Assembly: GCA_051530055.1 (NCBI GenBank)
Contig: CM121341.1
Location: 17,028,784-17,092,783, forward strand
Direction of reading: 5' to 3'
DNA length: 64,000 bases
DNA from: Neoechinorhynchus agilis
Lineage: Eukaryota; Animalia; Acanthocephala
Shown here: positions 1 through 64,000 of the stretch, piece by piece
How the letters are laid out: the number at the start of each line of letters is the position of its first letter
Numbering within the stretch: the first letter of the stretch is position 1
Program-made: the position numbers and the translations under genes
Notes under the pieces: model-generated
The model's input: only the letters and a program-made list of their open reading frames with translations
Told to the model about the DNA's origin: nothing
Databases searched by the model: none

Positions 1-3000
1 TTCATTCTCAATTTTTATTCTCGGTCCCAACTCCTGATTTCCATTTGTTGAAATGACGATTCGCAAGTTCGATTTGTTTTTTGCCATTTTCGTTTTTTCT
101 ATTTCGTTGCTTTGTCTTGTTATCTCACCGGCATAGAAGTTTGCTTTACCGCCTTCTCTTTCTGAGCATTTAAATTTTTTGAGAAATTTAATCTTTTTGT
201 TCAATGGAAACTTTTTCATTTATTAAAATAAAATGAATTCTTCAATCTAAGTTTTTAGTTTAAATCTCATAATTTTTTTTATATAAAGGACGGAAATGAT
301 GATCCCGAATTTTTATTGAATAGTGAAATGTGCTTAAGCGGCCAAATGTGTTCCTCTCGTCTGATCCGTTTCTAGATTTTTCGTTTTTTGCTTCAAGAGT
401 TCATTTCCAATCTATATTTTTATTTATTTCTTATATGTTCGCGGCATTTTTATATATATTTAAATTTTAGTCCTGTTTTAGCGCTTAGATCCAATAAATT
501 AGACATGCAAGTTTAGTTCCAATGTTTTTTCATAGTCTTTATTATGTTATTTAAGTTATTGTACAAAAGTTGGAGTATTTTCAATGATTTTGTTTGCTGC
601 TTAATTGACGATGTCATTGAAACTCAATAGTTCAATGAGTTCGCTTAGGCAATACCACCTTTTTTATGTGTTCTGTTAATGTTTTCGAAAATTCTTGTTT
701 TTTTTGCTTTCGGTTTTAAAATTTTTTCTCATTTCGTCTTGATGAGAAGCCCATAAAATGATATTGAATTCTACTATTCCTGAAATGATTATTTAAAGCT
801 GGAATTACTGTCTGAAAAATGACGATTTCTTTAAATCTGACCGGACATTTTGATCTAAGTCAAATGATGACCATCTGACGATTCTGAACTTTCGTGACGA
901 CATGGGATTGTCTCGTTCGTCTGATGACTTTTCTAAATTTTACTTCCTTTCCGTTGTCGTTTTTACGGAAGGAAATTAATTTTTTAGAGCACTCAAAATT
1001 TTTTTATTCGCTCCTCTAACTGAACCTCTTTTAGCCCATTAAAGATAAAGAATGGAAGTGATGATAATGAGTTAAATTGAACATTGAAATGAGCCTAATT
1101 GGCCAAATAGCACCTCTTGTCTGATTCATTCTCAGTTTTTATTCTCGGTCACAACTCCTGATTTCCATTTGTTGGAATGACGATTCGCAAGTTCGATTTG
1201 TTTTTTTGCCATTTTCGTTTTTTCTATTTCGTTACTTTGTATTGTTATCTGACCGGCGTAGATGTTCGATGGGCCGCCTTCGATTTCTAAGCAATTTAAT
1301 TTTTTCATCCAATGAATTCTTTTTGTTCAAGTGGAACTGTTTCATTTATAAAAATAAAATGCATTTTTTTAATTTAAGTTTTTTGCTTGAATCTCATAAT
1401 TTGTTTTATATAAAGGACGGAAATCATGATCTCGAATTTAATTGAATAGTGAAATGTGCCTAAGCGGCCAAATGTGTTCCTCTCGTCTGATCGGTTTCTG
1501 GATTTTTCGTTTTTTGCTTCAACATTTCATTTCCAATGTATATTTTTAATTATTTCTTATACGTTCGCGGCATTTTCATAGATATTTAAATCTTAGTCCG
1601 GTTGTAGCTTTTAGATCCAATAAATTAGACATGCAATTTTAGTTCCAATGTTTTTTCATAGTCTTTATTATGTTTTTAAAGTTACTGTACAAAAGTTGCA
1701 CGCTTTTCAATTATTTTATTTGCTGCTTAATTGTGCGATGTCATTGAAACTCAATAGTTCAATGAGTTCGCTTAGGCAATATCACCTTTTTTATGTGTTC
1801 TGTTAATGTTTTCGAAAATTCTTGTTTTTTTGCTTTCGGTTTTAAAATTTTTTCTCATTTCGTCTTGATGAGAAGCCAATAAAATGATATTGAATTCTAC
1901 TATTCCTGAAATGATTATTTAAAGCTGGAATTACTGTCTAAAAAATGACGATTTCTTTAAATCTGACCGGACATTTTGATCTAAGTCAAATGATGACCAT
2001 CTGACGATTCTTAATTTTCGTGACGACATGGGATTGTCTCGTTCGTCTGATGACCTTTCTAAATTTTACTTCCTTTCCGTTGTCGTTTTTACGGAAGGAA
2101 ATTAATTTTTTAGAGCACTCAAAAATTTTTTTATCCGCTCCTCTAACTGAACCTCTTTTAGCCCATTAAAGATAAAGAATGGAAGTGATGATAATGAGTT
2201 AAATTGAACATTGAAATGAGCCTAATTGGCCAAATAGCACCTCTTGTCTGATTCATTCTCAGTTTTTATTCTCGGTCACAACTCCTGATTTCCATTTGTT
2301 GGAATGACGATTCGCAAGTTCGATTTGTTTTTTTGCCATTTTCGTTTTTTCTATTTCGTTCCTTTGTCTTGTTATCTGACCGGCGTAGATGTTCGATGGG
2401 CCGCCTTCGATTTCTAAGCAATTTAATTTTTTCATCCAATGAATTCTTTTTGTTCAAGTGGAACTGTTTCATTTATAAAAATAAAATGCATTTTTTAATT
2501 TAAGTTTTTTGCTTGAATCTCATAATTTGTTTTATATAAAGGACGGAAATCATGATCTCGAATTTAATTGAATAGTGAAATGTGCCTAAGCGGCCAAATG
2601 TGTTCCTCTCGTCTGATCGGTTTCTGGATTTTTCGTTTTTTGCTTCAAGATTTCATTTCCAATGTATATTTTTAATTATTTCTTATACGTTCGCGGCATT
2701 TTCATAGATATTTAAATCTTAGTCCGGTTGTAGCTTTTAGATCCAATAAATTAGACATGCAATTTTAGTTCCAATGTTTTTTCATAGTCTTTATTATGTT
2801 TTTAAAGTTACTGTACAAAAGTTGCACGCTTTTCAATTATTTTATTTGCTGCTTAATGGACGATGTCATTGAAACTCAATAGTTCAATGAGTTCGCTTAG
2901 CCAATATCACTTTTTTTATGTGTTCTGTTAATGTTTTCGAAAATTCTTGTTTTTTTGCTTTCGGTTTTAAATTTTTTTCATTTCGTCTTAAAGAGAAGAT

Positions 3001-6000
3001 AATAAAATTATATTGAATTCTACTATTCCTGAAATGATTATTTAAAGCTGGAATTACTGTCTGAAAAATGACGATTTCTTTAAATCTGACCGGACATTTT
3101 GATCTAAGTCAAATGATGACCATCTGACGATTCTTAATTTTCGTGACGACATGGGATTGTCTCGTTCGTCTGATGACCTTTCTAAATTTTACTTCCTTTC
3201 CGTTGTCGTTTTTACGGAAGGAAATTAATTTTTTAGAGCACTCAAAATTTTTTTATTCGCTCCTCTAACTGAACCTCTTTTAGCCCATTAAAGATAAAGA
3301 ATGGAAGTGATGATAATGAGTTAAATTGAACATTGAAATGAGCCTAATTGGCCAAATAGCACCTCTTGTCTTATTCATTCTCAGTTTTTATTCTCGGTCA
3401 CAACTCCTGATTTCCATTTGTTGGAATGACGATTCGCAAGTTCGATTTGTTTTGCCATTTTCGTTTTTTCTATTTCGTTGCTTTGTCTTGTTATCTGACC
3501 GGCGTAGATGTTCGATGGGCCGCCTTCGATTTCTGAGCAATTTAATTTTTTCATCAATGAATTCTTTTTGTTCAATGGAACTGTTTCATTTATAAAAATA
3601 AAATGCATTTTTTAATTTAAGTTTTTTGCTTGAATCTCATAATTTGTTTTATATAAAGGACGGAAATCATGATCTCGAATTTAATTGAATAGTGAAATGT
3701 GCCTAAGCGGCCAAATGTGTTCCTCTCGTCTGATCGGTTTCTGGATTTTTCGTTTTTTGCTTCAAGATTTCATTTCCAATGTATATTTTTAATTATTTCT
3801 TATACGTTCGCGGCATTTTCATAGATATTTAAATCTTAGTCCGGTTGTAGCTTTTAGATCCAATAAATTAGACATGCAATTTTAGTTCCAAGTTTTTTTC
3901 ATAGTCTTTATTATGTTTTTAAAGTTACTGTACAAAAGTTGCACGCTTTTCAATTATTTTATTTGCTGCTTAATGGACGATGTCATTGAAACTCAATAGT
4001 TTAATGAGTTCGCTTAGCCAATCGCACTTTTTTTATGCGTTCTGTTAATGTTTTCGAAAGCTCTCGTTTTTATGCTTTCGGTTAACTTAGATTTTTTTCA
4101 TTTCGTCTTAAAAAGAAGATAATAAAATTATATTGAATTCTACTATTCCTGAAATGATTATTTAAAGCTGGAATTACTGTCTGAAAAATGACGATTTCTT
4201 TAAATCTGACCGGACATTTTGATCTAAGTCAAATGATGACCATCTGACGATTCTTAATTTTCGTGACGACATGGGATTGTCTCGTTCGTCTGATGACCTT
4301 TCTAACTTTTACTTCCTTTCCGTTGTCGTTTTTACGGAAGGAAATTAATTTTTTTAGCTATCAAACAATTTTTTATTCGCTCCTCTAACTGAACCTCTTT
4401 TAGCCCATTAAAGATAAAAAATGGAAGTGATGATAATGAGTTAAATTGAACATTGAAATGAGCCTAATTGGCCAAATTGCACCTCTTGTCTTATTCATTC
4501 TCAATTTTTATTCTCGGTCCCAACTCCTGATTTCCATTTGTTGAAATGACGATTCGCAAGTTCGATTTGTTTTTTGCCATTTTCGTTTTTTCTATTTCGT
4601 TGCTTTGTCTTGTTATCTCACCGGCATAGAAGTTCGCTTTACCGCCTTCTCTTTCTGAGCATTTAAATTTTTTGAGGAATTTATTCTTTTTGTTCAATGG
4701 AAACTTTTTCATTTATTAAAATAAAATGAATTCTTCAATCTAAGTTTTTAGTTTAAATCTCATAATTTTTTTATATAAAGGACGGAAATGATGATCCCGA
4801 ATTTTTATTGAATAGTGAAATGTGCTTAAGCGGCCAAATGTGTTCCTCTCGTCTGATCCGTTTCTAGATTTTTCGTTTTTTGCTTCAAGAGTTCATTTCC
4901 AATCTATATTTTTATTTATTTCTTATATGTTCGCGGCATTTTTATATATATTTAAATTTTAGTCCTGTTTTAGCGCTTAGATCCAATAAATTAGACATGC
5001 AAGTTTAGTTCCAATGTTTTTTCATAGTCTTTATTATGTTATTTAAGTTATTGTACAAAAGTTGGATGATTTTCAATGATTTTATTTGCTGCTTAATTGA
5101 CGATGTCATTGAAACTCAATAGTTCAATGAGTTCGCTTAGGCAATACCACCTTTTTTATGTGTTCTGTTAATGTTTTCGAAAATTCTTGTTTTTTTTGCT
5201 TTCGGTTTTAAAATTTTTTCTCATTTCGTCTTGATGAGAAGCCAATAAAATGATATTGAATTCTACTATTCCTGAAATGATTATTTAAAGCTGGAATTAC
5301 TGTCTGAAAAATGACGATTTCTTTAAATCTGACTGGACATTATGATCTAAGTCAAATGATGGCCATCTGACGATTCTTAATTTTCGTGACGACATAGAAT
5401 TGTCTCGTTCGTCTGATGACCTTTCTAACTTTTACTTCCTTTCCGTTGTCGTTTTTTCGGAAGGAAATTAATTTTTTTAGCTCTCAGACAATTTTTTATT
5501 CGCTCCTCTTACTGAACCTCTTTTAGCCCATTAAAGATAAAAAATGGAAGTGATAATAATGAGTTAAATTGAACATTGAAATGAGCCTAATTGGCCAAAT
5601 AGCACCTCTTGTCTGATTCATTCTCAGTTTTTATTCTCGGTCACAACTCCTGATTTCCATTTGTTGGAATGACGATTCGCAAGTTCGATTTGTTTTTTTG
5701 CCATTTTCGTTTTTTCTATTTCGTTCATTTGTCTTGTTATCTGACCGGCGTAGATGTTCGATGGGCCGCCTTCGATTTCTAAGCAATTTAATTTTTTCAT
5801 CCAATGAATTCTTTTTGTTCAAGTGGAACTGTTTCATTTATAAAAATAAAATGCATTTTTTTATTTAAGTTTTTTTCTTGAATCTCATAATTTGTTTTAT
5901 ATAAAGGACGGAAATCATGATCTCGAATTTTATTGAATAGTGAAATGTGCCTAAGCGGCCAAATGTGTTCCTCTCGTCTGATCGGTTTCTGGATTTTTCG

Positions 6001-9000
6001 TTTTTTTCTTCAAGATTTCATTTCCAATGTATATTTTTAATTATTTCTTATACGTTCGCGGCATTTTCATAGATATTTAAATCTTAGTCCGGTTGTAGCT
6101 TTTAGATCCAATAAATTAGACATGCAATTTTAGTTCCAATGTTTTTTCATAGTCTTTATTATGTTTTTAAAGTTACTGTACAAAAGTTGCACGCTTTTCA
6201 ATTATTTTATTTGCTGCTTAATGGACGATGTCATTGAAACTCAATAGTTTAATGATTTCGCTTAGCCAATCGCACTTTTTTTATGCGTTCTGTTAATGTT
6301 TTCGAAAGCTCTCGTTTTTATGCTTTCGGTTAACTTAGATTTTTCTCATTTCGTCTTAAAGAGAAGATAATAAAATTATATGGAATTGTACAATTCCTGG
6401 AATGATGATTTAAAGCTGGAATTACTGTCTGAAAAATGACGATTTCTTTAAATCTGACCGGACATTTTGATCTAAGTCAAATGATGACCATCACACGATT
6501 CTTAATTTTCGTGACGACATAGAATTGTCTCGTTCGTCTGATGACCTTCCTAACTTTTACTTCCTTTCCGTTGTCGTTTTTTCGGAAGGAAATTAATTTT
6601 TTTAGCCCTCAAACAATTTTTTTTTAGCTCCTCTAACTGAACCTCTTTTAGCCCATTAAAGATAAAAATGGAAGTGATTATAATGAGTTAAATTGAACAT
6701 TGAAATGAGCCTAATTGGCCAAATCGCACCTCTTGTCTGATTCATTCTCAGTTTTTATTCTCGGTCACAACTGATGATTTCCATTTGTTGGAATGACGAT
6801 TCGCAAGTTCGATTTGTTTTTTTGCCATTTTCGTTTTTTCTATTTCGTTGCTTTGTCTTGTTATCTCACCGGCATAGAAGTTCGCTTTACCGCCTTCTCT
6901 TTCTGAGCATTTAAATTTTTTTGAGGAATTTATTCTTTTTGTTCAATGGAAACTTTTTCATTTATTAAAATAAAATGCATTCTGCAATCTAAGTTTTTAG
7001 TTTAAATCTCATAATTTGTTTTAGATAAAGGACGGAAATGATGTTCCCGAATTTGATTGAATAGTGAAATGTGCCTAAGCGGCCAAATGTGTTCCTCTCG
7101 TCTGATCCGTTTCTAGATTTTTCGTTTTTTGCTTCAAGAGTTCATTTCCAATCTATATTTTTAATTATATCTTATACTTTCGCGGCATTTTGATAGATAT
7201 TTAAATTTTAGTCCTGTTGTAGCGCTTAGATCCAATAAATTAGACTTGCAAGTTTAGTTCCAATGTTTTTTTCATAGTCTTTATTATGTTATTTAAGTTA
7301 CTGTACAAGAGTTGGATGCTTTTCAATGATTTTATTTGCGGCTTAATTGACGATGTCATTGAAACTCAATAGTTCAATGACTTCGCTTAGCCAATACCAC
7401 CTTTTTTATGTGTTCTGTTAATGTTTTCGAAAATTCTTGTTTTTTTGCTTTCGGTTTTAAAATTTTTTCTCATTTCGTCTTGATGAGAAGCCAATAAAAT
7501 GATATTGAATTCTACTATTCCTGAAATGATTATTTAAAGCTGGAATTACTGTCTAAAAAATGACGATTTCTTTAAATCTGACCGGACATTTTGATCTAAG
7601 TCAAATGATGACCATCTGTCGATTCTGAACTTTCGTGACGACATGGGATTGTCTCGTTCGTCTGATGACCTTGATTAACTTTTCATCCTTTCCGTTGTCG
7701 TTTTTACGAAAGGAAATTAATTTTTTTGAGCACTCAAAAATTTTTTATTCGCTCCTCTTACTGAACCTCTTTTAGCCCATTAAAGATAAAGAATGAAAGT
7801 GATGATAATGAGTTAAATTGAACATTGAAATGAGCCTAATTGGCCAAATAGCACCTCTTGTCTGATTCATTCTCAGTTTTTATTCTCGGTCACAACTCCT
7901 GATTTCCATTTGTTGGAATGACGATTCGCAAGTTCGATTTGTTTTTTTGCCATTTTCGTTTTTTCTATTTCGTTACTTTGTATTGTTATCTGACCGGCGT
8001 AGATGTTCGATGGGCCGCCTTCGATTTCTGAGCAATTTAATTTTTTCATCGAATGAATTCTTTTTGTTCAAGTGAAACTGTTTCATTTATAAAAATAAAA
8101 TGCATTTTTTAATTTAATTTTTTTGCTTGAATCTCATAATTTGTTTTATATAAAGGACGGAAATCATGATCTCGAATTTAATTGAAAAGTGAAATGTGCC
8201 TAAGCGGCCAAATGTGTTCCTCTCGTCTGATCGGTTTCTGGATTTTTCGTTTTTTGCTTCAAGATTTCATTTCCAATGTATATTTTTAATTATTTCTTAT
8301 ACGTTCGCGGCATTTTCATAGATATTTAAATCTTAGTCCGGTTGTAGCTTTTAGATCCAATAAATTGGACATGCAATTTTAGTTCCAATGTTTTTTCATA
8401 GTCTTTATTATGTTTTTAAATTACTGTACAAAAGTTGCACGCTTTTCAATTATTTTATTTGCTGCTTAATTGTGCGATGTCATTGAAACTCAATAGTTCA
8501 ATGAGTTCGCTTAGGCAATATCACCTTTTTTATGTGTTCTGTTAATGTTTTCGAAAATTCTTGTTTTTTTGCTTTCGGTTTTAAAAATTTTTCTCATTTC
8601 GTCTTGATGAGAAGCCAATAAAATGATATTGAATTCTACTATTCCTGAAATGATTATTTAAAGCTGGAATTACTGTCTAAAAAATGACGATTTCTTTAAA
8701 TCTGACCGGACATTTTGATCTAAGTCAAATGATGACCATCTGACGATTCTGAACTTTCGTGACGACATGGGATTGTCTCGTTCGTCTGATGACCTTTCTA
8801 AATTTTACTTCCTTTCCGTTGTCGTTTTTACGGAAGGAAATTAATTTTTTAGAGCACTCAAAATTTTTTTATTCGCTCCTCTAACTGAACCTCTTTTAGC
8901 CCATTAAAGATAAAGAATGAAAGTGATGATAATGAGTTAAATTGAACATTGAAATGAGCCTAATTGGCCAAATAGCACCTCTTGTCTGATTCATTCTCAG

Positions 9001-11855
9001 TTTTTATTCTCGGTCACAACTCCTGATTTCCATTTGTTGGAATGACGATTCGCAAGTTCGATTTGTTTTTTTGCCATTTTCGTTTTTTCTATTTCGTTGC
9101 TTTGTCTTGTTATCTCACCGGCATAGAAGTTCGCTTTACCGCCTTCTTCTGAGCATTTAAATTTTTTGAGGAATTTATTCTTTTTGTTCAATGGAAACTT
9201 TTTCATTTATTGAAATAAAATGCATTCTTCAATCTAAGTTTTTAGTTTAAATCTCATAATTTGTTTTAGATAAAGGACGGAAATGATGTTCCCGAATTTG
9301 ATTGAATAGTGAAATGTGCCTAAGCGGCCAAATGTGTTCCTCTCGTCTGATCCGTTTCTAGATTTTTCGTTTTTTGCTTCAAGAGTTCATTTCCAATCTA
9401 TATTTTTAATTATTTCTTATACTTTCGCGGCATTTTGATAGATATTTAAATTTTAGTCCTGTTGTAGCGCTTAGATCCAATAAATTAGACTTGCAAGTTT
9501 AGTTCCAATGTTTTTTTCATAGTCTTTATTATGTTATTTAAGTTACTGTACAAGAGTTGGATGCTTTTCAATGATTTTATTTGCTGCTTAATTGACGATG
9601 TCATTGAAACTCAATAGTTCAATGAGTTCGCTTAGCCAATACCACCTTTTTTATGTGTTCTGTTAATGTTTTCGAAAATTCTTGTTTTTTTGCTTTCGGT
9701 TTTAAAATTTTTTCTCATTTCGTCTTGATGAGAAGCCAATAAAATGATATTGAATTCTACTATTCCTGAAATGATTATTTAAAGCTGGAATTACTGTCTG
9801 AAAAATGACGATTTCTTTAAATCTGACCGGACATTTTGATCTAAGTCAAATGATGACCATCTGACGATTCTGAACTTTCGTGACGACATGGGATTGTCTC
9901 GTTCGTCTGATGACCTTGATTAACTTTTCATCCTTTCCGTTGTCGTTTTTACGAAAGGAAATTAATTTTTTAGAGCACTCAAATTTTTTTTATTTGCTCT
10001 TCCAATTAAAGTTCGTTTGGTCGTTTAAAGATAAAGAATGAAAGTGATGATAATGAGTTAAATTGAACATTTAAATGTGCCTAATTTGCCAATTGAACAC
10101 CTCTGTTCTTATTCATTCTCAATTTTTCTTCCCGGTCACAACTGCTGATTGGTATTTGTTGAAATGATGATTCGCAATTACGATTTGTTTTTTGGCATTT
10201 TCGTTTTTTCTATTTCGTTACTTTGTATTGTTATCTGACCGGCGTAGATGTTCGATGGGCCGCCTTCGATTTCTGAGCAATTTAATTTTTTCATCGAATG
10301 AATTCTTTTTGTTCAAGTGAAACTGTTTCATTTATAAAAATAAAATGCATTTTTTAATTTAATTTTTTTGCTTGAATCTCATAATTTGTTTTATATAAAG
10401 GACGGAAATCATGATCTCGAATTTAATTGAAAAGTGAAATGTGCCTAAGCGGCCAAATGTGTTCCTCTCGTCTGATCGGTTTCTGGATTTTTCGTTTTTT
10501 GCTTCAAGATTTCATTTCCAATGTATATTTTTAATTATTTCTTATACGTTCGCGGCATTTTCATAGATATTTAAATCTTAGTCCGGTTGTAGCTTTTAGA
10601 TCCAATAAATTAGACATGCAATTTTAGTTCCAATGTTTTTTCATAGTCTTTATTATGTTTTTAAAGTTACTGTACAAAAGTTGCACGCTTTTCAATTATT
10701 TTATTTGCTGCTTAATTGTGCGATGTCATTGAAACTCAATAGTTCAATGAGTTCGCTTAGGCAATATCACCTTTTTTATGTGTTCTGTTAATGTTTTCGA
10801 AAATTCTTGTTTTTTTGCTTTCGGTTTTAAAAATTTTTCTCATTTCGTCTTGAAGAGAAGCTAATAAAATGATATTGAATTCTACTATTCCTGAAATGAT
10901 TATTTAAAGCTGGAATTACTGTCTGAAAAATGACGATTTCTTTAAATCTGACCGGACATTTTGATCTAAGTCAAATGATGACCATCTGACGATTCTTAAT
11001 TTTCGTGACGACATAGAATTGTCTCGTTCGTCTGATGACCTTTCTAACTTTTACTTCCTTTCCGTTGTCGTTTTTTCGGAAGGAAATTAATTTTTTTAGC
11101 TCTCAAACAATTTTTTATTCGCTCCTCTAACTGAACCTCTTTTAGCCCATTAAAGATAAAAAATGGAAGTGATGATAATGAGTTAAATTGAACATTGAAA
11201 TGAGCCTAATTGGCCAAATAGCACCTCTTGTCTGATTCATTCTCAATTTTTATTCTCGGTCACAACTCCTGATTTCCATTTGTTGGAATGACGATTCGCA
11301 AGTTCGATTTGTTTTTTGCCATTTTCGTTTTTTCTATTTCGTTACTTTGTCTTGTTATCTGACCGGCATAGAAGTTCGCTTTACCGCCTTCTCTTTCTGA
11401 GCATTTAAATTTTTTTGAGGAATTTATTCTTTTTGTTCAATGGAAACTTTTTCATTTATTAAAATAAAATGCATTCTTCAATCTAAGTTTTTAGTTTATA
11501 TCTCATAATTTGTTTTATATAAAGGACGGAAATGATGATCCCGAATTTAATTGAATAGTGAAATGTGCCTAAGCGGCCAAATGTGTTCCTCTCGTCTGAT
11601 CCGTTTCTAGATTTTTCGTTTTTTGCTTCAAGAGTTCATTTCCAATCTATATTTTTAATTATTTCTTATACTTTCGCGGCATTTTTATAGATATTTAAAT
11701 TTTAGTCCTGTTGTAGCTTCATTTCCAATCTATATTTTTAATTATTTCTTATACATTCGCGGCATTTTTATATATATTTAAATTTTAGTCCTGTTGTAGC
11801 GCTTAGATCCAATAAATTAGATATGCAAATTTAGTTCCGATGTTTATTTCATAGT
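1..11855. repeat. ~1.12-kb tandem satellite, about 10.5 copies, runs off the left edge of the window
   Basis: The anchor TTCATTCTCA recurs at 1, 1125, 2252, 3374, 4494, 5617 and onward (period 1120-1127). There are two sequence variants of the segment after TTATCT. The short ORFs listed in this interval are repeat-derived. Confidence 0.98.
11635..11800. repeat. 83-bp local tandem duplication inside the last satellite unit
   Basis: TTCATTTCCAATCTATATTTTTAATT...GTCCTGTTGTAGC occurs at 11635-11717 and again at 11718-11800. Confidence 0.9.
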
Positions 11856-13989
11856 TCGGTTGCCTCTCTCAATTTCTTCGAGAGATCCTGGAGCAGAGAG
11901 AGTGCCGAGCTTCCGAGCGTTCCATACGTCTCTACCCCAAAGGGGACAAAATAGTGAGCCCTCGATAGGTGACGATATTTCCGTCTTTTCCTCCCTTTCG
12001 CTGCACTGGCGGCGGCACCGGCGATTTCGAGGGAGTAGGGGATGTTGCTGGCTGCGAGGGTATCCACACACGTGGCGTCCCAGAGAAGGCATTTGCCCTC
12101 CCGCCACGGGAAGACCGAAGTTCCATCGGGCCTACGGCCGTTTAGTCTACAGAGGTGGGCGTGTTCCAGGATGTTTGGGAAGTTCGCCGTTCTCAACGCC
12201 CGAGAAATTACGTTATTGATTTCAGAATGGCGTGAGAACCTTCCTGCTGACCTTCTGCAGACGAGACCGTGTCGCCCGAAAGCATCAACCAAAGACCCAC
12301 ATCGACAGCGATGGGGAGCGAATGGACAATTCTCTCCATTACGGCATTGACCCATGTTAAAGAGGTAACAAGGACGCGTTAACATCGATCACCAAGTCTT
12401 AAGGATACTACGATCCTCGTTACCTCATCAGTAAGAAGAGTTCCCACTGATGCCAGAGGAACAGCCTGCAACCACGCCCCAGATTCTCGTGTTGAAACTG
12501 CCAACAGTCTTGCTCGGACGACCCCATCGCGAGAACCGGAAAGTAGAGCTGTGAGCTCTCGCGACAAGAGGACCGTCTCAGATCGACTGTCTGAGGCCAT
12601 TCACGGGAACATGGTTAGCGCCTGTCTGCTGGCACCATTCCTCAACCGCCACCACGAAATCCCGGTCTAGACAGAACTTTTCCTTCAAAATGTTCTTCGA
12701 GACTGGTAGGCTCCCCTCAAACGATCCAAGAAAGGCCGGCAAAGCAAGGTCGACTAGTGCCCAAATTCCCAATCCCCCAGATGACACAGGCAAAGAAGCT
12801 TGTCACCACGCCTCATCTGAGAGCTGAACATTTAAAAAACGCTCGAGGCATGCCCTCACCTTATCGTCCAGCTTTGCCAATCCTGTTTTGTGTTTGAAAA
12901 ATGTTGCTGTGCGAACCTTGTACAATAATTTGGGGATGAAGAGCGCGTTCTTTATGAGAAACAAGGCGTCATGAGCCGAGAGAGCGCACACCCTATCGCA
13001 CAGCAACGAAAGTTTCGGTATGATATGGCCGATCTCATCTTCCACATTTGAATCGAAGACGCAACTGCCCAGAAGGCTGAGTTGTTCCCGAGTCACGAGT
13101 TTCAGGCCTGGAGCTACGGCCTCGAACCCAGCCATTAGTTCTTTGACTTTGGCGGCGTCTCCAATATTCAGTACAAGGAGCTCACATTTTCCAGCATTAA
13201 GCTCAATGACCGTCTTCGATGTCTCCCTAAATCAGCGTCTCCAAATCGCGCAGTACAACGGAGGGATCACCTCCGAGCGTAGCGTCATCCAAGTACCAAG
13301 CATTGAAGCTGGAATGGAGAGAATGCGCTATTGGATTTACTGTTAGGGAGAATGCGATTGGACCGGGGAGATCTCCTTTCTGCACTCCTATTTCGGACCA
13401 AATGAGGTGGTCTTCGAAAAGCAAAGAAGTCGCCGTCCCGTAGGCATTGAGAAAATACTGGAAGGCTTCTGGGGCATGATCCCTAATTGCGCGGAACATG
13501 GTTTCTCTATTGAGAGAGTTAAAGGCGTTCCGAAAATCACACTTAAGAATCACGCACGTCTCTGAGCTTCTCGTAGCAAAGTTTCGGAGCGAGCGGACAA
13601 TAGCTTCCGCCCCGCAGGATGTGCAGCAGCCCAGTTGGACTGGACGAAGTTGCTGTCCGGTTTTCTCTGTAATACGTTTGCAGAGAATTTTTCCTGCGAG
13701 TCGGCGTATCGTCGAAGATACGGCGATGGGACGGATCCCACCTTCTTTTTTTGTGAGCGCACACAATGAGGCTCCGAAAAATAGGTCCTTTGCAACGGGG
13801 TTCAGGTCCTCTCCAGTCAGGCGGTCGACTATTCGAGAAAGCGCACTTCCTAGAGAGAGAGCTGCTTCACCAGTTGTAAAGGACATCGTGTCCTTTAGGT
13901 GCTGAGGCCTTAGTCCGTCAAGCCCGTGACCCGAACCATTTGCAAAAGCTGAGATGGCCTTTTTTATCTCTGAAATTTGAGTGGGCGTC
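11856..13989 (-). mobile_element. CRE-clade non-LTR retrotransposon, copy 1 (RT plus restriction-like endonuclease; frameshifted, truncated at both ends)
   Basis: RT motifs GIRPIAV, QLG, ILKCDFRNAFNS, GV.KGD..GP, WYLDD (13227-14036). C-terminal CRCG..D..G.HGL.C, RH..IN, RPDG..VFPW..GK.LLWDATCVDT and FVPFGVET (11849-12385). High identity to copy 2 ends at 13989. Confidence 0.9.
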
Positions 13990-13999
13990 AAAAGGCTAA

Positions 14000-14188
14000 C
14001 AAAATCCCAACTTAAAAAAGCGATCCGCCGCAGCAACGTGCGCCGCGCCGGCTGTTGCGCTCGCTGGCGAGGGGGTGCCCAGTTTCCAATGCAAATCGGT
14101 CAAATGCGATGTTTGTCTTCGTGACTTCAAACCCATTCTCAGTGGTCTCGTGCGCTCCCACGGTCAACATGGGTTGCATCGCCCTTAA
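14000..14188 (+). mobile_element. Inverted fragment encoding a CRE-type N-terminal zinc finger
   Basis: The plus strand reads VKCDVCLRDFKPILSGLVRSHG (14099-14164). This has the same C-x2-C-x12-HG spacing as the N-terminal finger of copy 2 (CPVCGKSYKLTNLG..VHG) but a different sequence and the opposite orientation. Confidence 0.5.
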
Positions 14189-14285
14189 TCCAGAAAACCG
14201 CCAACTCTGCCTGTCTCCCCGTCTTCATTGAATCCAACCGAACTCACAACTGTGGTCACAGACACGAATCGCCCACACCCCATCT

Positions 14286-16850
14286 CGCAACGCCTCCCCA
14301 GCCAAAATAGGATATTGTTTTCGACCGATAGTTCTCCCCTCTTTTCGTAATATGTCCGTAAATCATTCGGAATCACTTCGGGCCATTGTGTCTTGATATA
14401 CCTACACACCCTCGCCAGCACATTATCGTTTCTTAAACTCCGTTTCAACATTTCTGCGTTTATGAGTTTTGAATCGTCACAATCTATTAGATCAATTTCA
14501 TTGGCAAAACTCTCCACTGGTTCATTTGAAACTTCTGGTATTCTTGATAGTGCATCGGCATATACATTCTTTTTGCCTTTCACATATTCGATGGTGTAAT
14601 CATATTCGGCCAACACAATCGCCCATCTTCGCAAAAGGTTACCATGTATCTGATTCAATTCTTTTTTATGTCCGAATATGTTAATCAAAGGTTTGTGATC
14701 GGTCATCAGTCGAAAACTACGTCCGAATAAGAAGTGGTGAAATTTCTTTATTCCAAACAATATCGCCCCGGCTTCTTTATCTATTGTTGAATAATTTTTT
14801 CCGCAGGTGATAAAGTTCTCGCATACGCGATCGTTCTTCAGTTTCTCCCTTCCTGCTGCAAGAGTACTGCCCCAAACCCCACTTCACTCGCATCACACGA
14901 CAGGATCACCTCTTTTTCAGCAGCATACGGCATCAACACTTTCGGATGTTCCATCAACTTTTTCGCTGCCATGAAACTACCTTGTTCTATTTTCCCCCAT
15001 CTCCATGGAATCTTCGAACTGGTCAGTCTACGAAGCGGACTACGCACAGCGTGCAAATGTGGCAAAAATCGTTCATGGTATCCTGCTGCTCCGGGGAAGG
15101 CTCTCGATTGCGTTCGTGTTTTCGGAGGTGGACAATTGATCATTGACCGCAATTTTGCTTGTGGTGCTCTTATTGCCCCCGATTCCCAGATCATCCCTAA
15201 AATCTCAACCTTTTCCTGGAGAAAACAGCATTAGATATTCGTTTATAGTGACTCGAAAATCACCACATACTCTGATCCTGTTATTCGCTTTCTTCATGAG
15301 AACGATCGGTGTGGCCCATTCCAGCGGTTCTCTCGTCGGATCCACTTTCCTTAGAACGCCGATTGCTTGAAGCCTGTTCATCTAATCTTGTAAACATTCA
15401 ACCATCGGAAGAGGAACTCTCCGTGCCGGAAAAAATTTTGGACTCGCATCATCTCTCACTGACAATTCCACTTGATATCCCTTGATTTTCCCCAATTCAT
15501 TCGAAAACAGTTTAGCATATTCCTTCTCTGGTTTCATCTCCATCTGATTTATTGGGGATACCACACCGATCCCCATCCCTTGGTTTCCTCTCCAGGTAGC
15601 ATCTAACTGCACCAGAACTATACCAACAGCACATATCCAATTTAGTCCACACAATGCTCTATCCATGGTTCGCACCACGGCAACTTCGACCATGGCTCGG
15701 CGTCCCTCGAATTCCACCTCCACTTGACCAGTTCCCACAGTGTCGAGTGCCTGTCCACCATATGCTTTTAGGCGAAGACCCTCTCTAAGCGGTTTAGATC
15801 CTAATTGTGTCCAAATCCGCATCGAGACACCAGCACCCGTGTCATATTCCATCTCCACTGATCTTTGATTGACTTTAAGAATTAGCGTCCACTTTTGGTT
15901 TTGTCCAACAGCGTTGATGTTTCTAATCACTTCTTCCTCCTCTCCAATCTGTTTTACCTGCTTGACCTGCGATCGGAAACAATTCCGTGCAAAATGGCCA
16001 AATTTCCCACAGTTGAAACATCTTCCTCCTCGGCTATTTGGAAAGGTCTGAGAGTTTCCTCCTCGAAAAATACACGGCTCGTTGCTCTTATGAACTTTTC
16101 CACATCGATTACAGATGGTTCTTCTTCTTCGATCATCGGCATGATTCCACTTCTCGAAGTTTCTCGCCACTACCCGGTGCAACGTACCTGCATCTTCGTC
16201 CTTCGTTTGTCTTACCTCAGCTATCGCTCGTTCCATTGGGATGCATAGATCTAGGACTTGTTTCATCGATACAATTTTTTTTCCTGTATCCCGTCTGGTC
16301 AACGACACCTTATCTCCGTCTCGATTCGTGCATCGTTCAAACCAATAGCGAAACGATCCCGTAACCGTTCGTCCAAGTTTTCCCCATAGCTACAGCACAC
16401 ACTTAGCGTGCGCAATCGATCTGCAAACTCGTTGAAAGACTCACCATCTTTTCTATTGGCTTTCTCGAACGCAAAACGGGCAGCAAATATTGTCGTAGTT
16501 GGCGTAAGTAGATCGGTCATTGACTGAATAATTTCCTGGTAACCAAGATTACCGACATCCTTAGGAAATACATGCCTTTCCAATTTGCTTAGGTTAGTAT
16601 CACCCATAAACGCCAATAGCAGCATCGCTTTCGCTTCGGACACACGTTTCTCGGTTCCGCAGATACCTTTTAACCATAGGTGTCTTTCGAAACGACGAAT
16701 GTACGTTGTCCATCCTACGCCCGTGGATTCCGAACACGGGTCAAAACGTTTTTTCAAAGCCTGACTAACTGCAAAAACCAAAAACAAAACGTACACACCC
16801 CCAAACATCGTTTGGTCATTATCGATTGGACGCGCAGTGCGTGTCACGAT
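14286..16850 (-). mobile_element. Ty3/Gypsy LTR-retrotransposon remnant (gag, CCHC knuckle, protease, partial RT, RNase H; RT core and integrase missing)
   Basis: Gag FDP..W..Y.RRF; CFNCGKFGHFARNC; protease YDTGA; PARRVP; WATPIV..K....IRVCGDFRVTIN; CDAS..G.GAVL; FRLMTDHKPL; RRWAI.L.EYDY.IEY.KGK.N..ADALSR. No LTR was recognised. Confidence 0.92.
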
Positions 16851-17189
16851 CGCTCACTATATAACAAAAACACAACTGGTGTTAGAGGGGTTATTTCGGA
16901 ATAAAATATTCACATTCATAAACGCTTAAGATATTTGCCTCTAGAGGCTCTCGATTTTTATCTCGCAGAGTCTTTAGTCTTGTTTCCTTCAAAATATATT
17001 AAACTCAAAATCACTAGATTTGGGGGATCAAGTTGATGAACCTTATTACTTTCAATACGACGCTATTTGCTTTTTTCGGAAGCTCTTTTTGCTGTTAATC
17101 CTGTGATTTGTGTTTTTGCATTGCTGTGCGCTATACACGTTACAATCGAGTCGAATTTGTTATGGCGCACGGATATAATAATAAAACGT

Positions 17190-17475
17190 TTATTTGTTAA
17201 AATACAAGGAATAGGATCCATGTACCTTTGGGTCCTCATATGCGCTCGAGTTTAGAGTTCTTCAAAGAATGCGGATGTTGATTATTGAGTATATTACTGT
17301 TTTGGTAGAGTGGGAAGATCCGCTCAGAGGAAGTCCGTTCGGATGGCAATATCCGGTCGGGAGCGAATGGGCGGTAACAGTTTGTTGGAGAGCTTGCGAG
17401 GGCGGCATTTCCTCCGTTCATTTCCTGTCATACTATTCAAAAAGATTCGGCAGTATTCAAAAGGGAGCGCCAGTA
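17190..17475 (-). mobile_element. 3' end fragment of an L2/Daphne-like LINE
   Basis: Similar to 61570-61690. Carries the GGATCCA-TGTACCTT-TGGGTCC stem-loop (17214-17235), followed on the minus strand by AATAAA. Confidence 0.55.
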
Positions 17476-17678
17476 TAAGGAGCTGATTATATCAAAAGTG
17501 ATAAAAGATCACCATTAAGTCCCAGTTCGTTGCGATAACTTGATTTCGCCGTCAATCTGGAAGCTAAAGAACGCACCTCACAATTCTACCGACGATAACT
17601 CTTGCGAATATACGAACGCTTTCAGCATTTCATTGATAGTTTAAATTGCGGCGAATCCAACAAATAAAATAAATTTTA

Positions 17679-17717
17679 TTGAAATATTTCGCGAAGAAGC
17701 CTCGCCTCATCAGTCAA
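17679..17717 (-). ncRNA. Minimal type I hammerhead ribozyme motif (Penelope type)
   Basis: The minus strand reads TTGA CTGATGA G GCGAG GCTTC TTCGC GAAA TA T T TCAA. Stem I is TTGA/TCAA, the core is intact, stem II is 5 bp, stem III is the palindrome ATAT, and the predicted cleavage triplet is AUU. AATAAA overlaps the 3' end. Confidence 0.7.
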
Positions 17718-17764
17718 CAAAAAAAGGTTTTAGTAGTTTTGTGTTGTATAGATCGGGTGAACGG

Positions 17765-20700
17765 GATCGCCCTTTCCGAAGTCCGAGAACGGATGCCCGA
17801 TCGTGCCTCTTCGTTGGGTTGCGCTTTTCATTCATTTTTAACACGTCGTTGGTCATTAGTTTTAAGAGAAAGTTTTGCTTCCTTCCTTGATGTTGGACGC
17901 AGTGATGCGTAAATCCGTCTTCCTACGTTTTGTTCCTTCTCCATAAAATGCGTGATCGCCATTTCCGAAATTCGAGAACGGATGCCCGCTTGTACCTCTT
18001 CGTTGTCTTGCGCTTTTCATTCATTTTATACACGTCGTTGGTCGGTAGTTTTAAGAGAAAGTTTTGCTTCCATCCATGGTGTTGGACCCAGCGATGTGTA
18101 AATCCGTCTTCCTACGTTTTGTTCCTTCGCCATAAAATGCGTGATCGCCATTTTCGAAATTCGAGAACGGATGCCCGCTTGTACCTCTTCATTGTGTGTT
18201 GTTTTTCATCAATTATTAACAAGTCGCTGGCCAGTAGTTTTAAGCAAAAGTTTTGCTTCCTTCCATGATGTTGGAGGCAGCCATATGTAAATCCGTCTTC
18301 CTACGTTTTGTTCCTTCTCCATAAAATGCGGCATTGCCATTTAAGAAATTTGAGAACGGATGCCCGCTCGTACCTCTTCGTTGTGTTGCGCGTTTCATTC
18401 ATTTTTAACACATCGTTGGTCGGTAGTTTTAAGCAAACGTTTTGCTTCCATCCATGATGTTGTACCCAGCGATTTGTAAATCCGTCTTCCTACGTTTTGT
18501 TCCTGCTCCATAAAATGCGACATTGCCATTTTCGAAGTGCGAGAACGGATGCCCGATCGTGCCTCTTCGTTGTGTTGCGCTTTTCATTCATTTTTAATAC
18601 GTCGTTGGTCAGTAGTTTTAGGCAACAGTTTTGCTTCGATCCATGATGTTGGACCCAGCGATGTGTAAATCCGTCTTCCTACGTTTTGTTCCTTCCCCAT
18701 AAAATGCGGCATTACCATTGTCGAAGTCCGAGAGTGGATGTCCGCTCGTACCGCTTCGTTGTGTTGCGTTTTTCATCAATTATTAACACGTCGCTGGTCA
18801 GTAGTTTTGAAAAATTTTTTGCCCTCATCCATGATGTTGGACCCAGCGATGTGTAAATTCGTGTTCCTACGTTTTGTTTTTACTCCATAAAATGCGTGAT
18901 CGCCATTTCCGAAGTTCGAGAACCGGTGCCCGCTCGTAATTCTTGGTTGTGCTGCGCTTTTCATTAATTTTTAACACGTCGCTGGTCAGTAGTTTTGAAA
19001 AAAATTTTGCCCTCATCCATGATGTTGGACGCAGCGATGTGTAAATCCGTCTTCCTACGTTTTGTTCCTTCTCCCTAAAATGCGGCATTGCCATTTTCGA
19101 AGTCCGAGAACGGATGTCCGTTCGTACCTCTTCGTTGTGTTGCGCTTTTCATTCATTTTTAACATGTCGCTGGTCCGCAGTTTAAGCAAAAGTTTTGCTT
19201 CCATCCATGATGTTGGAGGCAGCCATGTGTAAATCCGTCTTCCTACGTTTTGTTCCTTCTCCATAAAATGCGAGATTGCCATTTTCGAAGTCCGAGAACG
19301 GATGCCCGCTCGTACCGCTTCGTTGTCTTGCGCTTTTCATTCATTTTTAACACGTCGCGGGTCTGTAGTTTTAAGAGAAAGTTTTGCTTCCATCCATGGT
19401 GTTGGACCCAGCGATGTGTAAATCCGTCTTCCTGCGTTTTGTTCCTTCTCCATAAAATGCGTGATCGCTATTTTCGAAGTCCGAGAACGGATGCCCGCTC
19501 GTACCTCTTCGTTGTGTTGCGCTTTTCATTCATTTTTAACACCTCGTTGGTCGGTAGTTTTAAACAAAAGTTTTGCTTCCATCCATGATGTGGGACCCAG
19601 CGATGTGTAAATCCATTTTCCTACGTTTTGTTCCTTTTCCATAATATGCGTGATCGCCATTTCCGAAATTCGAGAACGGATGCCCGCTCGTACCTCTTCG
19701 TTGTGTTGCGCTTTTCATTCATTTTTAACACGTCGCTGGTCTGTAGTTTTAACAAAAAATTTTGCTTCAATCCATGATGTGGGACCAAGCGATGTGTTAA
19801 TCCGTCTCCGAACGTTTTGTTCCTTCTCCATAAAATGCTAGATTGCCATTTTCGAAGTCCGAGAACTGATGCCCGCTCGTACCACTTCGTTCTCTTGCGC
19901 TTTTCATTCATTTTTAACACGTCGTTCGTCAGTTGTTTCAAGCAAAATTTTGCTTCCATCCATGATGTTGGACCCAGCGATGTGAAAATCCGTCTTCCTA
20001 CGTTTTGTTCCTTCTCCATAAAATGCGGGATCACCATTTCCGAAATTCGAGAACGGATGCCCGCTCGTACCTCTTCGTTGGGTTGCGCTTTTCATTCATT
20101 TTTAACACGTCGTTGGTCAGTAGTTTTAAGAGAAAGTTTTGCTTCCTTCCTTGATGTTGGACGCAGTGATGCGTAAATCCGTTTTCCTACGTTTTTGTTC
20201 CTTCTCCATAAAATGCGTGATCGCCATTTCCGAAATTCGAGAAGGATGCCCGCTTGTACCTCTTCGTTGTGTTGCGCTTTTCATTTATTTTTAACACGTC
20301 GTTGGTCTGTAGTTTTAACAGAAAGTTTTGCTTCAATCCATGATGTGGGACCAAGCGATGTGTTAATCCGTCTGCGAACGTTTTGTTCCTTTTCCATAAA
20401 ATGCGACATTGCCATTTTCGAAGTCCGAGAACGGATGCCCGCTCGAACCACTTCGTTGTCTTGCGCTTTTCATTCATTTTTTAAAACGTCGTTGGTCAGT
20501 AGTTTTTAGAGAAAGTTTTGCTTCCTTCCTTGATGTTGGACGCAGTGATGTGTAAATCCGTCTTCCTACGTTTTGTTCTTTCTCCATAAAATGCGAGATT
20601 GCCATTTTCGAAATTCGAGAACGGATGCCCGCTCGTACCACTTCGTTGTCTTGCGCTTTTCATTCATTTTTAACACGTCGTTGGTCAGTAGTTTTAAGAG

Positions 20701-21494
20701 AAAGTTTTGCTTCCTTCCTTGATGTTGGACGCAGTGATGCGTAAATCCGTCTTCCTACGTTTTGTTCCTTCTCCATAAAATGCGGGATCACCATTTCCGA
20801 AATTCGAGAACGGATGCCCGCTCGTACCTCTTCGTTGGGTTGCGCTTTTCATTCATTTTTAACACGTCGTTGGTCAGTAGTTTTAAGAGAAAGTTTTGCT
20901 TCCTTCCTTGATGTTGGACGCAGTGATGCGTAAATCCGTCTTCCTACGTTTTGTTCCTTCTCCATAAAATGCGTGATCGCCATTTCCGAAATTCGAGAAC
21001 GGATGCCCGCTTGTACCTCTTCGCTGTCTTGCGCTTTTCATTCATTTTTAACACGTCGTTGGTCGGTAGTTTTAGGAGAAAGTTTTGCTTCCATCCATGA
21101 TGTTGGAATCAGTGGTGTGTAAATCCGTCTCCCTACGTTTTGTTCCTTCTCCATAAAATGCGAGATTGCCATTTTCGAAGTCCGAGAACTGATGCCCGCT
21201 CGTGCCTCTTCGTTGTGTTATGCTTTTCATTCATTTTTAACACGTCGTTGGTCAGTTGTTTCAAGCAAAATTTTGCTTCCTTCCATGATGTTGAGCGAAG
21301 TGATGTGTAAATCCGTCTTCCTACGTTTTGTTCCTTCTCTATAAAATGCGACATTGCCATTTTCAAAGTCCGAGAACGGATGCCCACTCGTACCTCTTCG
21401 TTGTGTTGCGGTTTTCATTCATTTTTTAGACGTCGCTGGTCAGAAGTTTTAAGCAAAAGTTTTGCTTCCTTCTATGATGTTGGACGCAGCGATT
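17765..21494. repeat. 189-bp tandem satellite, about 20 copies
   Basis: The anchor AAATCCGTCTTCC occurs at 17911, 18100, 18289, 18478 and onward (period 189). Monomers differ by many substitutions, with more homogeneous copies at about 20500-21000. Confidence 0.98.
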
Positions 21495-21539
21495 GGCGAT
21501 CCCACGCTCCCGATCTATACAATACAAAACAATTTTTAA

Positions 21540-21590
21540 GTGACTGATGAAGTACGGCTTTCTCTTTCGAAATATTTGAATTCAATAAAA
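21540..21590 (+). ncRNA. Degenerate hammerhead motif in the right inverted repeat
   Basis: GTGA CTGATGA AGTACGGCTTTCTCTTTC GAAA TA T T TGAATTC AATAAA. The core is intact but stems I and II are poorly paired. Confidence 0.45.
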
Positions 21591-21609
21591 TGTATTTTAT
21601 CCATGTGAT

Positions 21610-24480
21610 TTTTTTCTTAAAAGATTATATTTTTAACACATTAAACAATCTGTTTGAAGCACACTCACCACCTCCCGCCAAATTCCAGCTTTTGTCCTTC
21701 CTCGACCGTCGCCATCACGCTGGCAACATTGCCTCGTTGTACTGCCAGCGAGATATTTTGTCGAAGGAATACGCCTGCTCTTGAGTCTCCGGTCGTTTCT
21801 CTCAATTTCTTCGAGAGATCCAGGAGCAGAGTGAGTGCTGGGGGCGTGCATATCGGGAGACCAAGTCTTAAGGATACTGCGATCCTCGTTACCTCATCAG
21901 TAAGAAGAGTTCCCACTGATGCCAGAGGAACAGCCTCCAACCACGCCCCAGATTCTCGTGTTTAAACTGCCAACAGTCTAGCTCGGACGACCCCATCGCG
22001 AGAACCTGAAAGTAGAGAGCTGTGAGCTCTCGCGACAAGAGGTCCGTCCCAGATCGACTGTCTGAGGCCATTTACGGGAACATAGTTAGCGCCTGTCTGC
22101 TAGCACCATTCCTCAACCGCCACCACGAAATCTAGGTCAAGACAGAACTTTTCCTTCAAAATTTTCTTCGCTATAGATTGACTCCCGTCATACGATCCAA
22201 GAAAGGCTGGCAAGGCAAGGTCTACACTAGCACCCGAATGCCCAATCCCTCAGATGACACAAGCAAAGAAGCTTGTCGCAACGCCTCATCTGAGAGCTGG
22301 GCATTTAAAATACGCTCGAGACAAGCCCTCACCTTGCCGTCGAGCTTAGCCAATCCTTCCTTATGTTTGAAAAATGTTGCTGTGCGAACCTTGTACAATA
22401 ATTTGGGGATGAAGAGCGCGTTCTTTATGAGAAACAAGGCTTCATGAGCCGAGAGAGCGCTCACCCTATCTCACAGCAACGAAAGTTTCGGTATGATATG
22501 ACCGATCTCATCTTCCACATTTTAATCGAAGACGCAACTGCCCAGTAGGCTGAGTTGCTCCCGAGTCACGAGTTTCAGACCTGGAGCTACGGCCTCGAAC
22601 CCAGCCATTAGTTCTTTGACTTTGGCGGCGTCTCCAATATTCAATACAAGGAGCTCACATTTTCCAGCATTGAGCTCAATGCCCATCTTCGAGGTCTCCC
22701 TAACCAGCGTCTCCAAATCGCGCAGTACAACGGAGGGATCACCTTCGAGCGCAGCGTCATCCAAGTACCAAGCGTTGAAGCTGGAATGGAGAGAATGCGC
22801 TATTGGATTTACTGTTAGGGAGAATGCGATTGGACCGAGGAGATCTCCTTGCTGCACTCCTATTTCGGACCAAATGAGGTGGTCTTCGAAAAGCAAAGAA
22901 GTCGCCGTCCCGTAGGCATTGAGAAAATACTGGAAGGCTTCTGGGGCATGATCCCTAATTGCGCGGAACATGGTTTCTCTATTGAGAGAGTTAAAGGCGT
23001 TCCGAAAATCACACTTAAGAATCACGCACTTCTCTGAGCTTCTCGTAGCAAAGTTTCGGAGCGAGCGGACAATAGCTTCCGCCCCGCAGGATGTGCAGCA
23101 GCCCAGTTGGACTGGACGAAGTTGCTGTCCGGTTTTCTCTGTAATACGTTTGCAGAGAATTTTTCCTGCGAGTCGGCGTATCGTCGAAGATACGGCGATG
23201 GGACGGATCCCACCTTCTTTTTTTGTGAGCGCACACAATGAGGCTCCGAAAAATAGGTCCTTTGCAACGGGGTTCAGGTCTCTCCAGTCAGGCGGTCGAC
23301 TATTCGAGAAAGCGCACTTCCTAGAGAGAGCTGCTTCACCAGTTGAAAAGGACATCATGTCCTTTAGGTGCTGAGACCTTAGTCCGTCAAGCCCATGACC
23401 CTAACCATTTGCAAAAGATGAGATGGCCTTTTGTAACTCTGAAATTTGAGTGGGCGTCCTGTCTTGTATGGGAGGAGATGGAATTTCAAAACTTCCGCTA
23501 CTACATGGTTGCTTCGACCGGAGTATTTGTAGCGTCTCGCTGTCTCCTTTTGCGAAACTGTCGGAGGATGACAATAACCGAACAGCCCCCCGAACATCTC
23601 CGTCCGCAAGCTTCGAAGAGACACGTTCAGTCAGTGATCGCTTTGAAAAACGGCAGCGAAACTCTTCCTTCGTGCGTCCCTTACGAACCTCGCGGAGATT
23701 CCTTTCAAAATCGTTAAATATTTGTTCAAAGGAGGCTAACCTTTCCTTGATTGTTGATGTCAAAGACACCCCAGAATCACCGCTGGTGTAGAGGACTAAG
23801 CGCGGGAAAGCGACGAGCCGTGTCCATGATGGCTCACAGCTCCTTTGAAGGCAACCGTTGGCCAATCCCGTAAATGATTTGGCGACCAGATATCGCGCGC
23901 CTTTAGGTATCCGTTTCAGGACGTTCCTGGGCAGAAACCGCACAATATCAGGTATCGAAATAGAATCAGTTGTGATCTGAGGGGTCTCAGACACGAAAGG
24001 TTCGGTTAATTGTGGCGGAGAACCAGACCCGTTACAGCAGAGATCCCGGGGACCATGGACAAACAAAACCCCAAATTGGTTAATTTATAAGACTTACCGC
24101 AAACCGGACACAAACCAGCAGAGACGCGTGGGAGCCCGGCAGCGTTGATCTTCTCAGGTTGATCATGATCGATAAGTGGCGCGTTCAAATTATCTACGTC
24201 AGCAGCGTCGATTGTAGGCGATTTGAACACATTGTGACGTAATTTGGAATTTCGGCGAAACCTATCCGATGCTGAGATCGTAATGAGCCTTCTTGCAGGT
24301 ATAGGGCTGGGAGGTGAATCTGATCCGTCGCTATATCCATCGTCTGATTTCCTCGTATTCGTTCCGTCAATTTCCATTGTTTCGCGGGATTTCGTAGTTT
24401 TAGTCTGTAATCCGCTGCTTGCAAGCTTTTTCAACTTTTGTTTGTTGAAATCTTTCTACTTGCTTGTAAGTTTTTAAATA
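21610..24480 (-). mobile_element. CRE-clade non-LTR retrotransposon, copy 2 (near full length, frameshifted, endonuclease core deleted)
   Basis: N-terminal finger CPVCGKSYKLTNLG/VHGP, KRIPKGAR, RT (22522-23358, WYLDD) and C-terminus FLRQNISLAVQRGN.ASV. LGLPICTP joins directly to ALTLLLDLSKK, deleting the HGLVC..RPDG..FGVET block present in copy 1. Confidence 0.9.
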
Positions 24481-24889
24481 TGTGTTAGTGCTCACCACAA
24501 TTGAAACTTTATCATGCCAACGGATTTTCTCTTCGTTGATAGTTTTGACAAAATATCCACATTTCCCGAGGCTATGATGCTGCGCTATGGTTTAGCAACT
24601 TACGCAATAGGCGTCCGTTTTGACTGCATTGCATTACGCCGGTTTATTCGTTACGGTTGCTGCATTAGTCGGTTTCCGCCTTGCAGATTGCAATTGCTTC
24701 TATGCAGCCTTCGGTTATTCACCTCCATCTTCTTAAGACTTCATTTTGGAGTATCCGAAGAACTTTTTTGTACATTTACTCAAAGTTTAGATTTTCTCAA
24801 GTTGGATTTAGAATATTCGGTAATAAAACTTTTCACCCTCAATGTAAAGTATTTCAGACACATCGATTTTCCGTTTTGAAATCCAAAAA

Positions 24890-29099
<4,210 letters not shown>

Positions 29100-29162
29100 A
29101 TCGTTGTGAAAGGTTACTATTTCGAGCTTGTTTTTGGCATTCAGGACTGTATTTAATTCCCT

Positions 29163-29965
29163 TTAAAGGTCATTCATAATTGTACGAATATCGTTTTCGA
29201 CTTTTTCCATCCAATTGTCCACATCTCCCATATGCTAAAATAAAAAAGAATTTAATACCCTAAAATCTAAACTTCAACGACTTTAATCATTTGTGTGTAC
29301 TAATTAAAAACAAAATGGATTCGAGTACTTTAAATGAATCGAACTCTTGTGAGGCAGAGGTGGTGGAATTTTATTCAAAACTTTCCCCTTTAATAAACTT
29401 TCATTCATGAAATGGCTAAACTGCCAATTTTGATCTCTTAATGCAAAATTTCCGGGATTGATTTCCTCACCTTAAAAATTCACTTTTGGTTTGGAAAATC
29501 GAACATTCACGTATTTTTTTGCACCACCACCGACGGCACCGAAGCTACCGCAAAAGACAACACCGATGCCACCACCACCGACGACACCGAAAACCTTTTA
29601 AAGTTGAATTACCTTTCTAGCAGCTTCAAACTCCGTTCCCATTTCTTTCCAACGGGACAATTCATTTTCCAACTGTACGACTGAACCATGAACGCTTTTT
29701 AGAAGTTGAGCAATTCTTTTTTGATTCGAGTAAGCCTTCAGAGCACTGATGAGAAATTTAAAATCCAAAATCGAATGCTGATTACTTACTCTTCATTTGT
29801 GGCGTCTACCACTGCTGCAGCTAAGGATATAATCATTTTTTCAGATTTAGTTTGAAGGGACACTAAAGATTTTGATTTGGTTTGCGCTTTGATCTGCTTT
29901 AAATTACCAATCTCCCCTTTAATGTCTCGAAGTCGCTTTTTGTGGGTTTCATACAAATCGTTCAT
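29163..29965 (-). CDS. BLOC1S1: BLOC-1 subunit 1 (GCN5L1 family), 4 exons
   Basis: Exons 29965-29908, 29862-29790, 29745-29613 and 29234-29163, with GT-AG introns of 45, 44 and 378 nt, splice to MNDLYETHKKRLRDIKGEIVSLQTKSEKMIISLAAAVVDATNEDALKAYSNQKRIAQLLKSVHGSVVQLENELSRWKEMGTEFEAARKHMGDVDNWMEKVENDIRTIMNDL*. This matches the BLOC1S1 pattern LVD.LN..V..AY.NQ....W......F..ALKE.GDVENW...IE.D.R.I. The start codon is uncertain. Confidence 0.85.
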
Positions 29966-31017
29966 CTGAAGTGAAATGAACTTTTTAGACCGCGGAAAAG
30001 ATTCATTCTTATAGGGATTCTCAAATGATGTCAATCTTAGGAAGAAGAATTATTATGTGAAAGGTCAACAAACCTATAAGAGGCACTTTACTTCTTTTCT
30101 GAACAATCTTCTGTCTCGTACTCTTCGTCTAAATCTCTCAGACGATCTTCGTTCAACATCAGATATCCCGTGTTCTATAGACCGTTTAAGCGTAAGAGAA
30201 TTTATCGAGGAAGCTACATCTACCAGCACAAATTCAAGTTTAACGATTGACCCAAACTTAATTACCTATTCCACGTTTATTGAAGGCGATTAAACCACAG
30301 CTTCAGATAAAGAGTTCATATTTGCAGAATGTTAAGGGTTTACTTAATTCTCTGATTGCGAGATGCAATGACTTAAATAGTGGTCGAGTCATGTCTTTTT
30401 ATTTTGTCTCGCACCATACGAACGTTGTCAATGAGGTAGCGGCATGAGCACTCGAGAAAAGGTTGAATGAGAACGAAGAGGACTTAAATATATTCGGAAT
30501 GCTACCGACGGACGTGAATGGACTCACTTTCGATATAACGACCGACGTTATAGACAAATCCGTCGACTGTAATGGGAAACAGCTTTGCTACCGTCTTGGC
30601 ATTGATTTTCCTCGATGATTTGGAAATGCAGTACAAATTCTCGCATGTAACGCCGAGCCAAATTTATCTCCATTATGTGGATGATGTGTTGTTCACTTGC
30701 AGCGAGGATTGTGAGGTCGACGACAATGAAAGGAGGTTGAATTCGATGGATCCTATTGAAGGGAATAAGGTGACGCGAGACAAACCGTCGGATTATCTAC
30801 CATCTCTCAATTTGTACTTCAAAGTTAATGACATCACTGATTTCAGCTGGTTTCGCAAACCATGGCGATAGACAGGGTGAACGAAATTTTCGCGGATAAT
30901 GGATATACACATAACGATATCATGCGATCCCAGCAGCGGTGTGAAAGAGGTGAAACGAAAAGATGATCGTTCACACAATCGATATGGAGGAAACCCGATT
31001 CTCAAGATAAAAATATA

Positions 31018-31737
31018 TTCTGTGTCTTTAAGTGTAGTCTTTTCACGGCTGATAATTTTTCCTTGAGTACACAGCCCACCGATCTGGGCCAGGGAAGCGC
31101 TTAAAATCACTTAATACCCTGAACCATACGGTTATAAGTTGGTACATCCCTCTGGGTTCTCAGATACCTCCAGGAGGCGCCGTAGTTGTGCCTATCTCTC
31201 TTCATCGACCTATCTCTAGGGTCGACCTCTCGTCGTCGTCGACCGTCATCCTCCGGATCCGTCATCCAGTCCGGCCGGATCCGGCATCCAAATTCACTTC
31301 CGGATCCATCATCCACTTCAATTCCCGATCCGTCATTCATCCACTCCAAATTCCGGATCCATCATCCACTTTAAATTAAGGTGATCACGAGGACCCAGAG
31401 GTACATGGTTCATCTTCTTTATCAAAATAAGACGTGTAATTATTATGCGGTCAGGTGGACTAAAGTTCCTGATCCCAGTTTTGGTCGAAAAGTTCGAATC
31501 CGTTACCTCTGATGACGCACATCCAAATGGGACGAAATACCGATGAAGGGAGGAAACTCACTGATGAGTCCCGCCTTCCTGAGGTATATTAAGATCCGAA
31601 GGGACTTAAAACTCATAAACGTGTGCTTCAGGGTATTAAGTGATTCAAGCGCTTTCCTGATACAAGATATCGGTGGACTGTGCCCAAGGAATAATTATCA
31701 GTCGTGAAAAAAACCACACTTAAAAACACAGAATAAA
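31018..31737. repeat. ~165-bp inverted repeat with a ~390-bp spacer inside the Penelope-like remnant
   Basis: 31018-31180 aligns as the reverse complement of 31572-31737 (for example CACTTAATACCCTGAA / TTCAGGGTATTAAGTG). The spacer holds TCCGGATCCATCATCCA-type short repeats. Confidence 0.8.
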
Positions 31738-32142
31738 AGTCACCGGCTAGCCAGAGTTCAAAAAATAAAAATATATCAGTAAAAAATTCACTAGCCGCCT
31801 ACAATTCGGCGAATCCTCACGAGAACTAGACATCATGAAACGCTCTCCAACATTGTGTTTGATGTGTACTCATGGACCAGGGAAGACCGTGGACACAAAT
31901 GGCAGACAAGATTCGATTTACACTCGATGCTTCGTGGTCTACGAGATGACCATCAAACGATGTTTGGCCGATAACAATCGCACGGTCATCCATAGGCAAG
32001 CAAAAATGAGAAGCCTTTGTGTCAACGTTTGACGGAATACATTCGCTATGCAATGAATCCGGACGCAAAATCATCGCCACACCATGAGAAAAACACTACT
32101 CATAGTGCCACAGCGACTGAGAAGTAAAACTCTACAGACGAG

Positions 32143-32183
32143 TTCCTGAGGAAGCTGTAGGACGGCTAAAGCTTGAAAATAAA
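32143..32183 (+). ncRNA. Degenerate hammerhead at the 3' end of the Penelope-like element
   Basis: TTC CTGAGGA AGCTGT AGG ACGGC T AAA GC T T GAA AATAAA. Stem I is TTC/GAA and stem III is the palindrome AGCT, but core G12 is replaced by T. Confidence 0.5.
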
Positions 32184-32239
32184 GATTTTCTCTGGTCAAT
32201 TTAAAAACCAAACTTGAAAAAATTATCAGCTAATTGAAA

Positions 32240-35200
32240 TGTATATTTAGGAATCAGTAATTAAAAATCATTAATTAAAAATCACAGACTTCTTTAAAGC
32301 AATTTGAACGTAAAGAAAATCTTATGGAACCACAAAGATAACAACCCATCTAAAACGAAAAAATCGTCTTTTTCTACCATAGATGTTGTCTATCTTCAGC
32401 GCTGTTAAGCATCGGCGTCAGGTTCCTACGTTGAAACCAGCAAATATCCTAATCTCATTCTTAGTTGATCGAGCAAAACAAAAGTGAGAATGGTATGCGA
32501 TGCCAGTCTCAGAAATGCAGGAACCAATTATCAGACAAATAATTCGTCTATTTTAAATGTATATTTAAAAATCATTAATAATTTCTATGTAAAGAAAACT
32601 CCTAAGGAACCACAAAGATAACAACCCATCCAAAACGACGTGTGTATGGTATGCGATGCCAGTCTCAGAAATGTAGGAACCAATTATGAGACAAATAATT
32701 CGTCTATTTTAAATTTATATTTAAGAATCAGTAATAATTTCTATGTAAAGAAAAATCTTATGGAACCACAAAGATAACAACCCATCTAAAACGAACAAAT
32801 CGTCTTTTTCTACCATAAATTTCTACCGTTATCTATCTTCCGCGCTCTTAAGCTTCGGCGTCAGGTTCCTTCTTTGAAACCGGCAAATATCCTAATCTCA
32901 TTCTTAGTTGATCTAGGAAAATAAACGTGAGAATGATATGCGATGCCAGTCTCAGAAATCCAGGAACCAATTATGAGACAAATAATTCGACTATTTTAAA
33001 TTTATATTTAAGAATCAGTAATAATTTCTAGGTAAAGAAAAATCTTATGGAACCACAAAGATAACAACCCATCTAAAACGAACAAATCGTCTTTTTCTAC
33101 CATAAATTTCTACCGTTATCTATCTTCAGCGCTCTTAAGCCTCGGCGTCAGGTTCCTTCTTTGAAACCGGCAAATATCCTAATCTCATTCTTAGTTGATC
33201 TAGGAAAATAAACGTGAGAATGATATGCGATGCCAGTCTCAGAAATCCAGGAACCAATTATGAGACAAATAATTCGACTATTTTAAATTTATATTTAAGA
33301 ATCAGTAATAATTTCTAGGTAAAGAAAAATCTTATGGAACCACAAAGATAACAACCCATCTAAAACGAACAAATCGTCTTTTTCTACCATAAATTTCTAC
33401 CGTTATCTATCCTCAGCGCTCTTAAGCCTCGGCGTAAGGTTCCTTCTTCGAAACCGGCAAATATCCTAATCTCATTCTTAGTTGATCCAGGAAAATAAAA
33501 GTGAGAATGGTATGCGATGCCAGTCTCAGAAATGCAGGAAATATTTATCAGACTAATAATTCGTCTATTTTAAATGTATATTTAAAAATCATTAATAATT
33601 TCTAAGTAAAGAAAACTCTTAAGGGACCACAAAGATAACAATCCATCCAAAACGACGTGTGTATGGTATGCGATGCCAGTCTCAGAAATGTAGGAACCAA
33701 TTATCAGACAAATAATTCGTCTATTTTTTTTATTATATTTAAGAATCAGTAATAATTTCTAGGTAAAGAAAAATCTTATGGAACCACAAAGATAACAACC
33801 CATCTAAAACGAAAAAATCGTCTTTTTCTACCATAAATTTCTACCGTTGTCTATCTTCAGCGCTCTTAAGCCTCGGCGTCAGGTTCCTTCTTTGAAACCG
33901 GCAAATATCCTAATCTCATTCTTAGTTGATCCAGGAAAATAAACGTGAGAATGATATGCGATGCCAGTCTCAGAAATGCAGGAAATATTTATCAGACTAA
34001 TAATTCGTCTATTTTAAATGTATATTTAAAAATCACTAATAATTTCTAAGTAAAGAAAACTCTTAAGGGACCACAAAGATAACAACCCATCCAAAACGAC
34101 GTGTGTATGGTATGCGATGCCAGTCTCAGAAATGTAGGAACCAATTATCTGACAAATAATTCGTCTATTTTAAAATTATATTTAAGAATCAGTAATAATT
34201 TCTAGGTAAAGAAAAATCTTATGGAACCACAAAGATAACAACCCATCTAAAACGAAAAAATCGTCTTTTTCTACCATAAATTTCTACCGTTGTCTATCTT
34301 CGGTGCTCTTATGCCTCGGCGTAAAGTTCCTTCTTTGAAACCGGCAAATATCCTAATCTCATTCTTAGTTGATCCAGGAAAATAAAAGTGAGAATGGTAT
34401 GCGATGCCAGTCTCAGAATTGCAGGAACCAACTATCAGACAAATAATTCGTCTATTTTAAATGTATATTTAAAAATCATTAATAATTTCTATGTAAAGAA
34501 AACTCTTAAGGGACCACAAAGATAACAACCCATCCAAAACGACGTGTGTATGGTATGCGATGCCAGTCTCAGAAATGTAGGAACCAATTATCTGACAAAT
34601 AATTCGTCTATTTTAAAATTATATTTAATAATCAGTAATAATTTCTAGGTAAAGAAAAATCTTATGGAACCACAAAGATAACAACCCATCTAAAACGAAA
34701 AAATCGTCTTTTTCTACCATAAATTTCTACCGTTGTCTATCTTCAGCGCTCTTAAGCCTCGGCGTCAGGTTCCTTCTTTGAAACCGGCAAATATCCTAAT
34801 CTCATTCTTAGTTGATCCAGGAAAATAAACGTGAGAATGATATGCGATGCCTGTCTCAGAAATCCAGGAACCAATTATGAGACAAATAATTCGACTATTA
34901 AAATTTATATTTAAGAATCAGTAATAATTTCTATGTAAAGAAAAATCTTATGGAACCACAAAGATAACAACAACCCATCTAAAACGAACAAATCGTCTTT
35001 TTCTACCGTAAATTTCTACCGTTATCTATCTTCCGCGCTCTTAAGCCTCGGCGTCAGGTTCCTTCTTTGAAACCGGCAAATATCCTAATCTCATTCTTAG
35101 TTGATCCAGGAAAATAAACGTGAGAATGATATGCGATGCCAGTCTCAGAAATCCAGGAACCAATTATGAGACAAATAATTCGACTATTAAAATTTATATT

Positions 35201-35901
35201 TAAGAATCAGTAATAATTTCTATGTAAAGAAAAATCTTATGGAACCACAAAGATAACAACAACCCATCTAAAACGAACAAATCGTCTTTTTCACCGTAAA
35301 TTTCTACCGTTATCTATCTTCCGCGCTCTTAAGCCCGGCGTCAGGTTCCTTCTTTGAAACCGGCAAATATCCTAATCTCATTCTTAGTTGATCTAGGAAA
35401 ATAAACGTGAGAATGATATGCGATGCCAGTCTCAGAAATCAGGAACCAATTATGAGACAAATAATTCGACTATTAAAATTTATATTTAAGAATCAGTAAT
35501 AATTTCTATGTAAAGAAAATCTTATGGAACCACAAAGATAACAACAACCCATCTAAAACGAACAAATCGTCTTTTTCTACCGTAAATTTCTACCGTTATC
35601 TATCTTCGCGCTCTTAAGCCTCGCGTCAGGTTCCTTCTTTGAAACCGGCAAATATCCTAATCTCATTCTTAGTTGATCTAGGAAAATAAACGTGAGAATG
35701 ATATGCGATGCCAGTCTCAGAAATCCAGGAACCAATTATGAGACAAATAATTCGACTATTAAAATTTATATTTAAGAATCAGTAATAATTTCTATGTAAA
35801 GAAAAATCTTAAGGAACCACAGAGATAACAACAACCCATCTAAAACGAAAAAATCGTCTTTTTCTACCATAAATTTCTACCGTTGTCTATCTTCAGCGCT
35901 C
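32240..35901 (-). repeat. Satellite derived from the dicarboxylate-carrier 3' end (about 10 units of ~287 bp plus 4 of ~156 bp)
   Basis: The anchor CGATGCC(A/T)GTCTCAG recurs 14 times. Long units translate on the minus strand as VPGFLRLASHIILTFIFLDQLRMRLGYLPVSKKEPDAEA* followed by 3' UTR. Confidence 0.95.
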
Positions 35902-36871
35902 TTAAGCCTCGGCGTCAGGTTCCTTTGAAACCGGCAAATATCCTAATCTCATTCTTAGTTGTTCCAGGAAAATAAATGTGAGAATGGTATGCGGTGCCAG
36001 TCTCAGAAAGGCAGGAACGAACCCTTTGAAGAATCCCGCAGGTCCGGCTTTGGCAATATCTTTTACACATGAGAGTACTCCGTGTTTATAATATCCAGGT
36101 GGAGCGTTCATTAATCTCGTCTTCGTTACATCGATTGGCATCGTCATCGCAGTTGCAACTGTGCCAGCCAAGGAACTCGCTGTGAAGTGAGTCGCCAGAT
36201 TGTCATTGAAGTATCCGGAACTCAGTAAGACTTGTTTGATTTGTTCATAAAACGCGAGCTGGCCGATGTTCATTGCACCACCTCTTACGCTCGCGGTTAA
36301 TCCTCCTCCAAACATTCTTTTGACTCCTTCTTCTCTATACACTCTCAAAAGTCCGTCAAGAGCGTGCTTATATTGACGACGCTGTTCAACCGGAAGCTTT
36401 ATATCGTTCTGCATTCGAACATTTACCAGATCCGCCGGTGTCCCAACAAAACCGCCACAAAATCCAGCCGATCCAGCCAAGACTACTTTTTCGACGAAGC
36501 TCAGTTTGATTGCGCCGTTGGAATCTGGCTTCTTTGATGAACGTACGACTTCATATATTCCGAATCGAGTGGTCGAATATGTCAATTGTCGACATATAGA
36601 CGCACTTAGGCCATTGTAAAGACCCAACATCCCAGCATCTTTGAGAACTTGTTTCCCAGTGCCTATAATTTCATCGAGATTATAGTTTTTAAATGGAAAA
36701 CACACCAAATAATCCGAATTGAACCGTTTGTTGGGTTTGTAGCTGAACTTTAAGGAGATCAAGTGGATGGGTAAAGCAGACAGCCATGGAACCTGCCACC
36801 CCTCCAAAATACCATCGAGAATTCCGATTTTTGTTCACACGACCAAGGGCAATCACATTTGTAACTGACAT
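35902..36871 (-). CDS. SLC25A10: Mitochondrial dicarboxylate carrier, paralog A (2 exons, 308 aa)
   Basis: Exon 1 is 36871-36706 (SRWYFGGVAGSMAVCFTHPLDLLKVQLQTQQ), then a 43-nt GT-AG intron (36705-36663), then exon 2 at 36662-35902. RQLTYSTTRFGIYE, GTPADLVNVRMQND, YKHALDGL and T.PIDVTKTR are DIC signatures. Confidence 0.93.
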
Positions 36872-37612
36872 ATTGCAAGCTATTTTCCGACTGATTGGAC
36901 TTCGTCGTTTCTTATTTTAGTATAAAAAGAAGAGTTGAATTTCCGCTTGCGCTAAAAATAAAACACTTATAATATAATTGATTTTGGGCAAAGTTTTTAT
37001 TTTTCGATCATCACCTAAGCGTCTTACACAGACGATCTTAGCAGGAATATTTTTACGTAGATTCTCAGGCAAGCTGATTTTTGTGACATTGTCTTCTCGA
37101 TGAGTTTACCTTCTTTTCGACGAATGTCGGAAAATAATGCTTTCTTCAGCTTTTCTATAGAAAAAGTGCTACTACATGCATTTATTTCGAGATTAAAAGA
37201 AATTGTTTGAGAATAGAATACAATGAAGATAAATTATTAAAATAGCAAAGAGATTAAAATTAATCGAACATCCTATTTAATGATAGGAGCTGTGCGTTTA
37301 TGGGCATAATTTGAGCAAAATAGCGATTACTAACTGAAAGGAATAATATATATTTACAGTGTTCCAAAACTTTGGTTTTAAAGAAAAGAGTATTTAATAT
37401 GCCTGATTCTTTTTGAATACGATATTAAACGTCAGTATAAAATTTTAGACCTAAAATATTTCCCGGAAATGGACGTGAGCATGTTCGTTAATAGAATTAA
37501 TGATCAATTTTATTAGGCTATTCTATATCCTTTCAAAAGTTGAATTTCCTTTTTGATTTTTTACAAGTCCCTGGGAATTTCTTTTAGAAAAGTAGAATAT
37601 AAATTCTTTAGA

Positions 37613-38060
37613 TAATTTTGGTGAACATACTCCCGGTCATAACCTATTTGATTTTAATTTATTGGAAATATTTCGAGAGGTAACATCGCCTCATTAGTCA
37701 TCTAAAAATGAGTTTTACACATTAAGGTTTTAAGCTCGAGTGCGCGGGATCCTCAAACCTGAAGTTCGGGGACCAATTATCCGCTCGAACCCCCTGCGCT
37801 GTACTACGTTTTTTCCATGATTTTATTATTGATTTTTAACACGTCACTGGCTGAAGGTTTCAATTTAAAATTAGCTTTATTTCCTTTCACTGTGTTGGAC
37901 GTAGCGATGTGTAAAGCCTCCAAAACAAGCCGCCTTTTTAAGATTTGTTATGTGTAAAACTCATTTTTAGATGACTGATGAGGCGAGGTTACCTCGCGAA
38001 ATATTTCCAATAAATCAAAATTAAATAGGTTGCGACCGGGATTATGTTTACCAAAATTAC
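37613..38060. mobile_element. Foldback-like element: ~110-bp hammerhead-bearing inverted repeats enclosing one diverged 189-bp monomer
   Basis: 37613-37721 versus the reverse complement of 37951-38060 (5 mismatches over the inner 81 bp). The interior (37745-37915) retains GCGGGATC, CCGCTCG.ACC, TTTTTAACACGTC..TGG and TGTTGGACG.AGCGATGTGTAAA of the 189-bp unit. Confidence 0.82.
37971..38014 (+). ncRNA. Minimal type I hammerhead ribozyme motif
   Basis: ATGA CTGATGA G GCGAGG TTA CCTCGC GAAA TA T T TCC AATAAA. The core is intact, stem II is a perfect 6 bp, stem III is ATAT, and stem I is only 2 bp. Confidence 0.6.
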
Positions 38061-38906
38061 ACTTTGACTTATCCGAAGGATTTTCTACCGATGATAATTT
38101 ATTTTCGTTCTACAAATCCAAAACGCGTAGTTTGCATACTCTAAGAAAAACTTTTATCAACAATTTGTACTCGGGTAGATAATCACAATAAAAATAAGTC
38201 TTCGATGAAATCGTGTTGAAGAAAGCGAGGTTTTATTTTTGAGGAATGTGAGTGAGCATTTTGTCAAGATTGAAAAATATAAAAGTACTTGTTTAATCGA
38301 TTTTATTCCTTGAATGTTTGCAAAGTGTAAATTTACACAAAGTTAATGCTAAATGGCCATTTGCCGTTGCACATTATTTTGTAGTCCAAGTTAATACTCA
38401 TAAAGACTTTAAAGATTTCGCTAAGGTAAAAATTTCTATTTTGCCTTGTTTAAATGATAGATATTTTAATTGAAAGTCTAAAATATTTGTATTTTAAGTT
38501 TTAACATGGATGTTCGTTTCAAGTGACTTACCAAAAAAGTATTTGAAAAGTTGCGTAGATTTAAGACGCTTTTTCAGCGCGTTTTTCCCTGTTTTGCTGA
38601 TTCACCAACTATACAAGTATTGCGTTTTTCCTTAGGGTTGACATTTTTAAGTCTAACACCGTTACGCGTAGTAATGGCAAACATTCTTGTCTTTTATATC
38701 ATTAAATAACAGTAGGTCAAAACGGTATTTAATTAACTATTAAGACGGATAAGTCGTTTAAAACTTTTTGGGTCTAGAATTTAAGTATGGATTTTATTTC
38801 GCCTTTTTGAAGGAAATCTTGATGTCTGAAAAGTTAGTCTATACGAAGTTTTACTTTAAATCATCTTCGCTAACACACAAAAATCTATATAACTACATTA
38901 ATACAC

Positions 38907-39297
38907 TCACTGAAAGTGGACGCAAATCGTGCCACCGTTATGTATTCCCAATCGCTCAAATGTTTCGTTCGAATAATCGTCAATCCTCATATCACCATAA
39001 AATAACAACAAACATCGAGGCTCAACTTTAAAACGTTCGGCTAATGTTTCAAGCAAATCTTTAATCAGTGGGACGCCTTTAGTCGTTAAAACAATGGACC
39101 ACAGCTCTTCTCCACAAGCGACGCTTATAATTTGACGGCGAATATAAACTACTTCTTTAGAATCCTTATAGTTATCTTTTGCTTCAATCAAAGAATCGGG
39201 CTTATCCTTTAAGCAAAAGCTGCTTTTGCACTCGCCAATGGTGTACTTTGAAGGATGCCCGTTCTCTTCGAACGAATCCTTCGAATTTACTTTTAAT
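38907..39297 (-). CDS. Probable terminal exon encoding a ubiquitin/SUMO-like domain
   Basis: DLLETLAERFKVEPRCLLLFYGDMRIDDYSNETFERLGIHNGGTICVHFQ* has the beta-grasp pattern (helix, L.F.G, T...LGI..G..I.V). The frame is open upstream to 39314 without an ATG. Confidence 0.5.
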
Positions 39298-39600
39298 CTA
39301 ATGATATAACGATTTCAGTTCGAAGTTGCTATGGTGATTTCAGATGTGGAAATACCTTCATTCTCAAACGTAAACGTAAATGTTGATGATGGCGTTTAGT
39401 GGTAAGCAATATCGAATGTCCAATTTTTCACTTCTAGTATATCTAAATTATTTGAGATTATCAAAAGTGTCCAAACTCTTGATTGAAAATGAGGTACGCT
39501 GGAGGTAATAAGTAGTTATTGTTAAACTGTCAATTCAATAAAACAATACATTTGCCTATAATAGAATTCGCGATGATGGATCATACCTCCAGAGTTCTCA

Positions 39601-40441
39601 GAAACCGGCAAATATCCTAATCTCATTCTTAGTTGTTCCAGGAAAATAAACGCGAGAATGGTATGTTATGCCAGTCTCAGAAATGTAGGAACCAATTATC
39701 AGACAAATAATTCGGCTATTAAAATTTATATTTAAGAATCAGTAATAATTTCTAAGTAAAGAAAAATCTTATGGAACCACAAAGATAACAAACAACCCAT
39801 CTAAAACGAACAAATCGTCTTTTTCTACCGTAAATTTCTACCGTTATCTATCTTCAGCGCTCTTAAGCCTCGGCGTCAGGTTCCTTCTTTGAAACCGGCA
39901 AATATCCTAATCTCATTCTTAGTTGATCTAGGAAAATAAACGTGAGAATGATATGCGATGCCAGTCTCAGAAATCCAGGAACCAATTATGAGACAAATAA
40001 TTCGACTATTAAAATTTATATTTAAGAATCAGTAATAATTTCTATGTAAAGAAAAATCTTATGGAACCACAAAGATAACAAACAACCCATCTAAAACGAA
40101 CAAATCGTCTTTTTCTACCGTAAATTTCTACCGTTATCTATCTTCCGCGCTCTTAAGCCTCGGCGTCAGGTTCCTTCTTTGAAACCGGCAAATATCCTAA
40201 TCTCATTCTTAGTTGATCTAGGAAAATAAACGTGAGAATGATATGCGATGCCAGTCTCAGAAATCCAGGAACCAATTATGAGACAAATAATTCGACTATT
40301 AAAATTTATATTTAAGAATCAGTAATAATTTCTATGTAAAGAAAAATCTTAAGGAACCACAGAGATAACAACAACCCATCTAAAACGAAAAAATCGTCTT
40401 TTTCTACCATAAATTTCTACCGTTGTCTATCTTCAGCGCTC
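39601..40441 (-). repeat. Second array (about 3 units) of the carrier-derived ~287-bp repeat
   Basis: Same unit as 32240-35901, directly downstream of paralog B. Confidence 0.95.
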
Positions 40442-41386
40442 TTAAGCCTCGGCGTCAGGTTCCTTTGAAACCGGCAAATATCCTAATCTCATTCTTAGTT
40501 GTTCCAGGAAAATAAATGTGAGAATGGTATGCGGTGCCAGTCTCAGAAAGGCAGGAACGAACCCTTTGAAGAATCCCGCAGGTCCGGCTTTGGCAATATC
40601 TTTTACACATGAGAGTACTCCGTGTTTATAATATCCAGGTGGAGCGTTCATTAATCTCGTCTTCGTTACATCGATTGGCATCGTCATCGCAGTTGCAACT
40701 GTGCCAGCCAAGGAACTCGCTGTGAAGTGAGTCGCCAGATTGTCATTGAAGTATCCGGAACTCAGTAAGACTTGTTTGATTTGTTCATAAAACGCGAGCT
40801 GGCCGATGTTCATTGCACCACCTCTTACGCTCGCGGTTAATCCTCCTCCAAACATTCTTTTGACTCCTTCTTCTCTATACACTCTCAAAAGTCCGTCAAG
40901 AGCGTGCTTATATTGACGACGCTGTTCAACCGGAAGCTTTATATCGTTCTGCATTCGAACGTTTACCAGATCCGCCGGTGTCCCAACGAATCCGCCACAA
41001 AATCCAGCCGATCCAGCCAAGACTACTTTTTCTGCAAAACTAAGAGCCATTAATTTTCCTCCTTCTGACTTTTTGGTTGCTCTTCCGACTTCATATATTC
41101 CGAATCTAGTCGTTGTGTAGGTCATTTGACGAAGAATCGCGGCGCTCAGACCTCTATAGATAGCCAAAGGACCGCCATCATGGACAAGTTTCTTGAACAT
41201 TCCAAACAAACCGAATTCAGCCTTTTGTTGGGTTTGGAGCTGGACTTTGAGAGTATCTAGCGGATGAGTGATGCATACTGCCATGCAACCGGCGGTTCCA
41301 CCAAAGTACCAACGAGATACTCGCTTCTTTTTAGGATCATCGATAACTGTTGAACTATCGGTAACTTGGACAGTATTAGTAGCCAT
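40442..41386 (-). CDS. SLC25A10: Mitochondrial dicarboxylate carrier, paralog B (intronless, 314 aa)
   Basis: Continuous ORF with SRWYFGGTAGCMAVCITHPLDTLKVQLQTQQ and RQMTYTTTRFGIYE. The C-terminal two thirds are identical in protein to paralog A. Confidence 0.95.
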   Translation of the reverse strand: MATNTVQVTDSSTVIDDPKKKRVSRWYFGGTAGCMAVCITHPLDTLKVQLQTQQKAEFGLFGMFKKLVHDGGPLAIYRGLSAAILRQMTYTTTRFGIYEVGRATKKSEGGKLMALSFAEKVVLAGSAGFCGGFVGTPADLVNVRMQNDIKLPVEQRRQYKHALDGLLRVYREEGVKRMFGGGLTASVRGGAMNIGQLAFYEQIKQVLLSSGYFNDNLATHFTASSLAGTVATAMTMPIDVTKTRLMNAPPGYYKHGVLSCVKDIAKAGPAGFFKGFVPAFLRLAPHTILTFIFLEQLRMRLGYLPVSKEPDAEA

Positions 41387-41719
41387 TTGTACTTATCTAG
41401 AATTCTTGAAGCAGTTTAAAAACGATACTGAATTGCTTTAATGTTGCAAACATAGAGAAGCAGTTCCATACTCAGTGCTGCGCCGAAGTATGATGTCTTC
41501 ATGCAGACATGAAACGTCGAGAATTTTTTGTCACTACGAGGTGTGCCTTACGGGAAGATTTATACATTAGTGCTCCTCATGTGGAACAATTGAACATTGG
41601 CATATGCGTGGCACACAGTTGAGCTACAAAATTGAAAAAACCCATTATGGATGGTATATTGCTGTATCTTGAAATGGTTATTACCGGTCCTTTTTAAATG
41701 GCGGAAAATTAAAAGAATT

Positions 41720-41890
41720 TTATTAATTTCGATATTTCGGATCAAGGTTGCTTGTGACACGAGTTCACATATTTTAAAAATTAATAAGAACCGTGATAAA
41801 CGCGTACAAGACTGTGCCGAAATATTGGAACCAATCAATTCTTTTAAATTTTCTGCCATAAACAAGCATGGGCAATTCAATCTTCAAATA
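41720..41890. mobile_element. Decayed inverted pair of the second hammerhead-like family
   Basis: The left arm TTATTAATTTCGATATTTCGG|ATCAAGGTTGCT equals the 57590 arm with stem II deleted. The right arm is CCGTGATAAA...TGTGCCGAAATATTGG, followed by the GCAATTCAATCTTCAAA tail shared with 56220 and 57740. Confidence 0.55.
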
Positions 41891-43269
41891 CACTACCAGT
41901 CACAAATAAGGGGAACACTAATACCGTAGTATCTTTTTTAAATAAAGAATCCTGTTGTGAATCAACTAGGGCTCACAATTCCCATAAATTCTATAGAATA
42001 CCAAAATACAGTAAGAAATCAATAAGTAGTCTTATTTTCGGTATGGACGTTAATACAATACGATGGATATAGCTGGTGAGAATACATCATTGATAGTAGG
42101 TATGTGTTTTTATTATGATTTACTATTGGCTTATATTAATAAATGTTGATGACAAACAATTTTTCGTCAATAAAACGTTAAATGCCAAAACAAAATTATA
42201 AGCATACTTCAAAAATGATAGTAGTTTAGAATATTATCAGCTTTTTTGGAAAGCATTTACATTGTCAAAAAGATTAAATAATGCATTAAAGCAGCATTAA
42301 TTCAAATTACCATTCTTTTCCGTAAAAGTAATTTGTCAAAGCACAAGAAAATTTCGACTTATCTATCTAAATCGAATTTACTTCAAAACGGACGTAGAAA
42401 ATTTTGATGGCAAGAGAACTCTCAAAAGTACATTTATAAAATGTATTGGCCAAGGGAACGAAAATCCGTTTTGCGTAACTATCACAGGCGGCCAAGAGGC
42501 CTAATTTGGTGTTTATAACGAAATATTTCAGATATCTAAACTTCGAAAAAAGTCGTGTTGAACCAAGAAACGAAAGACCGCCATTCAAATAAGCAGAAGC
42601 GTTTGTGGTCGTCATCGTTTCTCATGCGTCGACACTATTTACTCAGAATTTCACCGATTTCACAAACATCCACGCAGGCGTTTGCTAATTTGGCACGAAC
42701 GCATTTCTTAGACAGGGTTTAAACGATTTATGGTCTGAATGCAACAAAAAATTGCTCTTGCTAATACCTCGACTAAAATTATTTAGTCTAAAAATATAAC
42801 GTGAAATTTTCAATCGCAGATCCGTCGATTTATGTAAATTGTATATTTAATTTACATTTAAAACTATCAGATATTTGATACTAAAAGTTAGCTAACACTT
42901 TAGTAAACATTTATTTGACGATAATAAAGGCCAAAGATATCAAAGATTCAAGAATAGCCGTTCATTTCTATACCACTACACCAGTTTTCCCAAGCTCTTT
43001 TTTATCGCGGAACATTTAAAGGAATTTATTAAATCCGATATTTTGGCACAATCTCGTGCCTTTGAAGCTTCTAAAAAAATGATTTTGTATAGGTTTTCAG
43101 AACGTTACACGAAGAACAAATTTTTTTAGAGTAAATATTTTTAATAATTTTTTCTGCAATTTTTCTAAGCTATTCAAAAAACATGAAATCATTCACACCA
43201 CAATTTTAATTTGATTATCCCGAAAGATTTTATATCGATCATTAAAAGGCATCGTATTGCTAATTAATA

Positions 43270-43640
43270 TTTGGAAAGAGGGAGCCGCATCTTCAAGTCC
43301 AGAAGATATGAAACCACATTCGATGTAATCTTCTTTGTACCTTCGTTTGATCTACAATTCAGCCCTAAACAATTTAAGAGACACTTAGAAACAAAACACA
43401 AAGGAATACGGTCGAAAACATCAGCACTCAACAAAATAAACGAGCAAAGAAACTTATGAACTACTTAAAGCTGTCAAAAAAGGATTGATTGCAAGTGATT
43501 TTATGAGTTTGGATTTTGAGTACTCACTCAAAAAAAAATTCAAAGAAAAGAGACTTTTTACAATAGACGTTGAAATGCGAATTTGTTTGTTGACTTTATA
43601 TGCCCGATCAGATTTCATTTGCTCTAAAAAAGGGCAATAA
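43270..43640 (+). mobile_element. Degenerate hAT (Buster/Charlie-like) transposase fragment
   Basis: PKQFKRHLETKH resembles the KPSKLKRHLETKH BED-finger end. It is followed in another frame by KGLIASDFMSL..KKK....TI, similar to the ASY.VA..IAK.KKP.TI block. Confidence 0.35.
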
Positions 43641-43867
43641 AAGTTTAATTTTTTTCATGGTGCACTGCGAATTTTTTAAACTTCTTTACTGCACAGAGCC
43701 ATTTACGTAAGAAAAAACGGCACAAATGGCCAAATATTTAATGGCGAACGTTCAATAAAAAAAAGGTAAATGTATTATTTGAAGTTTGCAAACAACAAAC
43801 TACATTAACCTTTACACATATATTTGTTGTTTGTGTACACGTGCCCGCGCACACACCAGACGTACAT

Positions 43868-44953
43868 CTATTTTATACTTTCGATTTCTACTGATGGACG
43901 ATCATTGATTCCCTTCAAATCGAGGATAGCTTCATAGTATTCGGTGATGTATCGATTGGCCATACGAACTTTAATAAGTGAGCATGCATCTGACGGATTC
44001 AAATCGTGGAATCTACAACTGTAAGTGTGGGATAAATGATCATAGGTCAGCATATTGTTTGCGTACGCGAACGTGAAATCACTTGGTTTTGTATCGATAA
44101 CGATTCGACGGATTCGTGGTCCAATAAGCACAAAGGATTGTTGCATTTTCGCCTTGTATATTCGTCTATACATGACTTGCATTAACGCCTCGATGCTGAC
44201 TACATAGAACCAACAAGTTTCTCGTGCATCGGCAGCGAAACTAGACAACACATCGGTACACACTTTCACATTGTCTTCCAAAGTGAACAATATATTATCA
44301 GCGTTTTTAAGGACACTCTCGGCTGTTTTAAAATCAGGAGGTTCTCCTTGATGCATTCGACGACCTAAAACCGTTCTCAAATGAACCCACATATTGGCGT
44401 AGGTTCGTGTTCCTTTCAATTCTCTAAGTTCGTTCATATCAGCTGGAATGTGATGGACCTCTTCTGACTCTTTTGCGTCCGCCACACATCCAGTCGGAAT
44501 CTTACCCGGATCTATAATTGAACACTCGTACTCGCTTTTTGAACCAATTTTGCACAATGCAAACTCGGCAGCTACATGTTTACCCGTAATAGTAATACAA
44601 AATGTCTGAGTAAAAATCAAAAACAAATCAATATCATCGCCATCTATTATACGATCAATAAGACTCTCACATATCTTCACATGCATCTCTTGAAGACTTA
44701 TTGTCTGATCTACAAAATCAATTGCTTGTCCTATTTGTTGACCCATCGAATTAATACCTGGATTGCTACGACGGTTCTCTTCGCGCCACTTCTTCGCTTT
44801 CGTTTCGTATTTCGCTCGTTCTTCGACACTAAGACTCTTAAATTGTCCACAAGAACAATCAATGGCTTCCTTTATTGTCATATTACCACCAATACGCCGA
44901 CGGTAGTCCAATGCGTAAAAATATAGAGCTGATCTTTGAGGTCTTTTAGGCAT
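43868..44953 (-). CDS. mael: Maelstrom (HMG box plus MAEL domain), intronless
   Basis: N-terminal HMG-like RSALYFYA.DY...FKSLS.EERAKYE..AK.W. The MAEL block is F..TFC....HVAAEFAL..IIDPG.IP.G..A.A..SE..H.IP, and the C-terminal CRFHD....ACSL.KV supplies the E-C-H-C zinc ligands. Confidence 0.85.
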   Translation of the reverse strand: MPKRPQRSALYFYALDYRRRIGGNMTIKEAIDCSCGQFKSLSVEERAKYETKAKKWREENRRSNPGINSMGQQIGQAIDFVDQTISLQEMHVKICESLIDRIIDGDDIDLFLIFTQTFCITITGKHVAAEFALCKIGSKSEYECSIIDPGKIPTGCVADAKESEEVHHIPADMNELRELKGTRTYANMWVHLRTVLGRRMHQGEPPDFKTAESVLKNADNILFTLEDNVKVCTDVLSSFAADARETCWFYVVSIEALMQVMYRRIYKAKMQQSFVLIGPRIRRIVIDTKPSDFTFAYANNMLTYDHLSHTYSCRFHDLNPSDACSLIKVRMANRYITEYYEAILDLKGINDRPSVEIESIK

Positions 44954-45241
44954 TTTCAATTATCTGAAAAACGAAAACATTTGATTAGCAAAAACATTTT
45001 TTCGTACTAAATAAACTTCACAGGTTTAAACAAGTTAAAAACTGTAGAAAAAACTACATCACAACAACAAAAAATTAAATCAAAGCGAATAAAATTCGAC
45101 GTTATAGAAAAAACATATCGGCTATATCTGAAAGAATTCTAAAAATAGAGCGTGTATTTAAATTTCGGCAAAATGCTTTAAATGGTCTTTAACTTTTTTG
45201 GAATTCATGTGTATAAAATTAAAGATTTTTTAGATACAAGG

Positions 45242-45334
45242 GATGGTGCCTTCCTGCGTCAAAACATTGGTCTCGCAATTCAAAGAGGAAACGCAGCGAG
45301 TGTGGTCGCGACCACTGAGGGGAGCTCTTCTTAG
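45242..45334 (+). mobile_element. CRE-clade 3' end fragment
   Basis: Reads DGAFLRQNIGLAIQRGNAASVVATTEGSSS*. Confidence 0.8.
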
Positions 45335-45399
45335 AGGACGGCGGTGATTGTTGAAACGTGTTGTTGTGTTTGTCGATATTTTTTCTATATATTTGATAC

Positions 45400-45625
45400 C
45401 TATTATAAATGGATCACTCAGCTGCAGTCCTGGTGTAACGGTCGAAAGGACAGATGCAGCGTTCCCTCGTTTCACAGCCAGACTTTTGTTTTGTAGGAGG
45501 AATGCTCTTACCCTCAGATCGCCAATGATTCGTCTCAATCTCCTAGACAATTGTTTTATCAAGTCCTGCCCCGCGGTACGAAACGACCCGAGTGTTTCGA
45601 CACCAAAGGGAGCAAAACAATGATT
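45400..45625 (-). mobile_element. CRE-clade 3' end fragment (different subfamily)
   Basis: Reads CFAPFGVETLGSFRTAGQDLIKQLSRRLRRIIGDLRVRAFLLQNKSLAVKRGNAASVLSTV. Confidence 0.8.
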
Positions 45626-45949
45626 TCGACTCAGGTCCCTGTATTTTGTCCTTAATTTTTTTCGGAAGAATTTTGAAGCAGATTAAGGCTCAAGTGAAAT
45701 TAGCCAATCATGTTATGTAAAAAGTTTATATTATTCGTAGATTATGATGATAAGAATTGTACAATTTTTTTGGCATACGTTTATCCAATAGTATTACGAC
45801 AGGTCACTGTTTCCGTGCGTTAATTTGACAATAAATTTATTACATATATATTATTTTTGCCCACGACATCGTTCTCTCCAGATATAATTCCCAGGATCTC
45901 AACAATGACCTAGAGAAGTGGAGGGAAGCTCTGGAAAGTTAAGGTCTAA

Positions 45950-46460
45950 AAATTTCCAGGGAGAAATTAGTCTACGTAGGAACTGAAAGCATTTTCCTTC
46001 ACGAGACACAGCTGCAGAAATCCGACAAATTCAAGTACCTCGGCTCTAGTGTCGATGCAAAAAACGATATCACCGATGAGATTTCATCGAGCAAAGTACC
46101 TTTGGTTTTGAAAGGCAGTATTCAATATGGCAATCAGACCAACCATGTTATATGGGGCGGAGACATGGAACACCACTGCCAATCACATCAAGCGAATACA
46201 GGGGAACCGAAATGAACATGATGAGGTGGATGTGTGAAATGACCCGGTCCGTGGCTCAGCGAAGGTGGAGGACGTGAAGGAAGCTATCGCGAAACGAAGT
46301 ATCAAATGGAGCGATATGGTGAAAGGTGAAGGGCCGAATAGATTTATTCGAAAAGTTGAGGAAATGGAAATCGAAGGGAGCGCGGAAGGCGCGGAAGGCC
46401 GAGAAAACGATGGAAAGATTGTGTGGCTGGGGATCGACTTTTGAGAGGAACGGGCCTGGA
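45950..46460 (+). mobile_element. RTE-clade LINE C-terminal fragment, decayed
   Basis: Across frameshifts: FKYLGS.V....I.DEI, IRPTMLYGAETW, EMNMMRWM, and G.RGRPRKRWKDCV. Confidence 0.75.
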
Positions 46461-47157
46461 GAAGTGTGTGAAGTCTTAGTACTGCAAGTTTTTACGCGAC
46501 CTTGAGAAGGGAAAAGCATGAAGAAAGTTGTTGTTGTCTTATATATATTATTTTTAGAATCTGCAATGTCTCGAAGGAAGTAATCGTCAAAAAACTTAAT
46601 TTTATTTTTTTACCCGAAAAATTGTGCGTAACGATTTTTATTTATCTACGAAATTTTAGCACACAAAACCGAATGTGAACGACATTAATGGTTGGTGTCT
46701 AAAATTATCACAGTTTCGTGTGGTCTTAATATTTTGTCCTGATAAAATGTAGCCAGTAGACGCAAATTAATTCGTCGATTAATTATAGGATTCGCGAAAA
46801 TCATGTGAATTTAGGTCTCTACATAAAAATGTTTCTATTTACAAACTGTATAAAGGGAAATTTACCCTTTGTTAGAAACATTTTGAACTGTTGAATAATT
46901 TTCATCGATAATAGTCTGTAACACGAGCTTGTGAATTCTCCTTTGAAATGTTCTATAATTAAAACTTACAACTAACATTAAAGAAACGTTTTAGTTTCGA
47001 AAAGTTAAATTAATTTTTACCGTTTTTGATTGGTTTTCGCATAAAAATGCTAATTAAATACTTCATTTTATAAATTCGCACACCTTGACTTTTCCAACAA
47101 AATAATAAAGGTTTAATATATGAATGAATATCTGGATTAAATCGCTATTTGGATAAA

Positions 47158-47715
47158 TTAGCGTAGCTTGGCAATTTGGTGATTGATCAAGCCTCGAAAA
47201 ACACGATTAAATATTGAAAGGTAATACCTAAATCCACGATATGACTTCTTTTGCTTATTTCTTTTAGTTGATGATATCGCTCCATTTTTTAGTATATTTG
47301 TACTGTCTGGAATCACATTATCGTATCTGAAGCATTTTCTTCGAATAATTCGACCAGTTTCAAGATTTTCTGCATACTTTTGATTGGTTCCCCGCATATT
47401 ATTTGTATTACAAGCATTTCGAGATGATTTGTTGGTCTTTTCGTTTGAAAACTTAGAATCTCCGTTTGAACTACATTTGTTCCAATATTTTTCTAGTTCA
47501 ATCTCCTTGAGTATGACCAAATAATCTAATTCCGTGAGCTCATTATGATTTTCCTTTGGTAGGAGTCGTTTTTCTAAATCATTAATTTCCTGATGCCAAA
47601 TGGAAGTGAGCAAAATTGGGTTCGCCCCTTCCTCGTCAAGTTGTTCAAGGCATTTGAGTGTAATTTCGGTTGAGATATTAGCGAACAACTTTTGAGCAAG
47701 GGCATCATTAGACAT
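47158..47715 (-). CDS. Hypothetical protein, 185 aa, no recognised domain
   Basis: ATG-started ORF, long for this AT content, with an acidic helical N-terminal half and a basic C-terminus. Confidence 0.5.
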   Translation of the reverse strand: MSNDALAQKLFANISTEITLKCLEQLDEEGANPILLTSIWHQEINDLEKRLLPKENHNELTELDYLVILKEIELEKYWNKCSSNGDSKFSNEKTNKSSRNACNTNNMRGTNQKYAENLETGRIIRRKCFRYDNVIPDSTNILKNGAISSTKRNKQKKSYRGFRYYLSIFNRVFRGLINHQIAKLR

Positions 47716-48827
47716 TTAGAATAGGTTTTGGTGATACCCAAAACGGTGAAAAGAGTATACCATCATATGGTTTAAAGAATATATGGCCCAGAAACAAATT
47801 TAGATTGTTTGCTTGTTTGTGGATGGTATTTTGAACATTCTTTGAGATTTGATAAGTGTTGGTAAGCACGACTGCATTGTGGTAAAATGCTGTTTTTGTT
47901 TGACATTACTAATTGTTCCGAACGAAAAGACATTTACAACGAGACGACTAAAATTTTTCGGAAATGCTTGTTTATTGTTGACGGCGCTCATGCCAATTTT
48001 CAAGTTCATCCACATAGTCTGACGATCTTAAAATATCATTGGCGATATCAAAAACTGATATTCTCCTGGCGATCTTACAATGGAAAATCAAGGGAAACTA
48101 ATTTGCTTTGAGATAACTTTTTGCGATTTTAGGATTTATCCGAACTCGATAGAAGCAAATTACAATGAGTGGGAAAACGACAAAATATGGCCACGAATCA
48201 GTTTTTCCTATTAATATTTGCCAAGAAATATAGATCAAAACGAATCTTATTCAGTTGCATCATTGTTGACAAAATGACAAGTGGATTTTTTATTTTTTTC
48301 AAGATATTTTTAGAGAACGTATAACGAGGTTCTCAACTCCTATTAATTCCTTGTCTAATATGGAATATATTACACTGTTTAGCTGTTTCCGGAATGATAT
48401 AATCATCAACTCACTTTATTTTACCAGAAATCAACGATAGTCAAACTTAAATCAAATATTTTGAGAACTCGTTGCATAATATTTTCTTGTGAGTTTTTAG
48501 TCTTTAGCTACCTTTTTAGATTTATACTCAAAACTTCGTTTTGATAACGAACTAAAATAAATTGCGAACACGCAAGTTTCGAGTCAAAATCTAAAGTTCA
48601 TTCAAAAGAGAAAATCTGTAAAATGCCTTGGGGAAATATTTTTATTTTAAAAATCATGCCTGTAATTTCAATTTTTACAGTTTTGAAAAAGGGATATTTT
48701 TTCTTGGCATAAGTATTAACGAATGAAAAAGACGTTTCGCATAGAATGTTCCTTGATCCAAGCCCAACGCTAAAACTTAAATATAAGATATTTAGGATAA
48801 CGTCAAAAGCCAATTTAAGAAACAAGC

Positions 48828-49127
48828 TTATGATTGTTCAGATTCCGCACTGACGTTCAGAACTTCATCATCGAATTGTCCAGGTTTCTTACGATGATGA
48901 TCCCTATTGGCTTTACGTGCCCATTTAATCAGTCCAAAAATAAACAGCCCCGGAAGGATAAACCACGGTGCTTCTCGTTTTATCCATCTCCAATTATTGG
49001 GAACACCGCGTTTAAAGAAATCCTTGTAAGGATTGATTTCATAGGGGGATAGAGTGTACTGAACACGACCTCGGTTGTGGCCCAATTTGCCGAATCGCAT
49101 TGAACGAGCTATCTGGGCAATTCGCAT
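48828..49127 (-). CDS. UQCRQ: Cytochrome b-c1 complex subunit 8 (QCR8), intronless
   Basis: FGKLG..RG.VQYTLSPYE.NP...F.RG.PN.WR, one TM segment, and a C-terminal RK.PG.FDDE. The start could be 49127 or 49100. Confidence 0.9.
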   Translation of the reverse strand: MRIAQIARSMRFGKLGHNRGRVQYTLSPYEINPYKDFFKRGVPNNWRWIKREAPWFILPGLFIFGLIKWARKANRDHHRKKPGQFDDEVLNVSAESEQS

Positions 49128-50857
49128 TTTGTTATTTCGATGAGTTTCAATTGGTTAAAAAAGAATACAAAAGATTCCTGTCTTTCGAAGGAAAATGACG
49201 CTTATTCCGCATATCGATTGATCACCGTGATCACTTGGACAATACAATATCATTATTTTGGTCGGTCCTTGACGCCCGAGAAAGATTACATTCGTCTTTA
49301 ACGGGATCCCTCTGGGGTGTTGATAATCTATCAAAATAATAACATATCTAACCATCCGGTTGTAATCCTCAATTGAACAATATTAGGAAACGGTCAATTG
49401 AGAGTTTATCGATTTACATTAATGATGTATCGAGTGATTTTTTGATGAACGCTCAAAATGGATATTCTACTGATTGTGACAGGTAATCCTGAAATCATCT
49501 TAATTTCCTTTGGACACTAAGATCCACTTGCAAGCAGCATCCAACAAACATACATCGTTTTTAAATTTAATTGGAAGGAAATTCACTTATTGATGACGGC
49601 CTGTAAAGTACTTGTTCAAATCTTTGTTTTATTTCCGCCCAATTAATCGCCATGTGAAAGTATTCATTTTCCCATTTAAAGCTGGGAAGATGCTTCCATT
49701 GCTATAGGACTTTTGACGGAGCCATTTAGATTTAAAGTTGGATCTTGAAGCTTTCGAGGCACCTTCCCAGCCTTAAGTTCAGTAATGTCTGAAGCTAAAA
49801 AGTTAAAACACTAAGTGTCTCGATAGTCACACTATAAGATTCTTAGTGTAAATAGCTGCTCGCTGACTTTCAATCTACTGAATTACCACCTCGATCGGTG
49901 ATTTTCAAACTTTGGGTCACGACCCCACTTGGAGCTTTTCCGTTATTATCGTTCGTAGTACTAATTTCTTCATTAAAAATGGTGCATAGCAGCTTTCGAC
50001 GGCATTTTTCTATACACGGAAAATATCACTACATTATGCTGAATTTTAAAAGTAGATTCAATATTGTCCAATTGCCTAATTATGGAAAATAAAATAAGAT
50101 ACTTTACTCTGTATATTGTGCTTCTTTTATCGCTGTTGTGTACCTTGGTTTTTTAAGGTTGGGTCGTGCGTCATCATCGGATATCAAGTTTGGGTCGTGA
50201 CCACAAAAAGGTTGAATTTTTTTACCTTGGATGCTGTAGATTCATCGGTAAAATAAGAGATTCGGATCGATCATTTCCTGTAGAAACTGTGTATTAGTAG
50301 CAGTGAAGGAGAAAATCGCGAAGGCGCAATCTAGAATTCATTTTCTGCATTTACTTAAAGGTTTCTCGAATCTCAGATTTTTGATTCGCACGAATTTGAT
50401 AATTGCGTTTCAGATTTTGGATCTTTTCGAAAACGCGTTTTTTCTCAGTATTAATGAAATAATTTGGCATGCGTCTCCAACCCTTTGCGTATGATTAAAT
50501 ATCGTTTAAGTTTGCAGATTTTATAACCCTAGCATTGTCGATTGTTAAATACGATTTAATGAACAGGATATTGTACAAAGAGTTGCGATATGTATACTTT
50601 CCTTGAATTAACAGTCGCAATATCGGAGTTATCTCACACATTCTTAAAGTTATAAAATCCATTCCGCCTCCCACCCTATCAGAATAAACCGCAAATAATC
50701 GTTTTTCATTAGGGTGAGTAAATCGTGAACTATCTCGCTTTTACAAGCCAAAACCTAAAAAATCAATTCGGCTTATGATTGCGAAGTTTATATTATTGCA
50801 CCTCTTAACATCGTTCACTCTCTCGTTATTTACATTTTCGTCGCAGTCAACGATCTA

Positions 50858-52291
50858 TTAGTGATACTGGCGGACTGGTCCACTGCCGTTTTGGGCATGA
50901 TAATTGCGTAAATAATCAGGTATAGGAGGAGCTGTTGCTTCGGTTGTCGACTGCGTTTCCAAAGAAGATGCGTTGCTTTGGCGATACTCGCTTTCAAAAC
51001 CATTCAGGCCCATATCAAAGGATACCGAAGGAGATAGGCTCATTCCTTGATCCAATAACGACTGTTGTTCAATCGCATCAATGTCTTCTTCAGTACAAGT
51101 GAGGAAATTGAGTATACTTTCGCAATAGTTGGAAAAAGTAGGCAGATCGTTATGGTCACCATCTTCGAACTCCGTCACTTGTTTCCTTCTTGAATTCATA
51201 CTGAGTGCCATTAATGTCATGGTCATTCCATAAGGGACGACTTTGTCTCGTCGTCCTACCAAATAAAGAAGGGGACAAATAACTGAACTGACTTTTTCTT
51301 TTAAATCGAACATCGGCGACATGGTTGGGGTACCTAGAAGATCAATAACCGATTTCGCCCAATCAGGAGAGTAGATCCTCGTTAAGTCTTGTACACTTGT
51401 AAAGCAATTCTCTATAATAGCGGCTTCCGTTAGTGCTGAATTATCTTCCTGGCTAACTAAGTGAAGAGCGATTGCCCCACCGAGACTTGTGCCCATCACA
51501 AGAAGTTTCTGTTTCGTTAGATCTGGTCTACTTGCTCGTCTCGCTACTAAATAGTCAAAACCAGCCTGAGCATCTAAATAAACTCCAAGCTCAGTTGGAG
51601 TTCCGGAACTAAGACCAAATCCTCGATAATCTATCATTAAAACATCAGCTCTTAGTTGAATATGTAGTAGTTTCGCGACGTCTACTCGATATCCAATATT
51701 TCCAGAAGCTCCATGCAGATACAGAATGCCGTACTCGGCTGACTCATTTCTCTGCCCGAACATGTAACTGTGGAGATACTCAGAATCACTTGTTTTTATA
51801 AAAAATTCTTGAATGCTGCTGTATTTTGGTTTGTTGTAATTGTGAGTGCCGATTGGACGATCGTTGGCGAAAACATATCGTCCGATAACTCCTCTTGACA
51901 TTGATGTTGGTAGAATTCCTCGAAGGTATCTCCCCGTTCTGCGACTTTTATAATTTGAGCAAAATGCGTCTTGGCTCGCGAATGCAGCGCGAGTGACTCT
52001 GTGATGATATTCAATGTCACGATCGCCGTGTTCCGGATGGTAACGCTTTCGTAGTTCACGTGAGTTGTAGACTCGTAGCTCAGGACCGACGGAAGTTGCC
52101 TGCCGGGTATAGCCTGTGCCGGGAATATGGTGGGAATCACTGGATTGGTGAGTTTGAATCGATGATGCCAATGATGGTCTGTCGGATTCGGCTTCTCTGA
52201 ATGCACATTCGGCGGGTCGGTTCGCAACACGCTTTCGTTTCCGTCTCGTAACACAAGCACAAAACAAATTTGAAGATAGAAAGTCGTTCAT
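50858..52291 (-). CDS. ABHD13-like alpha/beta hydrolase with a long N-terminal extension, intronless
   Basis: LYLHGASGNIGYR, DYRGFGLSSG.PTE.G.Y.DAQA, nucleophile GTSLGGA, ENCFTS, LVG..D.VVP and GDHND (Ser-Asp-His triad intact). Confidence 0.85.
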   Translation of the reverse strand: MNDFLSSNLFCACVTRRKRKRVANRPAECAFREAESDRPSLASSIQTHQSSDSHHIPGTGYTRQATSVGPELRVYNSRELRKRYHPEHGDRDIEYHHRVTRAAFASQDAFCSNYKSRRTGRYLRGILPTSMSRGVIGRYVFANDRPIGTHNYNKPKYSSIQEFFIKTSDSEYLHSYMFGQRNESAEYGILYLHGASGNIGYRVDVAKLLHIQLRADVLMIDYRGFGLSSGTPTELGVYLDAQAGFDYLVARRASRPDLTKQKLLVMGTSLGGAIALHLVSQEDNSALTEAAIIENCFTSVQDLTRIYSPDWAKSVIDLLGTPTMSPMFDLKEKVSSVICPLLYLVGRRDKVVPYGMTMTLMALSMNSRRKQVTEFEDGDHNDLPTFSNYCESILNFLTCTEEDIDAIEQQSLLDQGMSLSPSVSFDMGLNGFESEYRQSNASSLETQSTTEATAPPIPDYLRNYHAQNGSGPVRQYH

Positions 52292-54011
52292 CGTTTAGAT
52301 AGCTGTCGATGAAGACGATCTGAAACGAAATAGCGGCTTATATTGTCGCTCTCGAAAGTCACGGGGTATTATTTTAGACTTTTGTGATGATGAAAAGTAT
52401 CGTGTTTGTGTGGGGTTGTTTTTAGTAGGCGTTGAACGAGCGACAAGTTTTTAGTGAGGTTTCTTAAGCTACGTACGAAAATCTTCATGGAAGGGCGACG
52501 GGGATATGAAGGCAATAATCGAATTTTAGGCGACCAGGTATTACTGTAAATCTGCATTCCATAATTTGAAGCATTTGAGTGTTTCTTCAATGTCACAATA
52601 TACGTTTTTTAAAAAACGATGTAGAAGTAACGATTTCTTCTATGTGATGATTCCGAATCCACCATTAGAAAAATGAGAGGCACATAGATGAACAATCAAA
52701 CGATATTTTTGAGTGTAATACATCATTAAAAATCAAACCTGCGTACAAATGTTGTGATTTATCGGTTTAAATTTAAAAGTGTTCCGGATTTGGCCTAGTA
52801 GCGTCTTTATAAATATCGGAAATTCAAAATTTCAATTGATCACCACAGATTTTAGACCCAACAAGTCTTCGTTCAATCCTTTATGAACACTATAACTCAT
52901 TGAATAAGGTACTATATTAAACCAAAGCAACCTTTTCGTCGTCGGCCGAAATGTCAAACAAAGGATAATACGGTAGTTAGATCTTGGACCTTTATCTATT
53001 CTAGCAAACTCTAATGCATATAAAAAGACTGCATTTTTCTGCGTATTTAGAGCGCTATGGGTTCCTTTCGGTCTGTTGGAAATGAAAAAGAGGAATTTCT
53101 CGAAAATAACCAAGACCTTCTTCATTAAGAGAAAACCCACGACCAAACGAGCGTGTAGAATATTAATCACACCAGTACTTAAGTCATCGGAATGCTGTTT
53201 ATCCAATCAGAGCGTCCGGGGCCTTCGCCAGGCATATGTCCCATTAATCAAAGCGCATGGCATCCTGGGAGAAAATGTGACATTAGGAAAAAGGATGTGT
53301 AAATACCTAAGAAGGCGACATCTTTGTCTTTTCGCAAGCGGATAGATATTCGGTTTAGTACGTTTTAAGAATTAAAGAGACAATTTACAAGGTTAAAACA
53401 GAAATCTACCGAGTAAGAGGGTTTTAGGTAGACAAGTGAAGACGTGCTCCCTCTTTCTTGACAGGCTTTCGCTTTGTAATCAAGTTATAGACGGGTCAAA
53501 CGAGAGTAAAAGCGATAGAAATGTTGAAACCTATAAATCACTGATTTCAATTAAAAGGTTCTGGTGAGAAGATTTAAATACGAAGTGGAAGATGGTGATT
53601 ATCGAGAGAAAAAAACAGTGGAGAATCGATATAAAACTCAGCTAGAACCTGCAGCTTTTGGAAATGTCGTCTGTCTAACTAACCTCTGGCCCAGTCTGTC
53701 AAGATTATAGTGGTGATATCATATTCGGCAGGCAGTTTGGAATCACAGAGTCCGATTGCAGGCAAGCAAAAGAAGTCCAGTGCACTCTAAAAGAGAATGC
53801 GTCGTTAAAGCAGCTTGAAAGATGGTAACCCTCTGGCACGACAGAAACGGATATGGGACCAGTGTCCCTTTTATAAGCCGTTTAGCAGTAGTGAATCCGC
53901 GTAGCCCGTTAGATTCCATCCTTTACAAGCAATCGAATTGATAAATTTAGAATTGTGGTGAAGACACTCATGGTTAAAATGTATTTTAGAATTGTGGTGA
54001 GTGTTTTTCGC

Positions 54012-54276
54012 TTATTTGAAATATTTCGAAAGAGGTAAGCTCGCCCCATCAGTCATACCGCAATTCTAATGTGATTTTCCCCGAAGAAAGAGTAAAACTT
54101 CGAAATATCGGTCATTAATAAACATTTGTTTCAACCGCGGAAATTGCTTAAATAACAACAATTGAAACGATAACATGCGGTTGAGAAATCAGTCGACAAT
54201 CCACCAACTGATCTTTAAGAAGTATTTTATTGCTAAGAAATATTTCGAAAGAGGAAGCTTCGCCTCATCAGTCATT
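54012..54276. mobile_element. Cluster of three decayed hammerhead-like motifs
   Basis: Minus 54012-54056 (TGACTGATGGGGCGAGC..TTTCGAAATATTTCAAATAA), plus 54079-54120 (CCCCGAAGAAAG..CTTCGAAATATCGG..AATAA) and minus 54224-54276 (TGACTGATGAGGCGAAGC..TTTCGAAATATTTC..AATAAA). Confidence 0.55.
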
Positions 54277-56129
54277 GTTTCGCAAATTAGTTTGTGAGAA
54301 TCTCTACAACAATTCTAACTTTATCATCACGAAGGATTTTCTCTATATGGATTGATAAATGTTATAATTCTATAAAACACATCAAGGAGATCTTTAAAGT
54401 ACTCAACCAAACAATTGGAAACAATAATTCAATTCAAAACCACGGTGAATCGAGAAATTGAAAATGTAAAATAGTGGATGTTTCGTTAATTTTTTATGGA
54501 TGATAAACTGTGGTAGATCTCTTTTTTTCACTCTTGTGATTTTCGCAAGTAAATTTTTTTAGAACAAATACATTATTGACCTTTTTGGAAATTTGAAACT
54601 TTCTACGATCACCAACCAATAGAATAATTATTCGAAATATTCGTTAGATAACAATACCTTTTTATTGTTTATTGGCGGAAACCCTAATTTTCTTGCTCTT
54701 CACTTAATTTAATCGAAATTTTTGATACATTTTCAAAAAATTGAAAGTTTACGTAAACAACTTTAAAGAATTCAAGGGAAAAAACAAATATGAAAATGCC
54801 ATCGTCCAAAATATTGAATTTTTTAATCGTCAAACAGCACACTGAACACCGTATAGATAAAAGCGGATAATGGACGTGCGTTATCTTTGCAATAATAAAT
54901 AAAGGTATAAGAGGCTCTCAGTATCTTTGAGAATGCCTAAAAGCGGTATATGCATGAGATAAATCACATCACGATCATTACTAAAGGTCATGTAATTGAC
55001 ATGAGCGCCTTTAAAGAAATGGCAATTTTTAGCCTAATCACGCGGGGAAAGGTAAGTTATGACCAGAAATGTTTTCTTTTTTTCCGGAAAATTAGAGTTT
55101 TGAATACAAGAAATTTTATGTTCTCTTATACTTTGTAACCAGTGTTCGCGCTAAGATTTGTGAAGTGACGCGATCCATTCTTCCTAAAGAAATTTGGATG
55201 GCATCATACCATTGCATTCCGCCGCGTTCCCGAAAATCCATATTAATATAATGGCTAAAGACGGGTTTTTGAAAAGGGGAAAACCCGGAGACCTGTATGA
55301 TCGTGTAACATTGTTCCAGCTAATTTATCTCTACTTTTTAGGATATCAGTTCGTTAATCTCTCCACGTACACACACATCTTCACCCTTATCACAACCACC
55401 ACCACAACCTATCCAAAGAAGCACTATTGCCTCCGCCACCTCCAAAGACAACGTGAGACGTGTCAAAATAAGCAGTTTTTGGCACTCACACAAGCAAAAA
55501 GGGCACATCGCTAAAGCGAACTTGTTTCTCGTATTAAAGTTGGAATAATGATGAAAATCGAGAAATATCGACCCGCCGCCTCAGCCGAAAAAAACGAAGT
55601 TGCCATGAATGCCGCCAGAGAAGTGTGTGTGTTTGTAGTGAGCAGACAACTTAATCATAAGTATGCGTCCTCGTCGACACATGAACAAAACCCGAGGGGT
55701 TTTCCTTGCACTGGTTTCTTCTAAGACGAAGTGGTTGTAGATACCGAAACCAGAGCGGCTCGATGTCGCTAAGGTGTTCGAATACGCGTTCTTTAGTCGT
55801 CGCATTGAGCGAAATTTATCGACGGCTCAAAGAAGGTCAACAAGAAATGACTGCTGCTTTAGCTCTAGAACTATTAATACTATGAGCATCCAGAAACCAG
55901 GTTAAAAGCTCTTTTGACAATTCTCATCCTAAAATACCAAGATTTTTGCGCATCATTTTAAAAATTCGGCCACGCGGCGAACATGGTCCTCTTCTTTGTA
56001 AATCAAGAAATAAAACGTGTTATTATTATAACTTAACTGTTCTTTAAGTTTTTTTGTGGAGACAGAGTAAAGAATAATCGGTAGATTTTAGCTAACAAAC
56101 TCTCAATGCGAAAATGTCGAAGCAATTTA

Positions 56130-56252
56130 CAACCTTGACTAATGACGTACCAGATTGTGCTTCCGAAATATTGGATTAAATAAATTATTACTTCAATTTT
56201 TCCGCCACACAAAAAGGCATGAGCAATTCAATCTTCAAACAAGCTTAATTTA
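56130..56252 (+). mobile_element. Solo decayed copy of the second hammerhead-like family
   Basis: CAACCTTGA...GATTGTGC..CCGAAATATTGG..AAATAAA followed by the TTCCGCCA..GCAATTCAATCTTCAAACAAGCTTAATTTA tail also seen at 57719-57770. Confidence 0.55.
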
Positions 56253-57577
56253 ATATTTGGTCGTCAACGCTTGGCACTTGTTCGGAATTGTTTCGCAAGC
56301 TGGTTTATTGTTACGAACTTACGAAACAGAGGACGAAATATTAAATTATTTTCTTTAATTCGACTTCACCAAAACAATCTATGGACAACATCTTTACTAT
56401 TCTTTAATTTCCATAGCAAGACTGTACTATTCTCATTGAATAAAACGATCGCCTTTGGTTATAGAAATTGCTAAGAAATACTGGGCTGACACAAAGGTAC
56501 TCAATTAAACCCAACGCGATATATATTCGTAAGTGTGGCATAACACCAGTCCAAAGGAAACGTTCTAGAAAAAATGTTTAATTGGTTCCGGCGACCGATA
56601 TTTTAAGAAAATAATATAAATTTTAAATCTAGGTTGTGAAAGCAAGCCACCCAGTAAAGATTCTATTTTTATAATGAAGACCTTAAATGCAATATGGTAG
56701 GCACGACGAATAAAATAAATATTTAATACAAGCATTAACTCATTTTCCAGAATGTATGTTTACGTTTTTTATATGGGAAACCGATAAAGGCTGTCTTCGT
56801 TGCTTCAGTGGCATAGAAGGAATGACATAGTTTAAATAGAAAAATTTACTATTTTCATCGTTCATGTTAAAATCAATAATCACTGCAATAGATGATTTCT
56901 TATTGTAATAATTATAAAACGATTTAAAAGAAATCAAAATTATAATTAAACTTTTTATATCAATTTAAGATTATTAGATTATTGGGCGGCCATAAGCAGA
57001 TCAAAAATACGAAAAAGTACCCTCTGTCAACCTACGCAAATGATGAAATTATACTATAGAAATTCAGGGAAATGGCTAAAAGTAGAATTCCACTGCAAGC
57101 TGCATTTCCCTTTTAATCAGATATTAAAAGGAAATTTAAAATCTATTTTAAAAACCATGCCATCGATGCGTTAAAAAATTATATGTGCATTCAGTAAATG
57201 CAAATTTCATGTATTCTCGTTGAGAAACAGTCTTGTTACTAATTTAATAGATAAGTCTGGACGGCTTGTCGCATAAGAAATTAAATTTTTGCGATGAAAA
57301 TCCCAAAAGCGAAGGTGTAAAGATTGTACGCTTCCAAAAATCACCCACACGCCAAGCATTTTTGAAATAGCAAATAATACTTGCATGATGGAATGCGTCC
57401 AGACGGTGCATCGCGGTAGTCCCATGGTGAAAACTAGGGAGCTTCCTCTGGGAAAGCACGTGTTCGGATAGTTCTATTTTTATATAATATTGTATAATCT
57501 TAGTTGGTCCGCGGGGTCCGAATCAATTGTTGGCTCCAATTTTTTGCTTAATTTAGTTTTTGTTTTTTAAGTTGGAG

Positions 57578-57718
57578 CAATTTAAAGTAACTTATTGAAT
57601 TCGATATTTCGGCACAATCGTGTGCCTTTATCAAGGTTGCTGGAAGGTTTTTCAAGCGACCTTGATATAAGCACACGATTGTGCCGAAATATCGGATTCA
57701 ATAAGTTACTTTAAATTG
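57578..57718. repeat. Near-perfect palindrome: 64-bp arms, 13-nt spacer, each arm a hammerhead-like motif
   Basis: 57578-57641 versus the reverse complement of 57655-57718 shows 4 mismatches. The left arm on the minus strand reads CC TTGATAA A GGCACA CGAT TGTGCC GAAA TA T C. Confidence 0.9.
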
Positions 57719-60358
57719 TTCCGCCATAAGAAAATGAACAATTCAATATTCAAACAAGCTTAATTTAGTAAAAATTAGAGTATTGCAGGCTTTTTTTAGA
57801 ATTTTTTTTAACCGTAGCAGTATGATTTAATTAGTTTTTCAAAGTGTGTGTGGTAATCGGGAGAGAGAAAATCATTTCCAGATATGGATAAATTTCAAAA
57901 TTAATTTACCGATAAGCTCTCTTTTTTGAAATTGCAATCGTTGGTTTTTGAATTGATGTTTCATAAGTCAATTTTTTATCTCCAACGTGGAACCTGTCAA
58001 ATTCATGCAATATTAAACATTTCTGAATTAATTGCTCCCAGTTGCAAAGTCTGATGGATATGAGAGGAATCATTTACACAGAACGGCAGTCAGAAAACCG
58101 TCAAAAACATCGCCATTTTCTAACTACTTGTGTTGTCAATCGTACAAGAGTTCCATATACTTACACATTAATCATCAACTGTCTCGGCGTTATTTCCCAC
58201 ATAGTACCGATGGGCGAGCTGATATCCGAAACTAGTTCGCATAATCTCAAGCACCTTCACAGTGTTTGCGGAAATGCACCCGGCCGATTTGTTGGGCACA
58301 ATAGGGATGAAAAACAGAAAAATCTTCTTAGGAAGAGCAAGTGCCGCTTATAAAATCACCGCTATCGTTGTCTTGCATCAGGTGGCACCCATCATCTTCT
58401 CTCGCTGTCCTCATGTATGCGCGGACGATATCTGCTTCGGTTTACAGTCGACCACCACCACCAACGATGGAATGCCACGGCGACGTTGACGATGTTGGTA
58501 TGGGCGGCGCTGGTCATCGTGTTCTACTGATTTAGAACGATACCAATGGAACTAGATCCTTGGGCATTGAAAAGGGAATTGTCATCTTCAACAAAAGACG
58601 GTTAAAATGTGTCATAGTTGTGCTTGATTCGCCGTTAATGAATCCCAGGAGGAAATGGAAACGTTTAGATGCATTACAGTCGAATGATTTGGCGGCTTGT
58701 CTTTTAAAAAGATACTCGGTTCGGAGAAGTGCCGGGATATAAATACTCGATGCGATCGGGGACCACGCCAACGGGTTAGAGTAGAACAAGTGTCAAATAA
58801 GCGATTCTCCAGAGTCTAATGGCAAACAATATAACAGAGTGAGAAAAACTGGTAGCCACACGGTGCCGTGTACAATACGAATTGCACAAACACTGTACCA
58901 TTGTTTTCGTTAACTGGAATGTAATTGTGGTGGACTATGTACGCTTGGGTTACATTTTCCTTGTTAAATTTTGGCTACTTCAAATATTGGTTCAGCCGTA
59001 AGCCTTATAGCATTATGGTCCCGAAGGCGTGTGCTGCAGTTCTCAGAGAAAATATACACGAGGTTTATTGTAAATATTTGACTTTCCTTGCATAATACCC
59101 CTATACTTTTTGTTGTTCTTAAAAAATTCGACGTGGTTGTTTATTCTTGATTTGCATACAATCCGTAACGCATTAAGATCAACAATAAAAGAAGGCTGCA
59201 TATCCTATTGAGAATGAGTGATTGCACTTTTGAACTAAGAAAAGTAAAATTATATAGAACTTTCAAAAATTATCCACACTAATGAATTATTAAAAATGAT
59301 AAAGGAGATAATTTCATTGGGATAAAGCTCAATCTTACAGATCACATAGAAGTGTACGTGGGCACATATGAAGTTAAAAGATTACAATGACAGCGGAATA
59401 TCTGAAGGATGCAAAGATTCGTGTCTGAAGTGCCTGCGATCAAGGAGACATGGGACCTTGGAGGCAGAGGAATATGCATATTCTTCAAATTTGAAGTCCG
59501 TAGAACGTAAAGACGGCGTCTTCTACATGAATTATACAAATCATAGATTTCGTTTCAGCTCGAGTCATATGAAAGATTTCATATTTTTTTGCACTAAAGA
59601 TTTTTTTATGATTTGTAAATCCTTATATAAATTTTTTTTATTTCAGCCCAATTCTCAAAAAATATATTTTTATAGCAGTTGTTCATCGGATAAACTCTAT
59701 TATCGCGTGAAAATTAAACTTTTATCGTGACTGAAACGAGCTTCCTTTAAAGGCAAATCAATATTTTCGAAATTTACAGCTGTAGCGTTTCATCTTTGGA
59801 ATTAACTACTAATTGACATCAATGGCTATGAATGCTAATAAAGCAATCAAATTCATTAATTGTACAATTTAGAACGCCGCGCAATCTACTAACCGCTAAT
59901 GAGTGCCCAAGCTTTGAAATCTTAGCATTTGGTAATCCCTAAGTTGGCCGTAATTTCGAATTGTACGAAACTTTTATATTTCTGTTGAAAACCAAAAAAG
60001 CGTTCATCGCAATGAGAATGGTGGTCGTGATTCATTTTCATTCAAAATAAAAAAGCGAAAAATCAGAAAAATCATAACTTAGGCATACAAAACATTTGCA
60101 CTTAATAAAATGCATTTAGGTGTTCGAATATTGATGCGCTTAAAAACATATTTCTTAAGATCATTTTTATTCTTGCGATTCTGTTCAAACCAAGTTTATT
60201 TCCATACAAATAGTTAGAAGAGCTCAATCAAAAGGTTTCAGCCAGAATCACGCTGTTTGATTGATGCGACTTTTGAAGGTTCGTACTTTTTTGCTAAATC
60301 AAACAACTTTACCATGGAGACATGCTACTTTTGATTCATATAAGAATATCGATCTGTA

Positions 60359-60910
60359 ATGAGCAAATATGCTCTTAAACCGATACACTTACTCGTATTT
60401 ATACGCGATCGCCTGCACGAAAAATCGATTATTGATGAGGGCGAAAGCACAAAATACATTCCTGTAAAAGACATCCGCGAATATTGTCGAAAACATAAAA
60501 TCGACGAGACTGAAATATGTGACATGCTACAAAGAATAAAGAGATGTCCAAAGATCTCGGTATCAAAACGAGGCGGCCTTTCAAGTTGCCTTCGGATTTT
60601 GATGGATTATCAGCACGGCCGTGTAAGACCGAACGAATGGAAACAGTTCGTACAAAAACTTGACGAATTTAATTTAAGAACTCTGTGTTGTCGTCACTCA
60701 AAAGCAGATATTATTAATGTTGGCGGAATCGGACCAAAAACCGCGCAATGGCTTTATGAAAAAGGAATAACGGATTTGTCTAAATTAGTCGCAATTTACC
60801 AAGAAGATAAGTTCGAAATTAAGAAGCTTTTGTCAAATTGTCCTCATGTGAACAAAATCCGCTTATCAAAGATTATCGGATGGTTGAAAGCCTACGTAGA
60901 GTCGCATTGA
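60359..60910 (+). CDS. 183-aa protein with a C-terminal helix-hairpin-helix, BAF-like domain
   Basis: Intact ATG-to-stop ORF. IINVGGIGPKTAQWLYEKGITDL...EDKFEIKKLL..C..VN......IIGWLKAY parallels barrier-to-autointegration factor spacing. Confidence 0.6.
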   Translation: MSKYALKPIHLLVFIRDRLHEKSIIDEGESTKYIPVKDIREYCRKHKIDETEICDMLQRIKRCPKISVSKRGGLSSCLRILMDYQHGRVRPNEWKQFVQKLDEFNLRTLCCRHSKADIINVGGIGPKTAQWLYEKGITDLSKLVAIYQEDKFEIKKLLSNCPHVNKIRLSKIIGWLKAYVESH

Positions 60911-61199
60911 GAATAAGATTTTATTAACAGTTCGATTAGTCAGCATCAAAGGTGGAAAATTTTCAAAGAATGGTGAGCGAGATTACACTTGTATATGAAA
61001 ATATTAGAAAATCATAATGGCAAAATGTATCTCCAATTTGTATTAAGCCCATAACGTCTTTTTTGCAAAAATCAGTGATTTAATTCGTCTTGAATTTTGA
61101 AAATCAATAAAAAATTCGAAAAACAACTTTATACGCTTCAGTATATTAAACCCGCTAAAATTCATTTATTTCTTACGAGGAATCAAACTAATCAACTTA

Positions 61200-62520
61200 G
61201 CGGATATTAATGATAACACGTTTTATTAAAGCCAAAAGAATAGAACCCATGTACCTTTGGGTCCTCATGAACACTAGAGTTCTGATTTTTTTAATGAATG
61301 TGGCAGTTGATTTTGGAGTCTTCAACAGGTCCGGTCGGGTGGGGAAATATCCAATCAGATTAGGAAGGTTGGTGGTTGAAAATACAAAAGGTTAGGAGGA
61401 CCCATGTACCTTTGGGTCCTCATCCGCTAATATGGGAATATGCAGTCGAGGGGTGTCCGTTCGGGAGGTAATATCTGGTCGGAGAGATGTCTATTCGGGT
61501 ATGAACTATCCAGTCGAGGACGGTTCGTTCGGGTGAGGATGTCCATTCGATCGATAATATCCGTTTGGGTTGGAAAGTTCGTTCTGGTGGGAATTGGAGT
61601 TTATTGCTTGCAGGAGCGCTTATAAGGTTGGTCTTTCCTCAGAATCATTTCAGTTTATGATATCTGAGAAGATTGGGCAGCATGGAAAAAGGAGCGTAGA
61701 TATAGTGAGGTGCGAGGTATAGGTGGGTGAAACGAATTAGGATTACGAGTGTTGTGCTCGTGTGAAAAAGGAGCGATATGTGGAAGAAATTGTGGTGGTA
61801 GGGTTGAGAGGCGTTTTGTTTGTTTTATGAAAATATCATCAATGCATTTGGTGAGAGGGGGAAAGTGAGTTGTGTAAATTTTAGATACTCTTTTATGAAA
61901 CATTTAAAGACTACGGATTTGAGATTAGGATGGGTTGCAGAAGACGACATAACGGAAGGTGAGGGAGAGTAAAATATTGCAGAAGTAAAATTTGTAGAGA
62001 TCGGGTGTTTGAGGAAATAAATTTTAAAGGTGTTTAGCTTGAGGGAGAGAGTAATGTGCGAGTAACATTTCAAGTTTGATTGGAATTGGAGACCCAGAAT
62101 TCTCAAATAGGTTATTCGTAGGGTATCATTTAGAAGCTCTGGGGAGAATGTGGGGTTGCGGGAGAATGAAGGGATCATTTCGAAGCATTTAGAGGTATTC
62201 AAGTGGACTTTGTGATTGTTGCAAAAATTGTTTATGTGTGTGATTTCGTTGGAGGTTAAAGAGAAGGAGAGGTGGGGTGGTGATTGAGTGATGAGGGTGA
62301 GATCGTCGGCATATAAGAAAAGTTTAGAATGAGAGGAGAAAGGTTTGATGTCATTTGAGTTGTGTAAATTTTAGATACTCTCGTGTGAAGAATTTCAAGA
62401 TTGCGGATTAGCGATTTGGAAATGTTGCAAAATACGGGGTAACCGTAGGTGAGGGATGGTAAGATTAAGCAGAAGTAAGATTTGTAGAGACCGGGTGAAG
62501 GGATTCCTAAATGTCGGAGG
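61200..62520 (-). mobile_element. Decayed L2/Daphne-like LINE, at least two stacked fragments
   Basis: KLFLYADDLTLI at about 62290-62330, RILGLQFQSNLK..SHI, and YLRSFFHAA. 62350-62500 repeats 61865-62010. There are two 3' stem-loops (61243 and 61396). Confidence 0.7.
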
Positions 62521-62930
62521 CGTTTGAGGAGATGAATTTTAAAAGTGTTGTGCTTGAAGGGGAAAAATTAATCATCAATAGAAAATCGTTCGGGGTCATA
62601 GAGTCGAAGTTTTATCGTTATGTACTATTATGTGAATGTTCATTCTACGATCTAGAATACATCGTCGATTTTAAAGGAAAAAATCATCTTCTATTAAAAT
62701 GTTGTAGCTTATGCTTTAAAAACTGAAAGATTATCGATAAAAAGGGTCAAAAAGGGTCGATCAGACACAACGAGTTTTTGTTTTTGGAGTTTGGTGATCA
62801 TAATACCGGACAGAAAATGTTGAATTGAATTGAAATATTGCATTGATCCAGCAAGGAAATGCCGTCAGCGTAAGGATGACTGCTGCGCCGATTTGATTCT
62901 TTATAAAAAATCAGCATACCAACTAAAACG

Positions 62931-62962
62931 TTTTAGATGACTGATCAGGCGAGGTTTATTCG
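62931..62962 (+). ncRNA. 5' half of a hammerhead-type arm interrupted by a CRE fragment
   Basis: TTTTAGATGACTGATCAGGCGAGGTT matches TTTTAGATGACTGATGAGGCGAGGTT at 37965 with one mismatch. Confidence 0.6.
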
Positions 62963-62966
62963 TTAC

Positions 62967-63328
62967 AAGCGACCTGACGGTTTCACGGTTTTTCCATGGC
63001 TGGAGGGAAAACCGCTTTTATGGGATGCGACTTGCGTGGACACGCTTGCCCCCAGTAATTTTCCCTTTTCAAAAAAGAGCCCTGGAGGTTCAGCGGTCGT
63101 AGCTGAGGAACGAAAGCGTTCAAAATATAAAGAGCTGCTAAGGAATTACCATTTCGCCCCTTTTGCCGTGGAAACGTACTCTTCTCGACGATTTGAGACG
63201 AAGGACGAAAAGGATGACAGGGGAACCGTGCTCGAGAAATTTCCTCGCTCAACGAGTCGCAATCGCGATACAGCGAGGGAACGCTGCTAGTATACTGGCA
63301 ACGTCAAGAAGTTCACAGGAATGAAAAA
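62967..63328 (+). mobile_element. 5'-truncated CRE-clade copy (endonuclease region only)
   Basis: KRPDGFTVFPWLEGKPLLWDATCVDTLAPS...HFAPFAVETY, then after a small deletion/frameshift LLDDLRRR..TGEP.SRNFLAQRVAIAIQRGNAASILAT. Confidence 0.88.
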
Positions 63329-63477
63329 CGAAATGATTTAAAACGTGATAATAAAAATTGATTGATTGAAAAAAATGTTTTATTCGGTGGAATGTTTTTA
63401 TCAAACTTCAAAACAAAAACGCGTTGTTCCCGATTGACATTTTTCACCTTTGATCGATAATCTTTCAACGTTTAAAG

Positions 63478-64000
63478 GAACCCCGCAACGTATTCTGGAT
63501 CATAGACTGAACAACAGCACAACCTACTTTTTCTGCTATGGTCAAGGCGACGTGAAGAAAAGTAATTTAACGTTATTAATACTGTCCCAAAGGTAACTAC
63601 GCTGAGAAAACGACCAATCGATTCTTCCGTAGCATCGGTTTGCAAGAATTTACTATTCAATGAAAAAGCTGGCTCTGTTTCCCTGCATAAAATGGCTACG
63701 CTTGGTAATCTGTCTAAAATGTAAGATTTTCAAACACATCGTCTAGCTTTATGGTGTATCCTTTTTTAACAGCATGAAACAGGGCAAGATCATTAATGAA
63801 TCAGACTGCGCGACAGCTCAGAATGGTCTTTCGTTCGTACGACGTTCAATCGAGGAAGCAAATCGACGATTGGTCAATGGTGATTTGTCGACGAGATCAA
63901 GTTTAACACAACTTGAAGTTTACGCCGAGAAGATTCTAAACTTGATCCACGACTTTCAAATAGAGAAAAGTGAATCTTTAAAACTTGAAACGAAACCGTC
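63478..64000 (+). CDS. Partial multi-exon gene of unknown function, runs off the right edge
   Basis: Putative GT-AG introns of about 41 and 52 nt join PQRILDHRLNNSTTYFF (weakly chromodomain-like), VTTLRKRPIDSSVASVCKNLLF and a frame open from 63772 to the window end (MKQGKIINESDC...). Confidence 0.4.

Follow-up and report, generated by a model that had tools for sequence, protein, structure and literature searches.

A 189-bp tandem array between inverted hammerhead-bearing arms in Neoechinorhynchus agilis: probable origin from one insertion of a Penelope-like element derivative

Introduction

How does a tandem array come to lie between two ribozyme-bearing arms that both point away from it? 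The question is raised by a locus of the acanthocephalan Neoechinorhynchus agilis, situated in a stretch of 64,000 nucleotides (GCA_051530055.1, contig CM121341.1, positions 17,028,784 to 17,092,783 of the forward strand; hereafter, the window). A preliminary description, made from the sequence of the window, interpreted the locus as a non-autonomous foldback element derived from Penelope-like elements (PLEs), carrying a satellite as cargo in a layout regarded as undescribed. Here, the arms, the hammerheads, and the array are examined in the context of the whole genome.

Results and Discussion

Organization of the locus

The array has a period of 189 bp and comprises 19.8 copies with 88% matches and zero indels (Tandem Repeats Finder), corresponding to the approximately 20 monomers first described. 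Pairwise identity among the monomers ranges from 79 to 99%, with a mean of 88%, and no higher-order period is found in the pairwise monomer comparison. ORFs of up to 138 aa cross the array, which follow from a 189-bp unit being equal to 63 codons. The array is flanked by two arms, found as collinear inverted segments; the inverted pair of the preliminary description is real, and its length is approximately 110 bp rather than 107 bp, extending a few bases past the ends originally given. As also described, both arms face outward and read CTGATGA, helix II, GAAATATT, and then AATAAA. Arm-to-arm alignment gives 81% column identity with three indels, and by family comparison the arms are 79% identical. 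Beyond the right arm, the flank turns into a LINE-like fragment at approximately 21660. The coordinates are collected in Table 1.

Table 1. Features of the locus, its sister element, and the endonuclease-hammerhead pairs of the genome
Feature	Position	Strand	Basis
Left arm, 3' end of the main copy, running unbroken into the body (monomer 1)	17661..17771	-	Family profile and BLAST
AAUAAA poly(A) signal, 2 nt past the predicted left cleavage site	17675..17680	-	Sequence reading
Intact PLE-type minimal type I hammerhead: CUGAUGA, unpaired G, 6-bp helix II, GAAA, UAUU	17683..17713	-	Sequence reading and fold
Array of 19.8 tandem 189-bp units without hammerhead	17765..21493	-	Units collinear with family body directly 5' of arm
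Rightmost 189-bp unit, partial	21353-21493		
Right arm, inverted and 5'-truncated short copy of the element's tail	21491..21602	+	Family model positions 187-304
Decayed hammerhead, core boxes kept, helix II lost	21544..21576	+	Sequence reading, alignment and fold
AATAAA of the right arm	21584..21589	+	Sequence reading
Sister element, head to head, one body unit	37614..38057	.	Same family in window; profile and fold
Sister element, main copy	37958-37614	-	
Sister element, inverted short copy, intact hammerhead at 37975-38005	37958-38057	+	
GIY-YIG match / hammerhead	C1:321552/321193	same strand	By coordinates
GIY-YIG match / hammerhead	C1:620599/620368	same strand	By coordinates
GIY-YIG match / hammerhead	C1:5902118/5902371	same strand	By coordinates
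GIY-YIG match / hammerhead	C1:6483916/6483578	same strand	By coordinates
GIY-YIG match / hammerhead, arms' own helix II type	C1:13955305/13955721	same strand	By coordinates

Structure of the two hammerheads

On the minus strand, the left arm reads CTGATGA-G-GCGAGG-CUU-CUUCGC-GAAA-UAUU/UCAAUAAAA, the slash marking the predicted cut between 17683 and 17682. Helix II follows the unpaired G and is formed by GCGAGG/CUUCGC over 6 bp (-5.5 kcal/mol). In the minimum-free-energy fold of the arm, it stands beside a 9-bp helix I (17714–17722 paired with 17674–17682) that is private to this copy, the relatives having 1–4 bp. Helix III is represented by the palindromic 15.1–16.1 stretch GAAA-UAU-U, in which AUAU is self-complementary and the loop is absent. 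In both arms, the CUGANGA and GAAA boxes are present in the correct order and spacing. In the right arm, a helix II closed by G10.1–C11.1 is not foldable (0.0 kcal/mol), and a 5-nt insertion follows GAAATATT. The distinction first drawn between a complete left and a decayed right hammerhead is therefore retained.

Two copies of the left hammerhead are computed to cofold at -32.9 kcal/mol, compared with 2 × -14.1 kcal/mol singly. According to these folds, the left hammerhead appears intact in structure, although its helix III could form only with a second sense copy, and the right one is probably dead. Since a minimal hammerhead without helix III needs such a second copy, and a transcript of the locus holds only one sense copy in all, the self-cleavage in cis that had been suggested for the 3' end of a transcript is not expected. 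Published minimal hammerheads cleave poorly even as dimers (PMC4209133). The other RNA property originally put forward, folding back of a transcript, agrees with the computed pairing of the arms in read-through RNA, at -100 kcal/mol compared with -29 ± 5 kcal/mol for shuffles. The Rfam hammerhead models, which had been proposed as a check, give no match on either arm in 15000–24000 at E ≤ 10; because these models require helix III, the miss is expected and is uninformative for motifs without it.

Across the 46-Mb genome, the motif CTGANGA-N10-26-CGAAATATTTC has 565 matches, compared with 2 when the pattern is reversed as a control. The helix II subfamilies differ by fully compensated changes (GCGAGG/CCUCGC, GCAAGG/CCUUGC, GUGAAC/GUUCAC, and GUCCA/UGGAC). 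In addition, conservation is 0.90 in the core columns and 0.78 in the rest of the arm (P = 0.006), and contigs from other copies match the left arm over 17680–17716 only, which is the ribozyme; the hammerhead is the best-conserved part of the arms. Judged by this conservation, the PLE-type hammerhead appears to be a real, selected motif.

Affiliation with Penelope-like elements

In this genome, tails of the same kind stand directly behind the GIY-YIG endonuclease ORFs of PLEs. One locus (L057) contains an RVT_1 ORF and, behind it on the same strand, a GIY-YIG ORF; in three others (L062, L063, and L064), hammerheads stand directly after endonuclease ORFs. Furthermore, at each of the five loci of Table 1 a hammerhead follows a GIY-YIG match of the same strand on its 3' side, at a distance of 230–420 nt, PLE copies whose hammerhead is of exactly the type in the arms being placed by coordinates only. 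The tail context TTTTTAGAT..GA-CTGANGA...GAAATATTTCA is common to the arms and to tails of coding PLEs.

Meanwhile, both arms belong to one dispersed family. BLAST recovers at least 49 relatives of the left arm across the genome, and the family profile (nhmmer) aligns its model positions 2–305 to 17949–17661 on the minus strand. Both arms end at the same family position, 304/305, approximately 20 nt before the family consensus ends on its 3' side, where a PLE-type insertion would have a 30–40 bp tail at one end. The CAATAAAAT block is kept in most family copies. In the profile search, most copies are solo, one-ended, and variably 5'-truncated, with match starts ranging from model position 2 to 249. 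Sequence comparison thus shows the arms as the probable 3' ends of a dispersed, non-coding, PLE-derived family, in line with the proposed origin from PLE tails with a PLE-type minimal type I hammerhead and an AUU site beside the poly(A) signal.

Between the arms, no RT/GIY-YIG ORF is present, and in the array tblastn with the endonuclease ORFs gives no match; as had been proposed, the element is thus a non-autonomous derivative and not a PLE proper. The same tblastn gives a weak match (E 0.003–0.02) in the sister element at 37861–37944. The family DNA profile recovers no PLE coding region, and a derivation of the monomer from a decayed endonuclease coding end, suggested by that weak match and unconfirmed by the DNA profile, is unproven.

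The short non-coding element bounded by terminal inverted repeats also resembles an ordinary DNA-transposon MITE, whose terminal repeats would look like a hammerhead by chance. Such an origin is extremely improbable. The excess of the motif over its control, the compensated helix II changes, the core conserved above its flanks, the position behind GIY-YIG ORFs, the one-ended 5'-truncated copies, and the failure to find a fixed target duplication all argue against it. The preliminary description had itself associated an ordinary DNA transposon with unconserved core nucleotides, and because these nucleotides are conserved, the explanation is refuted on those terms.

The array as family sequence

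The 189-bp monomer aligns collinearly with the body of the family itself, immediately 5' of the arm, and no core boxes or arm homology are found within the units. The monomer is homologous to an internal segment of a transposable element and is present in many head-to-tail copies, as in satellites derived from such elements. On these alignments, the supposed cargo is not foreign, the monomer being the body of the same family. When arm and monomer are searched separately through the genome, as had been recommended, the arm proves dispersed, and the array of 189-bp units, with its flanking arms, is found at one locus only; no second locus in the assembly holds even a dimer. The array is therefore local and not a genome-wide satellite.

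An inverted arrangement is common in the same family. The family profile reveals at least seven further head-to-head pairs beyond the studied locus, with abutting pairs in the loci L004, L006, L022, L028, and L051 and, within the window, at 37958 and 62840/62915. Among the matches listed, hammerhead pairs within 5 kb are outward in 9 cases and inward in 2, and one outward pair (C1:620368/622424) brackets a 422-aa GIY-YIG ORF. The young head-to-head pairs have the same subfamily on both sides.

These data bear directly on the proposal of a distinct non-autonomous foldback element, in which inverted ribozyme arms would act as functional termini of a satellite cargo, the whole moving and expanding as a unit. 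Inverted arms and array are both real, a single-unit version with the same arms exists in the sister element, and the arms can pair in read-through RNA. However, the array is confined to one locus, the monomer is the element's own body, and the solo copies with variable 5' truncation indicate reverse transcription from the 3' end, not terminal-repeat excision; moreover, the inverted layout is already known for PLEs (PMC8557442). A foldback element with cargo is accordingly very unlikely, and the associated idea of arms and satellite spreading together is not upheld.

One insertion or several events

We consider it probable that a small non-coding PLE derivative inserted here once, long ago, and that its own 189-bp body segment was later multiplied at the site. 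A PLE reverse transcriptase/endonuclease would have primed cDNA on both strands of a cut target. The longer product, on the minus strand, would be the main copy, with its 3' end as the left arm; the shorter, inverted product would be the right arm. Slippage or unequal exchange in the DNA would then have amplified the body segment, and because some unit pairs are 96–99% alike, compared with the mean of 88%, turnover of the array is probably still going on. The hammerheads would be the inherited baggage of the tail.

The similarities of the arms are compatible with a single event: identity to the copy L002 is 85% for one arm and 83% for the other, against 79% between the arms, and the GATCTATAC signature is common to both arms and to L002 and L003. 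Neither the target-site duplication nor the empty site that the preliminary description had proposed to look for is found: no convincing direct repeat flanks the unit in the flanks examined, and a search through the flanks gives no paralogous empty site.

Alternatively, a solo copy grew the array, and a short 5'-truncated opposite copy later inserted in or beside it, with loss of the sequence beyond. In its favor, the arms are only 79% identical and the indels inside helix II differ between them, which leaves room for two separate insertions, and the window holds several further fragments of this PLE-derived family, indicating frequent insertion here. Furthermore, the rightmost unit of the array is incomplete, lacking approximately 47 nt. 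Because these 47 nt are genuine family sequence, a single 5'-truncated progenitor does not explain the full units, and more than one order of events may therefore have led to the right array junction. However, abutting head-to-head pairs are common, with one subfamily on both sides in the young ones, the arms share the L002 sub-lineage signature and the stop point, and no monomers are found to the right of the right arm. A history of two events is, on balance, unlikely.

A further alternative places the origin of the array at the RNA or cDNA stage, through repeated jumps of the reverse transcriptase or a multimeric template, so that the array was born with the insertion. At its 5' end, the main copy begins with an incomplete unit, as a 5'-truncated multimeric cDNA would, the inverted copy begins at model position 187, within approximately 8 nt of the unit junction GGCGATC, and tandem arrays of PLE tails exist elsewhere in this genome (periods of 201, 206, 245, and 410 bp). 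Those arrays repeat the whole tail with its ribozyme, whereas the 189-bp array does not; moreover, the range of unit identity, including recent local duplicates, means that DNA-level turnover is certainly acting, and the lack of even a dimer of this unit at a second locus again speaks against this origin, which is distinctly unlikely.

Comparison with known systems

A hallmark of PLE insertions is that the main copy is abutted by a 5'-truncated one in inverted orientation, so that inverted repeats surround the unit (PMC8557442), and pseudo-LTR or inverted-repeat structures have been reported (Evgen'ev & Arkhipova 2005; Craig et al. 2021, PMC8557442). Opposite-strand pairs of minimal hammerheads, separated by 100–700 bp, have been known since 2014 (Cervera & de la Pena, PMC4209133). 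The claim of an undescribed layout cannot be maintained beside these publications. In addition, a PLE protein cuts both strands of its target in vitro and extends them (PMC11167929). The locus resembles such insertions in its outward ends, each the 3' end of a copy, in the hammerhead near the 3' end with variable 5' truncation, and in abutting head-to-head junctions that are frequent in the same genome. It differs in lacking an internal RT/GIY-YIG ORF, its body being non-coding family sequence, and in the amplification of one 189-bp body segment approximately 20 times between the ends.

Similarly, the left arm agrees with the published PLE minimal hammerhead (PMC4209133) in the CUGANGA and GAAA boxes, the unpaired nucleotide between A9 and 10.1, the long helix II closed by G10.1–C11.1, and the absence of a helix III loop with a palindromic UA at 15.2/16.2; the family shares with it the short helix I and the opposite-strand pairs. 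By comparison, the predicted helix I of the left arm, at 9 bp, is unusually long, owing to private changes.

Animal non-LTR retrozymes (Cervera & de la Pena 2020, PMC7229834; Li et al. 2026 preprint, 10.64898/2026.07.22.740005) are likewise non-autonomous and consist of tandem units, a few hundred bp long, that are tied to PLE pseudo-LTRs. Retrozymes carry a hammerhead in every unit, enabling unit-length cleavage and circularization, whereas the 189-bp units carry none, the hammerheads being in the flanking arms only. True retrozymes are also present in this genome, among them the 245-bp units at C1:427137-435235. Because the array is at one locus only and without ribozymes, the locus is neither a mobile foldback-plus-satellite nor a retrozyme array.

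In Tetris/foldback elements of Drosophila, an internal segment between inverted ends is reportedly expanded into a tandem array, and in the MITE- or Helentron-borne satellites of bivalves, an internal segment of a transposable element is likewise expanded between inverted ends. The ends of all these elements are terminal repeats of DNA transposons, and their arrays are carried to many loci. In contrast, the ends of the present locus are retroelement 3' tails and its array is at a single locus.

Biological implications

The depth over monomer 1 is 69–113 in three runs, approximately 4–10 in a fourth, and approximately 3 in unique flank, these runs being contigs of unrecorded type that carry no RNA ends, strand, or cleavage signal; the excess may reflect either transcription or a difference in copy number. 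There is a small chance that the array was born through template jumps of the PLE reverse transcriptase at GGCGATC during the twin-end event, and that it is perhaps present as poly(A)+ RNA ended by the AAUAAA of the arms, at levels varying between worms. If so, a telomerase-related enzyme would seed a satellite directly. The role of the reverse transcriptase in array building and the transcription of the array are worth a short look, since directional poly(A)+ data for 74 individual worms of this species are publicly available (BioProject PRJNA1223661, PMC12690905).

The layout is largely known, the ribozyme-bracketed satellite being the sum of two ordinary processes, namely the scar of a head-to-head PLE insertion and the local tandem growth of the inserted segment. 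The locus adds one more documented tandem array from PLE-derived sequence, in a compact acanthocephalan genome where PLE tails, twin insertions, and ribozyme-bearing arrays can be compared together.

Inverted arms around the 189-bp array

The preliminary description, in which tandem 189-bp units lie between inverted arms with an intact left and a decayed right hammerhead, is borne out by the array call, the arm alignment and the folds, which agree. A single array occupies 17765–21493, with a period of 189, 19.8 copies, 88% matches and zero indels (Tandem Repeats Finder); cut in register, it yields 19 complete units plus a partial one. The units show pairwise identities of 79–99% (mean 88%) and are 86–96% identical to their own consensus; in-register pairwise comparison gave no higher-order period among them, and recent duplicates are seen in units 13/17 (99%), 11/14 and 15/16 (both 96%). 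On both strands, several units are crossed by open frames as long as 138 aa (17930–20509), and no protein similarity was found for them. Long open frames run through the array because 189 nucleotides equal 63 codons, and they are probably a by-product of this period.

The array flanks are inverted repeats; their collinear segments align with three indels and a column identity of 81%. Along the minus strand, the left-arm sequence consists of CUGAUGA, a single unpaired G, GCGAGG-CUU-CUUCGC, GAAA and UAUU, followed by UCAAUAAAA; its free-energy fold has 9 bp in helix I and 6 bp in helix II. Cleavage is predicted between 17683 and 17682, with AAUAAA (17680–17675) two bases on. Helix I has only 1–4 bp in the relatives, the 9-bp version being private to the left-arm copy. 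In the right arm, both boxes are kept, helix II is lost, and five additional bases follow GAAATATT; judged from its sequence, this hammerhead copy appears dead. Rfam hammerhead models gave no match to either arm, which is unsurprising because the motif lacks helix III.

Arms, hammerhead-bearing arrays and endonuclease–hammerhead pairs (C1, a contig of the assembly)
Feature	Position	Strand	Basis
Left arm	17661–17771	minus	family profile
Right arm	21491–21602	plus	family profile
Hammerhead-bearing array, 245-bp units	C1:427137–435235		
Hammerhead-bearing array, 206-bp units	C1:5586831–5587277		
Hammerhead-bearing array, ~201-bp units (locus L009)	C1:1201630–1203321		
GIY-YIG/hammerhead pair	C1:321552/321193	same strand	coordinates
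GIY-YIG/hammerhead pair	C1:620599/620368	same strand	coordinates
GIY-YIG/hammerhead pair	C1:5902118/5902371	same strand	coordinates
GIY-YIG/hammerhead pair	C1:6483916/6483578	same strand	coordinates
GIY-YIG/hammerhead pair, helix II type of the arms	C1:13955305/13955721	same strand	coordinates

A dispersed family with a conserved hammerhead tail

The assembly searched has 102 contigs, three of them large, and totals 46,219,100 bases; the published N. agilis assembly has 46.2 Mbp in 102 contigs, three of them major (PMC12690905). By BLAST, at least 49 relatives of the left arm were recovered in this genome from 153 candidates. The pattern CTGANGA-N10-26-CGAAATATTTC has 565 genome matches, compared with 2 for the pattern read backwards, and the exact helix II type of the arms has 29, compared with none in the control. 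Helix II carries compensated pair changes between subfamilies (GCGAGG/CCUCGC, GCAAGG/CCUUGC, GUGAAC/GUUCAC and GUCCA/UGGAC), while the closing G-C pair and the unpaired base after A9 are kept across them. Among 36 aligned arm copies, conservation is 0.90 in the core columns and 0.78 elsewhere in the arm (P = 0.006), and helix II departures are mostly G-C to G-U. Sequencing contigs from other copies match the left arm over 17680–17716 only, which corresponds to the ribozyme. The arms thus belong to a dispersed family with the ribozyme as its conserved core. The hammerhead evidence fits the minimal hammerhead of Penelope-like elements (PLEs) reported by Cervera and de la Pena (PMC4209133).

Further fragments of the family lie in the window at 53950–54056, 54217–54276, 62792–62840 and 62915–62962, including a tail copy with a '...CTCTTTC' helix II variant (54239–54271) and a small head-to-head remnant (62.8–62.96 kb).

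The genome also holds many GIY-YIG matches, with 327 candidates, 150 of which scored over the cut-off. Locus L057 carries an RVT_1 ORF and, downstream of it on that strand, a GIY-YIG ORF. In L062, L063 and L064, endonuclease ORFs end in ...NKADYKLNLR.PPD..., directly followed by a hammerhead of the same design, and the lead-in TTTTTAGAT..GA is common to these hammerheads and the arms. By coordinates only, a hammerhead lies 230–420 nt downstream of a GIY-YIG match on the same strand at five C1 loci; roughly 0.1 such pairs would be expected by chance among the matches listed. L063 (C1:5900618–5903740) holds a 5'-truncated PLE end with a GIY-YIG ORF and a hammerhead at 1754–1786, adjoining an SGT1-like host gene (TPR, CS and SGS domains); a full non-coding family copy follows tail to tail on the opposite strand (2287–2001).

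Head-to-head pairs

Among the pattern matches listed, nine pairs within 5 kb face outward (left minus, right plus) and two have the opposite sense; both members of each pair belong to the same subfamily, and the outward pair C1:620368/622424 encloses a 422-aa GIY-YIG ORF. By profile, abutting head-to-head pairs occur at L004, L006, L022, L028 and L051, among about 30 independent family loci, and within the window at 37958 and 62840/62915. The remaining copies are solo, with start points spread over positions 2–249 of the family profile, as is characteristic of reverse transcription that begins at the 3' end. PLE insertions are known for strong 5' truncation and partial tandems, and an inverted, 5'-truncated copy often lies beside the 5' end, placing inverted repeats around the unit (Craig et al., PMC8557442). 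Outward-facing pairs are the norm in this genome, and the layout matches that PLE description exactly. The inverted-ribozyme-plus-satellite layout, for which no described element was initially known, was in its inverted-copy part already published for PLEs, and opposite-strand minimal hammerheads 100–700 bp apart were also noted (PMC4209133). Frangieh et al. found that a purified PLE protein cuts both strands of its target and extends them (PMC11167929), which offers a mechanism for twin insertions.

A single-unit twin of the arms' family lies at 37614–38057. Its minus-strand main copy has a mutated hammerhead (CTAATGA), and its 100-bp inverted copy has an intact one at 37975–38005; the twin's arms are 92% alike and reach ~50 bp past AATAAA. 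The endonuclease ORFs gave a weak tblastn match to 37861–37944, minus strand (E 0.003–0.02).

Origin of the unit and order of events

In a genome search, a two-unit query found tandem copies at this locus only; elsewhere, ~100–150 bp of the unit lie directly upstream of an arm (for example at C1:16973253, C3:4465690, C3:2640838 and C1:14982521). When nine family copies were aligned to two units plus the left arm, the whole 189-bp unit was collinear with the family body, which runs further 5' in longer copies; the element is at least ~450 nt long (L002 compared with L024). Being collinear with the body and tandem at one locus, the array is an internal segment repeated in place. Consequently, the units are not satellite cargo, and of the initial interpretation the PLE-derived, non-autonomous copy stands, but the foldback element carrying cargo does not. 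The locus is probably a non-coding PLE derivative inserted as a PLE-type twin, whose own body gave rise to a local satellite free of ribozymes; the kind is already known, and this case was found once.

Core-box search found no ribozyme boxes in the units, and a retrozyme array was rejected on that ground; the retrozyme-like arrays of this genome, in contrast, carry a PLE-type hammerhead in every unit. Separately, PLE 3' ends form a tandem array with a period of ~410 bp at L064 (C2:5204799–5213238); an open frame of 134 aa with the GIY-YIG motif takes up nearly the whole of each unit, and a CUGAAGA...GAAAAUUU hammerhead closes it.

The arms are 85% and 83% identical to their nearest relative (L002/L003, ~60 kb away) and 79% to each other, and the signature GATCTATAC is common to both arms and L002/L003 only. 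These sequence identities are consistent with one event followed by ~10% change per side, and the similarity of units to their consensus indicates that most of the growth roughly coincided with that event or followed it, and still continues. The right end of the array is a partial unit, and its missing ~47 nt are genuine family sequence present in all other units. The right junction must therefore reflect at least 1.75 units when it formed, later remodelling, or a separate insertion of the right arm; two events, with array copy and right arm inserted separately, are a less likely alternative. The inverted copy starts at model position 187, at most ~8 nt from the unit junction GGCGATC, by chance or perhaps because the reverse transcriptase prefers to switch there; the same proximity would fit an array made at the cDNA stage, a less likely alternative to repetition in place.

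A nest of retroelements surrounds the locus: two minus-strand copies of a LINE-like RT element (11844–14036 and 21633–24066), which agree at 91% across 440 bp, and a gag-protease-RT fragment of LTR type (14185–16847).

Ribozyme function and transcription

Lacking helix III, a minimal hammerhead depends on a second copy in sense orientation. RNA transcribed from either strand of this locus has one sense and one antisense copy; hence, cis cleavage is not expected, contrary to the potential self-cleavage site at the 3' end first proposed. Published minimal hammerheads cleave weakly even as dimers (PMC4209133). The proposed fold-back into dsRNA is computationally possible, as the arms in read-through RNA could pair at a predicted –100 kcal/mol, where shuffled sequences gave –29 ± 5 and a perfect duplex –194; such pairing follows from any inverted repeat.

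Over 16400–18000, we compared four runs (X1–X4) from one 2025 study, of unrecorded type, as contigs without ends or strand. Depth across the units (17787–18000) was 150–900 in three runs and ~4–10 in the fourth, exact monomer-1 contigs had depths of 69–113 and ~4–10, respectively, and the unique flank 17426–17641 had about 0–3 in all four. The N. agilis study sequenced directional poly(A)+ RNA of 74 single worms (PMC12690905), so the runs are probably RNA. The depth differences are a lead toward variable transcription or copy-number polymorphism: as RNA, the runs would point to array transcription that varies and stops close to the left arm; as DNA, to an array copy number that differs between worms.

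What the first reader, a model, noticed from the sequence alone, without database searches (positions are those of the whole stretch)
32240..35901. Satellite born from the last codons and 3' UTR of a protein-coding gene
Seen: the ~287-bp unit is the final ~110 coding nt, stop codon and ~175 nt of downstream sequence of the dicarboxylate carrier, repeated 14 times directly behind the gene. Units differ from the gene by shared changes (extra AAG codon, E>D, P>S, T>I), so they are homogenised with each other rather than with the adjacent gene. A ~156-bp deleted unit alternates with the long unit as a ~444-bp higher-order repeat at 33.5-34.8 kb. Inference: a gene-derived satellite that is already forming higher-order structure. 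It could supply a repetitive 3' UTR, alternative 3' ends or antisense small RNAs against the carrier mRNA.
Basis: partly seen in the sequence, partly recalled or inferred. Interest (0 to 1): 0.75.

Follow-up and report, generated by a model that had tools for sequence, protein, structure and literature searches.

The report
Repeat array from carrier gene end
In the thorny-headed worm Neoechinorhynchus agilis, the last 113 coding bases, the stop codon and 170 bases beyond of a mitochondrial dicarboxylate-carrier gene have been copied head to tail 14 times behind the gene, with about three more copies behind its neighbouring paralog; it is a clear and well-structured but probably functionless case of repeat DNA born from a gene end, and one of several such cases in this genome.

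Summary
A minus-strand dicarboxylate-carrier gene (gene A, stop at 35902-35904) is followed by 14 further units: 10 long (285-296 bp) and 4 short (156 bp). Each long unit holds 113 coding nt, the stop and 170 nt of flank. Short and long units form a 443-bp higher-order repeat. Nine of nine orthologues carry the gene-type residues, so the repeat arose from the gene.

New here:
- A second, intronless paralog (gene B, 40442-41386) carries the same repeat (2 full units and 1 partial).
- A and B are 100% identical over 796 bp spanning the gene/array junction, but only about 58% identical in protein over the first third. This points to recent gene conversion.
- The repeat occurs nowhere else in the 46-Mb assembly, and no third carrier gene holds the repeat-type codons.
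- The coding and flank parts of the units diverge equally (3.2% vs 3.6%), so the copies are dead.
- No RNA family or unusual fold was found.

The scan found the same kind of array before on other DNA of this genome. I verified the RPL5 case; the PGAP4 and FoxO cases were not tested.

The most likely reading is a neutral tandem duplication that is tolerated because the first copy keeps the gene intact, then grew by unequal exchange. The proposed 3' UTR and small-RNA roles remain untested.

The parts
36706..36871 (-). Gene A (dicarboxylate carrier), exon 1
   Evidence: ATG at 36871. Mito_carr hit at E 6e-07. The splice was read from the sequence and agrees with the 308-aa database protein P0002.
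36663..36705 (-). Gene A intron, 43 nt, GT..AG
   Evidence: Read. P0002 reads straight across it. Paralog B has no intron here.
35902..36662 (-). Gene A exon 2 with stop TAA at 35902-35904
   Evidence: ORF. Mito_carr, three stretches, E 1.2e-46. Exon 1 + exon 2 = 927 nt = 308 codons + stop, matching P0002.
35732..36017 (-). Founder unit A00: the gene's own last 113 coding nt, stop and 170-nt flank
   Evidence: It is 100% identical to B00.
34584..35731 (-). Long units A01-A04 (proximal subfamily). A01-A03 carry a GTT insertion shared with A00, B00, B01 and B02.
33254..34583 (-). Higher-order repeat zone: three short+long dimers (A05+A06, A07+A08, A09+A10), about 443 bp each
   Evidence: TRF period 443, 4.0 copies, 95%. 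Dimers are 95.5-96.6% identical to each other.
32680..33253 (-). Long units A11 and A12
   Evidence: 99% identical to each other.
32524..32679 (-). Short unit A13 (156 bp, carries the 131-bp internal deletion)
32228..32523 (-). Terminal unit A14: diverged (72-89% raw identity to other units, partly from the misaligned distal end), with premature stops and an insertion; it runs into unique flank
40442..41386 (-). Gene B: intronless dicarboxylate-carrier paralog, 314 aa
   Evidence: ORF. Mito_carr E 1.2e-57. Best named relatives are mitochondrial dicarboxylate carriers.
39601..40557 (-). Array B: founder unit B00 (40272-40557), B01 (39982-40271), B02 (39692-39981) and truncated relic B03 (39601-39691)
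   Evidence: TRF period 290, 3.3 copies, 95%.
35069..36492 (-). A-side of the A/B homogenised tract (B-side 39601-41032). The core with zero differences is A 35625-36420 = B 40164-40960.
   Evidence: BLAST gives 98.5% over 1432 bp. Column-by-column comparison.

Best explanation
The array is a local tandem repeat made by DNA-level duplication, and it most likely does nothing.

1. A roughly 286-bp stretch was duplicated in tandem. It started inside the last exon of a dicarboxylate-carrier gene and ended 170 nt beyond the stop.
2. The upstream copy keeps the complete reading frame, the stop and its own flank, so the gene stays intact and the event is tolerated.
3. The downstream copy is a dead exon fragment. 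It accumulated changes (extra AAG, P>S, E>D), was multiplied by unequal sister-chromatid exchange or replication slippage, and split into subfamilies.
4. One subfamily lost 131 bp. It was then co-amplified with a long unit as a 443-bp higher-order repeat.
5. Purifying selection holds only the gene's own copy.
6. The repeat also sits behind the neighbouring old paralog. A recent gene conversion or unequal exchange, spanning the gene/array junction, made the last two thirds of both genes and their first units identical.

Shown: anatomy, direction (gene to repeat), lack of coding constraint, restriction to two loci, the conversion tract.
Inferred: the molecular mechanism of duplication, neutrality, and which paralog first carried the array.
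For: - Structure and copy counts.
- The unit holds 113 coding nt + stop + 170 flank. The coding and flank parts of 11 non-gene long units diverge equally (3.2% vs 3.6%; segregating sites 15/119 vs 16/167).
- Two units are frameshifted, A14 and B03 have premature stops, and most variants change the amino acid.
- Nine of nine orthologues carry the gene-type P-H-T and E.
- All genome matches lie in the two adjacent loci. Only two carrier genes exist, both with gene-type codons.
- Dimers are 94-97% identical against 86-91% between short and long units.
- A vs B shows a sharp switch at 36492/41032, from about 60-76% identity to zero differences over 796 bp. Proteins are 58% identical over the first 112 aa and 100% over the last 196.
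- No Rfam family. Fold z-scores are -0.05 and -1.23.
- The same anatomy exists behind RPL5 in this genome: a 271-bp unit, at least 14.7 copies, 99% matches, starting about 12 codons before the stop. Gene-end arrays therefore recur here, as expected if only duplications that spare the reading frame survive.
Against: - No transcript, 3'-end or small-RNA data could be consulted, so lack of function is inferred and not shown.
- The gene's first flank has no canonical AATAAA. The only candidate signal is AATATAAA, 130 nt after the stop, and it is repeated in each long unit from A01 to A04 and A10 to A12. The true mRNA end is unknown and could lie in or beyond the array.
- Recurrence of gene-end arrays in one small genome could also point to a directed process rather than survivorship.
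- Copy number rests on one hybrid ONT/Illumina assembly of pooled worms.
Confidence: 0.8

Rival explanations
1. The array is part of the transcript and works in 3'-end formation. Each unit repeats the gene's own weak poly(A)/termination region. The array would then give alternative 3' ends or fail-safe termination before the convergent GFAT gene.
For: There is no canonical AATAAA in the gene's own flank. A variant AATATAAA lies 130 nt after the stop and recurs in A01-A04 and A10-A12, and AATATA is in all units. GFAT lies convergently about 3 kb beyond the array. Several gene ends in this genome are amplified.
Against: The motif's conservation is no more than the 95% unit identity predicts. In the RPL5 array the canonical AATAAA sits 22 nt after the stop, so that mRNA needs no array. 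The four short units lack 131 bp and yet are co-amplified. No transcript evidence was available.
Confidence: 0.08
2. The dead copies are a source of small RNAs (siRNA or piRNA) against the carrier mRNA, in the manner of gene-derived repeats that silence their parent gene.
For: Each long unit holds 113 nt that are about 94% identical to the carrier coding sequence. A Maelstrom homologue (piRNA-pathway component) lies at 43868-44959, so at least part of such a pathway exists. Convergent GFAT transcription could in principle give antisense RNA.
Against: No antisense promoter, hairpin or inverted arrangement was found; all units lie in the sense orientation. The fold is not unusual on either strand. 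The short units have lost most of the coding part. No small-RNA data were available.
Confidence: 0.04
3. Assembly artefact: the array, or its copy number and order, was created or inflated by the assembler.
For: The assembly is a hybrid MaSuRCA build from ONT R9.4 reads of about 50 pooled worms. Units A01-A02 show about six single-base deletions typical of unpolished consensus.
Against: - The units carry structured, subfamily-specific variants, a deletion derivative in a regular dimer pattern, and a diverged terminal unit that grades into unique flank. Artefactual expansion would give near-identical copies.
- A second, independent array sits behind the paralog.
- The 3.7-kb array is shorter than the 5-kb minimum read length used.
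Confidence: 0.05
4. RNA-mediated origin: the units are 5'-truncated reverse-transcribed copies of the carrier mRNA's 3' end, made by one of the retroelements (Penelope-like, RT debris) that are frequent nearby.
For: The unit ends about 40 nt after the candidate AATATAAA signal, roughly where an mRNA might end. RT-like debris and Penelope-type elements lie in the window.
Against: - There is no poly(A) tract or target-site duplication at any junction.
- The array is in phase and contiguous with the gene, and the last unit runs on into the original flank.
- In the parallel RPL5 array the unit extends about 200 nt beyond the AATAAA, so it is not an mRNA copy.
Confidence: 0.03

Closest known systems
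RPL5 3'-end tandem array in the same genome (G000:C1 about 1570000-1574000; scan note s1-303068)
   Same: The unit starts in the last codons, spans the stop and the downstream flank, lies directly behind an intact gene, and has a similar unit size (271 vs 287 bp) and copy number.
   Different: The RPL5 array is young (99% matches). In what I read it has no deletion subfamily or higher-order repeat and no second locus. It includes a canonical AATAAA. The carrier array is older (95%), is structured, and is shared with a paralog.
Classical satellite DNA with higher-order repeats (for example primate alpha satellite), as reviewed in PMC5615363 and PMC12692304
   Same: Head-to-tail monomers, subfamilies, co-amplified adjacent monomers forming a higher-order unit, less homogenised units at the array edge, and growth by unequal exchange.
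   Different: There are only about 18 units (about 4.6 kb) at two adjacent euchromatic loci, not a dispersed or heterochromatic high-copy family. The source is a protein-coding gene end, which is absent from the sources section I read (PMC12692304 section 4.1: TEs, rDNA spacers, micro/minisatellites, older satellites) and from the passages I retrieved from PMC5615363 (rDNA spacers, parts of TEs).
Gene-derived repeats that silence their parent gene (Drosophila Stellate / Suppressor of Stellate; from my own knowledge, not tested here)
   Same: Tandem copies of part of a protein-coding gene, homologous to its mRNA.
   Different: That system works through antisense transcription and piRNAs. Here all copies are in the sense orientation and no small-RNA evidence exists.
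Partial tandem gene duplication followed by interlocus gene conversion between tandem paralogs
   Same: The old paralogs show a sharp switch from divergent to identical sequence. Other conversion cases are reported in this genome (scan notes s1-037884, s1-038001, not tested here).
   Different: Here the converted tract runs across the gene end into a repeat array. The array itself may supply the homology or the break that started the event (inference).

Membership tests
Mitochondrial carrier family / dicarboxylate carrier (SLC25A10-like): genes A and B | Three Mito_carr repeats across a protein of about 300 aa | tested here: met
   PF00153 gives three stretches in gene B (E 1.2e-57) and three in gene A exon 2. 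Exon 1 adds the start of the first repeat.
Mitochondrial carrier family / dicarboxylate carrier (SLC25A10-like): genes A and B | Closest named relatives are dicarboxylate carriers rather than other carrier subfamilies | tested here: met
   The hit list is dominated by proteins named mitochondrial dicarboxylate carrier, at 55-62% identity over 90% or more of the query. Substrate specificity was not tested.
Satellite DNA (classical sense) | Head-to-tail tandem monomers with concerted variation | tested here: met
Satellite DNA (classical sense) | High copy number and long arrays, usually at many sites or in heterochromatin | tested here: not met
   About 18 units, about 4.6 kb in total, all within two adjacent loci of one contig. 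It is better called a local tandem array or a satellite 'seed'.
Higher-order repeat | Multimers are more alike than the monomer types they contain | tested here: met
   Dimers are 94-97% identical; short vs long monomers are 86-91%. TRF period 443 x 4.0.
Processed (retro-copied) pseudogene fragments | Poly(A) tail, target-site duplication, and a location away from the parent gene | tested here: not met
   No A-run at any junction. The units are contiguous and in phase with the parent gene.
Known structured RNA families | Match to an Rfam covariance model | tested here: not met
   No match within the array at E <= 1. The only hit in 31000-42000 is a chance-level lncRNA match outside it.
Functional alternative terminal exon array | Splice acceptor before each copy, a donor in the gene, and copies under coding constraint | tested here: not met
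   The unit starts inside an exon and no intron sits there. The copies show no coding constraint, and they carry frameshifts and stops.

The most novel reading that the evidence does not exclude
Gene 3' ends are preferred birthplaces of tandem arrays in this compact acanthocephalan genome: carrier, RPL5, and reportedly PGAP4. This would reflect a process tied to transcription termination and not survivorship alone. The arrays would then have consequences. Here the array would act as the break or homology source that keeps the 3' two thirds of two old carrier paralogs identical, and possibly as a stack of weak poly(A) sites.
Probability: 0.12. Interest if true: 0.6.

Novelty: new member of a known kind. 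Interest (0 to 1): 0.35.

Why it matters
How new satellite families start is usually inferred from old, large arrays whose source has been lost. Here the source, a conserved coding helix plus its flank, is still attached. That makes the direction of descent, the first junction, the first subfamily split, a deletion derivative, the first higher-order repeat and the jump to a second locus all readable in 4.6 kb. Together with the younger RPL5 array in the same genome, it offers a small age series for the birth of tandem repeats. It also shows a practical hazard: dead copies of a last exon can mislead gene prediction and read mapping around the carrier genes. By itself it does not change what is known about repeat evolution.

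Tried and rejected
- Rfam scan of 31000-42000 at E <= 1: nothing in the array.
- RNA folding of a long unit on both strands: z -0.05 and -1.23, not unusual.
- Search for a third carrier gene with repeat-type codons: none. The other carriers are at most 27% identical over long matches, 35% over one shorter stretch.
- Exact-pattern scan of metagenome contigs for a 32-nt unit motif: blank.
- Pfam on the 40-aa unit ORF and on the 94-aa ORF between the loci: no family.
- Microhomology at the founding junction: a shared TTC is possible, but the junction has since changed. Read by eye; inconclusive.
- Microhomology at the 131-bp deletion: only about 1 nt; not informative.
- Alternative-terminal-exon reading: rejected, because there is no intron at the unit start and no constraint on the copies.
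- Retro-copy reading: rejected, because there are no poly(A) tracts and the array is contiguous with the gene.
- The joined (spliced) protein of gene A was not built or searched. Its exons were searched separately by reference, and the database protein P0002 served as the spliced product.
- The large representative-protein search, structure prediction and atlas tools were not used, because the protein family was already clear.
Full report
**Where this is.** The window is G000:C1:17028784-17092783 of a 46-Mb assembly. The carrier protein of gene A equals the database protein P0002, named as a hypothetical protein of Neoechinorhynchus agilis on a 19,375,080-bp contig. That is the length of this contig. 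The organism is therefore a thorny-headed worm (Acanthocephala). Its published assembly is a MaSuRCA hybrid of ONT R9.4 reads from about 50 pooled worms, a little HiFi, and Illumina reads (PMC12690905).

- Tandem Repeats Finder reports periods of 286-287, 156 and 443 between 32490 and 36018, with 88-95% matches and scores up to 3133.
- A nine-base anchor motif occurs 15 times in register on the minus strand.
- The first occurrence lies inside the coding sequence of a minus-strand gene whose stop is at 35902-35904. The other 14 follow it.
- Cutting at the shared start gives the gene's own copy A00 (36017-35732) and nine long units of 285-289 bp (A01-04, A06, A08, A10-12).
- It also gives four short units of 156 bp (A05, A07, A09, A13) and a diverged terminal unit A14 (32523-32228) that runs into unique DNA.
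- In A00 the unit holds 113 coding nt, TAA and 170 nt of flank.
- The short units lack 131 bp, from about position 41 of the unit to 72 nt past the stop.

**The gene.**
- Gene A has exon 1 at 36871-36706, a 43-nt GT..AG intron at 36705-36663, and exon 2 at 36662-35902. I read this, and it agrees with the 308-aa P0002.
- I searched its exons separately by reference and left out the joined model. Both exons hit Mito_carr.
- The closest named relatives of the paralog are mitochondrial dicarboxylate carriers, at 55-62% identity.

**Direction of descent.** The copied coding part encodes the last transmembrane helix. In nine of nine orthologues (acanthocephalans, rotifers, a brachiopod, amphioxus) the residues are P-H-T and E, as in the gene. 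The repeats carry S, I (in some units) and D. The gene is the source and the repeat-type changes are derived.

**Which changes are shared.**
- Every non-gene unit covering these positions differs from the gene at one base of the second codon, the P codon (to S; B03 reads a stop), one synonymous site, the extra AAG and one flank site.
- E>D is in all units except the relic B03.
- T>I marks only one subfamily.
'Homogenised among themselves' is one reading. A first dead copy that mutated and was then amplified, with selection holding the gene copy, explains the same pattern.
- The gene copy's flank is a mosaic of variants found in different subfamilies.

**The copies are dead.**
- Among 11 long non-gene units the mean pairwise divergence is 3.2% in the coding part and 3.6% in the flank. 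Segregating sites number 15 of 119 and 16 of 167.
- A01 and A02 are frameshifted, A14 and B03 have premature stops, and most variants change the amino acid.
- No unit has an ATG.
- No Rfam family matches the array.
- A long unit folds no better than shuffles on either strand.

**Higher-order structure.** Short units are 95-99% alike but only 86-91% like long units over the shared part. Short+long dimers (or long+short, in the other register) are 94-97% alike, apart from the dimer that contains the decayed terminal unit. This is a true two-monomer higher-order repeat of 443 bp, present three times in a row and once more at the distal end.

**A second locus changes the history.**
- The unit matches only two places in the genome. 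One is this array. The other is window 39595-40557.
- There, an intronless 314-aa paralog (gene B, 41386-40442) is followed by its own founder unit B00, two long units and a truncated relic B03 that ends at 39601 against unrelated DNA.
- Genes A and B are old paralogs. Their first 112 residues are 58% identical and the DNA there is about 60-76% identical per 50-nt window.
- From 36492/41032 onward the two loci switch abruptly to near-identity. There are no differences at all over 796 bp (A 35625-36420, B 40164-40960), which spans the last 518 coding nt (519 with the final base of the stop), most of the stop codon, the first flank and the start of the next unit. Identity then decays through units 1-3.
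- This is the signature of a recent gene conversion or unequal exchange across the gene/array junction.
- Both arrays end in their own decayed unit, so each locus seems to have held repeats before that event.
- I cannot tell which paralog carried the array first. Gene B has the more conservative N-terminus: 77% vs 57% identity to the unnamed relative P0003. Gene A has the longer array, and its terminal unit grades into the original flank.
- No third carrier gene exists, so there is no 'gene version with repeat-type codons'.

**Surroundings.**
- Beyond the array's distal end lie short 24-29-bp repeats and RT-like debris.
- Further on is the 3' end of a convergent plus-strand gene with a SIS domain, which I read as the glutamine-fructose-6-phosphate aminotransferase.
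- Between the two carrier loci the scan notes a hammerhead-bounded retroelement. There is also a 94-aa ORF with no Pfam match.
- A Maelstrom homologue lies upstream of gene B.

**3'-end signals.**
- The gene's own flank has no AATAAA or ATTAAA.
- The only candidate is AATATAAA, starting 130 nt after the stop and about 40 nt before the unit's end. AATATA is present in every unit.
- Without transcript data I cannot say where the mRNA ends. That is the main gap in the neutral reading.

**Recurrence in this genome.**
- Earlier notes of this scan describe arrays built from the 3' ends of RPL5 and PGAP4 and from codons of a FoxO-like gene.
- I fetched the RPL5 locus and confirmed it. An intact 297-aa RPL5 ORF is followed by a 271-bp unit with at least 14.7 copies at 99% matches. 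The unit begins about 12 codons before the stop and includes the stop (mutated to AAA in the copies) and an AATAAA 22 nt after it.
- That unit runs about 200 nt past the poly(A) signal, so it is not an mRNA copy. This also argues against a retro-origin for the carrier array.
- I did not test the PGAP4 and FoxO cases.

**Most likely mechanism.**
- A DNA-level tandem duplication that begins in the last exon and ends beyond the stop leaves the upstream copy complete. In a gene-dense genome it is therefore one of the few positions where a duplication of a few hundred bases overlapping a gene is harmless.
- The dead copy then drifts and is multiplied by unequal exchange. A deletion derivative arises and is co-amplified. 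The repeats provide homology for exchange with the paralog.
- I rate this at 0.8.
- The rivals are a role in 3'-end formation (0.08), a small-RNA source (0.04), an assembly artefact (0.05) and a retro-copy origin (0.03). None has positive evidence here.

**Comparison with what is known.**
- The sources section of PMC12692304 lists transposable elements, rDNA spacers, micro/minisatellites and older satellites. The passages retrieved from PMC5615363 name rDNA spacers and parts of TEs, and state that any sequence could in theory seed a satellite.
- Protein-coding gene ends are not mentioned in the passages I read. Tandemly amplified gene fragments are known elsewhere (my own knowledge: Stellate/Su(Ste), Y-linked gene-fragment arrays).
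- This is a new member of a known kind. It is attractive because its source and early history are still legible, but it is not a new principle. It fails the copy-number and dispersal criterion of a classical satellite.

**Limits.**
- No reads or transcripts were available.
- About six single-base deletions in A01-A02, against B01/B02 and the other units, suggest residual consensus errors in the array.

Noticed in passing
window 35625-36420 and 40164-40960: The two carrier paralogs share 796 bp with no difference at all, and their proteins are 100% identical over the last 196 residues, while their first thirds are only 58% identical. This is a recent gene conversion. It was already flagged separately by the scan (s1-259464).
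   Followed up: yes
window 43868-44959 (-): A 363-aa ORF with an HMG box and a Maelstrom domain (Pfam E 5e-06 and 1e-07). It is a homologue of a piRNA-pathway component in an acanthocephalan.
   Followed up: partly
window 38907-39191 (-): A 94-aa ORF between the two carrier loci. By eye it looks like a ubiquitin-like domain, but it has no Pfam match. It may be an exon of an unannotated gene.
   Followed up: partly
window 35260-35624: Units A01-A02 have about six single-base deletions relative to B01/B02 and the other units, mostly in short homopolymers, and B01/B02 each carry one extra T. The deletions are probably ONT consensus errors that short reads could not polish inside the repeat.
   Followed up: partly
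window 27506-27901 (+): A long pure trinucleotide (TAT/ATT-type) microsatellite of about 350 bp, inside what seems to be an intron of the SIS-domain (GFAT-like) gene.
   Followed up: no
window 30572-30871 (+) and 31252-31377: An ORF fragment with a YVDD-type reverse-transcriptase motif but no Pfam hit, followed by a 24-29-bp tandem repeat. This is retroelement debris between GFAT and the array's distal end.
   Followed up: partly
L011 1-3975 (G000:C1:1570000-1573974): A 271-bp array directly behind an intact RPL5 gene, with at least 14.7 copies at 99% matches. It starts about 12 codons before the stop, and the stop is changed to AAA in the copies. It is a younger parallel to the carrier array.
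   Followed up: partly
window 39601-39691 (-): Relic unit B03 combines the start typical of the short-unit subfamily (TACA) with an undeleted body and the gene-type GAA codon. It may resemble the ancestor of the short units before their 131-bp deletion.
   Followed up: partly
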